A stretch of DNA of 20,000 nucleotides from the IMG/VR virus record IMGVR_UViG_3300027996_000021. One strand, 5' to 3'. Both the position numbers and the translations under genes were made by a program. Every line of letters begins with the position of its first letter. Positions within the stretch are counted from its first letter, which is position 1. The DNA is from an uncultured virus (IMG/VR IMGVR_UViG_3300027996_000021) (taxonomy: Duplodnaviria; Heunggongvirae; Uroviricota; Caudoviricetes). Below, in pieces: positions 1 through 20,000 of this stretch. The notes below the pieces were generated by a model. It saw nothing but the letters and a program-made list of their open reading frames with translations. It was not told the origin of the DNA and ran no database searches.

Positions 1-767
1 AAGAGTTGCAATCTGGTTTCAATGAACTGGAGAGTGCAATTAAAGAGGAAGAACAACGAGAGCAGCAATTCAAAACTATTAGTAGGGAGATTGTAAACCT
101 CAACCATGAGATTTCTAAAAACAATTCAACAATATCTAGTTTTCAGAGGCAGGTACGTCAACTCGAATCTGAAATTCAAACTATTGCCAGTCAGCTCGAG
201 AATAGAAATTCTGAACATGAGAAATTAATTTCATTTCAGACACAATTAGATAAACTCTATACAGATCTTTCTGAGCATAAAGAATCTCTAAAATACTACG
301 ACTTTGCGTTTTCACTTCTCAAAGATGGTGGGGTCAAGAGACAAATCATTAAAAAATATTTGCCTCTAATAAATCAACAAGTTAATCGTTACTTGAGGAT
401 GATGGATTTTTACATCAACTTCCAGTTAGATGAAGAATTTAATGAGACTATTCAATCCCCTATTCATGACAAATTCTCATATGCATCTTTCAGTGAAGGT
501 GAAAAAATGAGAATTGATCTTGCATTGTTGTTTACCTGGAGAGAGATTGCTAGATCTAAAAATTCTGTCAATACTAATCTTCTTGTCATGGATGAAGTTT
601 TTGATAGTTCTCTAGATGGATTTGGTACAGAAGAATTTTTAAAGATTATCAAATATGTTATTAAGGGTGCAAATACCTTTGTAATCTCCCATAAAGACGG
701 CCTTTATGATAAATTTGATAACGTAATTAAATTTGATAAGGTAAAAGGTTTTAGTAAAATAGTCTAA
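1..767 (+). CDS. gp46: Recombination endonuclease ATPase subunit gp46 (SbcC/Rad50-like), C-terminal part; 5' end lies outside the window
   Basis: Coiled coil followed by ABC signature FSEGEKMRIDLAL, Walker B LLVMDEVFDSSLD and H-loop FVISH. Confidence 0.95.
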   Translation, partial: ELQSGFNELESAIKEEEQREQQFKTISREIVNLNHEISKNNSTISSFQRQVRQLESEIQTIASQLENRNSEHEKLISFQTQLDKLYTDLSEHKESLKYYDFAFSLLKDGGVKRQIIKKYLPLINQQVNRYLRMMDFYINFQLDEEFNETIQSPIHDKFSYASFSEGEKMRIDLALLFTWREIARSKNSVNTNLLVMDEVFDSSLDGFGTEEFLKIIKYVIKGANTFVISHKDGLYDKFDNVIKFDKVKGFSKIV

Positions 768-770
768 ATA
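764..770 (+). promoter_or_regulatory. Putative T4-type (gp55) late promoter CTAAATA overlapping the gp46 stop codon
   Basis: Matches the TAAATA core of the T4 late consensus TATAAATA, about 20 nt before the next ATG. Confidence 0.5.
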
Positions 771-791
771 ATCAGGATATGACTTAGGTTT

Positions 792-1106
792 ATGCTTTCT
801 ACACAGTACAGACTGCGCCTAGAATTCATCTGCAAGTGTATCGCAAATGGGGAAGAAGTAAAGTTGTCTGATATGATTTGGGCAAATAAACTTGCAAAGG
901 CAAATACCTCTGCCAATGAAATGTTAAAGATGGCCCGCCGTCAAATTACACATAAGATTGAAGAAGGTAGTGCAGATGATTTTCTGAATAGGATGGGATT
1001 AGGTGATCCCGACCCATCTAACCATAGAACAGGATTCACTGATGCTGATGATATTAAAGACTGGTTCAAACAAGACAAACCAGACGACTGGCGTCAGAGA
1101 GATTGA
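792..1106 (+). CDS. Hypothetical phage protein (104 aa)
   Basis: ORF with ATG start downstream of a putative late promoter; no recognised motif. Confidence 0.75.
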   Translation: MLSTQYRLRLEFICKCIANGEEVKLSDMIWANKLAKANTSANEMLKMARRQITHKIEEGSADDFLNRMGLGDPDPSNHRTGFTDADDIKDWFKQDKPDDWRQRD

Positions 1107-1230
1107 TTATGTTTGTATCTGCACATGGGACCCTATTTTTGAGATGATGCGGTATCATTGGGTACACAAGTCAGAAAAGGATCCTGTGCAATTCGTAAAA
1201 AATCTCAACCCAGAGCAAAAAGTGTTATGA
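1102..1230 (+). CDS. Small hypothetical protein (IDYVCICTWDPIFEMMRYHWVHKSEKDP...); start codon uncertain
   Basis: Fills the gap between flanking ORFs, and its TGA overlaps the next ATG (ATGA at 1227-1230). There is no ATG at the expected 5' position. Confidence 0.45.
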   Translation: MDYVCICTWDPIFEMMRYHWVHKSEKDPVQFVKNLNPEQKVL

Positions 1231-1520
1231 AGCAACTTTTTCTAGTTCCTGATGGTGATGACAGATGTGTCACTCATGATGGACATGTCCAGATGGGTAG
1301 TTTCAATCACTCAGTAGAAAAGCATCTTGAGTTATGTCCTGATCAAGACTGGCAGGTAACATACTGGATGCCCGATCCATTGGGGTTGAGGTATAAGCGA
1401 GCAAACTTCCAGCATACTATGAAAGCAAACGAAGGTTCTGCTAGAACTGATAATGCTGGTGATAGTCGTCCTAGGGACTTTCCTGGTCAAGCAGAAAATC
1501 GATTGGAGAGAACATTATGA
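1227..1520 (+). CDS. Hypothetical phage protein (MKQLFLVPDGDD...)
   Basis: ATGA overlaps at both ends, which favours the ATG at 1227 over the ORF-track start at 1158. Confidence 0.7.
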   Translation: MKQLFLVPDGDDRCVTHDGHVQMGSFNHSVEKHLELCPDQDWQVTYWMPDPLGLRYKRANFQHTMKANEGSARTDNAGDSRPRDFPGQAENRLERTL

Positions 1521-1657
1521 AGATGTGGGAGACAAAGTGTGTTGGGTGTGGTAAAATGGTTCCAGCGAATCAAACACCTCAAGTAGGACACCAAGCACCT
1601 GACGGTAGTTGGACAAATTCGTTATGTAAAACTTGCTGGATAAAATCTAAGAAATGA
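1517..1657 (+). CDS. Small putative Zn-ribbon protein (46 aa), not in the ORF track
   Basis: Manual translation MKMWETKCVGCGKMVPANQTPQVGHQAPDGSWTNSLCKTCWIKSKK. Two CxxC motifs and ATGA overlaps with both neighbours. Confidence 0.7.
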   Translation: MKMWETKCVGCGKMVPANQTPQVGHQAPDGSWTNSLCKTCWIKSKK

Positions 1658-1929
1658 AATTTCAAGCATTAGTATTCATCCGATTACGATCTCAGGTAGA
1701 TGACTCACCAGGCAACGCCGTGAGAGATGCCTGTAAGCGATTGTCCGAGTTAGACATCAAGAAACTGAGACTTGGTAAGGTCATTGATGTTTGGTTGGAA
1801 GCAGAGAGCAGAGCGGCAGCTGCGAGGGAACTTGAAATGCTATCTGATAGATTCCTTGCTAACACAGTCATGGAAGACTGGGACTACGAACTGACTGAGA
1901 TTGACACTTTCCCTGAAGGTATTGAATAA
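1654..1929 (+). CDS. purS: Phosphoribosylformylglycinamidine synthase subunit PurS (host-like auxiliary metabolic gene)
   Basis: 91 aa with PurS-typical segments LRSQVDDSPGNAV, LRLGKVIDV and LANTVMEDW. Confidence 0.88.
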   Translation: MKFQALVFIRLRSQVDDSPGNAVRDACKRLSELDIKKLRLGKVIDVWLEAESRAAAARELEMLSDRFLANTVMEDWDYELTEIDTFPEGIE

Positions 1930-2132
1930 TGGATGATTTTAACACACCAGGATCTAATAAATCTTGGATGGACGATGGGTTCAAAAAATATATAACTGAG
2001 TATCAACTAGATAATGTTGTGAAATTACTAGATGCTAAAATAGAACGTTGTCGTGTTTACAATAGCGACAATAGAGATGAAGTATATAATCAAATCACCA
2101 TTACTTACAAAGAAGACACATGCAAGCAGTAA
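1929..2132 (+). CDS. Hypothetical phage protein (67 aa)
   Basis: Translationally coupled ORF (TAATG overlap with purS). Confidence 0.65.
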   Translation: MDDFNTPGSNKSWMDDGFKKYITEYQLDNVVKLLDAKIERCRVYNSDNRDEVYNQITITYKEDTCKQ

Positions 2133-2383
2133 TCTATTCTAACGGTAGTCAAGAGTGTGAGCGTATCACAGCATTACTTAAGTCAATGGGCGGAGAGTTC
2201 CATGAGTATAACCTCAACGAACACTTTACTCAAAGAGCGTTTGAAGCAGAGTTTGGACCTGAGGCTACATATCCCCAGGTTGCCATTGGTGCCAAGCATC
2301 TTGGTAGTCTAAAAGATGTGCTACACTTCCTAAAGGAGAACCATTTGTTAAATGAAAGTCCCCAATTGGCAACATCACTCTAA
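2120..2383 (+). CDS. Glutaredoxin-like protein with a degenerate active site (SQEC)
   Basis: Thioredoxin-fold pattern: VIYS-xx-SQEC, cis-Pro motif TYPQV, and IGAKHLG. Confidence 0.75.
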   Translation: MQAVIYSNGSQECERITALLKSMGGEFHEYNLNEHFTQRAFEAEFGPEATYPQVAIGAKHLGSLKDVLHFLKENHLLNESPQLATSL

Positions 2384-2573
2384 GAAGAGTCAAAAAAGAA
2401 AACTCAAACCGCAGGCGATGAGATCTCGTCGCGCTGCCTTGAGCCACTTTAAAAAGTGTCACAGTACCTCGCCCAAAAAGCGAGGTTCTTTTGTATACTA
2501 CGTTCATACGAAACAAATCAATGGCAGTTTCTCACGAAATCAAATCTCAACTTGCCAAACTTCTAGCAACTGA
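2352..2573 (+). CDS. Small basic hypothetical protein (MKVPNWQHHSKK...)
   Basis: K/R-rich ORF. Its 3' half runs through a terminator/promoter and overlaps the next gene, so the C-terminus is doubtful. Confidence 0.45.
   Translation: MKVPNWQHHSKKSQKRKLKPQAMRSRRAALSHFKKCHSTSPKKRGSFVYYVHTKQINGSFSRNQISTCQTSSN
2445..2499 (+). promoter_or_regulatory. Putative early promoter: palindrome CACTTT-AA-AAAGTG plus -10 TATACT
   Basis: Palindrome at 2445-2458 and TATACT at 2494-2499. The same architecture recurs at 4685-4739. Confidence 0.6.
2466..2492 (+). terminator. Rho-independent terminator-like hairpin
   Basis: ACCTCGC-ccaaaaa-GCGAGGT followed by TCTTTT. Confidence 0.6.
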
Positions 2574-4683
2574 AGATCTGGTTGTTGAGCATAAGAAGGT
2601 TCGTACTGCTTCCTTTAACGTCCATACACGGGTCCTAACTCTTCCTATGTGGGAAAAGGCGTCTAATATCGTTTATGATCTTCTGGTGGGTCATGAAGTG
2701 GGCCATGCATTGTATACTCCTGATATAGATTGGAGTAAAGATAGAGTTATCCCACCATCTTTTGTAAATATTGTTGAAGATGCTCGTATCGAAAAGATGA
2801 TGAAGCGTCGTTATGGTGGTCTATCTAAAACTTTCTTCGCTGGTTATCAAGAACTTTCAGACGAAGATTTTTTTGAAGTTGAAGATGAAGATATTAGTAA
2901 AATGAGTCTTGCAGATCGTGCAAATCTATACTTCAAAATTGGAAACTATGTTGATATTCCTTTTGCTAATCAGGAGGAGGATCGTCTGATCCAAGCAGTT
3001 GCAAATTGTGAAACATTTGATGATGTTCTTGATGTGTCCGAAGAAATTTATAATTACTGTAAAGAGACTCAAGAAAATAATTCTGTAGATTTAAAACCAA
3101 CATCACAAAATCAAGACCCTAATGGTCAACAGGATAGTGATCAACAGCAAGATAAAGAATGGTTTACTGAAGAAAATCCTGATGAAAAGGGTGAAGAATT
3201 AGAAAGAACTGATCCAGATCTTGATACTCCAAGTTATCAGCAGGAAGATCAACCCTCTGATAATGAACCAGAAGTTAAGACTGATGCAGCTTTCGATAAA
3301 AATATTGAAGATCTTATTGATGATTTATCTACTACTGAGAATAATTATGTTGAACTTCCAAAACTTGATCTGAATAAAATCATTGTAGATACTACAAAGT
3401 TTCATGATTATCTAAACAAATCTTTTGATGATATGCAAGAAGAATCTGATAGTAGACATATCATGTATGAAAGAACTCCAGTTAATATCTATGAAATAGC
3501 TGATACTCAGTATAAAAAATTTAAAAAATCTGCTCAGAAAGAAGTCAGTTATCTTGTAAAAGAATTTGAATGTAAAAAATCTGCTGCTTCTTATTCCCGA
3601 GCAACTACTGCTCGTACTGGAGTTTTAGATTGTTCCAAACTACACACCTATAAGTACAACGAAGATCTCTTTAAGAAAGTTACAACTCTTGCTGATGGTA
3701 AGAACCATGGTTTGGTGTTTGTTCTTGATTGGAGTGGTTCAATGTCAGGAACTCTTTTGGACACTATCAAACAACTATTCAACTTGATTTGGTTTTGTAA
3801 AAAAACTAATATTCCTTTTGAAGTCTATGCGTTCACTAACAACTGGAGAGAACCTGATCCTAATCACAATGGATATTTTAAAATGCCAGATCCATCTTAT
3901 GAATTAAAAGATGGTATTCTACAAGTCAGTAAAGACTTTAATCTACTTAATATGCTCAGTAATAGAATCAAAACTTCCGAGTTTGAAAATTGTATGAAAA
4001 ATGTCTGGAGACTTTGTGCTGCATATAGTAACACATCTAGCATGTATGATGTTCCATCTCATGCTGGATTATCTGGAACACCTCTCAATGAAGCAATTGT
4101 TTGCCTAAATCAAATTCTTCCAGACTTTAAAAAGAAAAACAAACTTGAAAAAGTTCAATGTGTTATTTTGACTGATGGTGAAGCTCATCCTCTAAATCGT
4201 CACGTTGAAATCTCATATGCATATAATAAAGAAGAAAGTTTTATTGGCACTAGGTCTGTTTATCCAAATGCAACTTTTCTTCGTGATCGTAAACTTGGTA
4301 AAACCTATTGTTTTGGTTATGGGTATCATAAGTTCACGGAAACTCTTTTAAATAATCTTCGTGATCGTTATCCAGATATTAACTTTATTGGTATTCGTGT
4401 TCTTGGTCCTCGCGAAGCAACAAAATTCATGCAAATGTATTTAAAATCTGAAGAGTTTCTTAATGCAGAAAAATCTTGGAAAAATAATCGTAGTTTTTCT
4501 ATGAAAAATGTGGGATACACTGCATACTTTGGGTTATCTTCTAACGGACTTTCCCAGAATTCTGAATTTGAAGTTAATGATAATGCAACTAAAGGTCAAA
4601 TCCGAAGTGCATTCAAGAAGTCTTTAAACTCTAAGAAAATGAACAAGAAAGTTCTTTCAGAATTCATCTCTCTTGTTTGCTGA
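2521..4683 (+). CDS. CobT-like protein: N-terminal HExxH metallopeptidase-like domain, acidic linker and C-terminal vWA domain
   Basis: HEVGH, NIVEDARIE, D/E/Q-rich linker, MIDAS motif LDWSGSM, GTPL and ILTDGE. ATG at 2521 follows the promoter. Confidence 0.85.
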   Translation: MAVSHEIKSQLAKLLATEDLVVEHKKVRTASFNVHTRVLTLPMWEKASNIVYDLLVGHEVGHALYTPDIDWSKDRVIPPSFVNIVEDARIEKMMKRRYGGLSKTFFAGYQELSDEDFFEVEDEDISKMSLADRANLYFKIGNYVDIPFANQEEDRLIQAVANCETFDDVLDVSEEIYNYCKETQENNSVDLKPTSQNQDPNGQQDSDQQQDKEWFTEENPDEKGEELERTDPDLDTPSYQQEDQPSDNEPEVKTDAAFDKNIEDLIDDLSTTENNYVELPKLDLNKIIVDTTKFHDYLNKSFDDMQEESDSRHIMYERTPVNIYEIADTQYKKFKKSAQKEVSYLVKEFECKKSAASYSRATTARTGVLDCSKLHTYKYNEDLFKKVTTLADGKNHGLVFVLDWSGSMSGTLLDTIKQLFNLIWFCKKTNIPFEVYAFTNNWREPDPNHNGYFKMPDPSYELKDGILQVSKDFNLLNMLSNRIKTSEFENCMKNVWRLCAAYSNTSSMYDVPSHAGLSGTPLNEAIVCLNQILPDFKKKNKLEKVQCVILTDGEAHPLNRHVEISYAYNKEESFIGTRSVYPNATFLRDRKLGKTYCFGYGYHKFTETLLNNLRDRYPDINFIGIRVLGPREATKFMQMYLKSEEFLNAEKSWKNNRSFSMKNVGYTAYFGLSSNGLSQNSEFEVNDNATKGQIRSAFKKSLNSKKMNKKVLSEFISLVC

Positions 4684-4684
4684 T

Positions 4685-4739
4685 CCAGTTTAGAAACTGG
4701 CGGCCACCCCTTCCATTTTTATTCATTATCCCCTATAAT
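4685..4739 (+). promoter_or_regulatory. Putative early promoter: palindrome CCAGTTT-AG-AAACTGG plus -10 TATAAT
   Basis: Palindrome at 4685-4700 and perfect TATAAT at 4734-4739, upstream of the ATG at 4762. Confidence 0.62.
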
Positions 4740-4761
4740 AAGTACATCAAACAAACCACCC

Positions 4762-5829
4762 ATGGCAATTTCCTCCGAGTATATCGTTTCATCTCTTCAG
4801 CAAATCTATGGAGATAAAATTTCTTCTGGAGATCTACGTGCATGGTCTGCACTAAATGGAGTTAGTTATCAGACTATCACTAATAAACTTGCTGATCGTA
4901 AAATTGGTCGTGGTAAGTGGAATCTAGAAGTAACACAAGAAACTGTGAAAGAGTTGGAAGTAACTTATAGTGCTCCTGCAGCATTACCCGCAATCGAGCA
5001 AAATCTTGTTCCTGAAAAAGATGCTAACTTCGTCCAGTTTGGTAACTTTAAAGATCTTAAAAAAATTATTAACTCCCGTAATTTTTATCCAACGTTCATC
5101 ACGGGTCTTTCGGGTAATGGTAAAACGTTCTCTGTGGAGCAAGCATGTGCTATTCTAAATAGAGAGTTAATTCGCGTGAACATCACGATTGAAACCGACG
5201 AAGATGATCTTATTGGTGGGTTCCGTCTGGTTAATGGCGAAACTGTTTGGCATAATGGTCCTGTCATCGAAGCTTTGGAACGTGGAGCTGTGTTGCTTCT
5301 AGACGAGGTTGACCTTGCATCAAACAAGATCCTATGTCTACAATCTGTTCTTGAAGGAAGAGGTGTTTTTCTTAAAAAGACTGGTCGTTTTGTAAAACCT
5401 GCTGCTGGTTTTAACATCATTGCCACTGCTAATACTAAAGGTAAGGGATCTGAGGACGGACGATTTATTGGAACTAACGTTCTTAATGAAGCATTCCTTG
5501 AAAGATTTCCAGTAACATTTGAACAAGAGTATCCTCTACCTGCAACAGAGCAGAAGATTCTTACTTCTATGATTGATGATAATCAATTTTGTAAGAATCT
5601 TGTAGATTGGGCAGACATCATCCGCAAAACATTCTTTGACGGGGGTGTTGAGGAAGTGATCAGTACACGTCGTTTAGTTCATATTGTTCAAGCCTATATC
5701 ATCTTTGGTGATAAGGCAAAGGCTATTCAAATTTGTCTGAATCGCTTTGATGATGAAACCAAACAAGCATTTCTTGAACTATATGACAAAGTTGATACTG
5801 ATGTAAATTTTGAAGAAAATGAACTATAG
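4762..5829 (+). CDS. cobS: CobS-like / MoxR-family AAA+ ATPase
   Basis: Walker A GLSGNGKT, Walker B LLLDEVD, sensor ATANTKG, NEAFLERF and STRRL. Adjacent to a vWA protein. Confidence 0.9.
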   Translation: MAISSEYIVSSLQQIYGDKISSGDLRAWSALNGVSYQTITNKLADRKIGRGKWNLEVTQETVKELEVTYSAPAALPAIEQNLVPEKDANFVQFGNFKDLKKIINSRNFYPTFITGLSGNGKTFSVEQACAILNRELIRVNITIETDEDDLIGGFRLVNGETVWHNGPVIEALERGAVLLLDEVDLASNKILCLQSVLEGRGVFLKKTGRFVKPAAGFNIIATANTKGKGSEDGRFIGTNVLNEAFLERFPVTFEQEYPLPATEQKILTSMIDDNQFCKNLVDWADIIRKTFFDGGVEEVISTRRLVHIVQAYIIFGDKAKAIQICLNRFDDETKQAFLELYDKVDTDVNFEENEL

Positions 5830-6394
5830 TCAATTATCTGATGAAGTTTTCTGGGTGAAACAAATTTACTCAGAAGATTACTTTCAAACTATAAGTGAAG
5901 AGTTTGATCTAAGATATAATCATGTGGCATTCACTAAAAGAGAAATCTTAGGTCAACCTTGCTTTGGAACTTTGCAGGATACTGCCACGTATTTTTCTGG
6001 ATCGGCTTCCAATAATAATCTTGGATGGAATTACAAATTTATCGATGCATCGATACGTGCCAGACTCTACGTTCAAAAAATTCTCAAAAGAAATGTAAAA
6101 CTTTCGAGAGTAAATACCAATTTGCAATTCTTTGGGCAAGAGTCTGATTGGCATACTGATTATGTAGAAGATGGTAATGCTTGGTCATTTGTAATCTATG
6201 TAAATCAAAACTGGGATTTAACTTGGGATGGTCAATTTGTTGTTGAAACGAATGATGGGGAGTATATTAATGTAAGCCCAATCCCCAATACTGGAGTTCT
6301 GTTTAATGCTAAATTAGAACACCGAGGAGGAGCTCCAAATAGATTTGCTATGGATTCACGATGGTCTATTGCTTTTTTGTTTGAAGAGGTGTAG
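5810..6394 (+). CDS. 2OG-Fe(II) oxygenase (prolyl-hydroxylase-like)
   Basis: HxD (WHTD), distal His (LEHRG), 2OG-binding Arg (SRWSIAF) and WxxxWxG motif. Confidence 0.85.
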   Translation: MKKMNYSQLSDEVFWVKQIYSEDYFQTISEEFDLRYNHVAFTKREILGQPCFGTLQDTATYFSGSASNNNLGWNYKFIDASIRARLYVQKILKRNVKLSRVNTNLQFFGQESDWHTDYVEDGNAWSFVIYVNQNWDLTWDGQFVVETNDGEYINVSPIPNTGVLFNAKLEHRGGAPNRFAMDSRWSIAFLFEEV

Positions 6395-6397
6395 AAT

Positions 6398-6940
6398 ATG
6401 ACTAATTCTTGGGGTTTTCTTTACGACGAAATGAATAATGGGGATGATATTATGAGCGATGATCCTTTGGATAAACTAGCTCAGGATACATATGCAAGAT
6501 ATGTGTCCGCATATGATGATGGATGGACTGCACAATCTAAACAAAACACTATGAATGACAATGACAATATGCCACCTTGGGGGCATAGCGATATGGAAGC
6601 ACTTGGAAATCAAATTGATTTAAATCTTGAAAGTACTTCTAATAATCGTTTTTGGAAGTATGAAGAAGATTTGACCCTGAAAGAAATTCGTGACTATCTT
6701 TCAGGAACTTATAAATCACACTATACTTCTCTAGAATCAAAAACTCAGACTCTTGATCTTATTGAAGGTATTGGTGATGCAGAACCATTCTGCCGATCAA
6801 ATGCAATCAAATACCTATCTCGGTTTGGCAAAAAGAATGGTAAGTCACGTCTTGACATTTTGAAGGCAATCCATTATTGTATCCTTCTCTACCATTTCTC
6901 TGGACTACACAAAAACAACTCTTCTGACTTCCCTTATTGA
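6398..6940 (+). CDS. DUF3310-like (T7 gp1.7-like) protein with an acidic N-terminal extension
   Basis: C-terminal HY...FCRSNAIKYLSRFGKKNG...DILKAIHY pattern. Confidence 0.7.
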   Translation: MTNSWGFLYDEMNNGDDIMSDDPLDKLAQDTYARYVSAYDDGWTAQSKQNTMNDNDNMPPWGHSDMEALGNQIDLNLESTSNNRFWKYEEDLTLKEIRDYLSGTYKSHYTSLESKTQTLDLIEGIGDAEPFCRSNAIKYLSRFGKKNGKSRLDILKAIHYCILLYHFSGLHKNNSSDFPY

Positions 6941-6941
6941 T

Positions 6942-7616
6942 ATGAAACTTTCCAAGCAAACTATTGCCATCTTGAACAACTTTTCTGACATCAACCAGTC
7001 TCTTCTAGTCAAGAAAGGCAATCAACTTCGTACTATCTCTGTCATGAAGAATATTTTGGCCGAGTGTACAATCAATGAAGAGTTTGCAAAAGACTTTGCA
7101 ATTTATGATCTACCACAGTTCCTAAAAGTTCTACGCCTCTATCAGGATCCAGAACTTGATTTCACTGAAGACAGCTATGTCACAATTCGTGAAGGTAAGA
7201 ATCGTTCTCGTTACTTCTTCGCTGATCCTAATGTAATCGTTTCCCCTCCAGAAAAAGCATTGGTACTTCCTAGTAAAGATGTATCCTTCACGATTACTCC
7301 AAGTCATTTGAGTCAGCTGCTTCAGGCAGCAAATACTCTAGATCTTCCAGATCTATCTGTAATTGGCGATGCAGGTGTGATTCGTTTGTCTGCTCGGGAC
7401 AAAAAGAATGATACTTCTAATGATCACTCAATTGTTGTTGGTGAAACTGATAAGGAGTTTGCATTCAATTTCAAGGTTGAGAATATAAAGATTCTTCCTG
7501 GAAACTATGTTGTAACCATTTCCAGGAAGTGTTTGGCACAATTCACCAACACTGTAGAGTCTCAGGCCCTCAACTACTTCATTGCACTAGAACCAGATTC
7601 GGTATATAATGGGTGA
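6942..7616 (+). CDS. gp45: Sliding clamp gp45
   Basis: MKLSKQTIAILNNFSDINQS, FAIYDL and YFIALE; located upstream of gp44. Confidence 0.95.
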   Translation: MKLSKQTIAILNNFSDINQSLLVKKGNQLRTISVMKNILAECTINEEFAKDFAIYDLPQFLKVLRLYQDPELDFTEDSYVTIREGKNRSRYFFADPNVIVSPPEKALVLPSKDVSFTITPSHLSQLLQAANTLDLPDLSVIGDAGVIRLSARDKKNDTSNDHSIVVGETDKEFAFNFKVENIKILPGNYVVTISRKCLAQFTNTVESQALNYFIALEPDSVYNG

Positions 7617-7650
7617 GAGGACTCATCTCTACACTTCACCAAATGGTTAA

Positions 7651-8178
7651 ATGAATATCTTTGTTACTGATCCCGATCCTTGGAAGTCTGCACAAGTTCT
7701 CCCCGACAAACACATCGTCAAGATGCCTCTAGAGACCTGTCAGATGCTTGCCATTGTTTGTTCGGATAAATGGGGTCATGGATTCGGCACTCTTCCCAAG
7801 GCAGACGGTACACCCTATGCCACTGAGAAGGGTGCTTTTCGTAATCATCCCTGTACTGTATGGGCTAATGAGTTTGTGATGAACTGGCAGTGGTTGCTTG
7901 CTCATGGCATTGCACTCTGTGATGAGTACAAAATGCGCTATGGGAAGGTTCACACCTGCTTTCATACTCTGATGGCAGCAAAGGAAATTTTGCCCACAGG
8001 AGATCCTACAGGGCGCTCTGGTAATGGTCCAACATCTTTTGTTTTTGCTGGTCCTGATGAGTTCAAATATGATACGAGCATTGATATCTTCACTGCTTAC
8101 AAACGCTATATTGCATCTAAACCTTGGGTGTGCGACAATTACCTTCGTCTCCCCCATCGCAAACCTGATTGGGCATAA
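7651..8178 (+). CDS. Pyrimidine-dimer DNA glycosylase / endonuclease V-like protein
   Basis: MNIFVTDPDP...DKHIVKMPLETCQML...NHPCTVW...YKRYI pattern of the Pyr_excise-like family. Confidence 0.7.
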   Translation: MNIFVTDPDPWKSAQVLPDKHIVKMPLETCQMLAIVCSDKWGHGFGTLPKADGTPYATEKGAFRNHPCTVWANEFVMNWQWLLAHGIALCDEYKMRYGKVHTCFHTLMAAKEILPTGDPTGRSGNGPTSFVFAGPDEFKYDTSIDIFTAYKRYIASKPWVCDNYLRLPHRKPDWA

Positions 8179-8327
8179 TGTATACTACTCTGACCGTTGA
8201 TGAAAACGGAATTCTAACATTCCCCGAAAAGTTTCTTGAAGAGCTTGGATGGAAAGAGGGAGACCTTCTGGAATGGATTCCTAATGATGACAACTCATTT
8301 ACTTTGGTGAAAAAAGAACATGCGTAA
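8178..8327 (+). CDS. AbrB/MazE/SpoVT-like small DNA-binding protein (49 aa), not in the ORF track
   Basis: Manual translation MYTTLTVDENGILTFPEKFLEELGWKEGDLLEWIPNDDNSFTLVKKEHA, with the swapped-hairpin signature LxFP...LGWKEGD. Confidence 0.75.
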   Translation: MYTTLTVDENGILTFPEKFLEELGWKEGDLLEWIPNDDNSFTLVKKEHA

Positions 8328-9264
8328 TGAATTCCTTTGGGTCGAGAAGTATCGCCCCCAAACAATTGAAGAATGTATTCTCCCTGAGAATATCAAAAAG
8401 ACATTTCAGGATTTCCTAGATAAGGGAGAGGTTCCTAATCTTCTTCTGTCGGGACCTGCTGGTTGTGGTAAAACCACTGTCGCAAAAGCACTTTGTAATG
8501 AACTGGGAGTTGATTGTTATGTCATTAATGGATCTGATGAGGGACGGTTCTTGGACACGGTACGGAACCAGGCCAAGAACTTTGCTTCGACCGTTTCACT
8601 TCAAGGAAATGGTAAACCAAAAGTCATCATTATTGACGAAGCTGACAACACAACCCATGATGTACAACTCCTCTTACGGGCGAATATTGAGGCATTTCAT
8701 AACAACTGCCGATTCATCTTCACCTGTAACTACAAAAACCGTATCATTGAACCGCTTCATTCTCGGTGTGCCGTCGTTGAGTTCACAACAAACAAATCAG
8801 ACAAACCAAAAATTGCATCCCAGTTCTTTAAGCGCATCCAAGAAATCTTGGGTACAGAGGGTATTGAATATGATGACAAGATCCTGGTAGAACTCATCAA
8901 CAAACACTTCCCAGACTGGCGTCGTGTTTTGAATGAGTGTCAGCGTTATGCTGTTGGTGGTAAGATTGATGCAGGTATTCTTGCATCTTTCTCTGACATT
9001 AACATCGATGGTCTGATGCGATCTCTCGCAGCAAAGAACTTCAAGGAGGTCCGTAAATGGGTCGTAAACAACCTGGACAACGATCCAGGTACAATTCTTC
9101 GGAACGTCTATGACGCGCTCTACGAGCGCCTTGAGGGTCCATCTATCGCTGCAGCAGTCCTCATCATAGCTAAATACCAATATCAGATCGCCTTCGTTGC
9201 CGATCAGGAAATCAACTTGCTGGCAGCACTAACCGAAATCATGGTAGAATGTAATTTCAAATGA
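8320..9264 (+). CDS. gp44: Clamp loader large subunit gp44
   Basis: LWVEKYRP, Walker A GPAGCGKT, Walker B IIDEAD and SRC motif (HSRC). Confidence 0.97.
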   Translation: MRNEFLWVEKYRPQTIEECILPENIKKTFQDFLDKGEVPNLLLSGPAGCGKTTVAKALCNELGVDCYVINGSDEGRFLDTVRNQAKNFASTVSLQGNGKPKVIIIDEADNTTHDVQLLLRANIEAFHNNCRFIFTCNYKNRIIEPLHSRCAVVEFTTNKSDKPKIASQFFKRIQEILGTEGIEYDDKILVELINKHFPDWRRVLNECQRYAVGGKIDAGILASFSDINIDGLMRSLAAKNFKEVRKWVVNNLDNDPGTILRNVYDALYERLEGPSIAAAVLIIAKYQYQIAFVADQEINLLAALTEIMVECNFK

Positions 9265-9548
9265 ATGTAAAATTGATCCGTATGTGGTCTGGCGAAGATG
9301 TCGTTACAGACCTAGTTGATGAGACAGATGATTCTGTTGTCATCTGCAATCCTATTGTTGCTGTTCCTGCTGGAAATGGCCAAATGGGATTTGCTCCATG
9401 GTCACCTATCCTCAAAGGAAAGGGTGAAGAAATCAATGTAACCAAAAAGTATGTGGTATACATTGCAGAAACTCAAGAACAGATAGTTGAGCAATATGAG
9501 GAAATGTTTTCTATCTTGAAAACTCCTAGCAAAAAATTGATTGTTTGA
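9261..9548 (+). CDS. Hypothetical small beta-rich (possibly Sm-like) phage protein
   Basis: MNVKLIRMWSGEDVV...NPI...PWSP pattern; ATGA-coupled to gp44. Confidence 0.7.
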   Translation: MNVKLIRMWSGEDVVTDLVDETDDSVVICNPIVAVPAGNGQMGFAPWSPILKGKGEEINVTKKYVVYIAETQEQIVEQYEEMFSILKTPSKKLIV

Positions 9549-9552
9549 ACAC

Positions 9553-10665
9553 ATGATTAATACGGTATCCCATGATGATGCAGTTTGGGCTGCAGATGAA
9601 TTCATCTCCTACTTTGAAAACCTTAATGGTATTGAGGACTATCTTCGCTATGTGAAGAAAGAAGTACTTGATGGTATGTCTTCCGTGTCATCATTTTCTG
9701 AGGATATCTTTAACTTTGATATTCACCCAGAAGACATGGAATTTTCTATGATTCCTGTTGGCAAAGGTGGACTTGATCAAAAGTACTATAAGAGTTTACT
9801 TGCATCCGTCTCTTCTCACAATAATGAATCTAATATTCCTGGAAGAGAACACAAGTGGATTGTAAAAGAGACCACGACTAATACTATTGTTGGATTCATC
9901 CGTCTTGGATCTCCAACAATTAATTCCAAACCTAGGAATCTATGGCTTGGTAAGGCACCAGATCTTAGTCTGTTCAATCGTCATGCCTGTATGGGTTTTG
10001 TAATTGTTCCGACTCAACCTTTTGGATATAACTTTCTGGGTGGTAAGTTGCTTTCACTTATGTGCTGCTCTCACTTTGCCAGGGAGTTTATCAGTGAGAA
10101 ATTTGATAAAGATATTGCTCTATTTGAAACTACATCTCTTTATGGATCAACCACATCAGCGTCTCAATATGACGGTCTGAAACCTTTTGTTAGGTATCGT
10201 GGTTTGACTGAGAGTAAATTTACTCCATTACTTCATGATGCTCAATTTCATAAGTTACATGATCGTTTCACGTATCTGAATGATGGTAATCCTCTTACTG
10301 ACAACAAAGCTTCATCTAAAAAAATGAAGCGTCAAACAAAGATGATTTCCATCATTAAAAACTCTCTCGATGACGCAGATAAGTTGACTCGTTTCAATCA
10401 AGTCATTGCACAGGCATTTGCACTAACAGAAAAGAAGAGATTCTATACTTCTGAATTTGGTTATGAGAATGTTCGGGAGGTTCTATCTGGTGAAGAGAAG
10501 ACTCTTCGCCATGGACAGAACTGGGAGAAACATGATCTTGATAACATTATCAAGTGGTGGAAAAGGAAAGCAGGTAAGCGTTATGAAAAACTCAAGTCTG
10601 AAGGGAGATTTCGTAATGTGATCGAACTCTGGACTGAAACTGACGACATTCAAATTATTCGATGA
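9553..10665 (+). CDS. DUF4338 / DruA-like protein
   Basis: PGR...IVGFIRLGSP...R...MGFVIVPTQPFGYNFLGGKLL...ETTSLYG...SQY pattern, recalled as DUF4338. The ATG at 9553 is preferred over the TTG at 9541. Confidence 0.6.
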   Translation: MINTVSHDDAVWAADEFISYFENLNGIEDYLRYVKKEVLDGMSSVSSFSEDIFNFDIHPEDMEFSMIPVGKGGLDQKYYKSLLASVSSHNNESNIPGREHKWIVKETTTNTIVGFIRLGSPTINSKPRNLWLGKAPDLSLFNRHACMGFVIVPTQPFGYNFLGGKLLSLMCCSHFAREFISEKFDKDIALFETTSLYGSTTSASQYDGLKPFVRYRGLTESKFTPLLHDAQFHKLHDRFTYLNDGNPLTDNKASSKKMKRQTKMISIIKNSLDDADKLTRFNQVIAQAFALTEKKRFYTSEFGYENVREVLSGEEKTLRHGQNWEKHDLDNIIKWWKRKAGKRYEKLKSEGRFRNVIELWTETDDIQIIR

Positions 10666-10671
10666 AAACCA

Positions 10672-10812
10672 ATGAAATGTGAAGTTACTCTCTACAAAGT
10701 GGGCACTGTGTTCAAAGAACAAGTGATAGCTCGTGATTATGAAGATGCAAAAAGGGTTGCTATTGCAAGAAACCCTGGATCAACAATTGTCTCTGTTACC
10801 GCTAAATTTTAA
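10672..10812 (+). CDS. Small hypothetical protein (46 aa), not in the ORF track
   Basis: Manual translation MKCEVTLYKVGTVFKEQVIARDYEDAKRVAIARNPGSTIVSVTAKF; fills the gap before gp62. Confidence 0.7.
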   Translation: MKCEVTLYKVGTVFKEQVIARDYEDAKRVAIARNPGSTIVSVTAKF

Positions 10813-10814
10813 TT

Positions 10815-11195
10815 ATGGAATTGAAGGATTGGTTAAACTCTATTAACTTCAACAAAAACAATCTTGTAGAAGAAGATCCAGACTGTATCAGTAAATATCC
10901 TCCATTTATTGTAAACAAATGTTTGTCTGGAGAAATTGATTCTCTGATGTATGCAAATGAAATGAATAAATTTCATTTCCTACCAAAAAAGTTACAGTAT
11001 GACTTTCTTCTAAATAGTCTCAGAAAGCGTAAGAGATTTTCTCCTTGGCTTCGTAAAGAAGATATCAAAGATCTTGATTGTGTCAAAACTTACTATGGTT
11101 ATAGTAATGAAAAAGCACTCCAGGTTTTGAAGATTCTGACCAAAACACAAATCGATTTTATTAAATCTAAACTTGAGACTGGAGGAAAAAGATGA
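10815..11195 (+). CDS. gp62: Clamp loader small subunit gp62
   Basis: YPPFIVNKCLS, QYDFLLNSLRKRKRFSPW and YYGYSNEKA; located immediately before regA. Confidence 0.9.
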   Translation: MELKDWLNSINFNKNNLVEEDPDCISKYPPFIVNKCLSGEIDSLMYANEMNKFHFLPKKLQYDFLLNSLRKRKRFSPWLRKEDIKDLDCVKTYYGYSNEKALQVLKILTKTQIDFIKSKLETGGKR

Positions 11196-11629
11196 GCGTC
11201 GTTAATGAACCTGAAGTAAAGTGGGCACCAGATCAAATGGTGCAAATTTCACTAAATGAACCAGATGATTTTCTAAAGGTTCGTGAAACTTTGACCCGTA
11301 TTGGTGTTGCTTCTAGGAAAGAAAAGAAACTATACCAATCATGCCATATTCTGCACAAGCAGGGTAAGTATTATATTGTTCACTTCAAAGAGCTCTTCGC
11401 TCTTGACGGTAAAAGGGCAAATTTAACCGTCAATGATGTACAGAGGCGCAATCGTATTGTTCAACTTCTTTGTGACTGGGGCCTAATCACAGTCCATGAT
11501 GCTGAAAAGATTACTAATATTGCACCACTCAATCAAATCAAAGTTCTTGCATACAAAGAAAAAGATGAGTGGGAACTAGAGACCAAGTATAATATTGGTA
11601 AGCGCAAAAAAGTTCAAGAAGTTGAATAA
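11192..11629 (+). CDS. regA: Translational repressor RegA
   Basis: PDDFLKVRETLTRIGVAS...LYQSCHILHKQGKYYIVHFKELF. Confidence 0.97.
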   Translation: MSVVNEPEVKWAPDQMVQISLNEPDDFLKVRETLTRIGVASRKEKKLYQSCHILHKQGKYYIVHFKELFALDGKRANLTVNDVQRRNRIVQLLCDWGLITVHDAEKITNIAPLNQIKVLAYKEKDEWELETKYNIGKRKKVQEVE

Positions 11630-11632
11630 ATA
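11625..11632 (+). promoter_or_regulatory. Putative late promoter AATAAATA overlapping the regA stop codon
   Basis: 7 of 8 positions match the T4 late consensus TATAAATA. Confidence 0.5.
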
Positions 11633-11676
11633 GTTTCGTGCTTTTCGTGCGGCACACTCTACAATCGGAACACCCT

Positions 11677-11712
11677 AAAAAGAGGTTCGGTTATCACCGT
11701 TCCTCTTTTTTT
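11677..11712 (+). terminator. Rho-independent terminator after regA, possibly bidirectional
   Basis: AAAAAGAGG-tt-CGGT-tatc-ACCG-tt-CCTCTTTTTTT. Confidence 0.85.
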
Positions 11713-11722
11713 CGTTTCTTGG

Positions 11723-11788
11723 TTAAATAGTATCGGATGCCTTCGGGGTCCACAAAACACAAACTCGCTTTTAAAGGAGCTAAGAATC
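11723..11788 (+). promoter_or_regulatory. hsp20 leader: late-type promoter TTAAATA, cUUCGg hairpin and ROSE-like SD-sequestering hairpin
   Basis: TTAAATA at 11723-11729, GGATGCCTTCGGGGTCC at 11735-11751 and CTCGCTTTTAAAGGAG at 11764-11779. Confidence 0.6.
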
Positions 11789-12223
11789 ATGGGAAACCTT
11801 GCACGGTACACTGCTGCAGACCTACCTGCGTTGATGGAGCGTATAAATAAGAATAGCATAGGAATGGATGAATACTTTGATAGGTTGTTTAATCTCCACG
11901 AAACAACAAAGAATTATCCACCATTTAATCTAGTCACGGTCAGCAACGTAGAATCACGACTAGAACTTGCACTTGCAGGATTTAAAAAGAAAGAAGTAAA
12001 TGTCTACACACAAGACGGTAAACTCTTTGTCGAAGGACAAAAAGAGGATACCGAAACAGAAACCACCTATGTCCACAGAGGAATGGCTCAACGATCTTTC
12101 ACCAGATCTTGGACACTGGCAGAGGACACGGAAGTTAGATCAGTTGAATTTGAGGATGGGTTGTTAACAATTGTTCTTGGTAGGATTGTACCCGAACATC
12201 ATCAAAAAAAAGTTTGGTTCTAA
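11789..12223 (+). CDS. hsp20: Small heat shock protein Hsp20 (IbpA-like)
   Basis: NYPPFNL, LELALAGF, HRGMAQRSFTRSWTL and DGLLTI; strong AAGGAG RBS. Confidence 0.96.
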   Translation: MGNLARYTAADLPALMERINKNSIGMDEYFDRLFNLHETTKNYPPFNLVTVSNVESRLELALAGFKKKEVNVYTQDGKLFVEGQKEDTETETTYVHRGMAQRSFTRSWTLAEDTEVRSVEFEDGLLTIVLGRIVPEHHQKKVWF

Positions 12224-12255
12224 ATAATTAAGGGCAATGCCCAATATCGTCGCCT

Positions 12256-12285
12256 GACCCCGCTTGACAAAGACCAAGCGGGGTC
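12256..12285. repeat. Perfect 11-bp inverted repeat (hairpin, possible terminator or operator)
   Basis: GACCCCGCTTG-acaaagac-CAAGCGGGGTC. Confidence 0.85.
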
Positions 12286-12292
12286 TTATAAT
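12264..12292 (+). promoter_or_regulatory. Consensus sigma70-type promoter upstream of the DNA polymerase operon
   Basis: TTGACA (12264-12269), 17-nt spacer, TATAAT (12287-12292). Confidence 0.85.
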
Positions 12293-12312
12293 GTAAAAAA
12301 CCGATTCATAAG

Positions 12313-12690
12313 ATGAGTATCAAATTAGCAATTCTCAAATCTGGAGAGCAAGTTATTTCTGATATTAAAGAAATGCTATCTCCTGAACAAAAAGTTATTG
12401 GTTATCTTCTAAAAAATACGTATACAGTCTGGGAAGATGATACTGAAGAGGTTGAAATTCTACTGGAAGAATCAGAACCAGAAGATATCGATAAGAACAA
12501 TGTTGATATTGTAATGACGAAATGGATTCGCCTCTCCAAGAGTGATGAAATCATGATTCCAGTAGATTGGGTTGTTACTATTGTAGACCCACTAGATAGT
12601 TTGATTGAAATGTACACTTCCACTTTTAAAGAAAATGATTCAATGCCTACTTCTGAAATCCCAGGATCTAATACTGATCTCCAAGGTTGA
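12313..12690 (+). CDS. Hypothetical phage protein (possibly Sm-like fold)
   Basis: MSIKLAILKSGEQVIS...W...IPVDWVVTIVDP. Confidence 0.75.
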   Translation: MSIKLAILKSGEQVISDIKEMLSPEQKVIGYLLKNTYTVWEDDTEEVEILLEESEPEDIDKNNVDIVMTKWIRLSKSDEIMIPVDWVVTIVDPLDSLIEMYTSTFKENDSMPTSEIPGSNTDLQG

Positions 12691-12943
12691 ACAAGTTGAA
12701 ACTGACCCCCTATCTGGAGAACCAAATTGCAAACTAATTGATCCAGCTAGAATCTTTTTTAAAATGGTAAAAACTGATCACAAATACGATGATCGTGAAC
12801 CATACACATATGTTTTAGAAAGTTGGCCTGAATATGGCATTACTGATCAAAAAGAAGTAATGATCCATTCTGATGCTATACTTACTATTGTTGAACCAGG
12901 TGAAAAACTGGTAAAAGCCTACGAAGACTTTATTAAAGAATGA
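12635..12943 (+). CDS. Hypothetical phage protein, likely paralog of the upstream ORF
   Basis: MIQCLLLKSQDLILIS...WP...IHSDAILTIVEP. The ATG at 12635 is preferred; ATGA overlap with gp43. Confidence 0.7.
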   Translation: MIQCLLLKSQDLILISKVEQVETDPLSGEPNCKLIDPARIFFKMVKTDHKYDDREPYTYVLESWPEYGITDQKEVMIHSDAILTIVEPGEKLVKAYEDFIKE

Positions 12944-14217
12944 GATTCTACACTAATGTTCAAATGGTCGGGGATCAATTTCTCGTCCGAGGTTATGAAA
13001 ACGGTCAAAGTTTCATGACTCGGGAGAAGTTCAACCCGACTCTTTTTGTATCTTCCAATAAGAAAACCAAGTACAAAACTCTTGAAGGAAATTACGTTGA
13101 ACCAATTCAACCTGGGTCAGTACGTGACTGCCGAGACTTTATCAAAAGGTATGATGGTGTAGAAGATTTTAATATCTATGGTAATGAACGTTTCATCTAT
13201 CAGTATATTTCTGAAAAGTACCCTGATGATGAGATCCGTTTTGATATCTCAAAGATTAATCTATACACCCTTGATATTGAGGTTGCATCCGAGAATGGAT
13301 TCCCCGACGTGGAGTCGGCTGCAGAAGAGATTCTCCTCATCTCCATTCAGCATTACACCACGAAGGAAATCATCACCTGGGGTGTGAAATCTTTCAACAA
13401 CTCTCAGGATAATGTGGAGTATCGTCTATGTGATTCTGAGTACCATTTACTATCCAACTTCATCAGTTGGTGGATGGAAAATACTCCAGACATTATCACT
13501 GGTTGGAACTGTGAACTGTACGATATTCCGTACATTACAAAGCGTCTTAACCGCGTTTTGGGTGAGAAACTAATGAAGCGTCTGTCGCCATGGGGACTAG
13601 TGACAGAACGTGAGATCTTTGTTGCTGGCCGTAAACAATTGAGTATCGATGTTGGTGGTGTAACTCAGTTAGATTATCTGAATCTATACAAGAAGTTTAC
13701 ATATACCAGTCAGGAATCTTATCGTCTGGATCATATTGCCTTTGTGGAATTGGGGCAGAAAAAACTAGATCACTCTGAGTTTGATACATTCAAAGATTTC
13801 TATACAAATGACTGGCAAAAGTTTGTAGAGTATAACATCATTGACGTGGAACTTGTTGACCGTTTGGAAGATAAGATGAAACTGATTGAACTTGCATTGA
13901 CCATGGCTTATGATGCCAAGGTGAATTACAATGATGTGTTCTATCAGGTTCGTATGTGGGATAGTATCATCTACAACTATCTCAAGAAGCAGAATATTGT
14001 AATTCCACCTAAAAAAGGTAGCAATAAAGATGACAAATATGCTGGAGCATATGTCAAAGAGCCTATTCCTGGAAGGTATGATTGGGTTGTTTCCTTTGAC
14101 TTGAATTCTCTTTATCCACACCTTATAATGCAATACAACATCTCACCAGAGACACTAATTGATATGGGCAACTTAAATTCTAGAATTGAGGAATTGGAAG
14201 ATGCATTATCCAATTAA
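12940..14217 (+). CDS. gp43: Family B DNA polymerase gp43, N-terminal subunit (N-terminal domain, 3'-5' exonuclease, motif A)
   Basis: ExoI LDIE, ExoII GWNCELYDIPY, ExoIII YNIIDV, YAGAYV and motif A SFDLNSLYPHLIMQYNISPET, then a stop codon. Confidence 0.95.
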   Translation: MRFYTNVQMVGDQFLVRGYENGQSFMTREKFNPTLFVSSNKKTKYKTLEGNYVEPIQPGSVRDCRDFIKRYDGVEDFNIYGNERFIYQYISEKYPDDEIRFDISKINLYTLDIEVASENGFPDVESAAEEILLISIQHYTTKEIITWGVKSFNNSQDNVEYRLCDSEYHLLSNFISWWMENTPDIITGWNCELYDIPYITKRLNRVLGEKLMKRLSPWGLVTEREIFVAGRKQLSIDVGGVTQLDYLNLYKKFTYTSQESYRLDHIAFVELGQKKLDHSEFDTFKDFYTNDWQKFVEYNIIDVELVDRLEDKMKLIELALTMAYDAKVNYNDVFYQVRMWDSIIYNYLKKQNIVIPPKKGSNKDDKYAGAYVKEPIPGRYDWVVSFDLNSLYPHLIMQYNISPETLIDMGNLNSRIEELEDALSN

Positions 14218-14764
14218 GATTAGTGACGTTATTCCATATTGGTTATTTAAATCTCTTCAGGATGAGTACTATTTCACTGGTTGGAAAATGTATAATGTTT
14301 CCAGTGATAATTCTGGAGAAAGATATTCATGGAGCATAAACACTCATCAACCAAATCAATTAATTTTTTATCAGATTGCAACTTATATAAAGTATAGAAT
14401 AAAAAAATATATTAAGAAAGATCTACATTTCATTAGGGCACATACAAATCTATATGTTTATGGGCAAACTGGAAAATTCCATAAAGATTTTGTGGTAGAT
14501 AAAATCTGGACTTTTATTTTATTCACTACACCAAACTGGAATATTCAATGGGGTGGCGAATTTGTATGCTATGATGGGAAGGAATACAGTTATGTGCCAC
14601 ATATTCCAAATGCAGGTGTTTTGATACCATCTAACTGGGAACATTATGGATCTTGTCCAAATGAACTGGCTAACTGTTCAAGAACTTCAATTGGTTTTAC
14701 TTTTGCCGAAACTGATGTACTAAAACAGGTACTAGATCTTAAAGTTGCAAGGAGTTTTGTATGA
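14201..14764 (+). CDS. 2OG-Fe(II) oxygenase inserted between the two polymerase genes
   Basis: HxD (FHKD), WNIQWGGEF, distal His (WEHYG) and RTSIGF. GAGGA RBS at 14188-14192 before the ATG at 14201. Confidence 0.85.
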   Translation: MHYPIKISDVIPYWLFKSLQDEYYFTGWKMYNVSSDNSGERYSWSINTHQPNQLIFYQIATYIKYRIKKYIKKDLHFIRAHTNLYVYGQTGKFHKDFVVDKIWTFILFTTPNWNIQWGGEFVCYDGKEYSYVPHIPNAGVLIPSNWEHYGSCPNELANCSRTSIGFTFAETDVLKQVLDLKVARSFV

Positions 14765-16113
14765 CTATGTGGAAAGATGTTAGGGGGATGTCAAAAGAAG
14801 AAATTGCATCTGAACTAGAAAATCTAAAAAAAGTCAGAGAGATCTCTACAAAAGTAAATGTTGATAAAGTTTTAAGTGAAGAAATGGATCTTAAACCTTT
14901 ATCAAAGGTTAATATAACACTTGCCGCTAATGGTGCATTATATAATTGTGTTCGGGGATTTCTTCCCAAATTGATGGATAAGATGTATGGTGAGCGTGTC
15001 ATCTTCAAAAAACGGATGCTCAAAGCCAAGCAGGAGTTTGAGAAGACTCCTACTGATGCACTTAAAAAGGAGATTGCCAGATGTAATAACATTCAAATGG
15101 CGAAGAAGATTTCTCTTAACTCTGCTTATGGTGCTATTGGCAATCAATACTTCAGGTATTATAAACTAGACAATGCAGAGGCTATTACGCTATCTGGCCA
15201 AGTCTCAATCCGATGGATTGAGAACAAGATGAATGGTTATCTAAACGACCTTTTAAAAACCGAGGAGGTGGATTATGTCATCGCTAGCGATACAGATTCA
15301 ATCTATCTTAATCTTGGACCTCTTGTTGATAAGTTTTTTAGTTCTAAGTCTGGCAATAAAGTAGAGATTGTTTCTATACTTGATAAGGTCTGCCAAGACA
15401 AATTGGAACCATTCATCGATAAGTCTTATCAGGAATTGGCATCATATGTATCGGCTTATGACCAGAAGATGGTCATGAAGCGAGAGAACATTGCTGATCG
15501 TGGAATCTGGACTGCGAAGAAGCGATATATTCTTAACGTATGGAACAGTGAGGGTGTTGCATATGCAGAACCAAAACTGAAGATCATGGGCATTGAAGCA
15601 GTCAAATCATCCACACCAGCACCTTGCCGTCAGATGATTAAGGATGCTCTCAAACTTGTAATGACTGGAACTGAAGATGATGTTATTGACTTCATTGAGC
15701 AATCGAGAAAAAGTTTCTTGCAGATGAAACCAGAGGAAATCTCTTTTCCTCGATCTGTTAGTAATGTTGAAAAGTTTTATGATCGGTCTAGTATCTATAG
15801 AAAGGCCACTCCAATCCATGTTCGTGGAGCTCTTCTGTTTAATCACTACATAAAAGATAAGAAACTTACAAACAAGTATTCTTTAATTCAAAACGGTGAG
15901 AAGATCAAGTTCTGTTATTTGAAGGTTCCAAATACTATTCATGAGAATGTACTTTCCTTTATTCAAGATTTTCCAAAAGAACTTGATTTGAATAAGTATG
16001 TGGACTATGAACTTCAATTCAACAAATCATTTGTTGATCCACTAAAAGCAATCCTAGATGCTATTGGTTGGTCTGTAGAAAAAACTGTAAGTCTGGAGGA
16101 CTTTTTCGGATGA
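14761..16113 (+). CDS. gp43: Family B DNA polymerase gp43, C-terminal subunit (fingers, motifs B and C, thumb, clamp-binding tail)
   Basis: ANGA..., motif B KISLNSAYG, motif C ASDTDSIY, KKRY, GIEAVKSSTP and C-terminal LEDFF. Own RBS AAGGAG at 14749-14754. Confidence 0.95.
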   Translation: MTMWKDVRGMSKEEIASELENLKKVREISTKVNVDKVLSEEMDLKPLSKVNITLAANGALYNCVRGFLPKLMDKMYGERVIFKKRMLKAKQEFEKTPTDALKKEIARCNNIQMAKKISLNSAYGAIGNQYFRYYKLDNAEAITLSGQVSIRWIENKMNGYLNDLLKTEEVDYVIASDTDSIYLNLGPLVDKFFSSKSGNKVEIVSILDKVCQDKLEPFIDKSYQELASYVSAYDQKMVMKRENIADRGIWTAKKRYILNVWNSEGVAYAEPKLKIMGIEAVKSSTPAPCRQMIKDALKLVMTGTEDDVIDFIEQSRKSFLQMKPEEISFPRSVSNVEKFYDRSSIYRKATPIHVRGALLFNHYIKDKKLTNKYSLIQNGEKIKFCYLKVPNTIHENVLSFIQDFPKELDLNKYVDYELQFNKSFVDPLKAILDAIGWSVEKTVSLEDFFG

Positions 16114-16307
16114 GAGATCAGTATACAATCGATGATGATGAATCAAAACAAGACAAATGGAACCGTGGGCTAGACCTCTTTATTGAGAGTGTTCTCAAAC
16201 CAGATGCTGCATTGAGGCAATGTGCTCATAACCAAAAATGCTTTCACGAATTGTTGGATGTTCGCGAAAATGTGCTAGAATATTTGAAAACAAAACGTTG
16301 GAATTAA
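16110..16307 (+). CDS. Small hypothetical protein (MRDQYTIDD...WNRGLDLFIESV...)
   Basis: ATGA overlap with the polymerase stop codon; fills the gap to uvsX. Confidence 0.7.
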   Translation: MRDQYTIDDDESKQDKWNRGLDLFIESVLKPDAALRQCAHNQKCFHELLDVRENVLEYLKTKRWN

Positions 16308-16310
16308 TTT

Positions 16311-17315
16311 ATGGATTTTTTGAAAGATATAGTAAAAGAGATTGGAGATGACTTCACCAAACTGGCAGCAGACATTGACGAAAGTGAAACATACGTTGAC
16401 ACTGGTTCGTTCATCTTTAATGCTCTTGTATCTGGGTCTATCCGTGGGGGTGTTTCTGGTAATAAAATCACTGCAATTGCTGGTGAAAGTTCTACGGGAA
16501 AAACTTTCTTCTCTCTCGCAGTGGTTAAGAATTTTCTGGATTCTAATCCTGATGGATACTGCTTGTATTTTGATACTGAGGCAGCTGTCAATAAATCGCT
16601 CTTAGAGAGTCGTGGAATCGATCTGAATCGTCTTGTCGTAGTGAATGTGGTAACGGTCGAAGAGTTCCGTAGCAAGGCACTCAAGGCAGTAGACATGTAT
16701 CTCAAAACGCCCGATGAAGATCGCAAACCCTGCATGTTTGTGCTAGACTCTTTAGGAATGCTATCCACTGAGAAAGAGATTACGGATGCTCTTAATGAAA
16801 AGCAAGTTCGGGACATGACCAAATCCCAACTTATCAAGGGTGCTTTCCGTATGCTCACGCTCAAGTTGGGTCAAGCAAACATTCCAATGATTGTTACTAA
16901 TCACACTTATGATGTCATCGGTTCTTATGTTCCAACTAAAGAAATGGGAGGAGGCAGCGGCCTCAAGTATGCAGCGAGTACAATCATCTATCTCAGCAAA
17001 AAGAAAGAGAAGGATGGAACAGAAGTCATTGGTAATCTTATCAAGGCAAAGACTCACAAGTCTCGTTTAAGTAAGGAGAACAAGGATGTTACGGTGCGTC
17101 TGTATTACGATGAGCGTGGTCTTGATCGATATTTTGGTCTTCTTGAACTCGGTGAGATTGGTGGACTTTGGAAAAATGTAGCAGGTCGTTACGAAATTGA
17201 TGGTAAGAAAGTTTATGCAAAGGCTATTCTAAAGGATCCAGAACAATACTTTACCCCAGAGGTTATGGAGAAACTTGACATGATTGCTCGTGAAGAATTT
17301 AGTTACGGTAGTTGA
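16311..17315 (+). CDS. uvsX: UvsX RecA-like recombinase
   Basis: Walker A GESSTGKT, YFDTE, VLDSLG and MGGGSGLKYAAS; located between gp43 and gp41. Confidence 0.95.
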   Translation: MDFLKDIVKEIGDDFTKLAADIDESETYVDTGSFIFNALVSGSIRGGVSGNKITAIAGESSTGKTFFSLAVVKNFLDSNPDGYCLYFDTEAAVNKSLLESRGIDLNRLVVVNVVTVEEFRSKALKAVDMYLKTPDEDRKPCMFVLDSLGMLSTEKEITDALNEKQVRDMTKSQLIKGAFRMLTLKLGQANIPMIVTNHTYDVIGSYVPTKEMGGGSGLKYAASTIIYLSKKKEKDGTEVIGNLIKAKTHKSRLSKENKDVTVRLYYDERGLDRYFGLLELGEIGGLWKNVAGRYEIDGKKVYAKAILKDPEQYFTPEVMEKLDMIAREEFSYGS

Positions 17316-18682
17316 TGGAACAAATTGAAATCACAATTCTGAGAAGTTTGGTCAACAATGAAGACTACGCTAGAAAGGTTATACCATTTTTACAACCAGA
17401 ATACTTTGAAGATCGCATTCAGAAAACAATCTTTCTTGAGACTTCAGAGTTTATTATCAAGTATGATAGTCTTATCTCTCTTGAAGCTCTACAGATTGAG
17501 ATCTCAAATCGTTCCGATCTCACTGGAGAAGATCTTCAGGAAGCAAAAAACTGTATTGATAAACTAGAAGAAAAAGAAGTTGATCAGAAATGGTTGACGG
17601 ATTCTACTGAGAAGTGGTGTCGTGATCGTGCCATTTATTTGGCGCTTATGGAATCAATTCATATTGCGGATGGTAATGATGAAAAGAAAAATCGCGATGC
17701 CATCCCTAGTATTCTGAGTAATGCTTTAGCAGTTTCTTTTGACAACCACATTGGCCATGATTATCTACAGGACTTTGCAGAAAGGTATGAGTCTTATCAC
17801 CGTAAAGAAGATCGGATTCCGTTTGATATTGAGTACCTTAACAAGATTACTAAAGGTGGTTTACCAAATAAGACTCTTAATATCGCTCTTGCTGGCACAG
17901 GTGTCGGAAAGTCTCTTTTTATGTGTCATATGGCTGCGTCATCTCTCCTCGCGGGATATAATGTACTGTATATCACTATGGAGATGGCAGAAGAAAAAAT
18001 TGCTGAGAGAATTGATGCGAACCTTTTGAATGTAAATATTCAAGAGATTGTTGATCTTCCACGTCCTATGTTTGAAAGCAAAGTATCAAACCTTGCTAAG
18101 AAGACTCAAGGCAATTTAATTGTCAAAGAATATCCTACTGCAAGCGCACATAGTGGACATTTTAAAGCACTTCTTAATGAACTTGCACTTAAGAAGTCAT
18201 TTAGACCTGATATTATTTTCATTGATTACCTTAATATATGTGCTTCCTCCCGTTATCGCGGAAACGGCAATGTCAATTCATATTCATATATTAAGTCTAT
18301 TGCAGAAGAGCTTAGAGGATTGGCTGTTGAAGCAAACGTCCCTATCGTTTCTGCCACGCAGACCACTCGTTCTGGTTATGCTAGCTCTGATGTTGACATT
18401 ACTGACACTTCTGAGTCCTTTGGTCTCCCTGCTACTGCTGATCTTATGTTTGCCCTTATTAGCACTGAGGAACTTGAACAACTTGGACAGATAATGGTAA
18501 AGCAACTGAAGAATAGGTACAATGATGGAAATGTAAATAAACGATTCATCGTTGGCATTGATCGTGCCAAGATGCGACTTTATGATTGTGAACAGAGTGA
18601 GCAGAATATCGTTGACACTGGACGAGATGAAGAGTATAATAATGAAGAATCCGTAAATAAATTTAGTGGTCTTCAATTTTAA
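17315..18682 (+). CDS. gp41: Replicative helicase gp41 (DnaB-like SF4)
   Basis: Walker A AGTGVGKS, ITMEMAEE, IFIDYL, SATQTTR, SESFGLPATAD and KQLKNRY. ATG at 17315 overlaps the uvsX stop codon. Confidence 0.97.
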   Translation: MEQIEITILRSLVNNEDYARKVIPFLQPEYFEDRIQKTIFLETSEFIIKYDSLISLEALQIEISNRSDLTGEDLQEAKNCIDKLEEKEVDQKWLTDSTEKWCRDRAIYLALMESIHIADGNDEKKNRDAIPSILSNALAVSFDNHIGHDYLQDFAERYESYHRKEDRIPFDIEYLNKITKGGLPNKTLNIALAGTGVGKSLFMCHMAASSLLAGYNVLYITMEMAEEKIAERIDANLLNVNIQEIVDLPRPMFESKVSNLAKKTQGNLIVKEYPTASAHSGHFKALLNELALKKSFRPDIIFIDYLNICASSRYRGNGNVNSYSYIKSIAEELRGLAVEANVPIVSATQTTRSGYASSDVDITDTSESFGLPATADLMFALISTEELEQLGQIMVKQLKNRYNDGNVNKRFIVGIDRAKMRLYDCEQSEQNIVDTGRDEEYNNEESVNKFSGLQF

Positions 18683-19305
18683 TGTTTGAATTAAATGCTA
18701 AAATTCAAATAAGAGTAGAATCTTTTCGAGATTCCACAATTTATTATATGGATGATTTTTATCAGGATCCCAATCAAATTGTTTCCTTCATCAACAATAC
18801 AGAATGTTCTTATCACAAGCAAGGTGAGCTAAATTCTTATAATGGTATTCACTTTGATGATAAACGCCATAATATTGAAAGTGGTATGATTGATCATGTT
18901 TATGATTTTTTATCAAAAATTTGCAATCAATCTCCAAATAGCAAAGCATTCAATACAAATGTAGGCAAATTTTTCGATAATTCATTTAATGATTATAAAA
19001 ATAATTATTGGTGGCCACACTTAGATCTGGGATATACTGCAATCGTATATTTGAATCATGAGCAAAATTGTGGGACAAATTTATATGATGGATTGGGCAC
19101 AGATAACAGAAAAGGTATATCAGAGCATAGTGCTCCGTGGAGGCCTAAAAAAAGTTATGAGGTGATCAAGTCCATTGAACCACGATATAATAGATGTGTT
19201 TTATTTAATGCAAAAAAATTTTTTCATGGTATGAATATTTGCAATGATTATTTTTTCAACGATGAATATAGACTAAATCATGTAATGTTTTTTAAAGAAA
19301 AATGA
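18682..19305 (+). CDS. 2OG-Fe(II) oxygenase-like protein (DUF6445-like)
   Basis: DDFYQDP, PHLD (HxD), AIVYLN, GTNLY, YNRCVLF...FFHG and RLNHVMF. Confidence 0.7.
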   Translation: MFELNAKIQIRVESFRDSTIYYMDDFYQDPNQIVSFINNTECSYHKQGELNSYNGIHFDDKRHNIESGMIDHVYDFLSKICNQSPNSKAFNTNVGKFFDNSFNDYKNNYWWPHLDLGYTAIVYLNHEQNCGTNLYDGLGTDNRKGISEHSAPWRPKKSYEVIKSIEPRYNRCVLFNAKKFFHGMNICNDYFFNDEYRLNHVMFFKEK

Positions 19306-19391
19306 GTGAATTGAGTAAAGAACAATCCAAAAAGCAACAACAATTACAACAATCCGAACAACAACCATTTATTCCCAATTTTCATGACTAA
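19302..19391 (+). CDS. Possible Gln-rich micro-ORF (29 aa)
   Basis: Manual translation MSELSKEQSKKQQQLQQSEQQPFIPNFHD. ATGA overlap upstream; stop codon lies just inside the start of mazG. Confidence 0.35.
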   Translation: MSELSKEQSKKQQQLQQSEQQPFIPNFHD

Positions 19392-19794
19392 TAAAGTAAA
19401 CACTGACGCATATCTAGAGTTTGTGAACGCTGTCACATCTAAACCCAGTAAAGATGCTGATGCATTTGAGTATCGTATTCAAGAACTTCGTGGAGAGGGA
19501 TTTGAAACACATCGACTTCTCACTGCTGCTGTGGGAATGTCTGCTGAAGCAGGTGAGTTCACTGAGATTGTCAAGAAAATTGTCTTCCAAGGCAAACCAG
19601 TGAACGAAGAAAATATGTGGCATATGAAGCGTGAACTTGGCGACATTATGTGGTATGTTGCACAGGCATGTATGGGGCTTAATATTTCTCTTGATGAAAT
19701 CATTGAGATGAATGTTGAAAAACTTGTAACCCGTTATCCTGGTGGTGAGTTTGATGTTCACTACTCTGAAAATCGTCAGGAAGGAGACCTGTGA
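19384..19794 (+). CDS. mazG: MazG-like nucleoside triphosphate pyrophosphohydrolase
   Basis: GMSAEAGEFTEIVKK, ELGDIMWY and NVEKLVTRYP. Confidence 0.93.
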   Translation: MTNKVNTDAYLEFVNAVTSKPSKDADAFEYRIQELRGEGFETHRLLTAAVGMSAEAGEFTEIVKKIVFQGKPVNEENMWHMKRELGDIMWYVAQACMGLNISLDEIIEMNVEKLVTRYPGGEFDVHYSENRQEGDL

Positions 19795-19949
19795 GCAAAA
19801 AATCATTTAAGAATAAGCATCAGCAGGAATGGGAGTGGGAAGAAACTCCTGAGACTAAAGCAGCAATTGCTGCTCTTCATGAGGGAATTCGTCAGCGTAA
19901 GTTGAAAGAGCAAGATGACAAACTAAACTATGAAACAGGAGGCAAATGA
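19791..19949 (+). CDS. Small hypothetical protein (52 aa), not in the ORF track
   Basis: GTG start after AAGGAG; translation MSKKSFKNKHQQEWEWEETPETKAAIAALHEGIRQRKLKEQDDKLNYETGGK. Confidence 0.65.
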   Translation: MSKKSFKNKHQQEWEWEETPETKAAIAALHEGIRQRKLKEQDDKLNYETGGK

Positions 19950-20000
19950 AACTATTAACACTCGAAGATTATGAATTAGCAGGTCAAACATTTGGCCTAA
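19946..20000 (+). CDS. Start of a hypothetical protein (MKLLTLEDYELAGQT...), truncated by the window edge
   Basis: AGGAGG RBS and ATGA overlap with the preceding ORF. Confidence 0.55.
   Translation, partial: MKLLTLEDYELAGQTFGL

Follow-up and report, generated by a model that had tools for sequence, protein, structure and literature searches.

A probable two-protein gp43 DNA polymerase in a T4-type cyanophage, split by a mobile cassette with an oxygenase gene in the place of an endonuclease

Layout of the split gp43 locus

The window (the whole 20,000-nt stretch of viral DNA analyzed here) carries three plus-strand ORFs at the gp43 locus (Table 1). The first-pass annotation had assigned the T4-type DNA polymerase gp43 to two of these, of 425 and 450 amino acids, and the ORF listing, Pfam, and PHROG all agree. 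The upstream ORF (N-half) matches DNA_pol_B_exo1 (PF03104) and the start of DNA_pol_B (PF00136; profile positions 18–94 of 453), the downstream ORF (C-half) matches DNA_pol_B at profile positions 100–452, and the two cover positions 7–434 and 417–852, respectively, of PHROG 262 (“DNA polymerase”). Motif A (DLNSLYP) is located in the N-half, and motifs B (KKISLNSAYG) and C (DTDS) are located in the C-half, as had been noted from the sequence. With exonuclease and polymerase domains, motifs A, B, and C, and colinearity with RB69 and T4 gp43 (phmmer), the pair has the features of a T4-type family B polymerase. Pfam, PHROG, and alignment with the gp43 of Synechococcus phage S-T4 show that the halves jointly cover the entire protein, with no part missing.

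Table 1. Features of the gp43 locus, in window coordinates
Feature	Position	Strand	Basis
gp43 N-half: N-terminal domain, 3'-5' exonuclease domain, first palm segment with motif A	12940..14217	+	Pfam, PHROG, RB69 alignment
C-terminal tail arm of N-half, MGNLNSRIEELEDALSN	14164..14214	+	alignment with contiguous gp43
Recombinant patch (~790 bp): tail, cargo, head, and ~37 codons of diverged palm	14165..14952	+	sliding identity, GC
Cargo gene, predicted prolyl-hydroxylase-like 2OG-Fe(II) oxygenase, 187 aa from the ATG	14201..14764	+	sequence, conserved residues, fold model
Stop codon (TAA) of N-half	14215-14217	+	425-aa ORF
Shine-Dalgarno-like AAGGAG, 6 nt 5' of the C-half ATG	14749-14754	+	read from sequence
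gp43 C-half: remaining palm, fingers with motif B, motif C, thumb	14761..16113	+	450-aa ORF; Pfam, PHROG
N-terminal head arm of C-half, MTMWKDVRGMSKEEIASELENLKKVRE	14761..14841	+	alignment with contiguous gp43

The middle ORF spans 14186–14764 and encodes 192 amino acids if the TTG at 14186 is used and 187 if translation starts at the ATG. Counted from the ATG, it overlaps the N-half by 17 nt and the C-half by 4 nt (ATGA), its start codon lying within the codons of the N-half tail and its stop codon overlapping the C-half start. Both the claim that an intact oxygenase ORF fills the gap and overlaps the two halves and the claim that the C-half has a ribosome-binding site of its own are therefore borne out. 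In relatives, the C-half starts at a conserved MWKDV (14767), two codons downstream of the ATG of the window. The N-half, cargo, and C-half would form one tightly coupled operon, and such coupling of three cistrons implies that two polymerase polypeptides are made. A scan of 12400–16400 gave 14 sigma-70-like sites (14.6 expected) and zero terminators, and the 10-of-12 promoter matches at 14101–14129 and 14159–14186 are not above chance. Among the listed runs that contain the sequence, no RNA run is on record. TATAAATA is absent from the gp43 gap of the window, its sole window copy being at 11842.

The arrangement is not an assembly error. An IMG/VR contig is 100% identical to positions 12158–16569 (4412 bp), and both junctions are bridged by Logan contigs from four runs in four studies, none of which is flagged as a possible source; one X7 record covers 14153–14872. 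These independent contigs settle the check across the junctions that had been proposed and rule out misassembly at the split. A joint in one X6 contig, which skips 14060–14956, was considered as a cassette-free allele and rejected because its shorter side has only 24 letters, which is too short.

Alignment to RB69 gp43, also proposed at the outset, maps the break to the palm, past residue 431 of RB69 and ahead of residue ~455. The N-half is alignable up to residue 431, and residues 53–94 of the C-half align with residues 452–494 of T4 gp43, a segment in which the first finger helix begins. Using what we take to be the domain limits of RB69 gp43, the break is some 45 residues before this helix, which by alignment places it in a palm-domain surface loop that directly follows motif A and precedes the fingers.

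Recurrence of the break and nature of its cargo

The break had been proposed as a place where cargo genes insert, and a survey of cyanophage genomes and viromes for the same break had been suggested. In IMG/VR, the break recurs, with both junctions present, in 72 other viral contigs, mostly with an endonuclease gene in the gap. At all 73 loci (including the window), the N-half stops after a conserved ...LNxRIxELExxL tail, and the C-half begins with MWKD. The gap holds an HNH gene at 43 loci, a GIY-YIG-like gene at 13, an oxygenase gene at two, and an endonuclease remnant or almost nothing at 15; some sequences recur across samples, the 73 loci having 48 distinct tail/head combinations, and the figures therefore count contigs rather than independent events. 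Five kinds of content at one and the same break uphold the insertion-site proposal. The HNH genes were assigned through PF01844 (E = 5.6e-9), and the GIY-YIG-like genes through phrog_314 (“homing endonuclease,” E = 3.5e-7), without a Pfam GIY-YIG match. L015, L035, and L082 have short gaps in which endonuclease fragments remain, and four close relatives of the sub-lineage of the window have a gap of 20 bp only.

Beyond these loci, a metagenome scan yielded three further contigs with an oxygenase gene in the gp43 gap. When near-length database matches to the C-half were ranked, the MWKD head was present in 75 of the best 120. A search with the HNH protein found no isolate that carries the HNH gene inside gp43, and gp43 is contiguous in the close relatives S-T4 and Sf-CH5 and in four other isolates. 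In the gap of the window itself, the ORF listing and Pfam reveal the oxygenase ORF and no free-standing homing endonuclease gene. Since a nuclease (HNH or GIY-YIG-like) occupies the slot at 56 of the 73 loci, we read this as a swap of cargo and not as a different type of split. The gp43 cassette is primarily a vehicle for homing endonucleases, and the break is its slot.

The oxygenase of the window scores 24.5 bits with the Pfam family 2OG-FeII_Oxy_4 and 22.4 bits with 2OG-FeII_Oxy_3 (PF13640), against a cut-off of 27, and its 53% identical in-gap homologue in L014 reaches 29.6 and 27.8 bits. Residues H94, D96, and R161 are invariant among 21 homologues, and H148 nearly so. Searching the sequences in the PDB with a profile gave marginal matches only (E = 0.023 and 0.12), and the assignment therefore required a fold search. 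The AlphaFold model (pLDDT 82.5, pTM 0.84) matched PHD2, OGFOD1, and Pseudomonas P4H in Foldseek (E about 1e-7 to 1e-6, TMq 0.6–0.72), and its structural neighbors in the Atlas have TM scores of 0.78–0.92. Conserved residues and the modeled fold thus support a prolyl-hydroxylase-like 2OG-Fe(II) oxygenase, with a putative HxD...H iron triad and a basic 2-oxoglutarate residue on a predicted double-stranded beta-helix.

One could imagine that this enzyme is functionally tied to replication, by hydroxylating the gp43 halves or another replisome protein or by coupling replication to host 2-oxoglutarate, oxygen, or iron status, which would account for its retention inside gp43. The in-gap copies are only 51–65% identical, so they have resided there long enough to diverge, and all keep the coupled geometry, with the start in the tail codons and the stop adjoining the C-half start. 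Moreover, the catalytic residues are conserved, and the modeled fold matches protein prolyl hydroxylases, one of which acts on EF-Tu. However, phage operons are normally packed tight, the split loci with a nuclease do without the oxygenase, and so do the four close relatives with the 20-bp gap. The family, moreover, is mostly found elsewhere: two of 49 IMG/VR loci and four of 57 metagenome loci have it in the gp43 gap, the remainder (47/49 and 53/57) being in other places, and of the homologues outside the gap that were checked, the nearest (L086 and L090) are located between tail-fibre genes. The window also has a 33% identical paralogue at 5810–6391. We therefore regard a replication-tied role as unlikely; most likely, the oxygenase is a passenger in the gp43 slot, which would gain it early co-expression with the replication genes. 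Its presence shows that ordinary accessory genes can re-use a homing-endonuclease slot.

Terminal arms and mosaic origin of the cassette

At the new ends, the halves carry a tail of ~17 residues and a head of ~25–27 residues, both without counterpart in the six to seven ordinary contiguous cyanophage gp43 proteins aligned. R415, I416, L419, and E420 of the tail are invariant in 27 split N-halves, as are M3, W4, K5, D6, M10, E14, I15, E18, L19, and L22 of the head in 27 split C-halves. The ending of the tail tracks the cargo, being ELEKML with HNH, ELESML with GIY-YIG-like genes, and LEDAL with the oxygenase or the 20-bp gap. In a tblastn search with the head, none of 50,697 phage isolate records had a match that included its first 17 residues, and a homologue search with C-half region 1–80, which is weak evidence, scored no long contiguous protein bearing the head. 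These peptides are conserved, cassette-borne arms and not incidental sequence.

The arms are amphipathic, and we infer that they pair and so help the halves to reassemble. Head residues 12–30 were modeled as a helix at pLDDT 40–55; folding of the C-half alone (27 sequences) gave a mean pLDDT of 60.5 and a pTM of 0.46, a model too weak for use. The picture of the arms as a clasp may be wrong because the NrdA tails of phage Aeh1 are dispensable for binding between the fragments and needed only for higher-order assembly (PMC3045599). In an extended version of this picture, tail, slot, and head would make up a portable “split and clasp” module that converts the gene of an essential polymerase into an operon of two genes with a landing pad built in. 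In this sub-lineage, the pad would have been taken by a protein hydroxylase whose targets are the polymerase arms or a different protein of the replisome, and replication would respond to cellular 2-oxoglutarate, oxygen, or iron. We consider this extended version unlikely.

Outside the patch listed in Table 1, the nearest gp43 is the contiguous one of S-T4, to which the N-half protein is 94% identical. Sliding identity to S-T4 is 80–99% outside the patch, whereas inside it the sequence is unalignable or 41–62% identical, and the nearest sequences are those of L014 and L008 (60–79%). The GC content is 31.7% in the patch versus 38.9% and 37.6% in the flanks. Identity and composition both indicate that the patch differs in origin from its S-T4-like flanks.

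On each of two trees of the C-terminal flank, the split/contiguous label changes nine times; the starred branches force at least five of these changes in the FastTree tree (124 rows) and at least three in the quick IQ-TREE tree (53 rows). An AU test rejects a single clade of split forms (delta lnL 282, p = 2e-8). Since split forms are scattered among contiguous ones on the polymerase tree, the cassette moves, or is lost, by recombination. The trees are unrooted and are compatible with a gain of the cassette in the lineage of the window as well as with its loss from S-T4 through replacement.

The diversity of T4-like cyanophages is assessed with gp43 as the standard marker, and primers, gene calling, and gp43-based trees are all affected by a split form that is widespread and has a mobile, mosaic middle. 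The split family also offers some 100 naturally occurring versions of a split-enzyme design whose complementary ends are conserved, useful for studying how an essential gene survives invasion by a selfish element and for engineering split polymerases.

A probable two-protein polymerase and its known counterparts

The explanation that we favor, and consider probable as a whole, is a two-protein gp43 split by a mobile cassette in which an oxygenase rides in place of an endonuclease. The phage would be an uncultured, marine, S-T4-like, T4-type cyanophage, and the cassette would cut gp43 in the palm loop. It would consist of the ~17-residue tail, a cargo slot, the ~25-residue head, and a short co-transferred stretch of polymerase, the tail becoming fused to the upstream half and the head to the downstream half. 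In the sub-lineage of the window, the slot would have come to hold the prolyl-hydroxylase-like oxygenase. The halves would reassemble into one active enzyme, perhaps aided by pairing of the two amphipathic arms. The intein-free two-subunit polymerase envisaged by the first-pass annotation is supported; Pfam reveals no intein, the two ORFs are conserved, and their products would assemble into an active polymerase.

Phage genes that survive being split are known, and two systems come closest. In Aeromonas phage Aeh1 (nrdA-a/mobE/nrdA-b; Crona et al., NAR, PMC3045599), the NrdA tails came in when mobE inserted, the enzyme needs them for activity, and they have no database matches. As there, an essential, intein-less phage enzyme gene seems to have been cut by insertion of a free-standing homing endonuclease gene, short AT-rich, insertion-derived extensions are found at both new ends, and the product would come from two polypeptides. 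The window shares with Aeh1 the contiguous relatives and the extra terminal peptides, and an endonuclease is found in the gap of relatives but not in its own, where the oxygenase sits in its place. The present case also differs in that the enzyme is a family B polymerase and not a ribonucleotide reductase and that the arms, with their proposed role in pairing, are conserved across dozens of diverged phages. The second system is the bicistronic gp43A/gp43B of the T4-like Aeromonas and Acinetobacter phages 44RR, 25, 31, 65, and 133 (Petrov et al. 2006 and 2010, as relayed in PMC2988022, PMC3061061, and PMC2677866). In Aeromonas phage 25, the gap holds a GIY-YIG endonuclease gene (same three sources), and the split 43A and 43B co-purify and are active (PMC2988022). 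Both arrangements encode a T4-type family B polymerase in two cistrons without an intein, but the gp43A/gp43B breaks are described as lying in the fingertip of the fingers domain, not ~45 residues before the first finger helix, and the window differs further in its cyanobacterial hosts, conserved arms, and non-nuclease cargo. Our literature search (including PMC9960396, PMC2908710, and PMC10976474) found no description of a palm-loop gp43 split in T4-like cyanophages; the papers of Petrov et al. (J Mol Biol), which were outside the search, could bear on this.

A second alternative is that the halves are rejoined as one chain, through protein trans-splicing, RNA splicing, or translational bypass. 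Dassa et al. 2009 (PMC2677866) described fractured genes from marine metagenomes, among them cyanophage-like gp41 and NrdA, that carry split inteins and have a free-standing endonuclease gene between the halves. These resemble the present family in being marine and cyanophage-like, in affecting replication genes, in having an endonuclease between the halves (here in relatives) with a hairpin upstream of it, and in some loci being without the endonuclease through loss. Also, the two halves in the window share frame 1 (12940 and 14761). In most relatives, however, the frames differ, the 549-nt gap is occupied by a conserved ORF in another frame, and the C-half has its AAGGAG and a conserved Met start. 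Unlike the fractured genes, neither gp43 half has an intein or Hint family in Pfam, the extensions being only ~17 and 27 residues long, which rules out a split intein; without an intein, ligation would be impossible and the halves would have to work as a complex. A group I or II intron was rejected as well, an Rfam scan of 13900–15100 at E up to 1 having given only a chance snoRNA match and no intron family. The earlier statement that no intein motif, intron core, or endonuclease is visible thus holds for the three ORFs (Pfam) and this interval, and we judge rejoining very improbable.

Least credible of all is that the split gp43 is a decaying pseudogene or an artifact, with polymerase function supplied elsewhere: gp43 content is known for the 20,000-nt window rather than for the rest of the phage genome, but the two halves are the sole DNA_pol_B matches, with no second gp43, in four related records (66–141 kb, CheckV completeness 34–65%), independent contigs bridge both junctions, 72 other contigs share the architecture, and all catalytic motifs are intact. 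The same evidence agrees with the original view that this is not a simple frameshift or decayed gene, as do the dN/dS values against S-T4 of 0.028 for the N-half (399 codons) and 0.071 for the C-half (375 codons), which indicate strong purifying selection on both.

Three coupled cistrons encode two polymerase polypeptides

The first-pass annotation had placed gp43 in two ORFs around a gap filled by a third ORF overlapping both, with a ribosome-binding site belonging to the second half, and each of these points was borne out. The stretch 12940–16113 is wholly occupied by three ORFs, with no space left between them. PF00136 profile positions 18–94 are in the first ORF and 100–452 in the third (Pfam), and PHROG 262 positions 7–434 and 417–852 are divided likewise. 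Because the positions run on in both profiles, the first and third ORFs (N-half and C-half) are, judged from sequence, consecutive parts of one T4-type family B polymerase. The first carries motif A (DLNSLYP) and the third motifs B (KKISLNSAYG) and C (DTDS). The middle ORF overlaps the end of the first by 17 nt and shares an ATGA with the start of the third, whose ATG has AAGGAG 6 nt upstream. No terminator-like sites were found in 12400–16400, and promoter-like sites in this interval are at chance level. The surroundings are the usual cyanomyovirus replication module, with clamp, clamp loader, regA, and Hsp20, then UvsX, gp41 helicase, and MazG. The locus is one operon of three coupled cistrons, encoding two strongly constrained polymerase polypeptides.

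Features of the window: the split gp43 locus and accessory or oxygenase-related ORFs
Feature	Coordinates	Strand	Remarks
purS-like ORF	1654–1926		upstream accessory gene; phrog_1282
"Peptidase"	2491–4680		upstream accessory gene; 730 aa; phrog_459
cobS-like "porphyrin biosynthesis" ATPase	4762–5826		upstream accessory gene; phrog_249
Oxygenase paralogue	5810–6391		
gp43 N-half ORF	12940–14217	+	425 aa
Oxygenase ORF	14201 (ATG)–14764	+	187 aa; 192 aa from TTG 14186
gp43 C-half ORF	14761–16113	+	450 aa
ORF with weak match to oxygenase PHROG	18682–19302		

Misassembly was considered as another source of this arrangement. Positions 12158–16569 are identical in one IMG/VR contig, and at least 20 public runs contain part or more of the stretch. 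The junctions were checked in four runs from four studies, none flagged as a possible source. The first is crossed by contigs X4 (13849–14371), X5 (13842–14513), and X6 (14060–14307), the second by the same three (14363–14971, 14542–15117, and 14714–15063, respectively), and one X7 record (14153–14872) spans both. Contigs from four studies thus bridge the junctions, and the locus is real DNA. In four related records (66–141 kb; CheckV 34–65% complete), no DNA_pol_B match occurs apart from the two halves at this locus. In keeping with the intein-free split originally proposed, Pfam finds no intein domain in the window's ORFs, and no intron family was found around the break.

Break site, arms, and proposed reassembly of the halves

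The nearest isolate, Synechococcus phage S-T4, has a single contiguous gp43 (89% nucleotide identity). Its nucleotide match consists of two pieces, with the insert unmatched between them; at the protein level, S-T4 gp43 is 94% identical to the N-half and 86% identical to the C-half. At the sequence level, both halves are under selection, with dN/dS values against S-T4 of 0.028 (N-half, 399 codons) and 0.071 (C-half, 375 codons). The N-half tracks contiguous gp43 through ...ISPETLID and then carries 17 extra residues (MGNLNSRIEELEDALSN), the tail; the C-half opens with a head of about 27 extra residues (MTMWKDVRGMSKEEIASELENLKKVRE), after which homology with contiguous gp43 restarts. The N-half can be aligned to RB69 gp43 as far as RB69 residue 431, and residues 53–94 of the C-half align weakly with residues 452–494 of T4 gp43. 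Given these end points and the domain limits of RB69 gp43, the break presumably lies in the first palm segment, before the fingers. This site differs from that of the bicistronic gp43 of phages 44RR, 25, 31, 65, and 133, for which PMC3061061 places the split in the fingertip.

Across 27 matched pairs, R415, I416, L419, and E420 of the tail and M3, W4, K5, D6, M10, E14, I15, E18, L19, and L22 of the head are invariant, and hydrophobic positions of the arms are spaced three or four residues apart, resembling an amphipathic helix. The arms probably pair as two predicted helices. Such pairing is hinted at by Synechococcus phage S-CAM7, since its contiguous gp43 has both arms fused by a short linker, which would require the tail's end to lie near the head's start. 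In this 867-aa protein (L004:1199–3799), the two arms are read in one frame (…ITMDDLNIMIHNAQNDPSYDQEKLEAMLQVRQLS…) precisely where the split genes are broken. Either the gene was once split and has re-fused, or its long loop is ancestral; on the trees described below it adjoins split forms, but on a long branch.

By analogy with published cases, the two halves would reassemble, with the active site built from the motif A aspartate of one chain and motif C of the other. In Aeh1 NrdA, activity requires tails that originated with the mobE insertion (PMC3045599), and 43A and 43B of Aeromonas phage 25 are reported to co-purify and to be active (PMC2988022).

The split among relatives, its gap contents, and movement of the cassette

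A protein search with the C-half, limited to 247–788 aa so that full-length gp43 was shut out, gave at least 7860 proteins at E ≤ 1e-20 (8000 candidates scored). A length of exactly 448 aa is shared by 54 of the 120 best matches. Their heads mark 75 of the 120 as split forms beginning at MWKD or close to it and 37 as pieces of contiguous genes, with 8 ambiguous. An IMG/VR scan by alignment of ten heads gave 94 relatives, 80 of which were kept. One is the window's twin, and seven of the other 79 were dropped (six with a contig lacking the N-half, one with a C-half match from residue 90 on). The 72 remaining loci (L numbers) and the window all have an N-half that terminates behind a conserved tail and a C-half beginning MWKD. 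Across these loci, the split is a family trait.

The gap contents of these 73 loci, which include the same sequence from different samples and comprise 48 distinct tail/head combinations, fall into several kinds. An HNH endonuclease gene (~188 aa; PF01844, E = 5.6e-9) is found in 43, and 13 hold an ORF of ~175 aa matching PHROG 314 "homing endonuclease" (E = 3.5e-7). The pattern of the latter, YVY...FYVG...R...E...N, is one we take to be GIY-YIG-like; Pfam did not confirm GIY-YIG in these 13 ORFs. Two gaps (window and L014) hold an oxygenase, and 15 consist of 20–171 bp with no full gene. Pieces of HNH or GIY-YIG-like genes persist in three short-gap types of 96–171 bp (L015:4898–5000, L035:4830–5000, and L082:4905–5000), and therefore endonuclease decay leaves the split and its arms in place. 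The proposal that the break of a heterodimeric polymerase serves as an insertion site for cargo accords with this recurring split and varied cargo, reassembly resting on the precedents.

After the HNH gene, L058:4524–4979 and L031:1401–1856 encode a 151-aa Dam-type N6-adenine methyltransferase (PF05869, E = 2.8e-30), by sequence a second kind of non-nuclease cargo. Small extra ORFs also follow HNH genes (L053:4796–4996, L056:1288–1503, L065:4224–4397, and L040:4559–4804), namely a Cys-rich ORF of 57–71 aa, which may be a zinc ribbon, and one of 81 aa without a family match.

The tail ending tracks the cargo (ELEKML with HNH, ELESML with GIY-YIG-like, and LEDAL.. with oxygenase or a 20-bp gap), and heads co-vary likewise (SELENLKK versus EELEALK.). 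The word TATAAATA, presumably of the T4-type late promoter, occurs at most 70 nt past the N-half stop in 42 of 43 HNH, 12 of 13 GIY-YIG-like, and 0 of 2 oxygenase cassettes, and in 2 of 15 short gaps. It is frequently in or next to a hairpin (e.g., L021:4386–4450 and L012:4427–4475), which in GIY-YIG-like cassettes extends over the endonuclease start codon.

In a codon alignment, the window and S-T4 share 80–99% nucleotide identity except at concatenated residues ~402–485, which are unalignable or 41–62% identical and whose nearest relatives are the split forms L014 and L008 (60–79%). This patch (14165–14952) has 31.7% GC, against 38.9% and 37.6% in its flanks. Trees were built from the 382 columns that follow the patch. 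With either method, nine changes are needed to explain the split/contiguous label, of which starred branches force at least five with FastTree (124 rows) and at least three with quick IQ-TREE (53 rows). A starred group unites S-T4, the window, and two further split forms, and monophyly of the split forms is rejected by an AU test (ΔlnL 282, p = 2e-8). Given that both trees are quick and lack a root, and that recombination within the flank could add noise, the conclusion is limited to repeated events in which the cassette was gained or a contiguous patch took its place; for the window/S-T4 pair, the change may have gone in either direction.

That an intein-less essential gene can be broken by a free-standing endonuclease gene and kept working through extensions at its new ends is already published. 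Here the site (a palm loop after motif A) and the hosts (marine cyanobacteria) are different, the arms are conserved across ~100 variants, and an accessory gene stands in place of the nuclease. In the literature searched, we found no description of a palm-loop gp43 split in T4-like cyanophages.

The oxygenase as cargo

The window's oxygenase scores slightly below the Pfam cut-off, and its L014 homologue (53% identical) scores above it. H94, D96, and R161 are kept in 21 homologues, and H148 in nearly all. The structure model (pLDDT 82.5, pTM 0.84) matches PHD2, OGFOD1, a Pseudomonas P4H solved with EF-Tu, and a PiuC-like oxygenase (TMq 0.6–0.72), and its Atlas neighbors are viral PF13640 clusters. 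Since the predicted fold matches protein prolyl hydroxylases, it points to a protein hydroxylase. AlkB and TET/JBP, which are separate families, are absent among the fold matches listed.

The family is common in cyanophages, mostly at other places; it occupies the gp43 gap in 2 of 49 loci from IMG/VR and 4 of 57 from metagenomes, one of the latter on the L014 contig, and the two nearest non-gap homologues examined lie between tail-fibre genes, beside another oxygenase. At least three lineages can be told apart among the in-gap copies (100%, 65%, and 51–54% identical to that of the window), and every copy has its ATG within the tail codons and its stop beside the C-half start. Because these diverged lineages share the same geometry, the oxygenase has long resided in the window's sub-lineage, in which four contigs have only 20 bp in the gap. 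Most likely it is a passenger: an endonuclease would have opened the slot first, and the oxygenase would have come to ride there later.

The window also carries a paralogue from the same PHROG family (33% identical, E = 1e-26), flanked by the cobS-like gene and the clamp gene; the ORF with a weak match to the oxygenase PHROG has no BLASTP similarity. In the oxygenase alignment A4, metagenomic row P0124 looks chimeric at the sequence level, its N-terminal two thirds resembling the P0128 group and its last ~70 residues being nearly identical to P0122, a close relative of the window's oxygenase.

Follow-up and report, generated by a model that had tools for sequence, protein, structure and literature searches.

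Three described systems are closest to the one considered here. The first is the nrdA-a/mobE/nrdA-b locus of phage Aeh1, in which an essential phage gene is present as two open reading frames (ORFs) around a free-standing HNH endonuclease gene, and in which the two products keep unspliced C- and N-terminal tails (Crona et al., PMC3045599). As described in that report, activity depends on the tails, whereas the halves join without them, and it is the tetramer and not the heterodimer whose formation they drive; overall they are oppositely charged, and they are reported to lack database homologues (PMC3045599). A late-promoter motif lies upstream of the endonuclease gene mobE (PMC2677866). The second is the polymerase gp43 of Aeromonas phages 44RR and 25, which is split into 43A and 43B (Petrov, Ratnayaka and Karam 2010, via PMC2988022 and PMC2677866), i.e., a T4-type polymerase of two subunits, without intein, and with or without an intervening endonuclease (PMC2988022, PMC2677866). 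The third comprises the fractured genes of Dassa et al., whose halves lie around an endonuclease gene, with a hairpin, a late promoter and stages of endonuclease loss, and which have split inteins (PMC2677866).

The locus described here resembles all three. The stretch of DNA analysed (20,000 nucleotides; the window) is the replication module of a T4-like marine cyanophage, and among cultured phages the nearest gp43 comes from Synechococcus phage S-T4 (88.8% over B residues 32-450). Gene 43 is made as two proteins, because a swappable DNA cassette lies inside the gene. The features concerned are as follows, in window coordinates:

12940..14217, + strand: gp43A, 425 residues, with the N-terminal and exonuclease domains and palm motif A (PF03104, PF00136)
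14155..14217, + strand: tail of A, L406-N425 plus the stop codon; predicted helix at about 409-422 (homologous to helix 409-422 in the AlphaFold2 model of the fused allele L171), heptad core L412/I416/L419/L423, invariant R415
14201..14764, + strand: passenger ORF, 2OG-Fe(II) oxygenase-like, 187 residues from the ATG at 14201 (up to 192 with the alternative TTG at 14186), overlapping gp43A at its end and gp43B at its start
14761..16113, + strand: gp43B, 450 residues, with the fingers, palm motifs B and C and the thumb (from Pfam and homology)
14761..14805, + strand: split-specific extension of B, with a conserved Met at 14767 and W4, V7, M10, E14 and I15; predicted to form a short capping helix and one further helical turn, and lacking in the fused forms
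14806..14853, + strand: helix of B common to fused forms (helix 426-441 in the L171 model), core L19/L22/V25/I28, invariant E18
14854..14955, + strand: about 35 codons of a palm-loop subdomain, replaced along with the cassette; identity to S-T4 is 26-52% here and 96-100% immediately downstream

The C-terminal end of gp43A is NISPETLIDMGNLNSRIEELEDALSN, followed by a stop codon, and gp43B starts with MTMWKDVRGMSKEEIASELENLKKVREISTKVNVDKVL. Across A and B the fold is that of a T4-type PolB gp43, with catalytic motifs A, B and C all intact, and on RB69 gp43 the break falls within residues ~432-456, in the variable palm loop that follows motif A. The IMG/VR contig L112 is 100% identical to the window over 4412 nt, although it may come from the same sample, and both junctions (A stop to oxygenase, oxygenase to B start) are bridged with 0-5 differences by contigs of 4/4 runs from four studies, none of these runs being flagged as a possible source. 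Thus, the split is not an assembly artefact; the ORFs, the two protein ends and the junction contigs bear out the split polymerase and the two tails that an initial annotation of this DNA had read from the sequence. Immediately 5′ of gp43A are two overlapping DUF6561 paralogues (12313-12943), and AT-rich stretches between core genes of the window hold a second 2OG-Fe(II) oxygenase (PF13640, 5810-6394) and a DUF6445 ORF (18682-19305).

Among the best 80 loci for B residues 1-180, 12 are split at the same point and have homologous tails (a number enriched by the choice of query and thus no frequency), 3 are contiguous with both helices on a short loop, and 65 have a short linker. Further scans yielded 181 loci with both junctions, corresponding to 58 distinct junction alleles, together with 18 distinct fused alleles, in which a loop of 6-12 residues joins the A helix to the latter half of the B helix. 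One fused form, that of S-CAM7 (NC_031927), is from a cultured phage: its contiguous gp43 has both helices at the same site as the split described here, but is a single chain of 867 residues with a 7-residue loop and without the B extension, and is annotated only as DNA polymerase. In a minority of unsplit gp43s, about two-thirds of the tail sequence is present as a single uninterrupted helix-turn-helix insert, and only the first ~14 residues of B and the last few of A are specific to split forms. The initial annotation had described contiguous gp43 as having only a short linker here, which holds for the 65 loci but not for this minority, and had regarded the tails as wholly new additions, which is upheld for the B extension and the end of A only; equal presence of the tails in contiguous gp43, which it had named as evidence against its own proposal, is found in part, in the 18 fused alleles and cultured S-CAM7. 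Absence of the tails from contiguous homologues, which would go with the Aeh1 type, is seen here in part: the gp43 tails are absent from the 65 loci and from S-T4, are present for two-thirds of their length in fused forms, and are split-only in the B extension.

No cultured phage with a palm-site split was found in the GenBank phage set, and no description of a palm-site gp43 split or of the hairpin was found in the literature searched (subscription journals and supplements lay outside its scope). In 44RR the cut is at the tip of the fingers, ~65 residues later than the palm-loop split, and in cyanophage ACG-2014f it is also at the fingers tip. Splits at the fingers tip with short helical ends of their own occur in L267-L273, L361 and ACG-2014f (L468:883-3899), and in L267-L273 a fused palm hairpin and a fingers split are present in the same gp43. 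L265 has a frameshift within an otherwise fused hairpin, either an assembly error or a nascent split, and was omitted from the trees. Matches of the DNA pattern in L092, L107, L116 and L119 lie in other reading frames and were rejected as chance.

The palm loop itself is variable in content. Many intact gp43s have a shorter helix or other helical inserts there, and in the contiguous gp43s L318, L379, P0034 and P0035 the helical inserts are different and partly unrelated, which suggests that the loop is an insertion hot spot. A distant gp43 (L391, 1679-4906; also L392) is split at the same palm site around the same HNH family but has unrelated tails, and two further sequences (P0048 and P0065, with putative starts) resemble B subunits without an N-terminal tail. 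Thus, the tail pair described here is not the sole solution.

Purifying selection acts on both tails. In 52/52 alleles, R415, I416 and L419 of A and M3, M10, E14, I15, E18 and L22 of B are invariant, and omega over 50 alleles is 0.22 for the A tail, 0.31 for the B extension and 0.19 for the B helix, compared with 0.06-0.07 for the catalytic flanks (the values are pairwise and hence not independent; L297 and L445 were excluded). The alleles with unrelated tails, L391 and L392, were excluded from the conservation and omega analyses, as they were from comparisons of cassette DNA identity. Conservation among split homologues, which the initial annotation had proposed as a check, is thereby established. 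The amphipathic character of the helices is less distinct. Hydrophobic residues do occupy a and d positions (A 412/416/419/423; B 15/19/22/25/28 with a slip), so the heptad-like spacing noted at the outset is present as a pattern; in the window sequence alone, however, the hydrophobic moment is not above that of shuffled sequences (A, p 0.08; B, p 0.29 and 0.19), and averaging the columns over 36 split homologues brings it to the borderline (p 0.02-0.17, with the best angle at 102-112 degrees). Conservation of the tails is the stronger evidence, over amphipathicity.

A profile of the start of B matched 60 cluster representatives, most of them fragments, of which 29 have the N-terminal tail motif, and in 29/29 of these a glutamate equivalent to E18 is present. 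A word-indexed search with B 1-62 returned 4 proteins only, and an atlas search returned only clusters that are unnamed or labelled as PolB fragments. Weak matches of B tails to Ribosomal_L29, LEM and SAP (E 0.007-0.05, all below the cut-off) were taken as a shared helix-cap motif, and descent from these families was set aside.

What the tails may look like together is suggested by the fused forms. The AlphaFold2 model of L171 (59-row alignment, pLDDT 88.8) is otherwise RB69-like (TM 0.87-0.89 against RB69 gp43) and has helices at 409-422 and 426-441 joined by a 3-residue turn, with a pLDDT of 88-94 in the hairpin region. Leucine-zipper-type coiled coils are parallel and extend over three to four or more heptads. 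Helices of 14-16 residues joined by a 3-residue turn do not correspond to this, and point instead to a short antiparallel hairpin of about two heptads, the packing of which is likely from the secondary structure and the heptad register. Thus, of the inter-subunit coiled coil that had been proposed to replace the covalent link, the helical nature and a probable pairing without splicing survive, whereas a long zipper probably does not.

Antiparallel coiled coils form ion pairs at g positions, and in the register of the hairpin R415 of A and E18 of B are both at g positions. All 53 split alleles have R/E in this pair of columns, as do 2 fused alleles; the reverse, E/R, is found in 6 fused alleles, a further 10 alleles have a neutral residue in one column or both, and none is like-charged. 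Among 35 testable column pairs there were 2 clash-free reversals, and this was the stronger of them; since the E/R alleles fall into two related groups, the swap may represent one event or two. We infer an ion pair between R415 and E18. The tails of Aeh1 NrdA have opposite net charges, whereas those of the window are both slightly acidic (-3 for A 410-425 and -1 for B 11-29), with the one conserved R/E pair instead. Prediction of a complex between A 394-425 and B 1-40 gave a score of 0.22, with a mark of 0.32, and was used neither way.

Taking these observations together, we consider it probable that a laterally moving cassette splits gp43 at the surface loop after motif A, and that each half is left with one arm of a helical hairpin, the arms likely pairing antiparallel across the chains to close the break without splicing. 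Such a pairing would follow from the helices of the fused homologue in the AlphaFold2 model, the invariant heptad residues and the one charge swap. The extra 14 residues of B would add a hydrophobic layer against the last leucine of A, together with a cap, and so take the place of the covalent turn.

Alternatively, the halves could assemble through the large native interfaces of gp43, with the tails providing local stability or some other contact, e.g. with a replisome partner or in a higher-order assembly. This is unlikely, without being far-fetched. Aeh1 NrdA from which the tails were deleted still gave the a/b heterodimer (PMC3045599), 43A and 43B from an Aeromonas phage with the fingers split are active and purify together (PMC2988022), and splits at the same palm site exist with other tails; moreover, the fused hairpin is under constraint of its own, which suggests a role beyond joining. 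A B extension that is confined to split forms and kept across 29 sequence clusters, a charge swap between the two tails, and the adjacency of both helices in natural fused proteins are, however, better accommodated by pairing of the arms.

Rejoining of the two ORFs, whether by splicing of the RNA, by ribosomal bypassing or by trans-splicing of the proteins, is very improbable; the tails would then be spacers or intein remnants. Elements of these kinds are known in T4-like replication genes (PMC2677866; bioRxiv 2022.08.31.505936), but there were zero Rfam matches at E<=0.5 in 7 loci, no intein family of Pfam matched A, B or the tails, Hint motifs are absent where A ends and B begins, and gap length ranges between 20 and 1092 nt although the stop of A and the Met of B stay fixed. 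The fractured genes of Dassa et al. differ in this respect, as the palm-split gp43 would function without intein and without ligation. A decaying pseudogene or an assembly error, for which the lack of a cultured representative in the GenBank phage set could be cited, is scarcely credible for two halves that are open and conserved in dozens of lineages with motifs A, B and C intact, with junctions bridged by runs of four studies and tails under purifying selection.

The gene between the halves is exchangeable. The passenger ORF of the window has a weak match to 2OG-Fe(II) oxygenases (Pfam E 4e-5, below the cut-off) and 53% identity to the passenger of L291, and it occupies the slot in which relatives have an HNH or a GIY-YIG-like endonuclease. 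Across the 58 alleles the passenger is an HNH endonuclease in 40, a GIY-YIG-like endonuclease in 9 and an oxygenase in 2; 3 more have recognisable endonuclease remnants and 4 have short gaps. An endonuclease flanked by the halves, as in Aeh1, is therefore present in 49/58, the slot in the window having an oxygenase-like gene instead. The tails are retained in the 7/58 alleles in which the endonuclease has decayed or gone, as in the 2 with an oxygenase. The late promoter motif TATAAATA is present in the gap of 43/49 endonuclease alleles and absent from the window's own A-B gap. A hairpin in the gap gave z values of -2.85, -1.79 and -1.19 in three loci; L297 has none. In the HNH family, 62 of 80 loci have the N-terminal motif, and all 62 lie directly after a truncated gp43A; in the window's own record, which is 34% complete, no endonuclease of this family was found.

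Several loci vary on this arrangement. The gaps of L108, L122, L129 and L134 (1089-1092 nt) and of L006, L105, L143 and L179 (773-867 nt) hold extra DNA or small ORFs beside the HNH gene, which is more cargo in the same slot. In L432 and L433 (2830-3558), a longer HNH variant (242 residues, with a repeated N-terminal unit) follows gp43A; in L432 an ORF other than gp43B comes next, and the two halves may thus be drifting apart. HNH C-terminal domains of a related type, with a different N-terminal part, occur between gp55-like and gp47-like genes (L451-L465). Near gp43B (L002:3659-5678; L011, 3′ of gp43B), the neighbouring uvsX/recA-like gene is fragmented, with intein-like ends and an intervening ORF, and resembles the fractured-gene loci.

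Comparison of the window with the intact gp43 of S-T4 in bins of 40 residues gave 92-100% identity upstream of the split and 82-100% downstream; the drop is confined to the ~35 residues after the tail, which places the cassette at about 14155-14955. The cassette consists of the tails, the stop codon, the passenger gene and the ~35 replaced codons, and it moves laterally. The flanks of the window are 95.0% identical to intact S-T4 and 83.5% to the nearest split gene; those of the split L297 are 99.4% identical to intact L312 and about 50% to any other split gene. In all, 10/38 split genes are nearer to an intact gene than to another split gene (the 38 rows include L391, despite its differing tails). 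On trees built from the flanks only (145 rows), the number of changes required in the split label is 20 for one flank and 16 for the other, of which at least 12 and at least 10 are forced by starred branches; L334, labelled 'other split' on these trees, has flanks identical to those of intact L331. A single clade of split genes was rejected on the flanks in a 32-row subset, which was chosen after the 145-row tree had been seen. The flank trees place fused alleles at three or more positions.

This spread is probably driven by endonuclease homing, with co-conversion of the ~35 codons. The window may then represent a late stage of the process, after loss of the endonuclease and its replacement in the slot by an oxygenase gene. 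Its sub-family (the window/L112, L291 and L278-L281) is without endonuclease, with an oxygenase or an empty slot, yet occurs in two backbones, so that ordinary recombination or an endonuclease acting in trans would also have moved it. The initial annotation did not recognise the unit as a mobile homing-endonuclease cassette, and it overlooked the published case of reassembly with the help of tails in Aeh1 NrdA (PMC3045599).

Whether the hairpin or the split came first bears on all fused alleles. Either a hairpin that already existed was cut at its tip, or tails and split have a common origin and all fused hairpins are scars left by later re-fusion; the latter is a serious possibility, although not the one towards which we lean. 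Re-fusion is favoured for L171, the DNA of which is 92% identical to some split alleles over 189 nt (the median for split alleles is 77%) and which nests with L014 among split alleles in the cassette tree (unstarred), i.e., without strong support. The fused label requires more than one change in 200/200 bootstrap trees (5-95% range 4-5), and split-type tails reach far more distant gp43s than the fused type does. Against re-fusion as a general origin, the 64-column cassette is compatible with the split alleles together forming one clade (p-AU 0.23), and fused alleles of the S-CAM7 type have only 53-62% DNA identity to any split allele. The helices in the palm loop of many intact gp43s also count against it, and suggest that at least the B helix has an unsplit antecedent.

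By analogy, the palm-site cassette can be seen as a variant of the repair principle already published for Aeh1 NrdA/mobE. It differs in the enzyme concerned, in that its tails form a widespread family homologous to a natural fused hairpin, and in that it moves between backbones and swaps passengers. A more far-reaching reading would make the tails a self-sufficient portable clasp and a self-repairing homing element of a third class, next to introns and inteins, spread through the T4-like polymerases of many lineages and cycling between split and re-fused states, with the middle of the gene as a cargo slot for metabolic genes and with the R/E and E/R variants as orthogonal tags of ~20+30 residues; this we regard as doubtful.

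The principle of tail-assisted reassembly is in print. Reassembly of split enzymes after invasion by an endonuclease has been described as an open structure-function question (PMC2988022), and assembly tails were expected to be too variable for detection by similarity (PMC3045599); those of gp43 are a conserved family. Intact, fused-hairpin, split, decayed and cargo-bearing alleles exist naturally in near-identical backbones, together with a cultured fused form, so that fission, re-fusion and the function of the tails would be directly testable with point mutants. Here, the interior of an essential gene serves as a slot for a metabolic gene.
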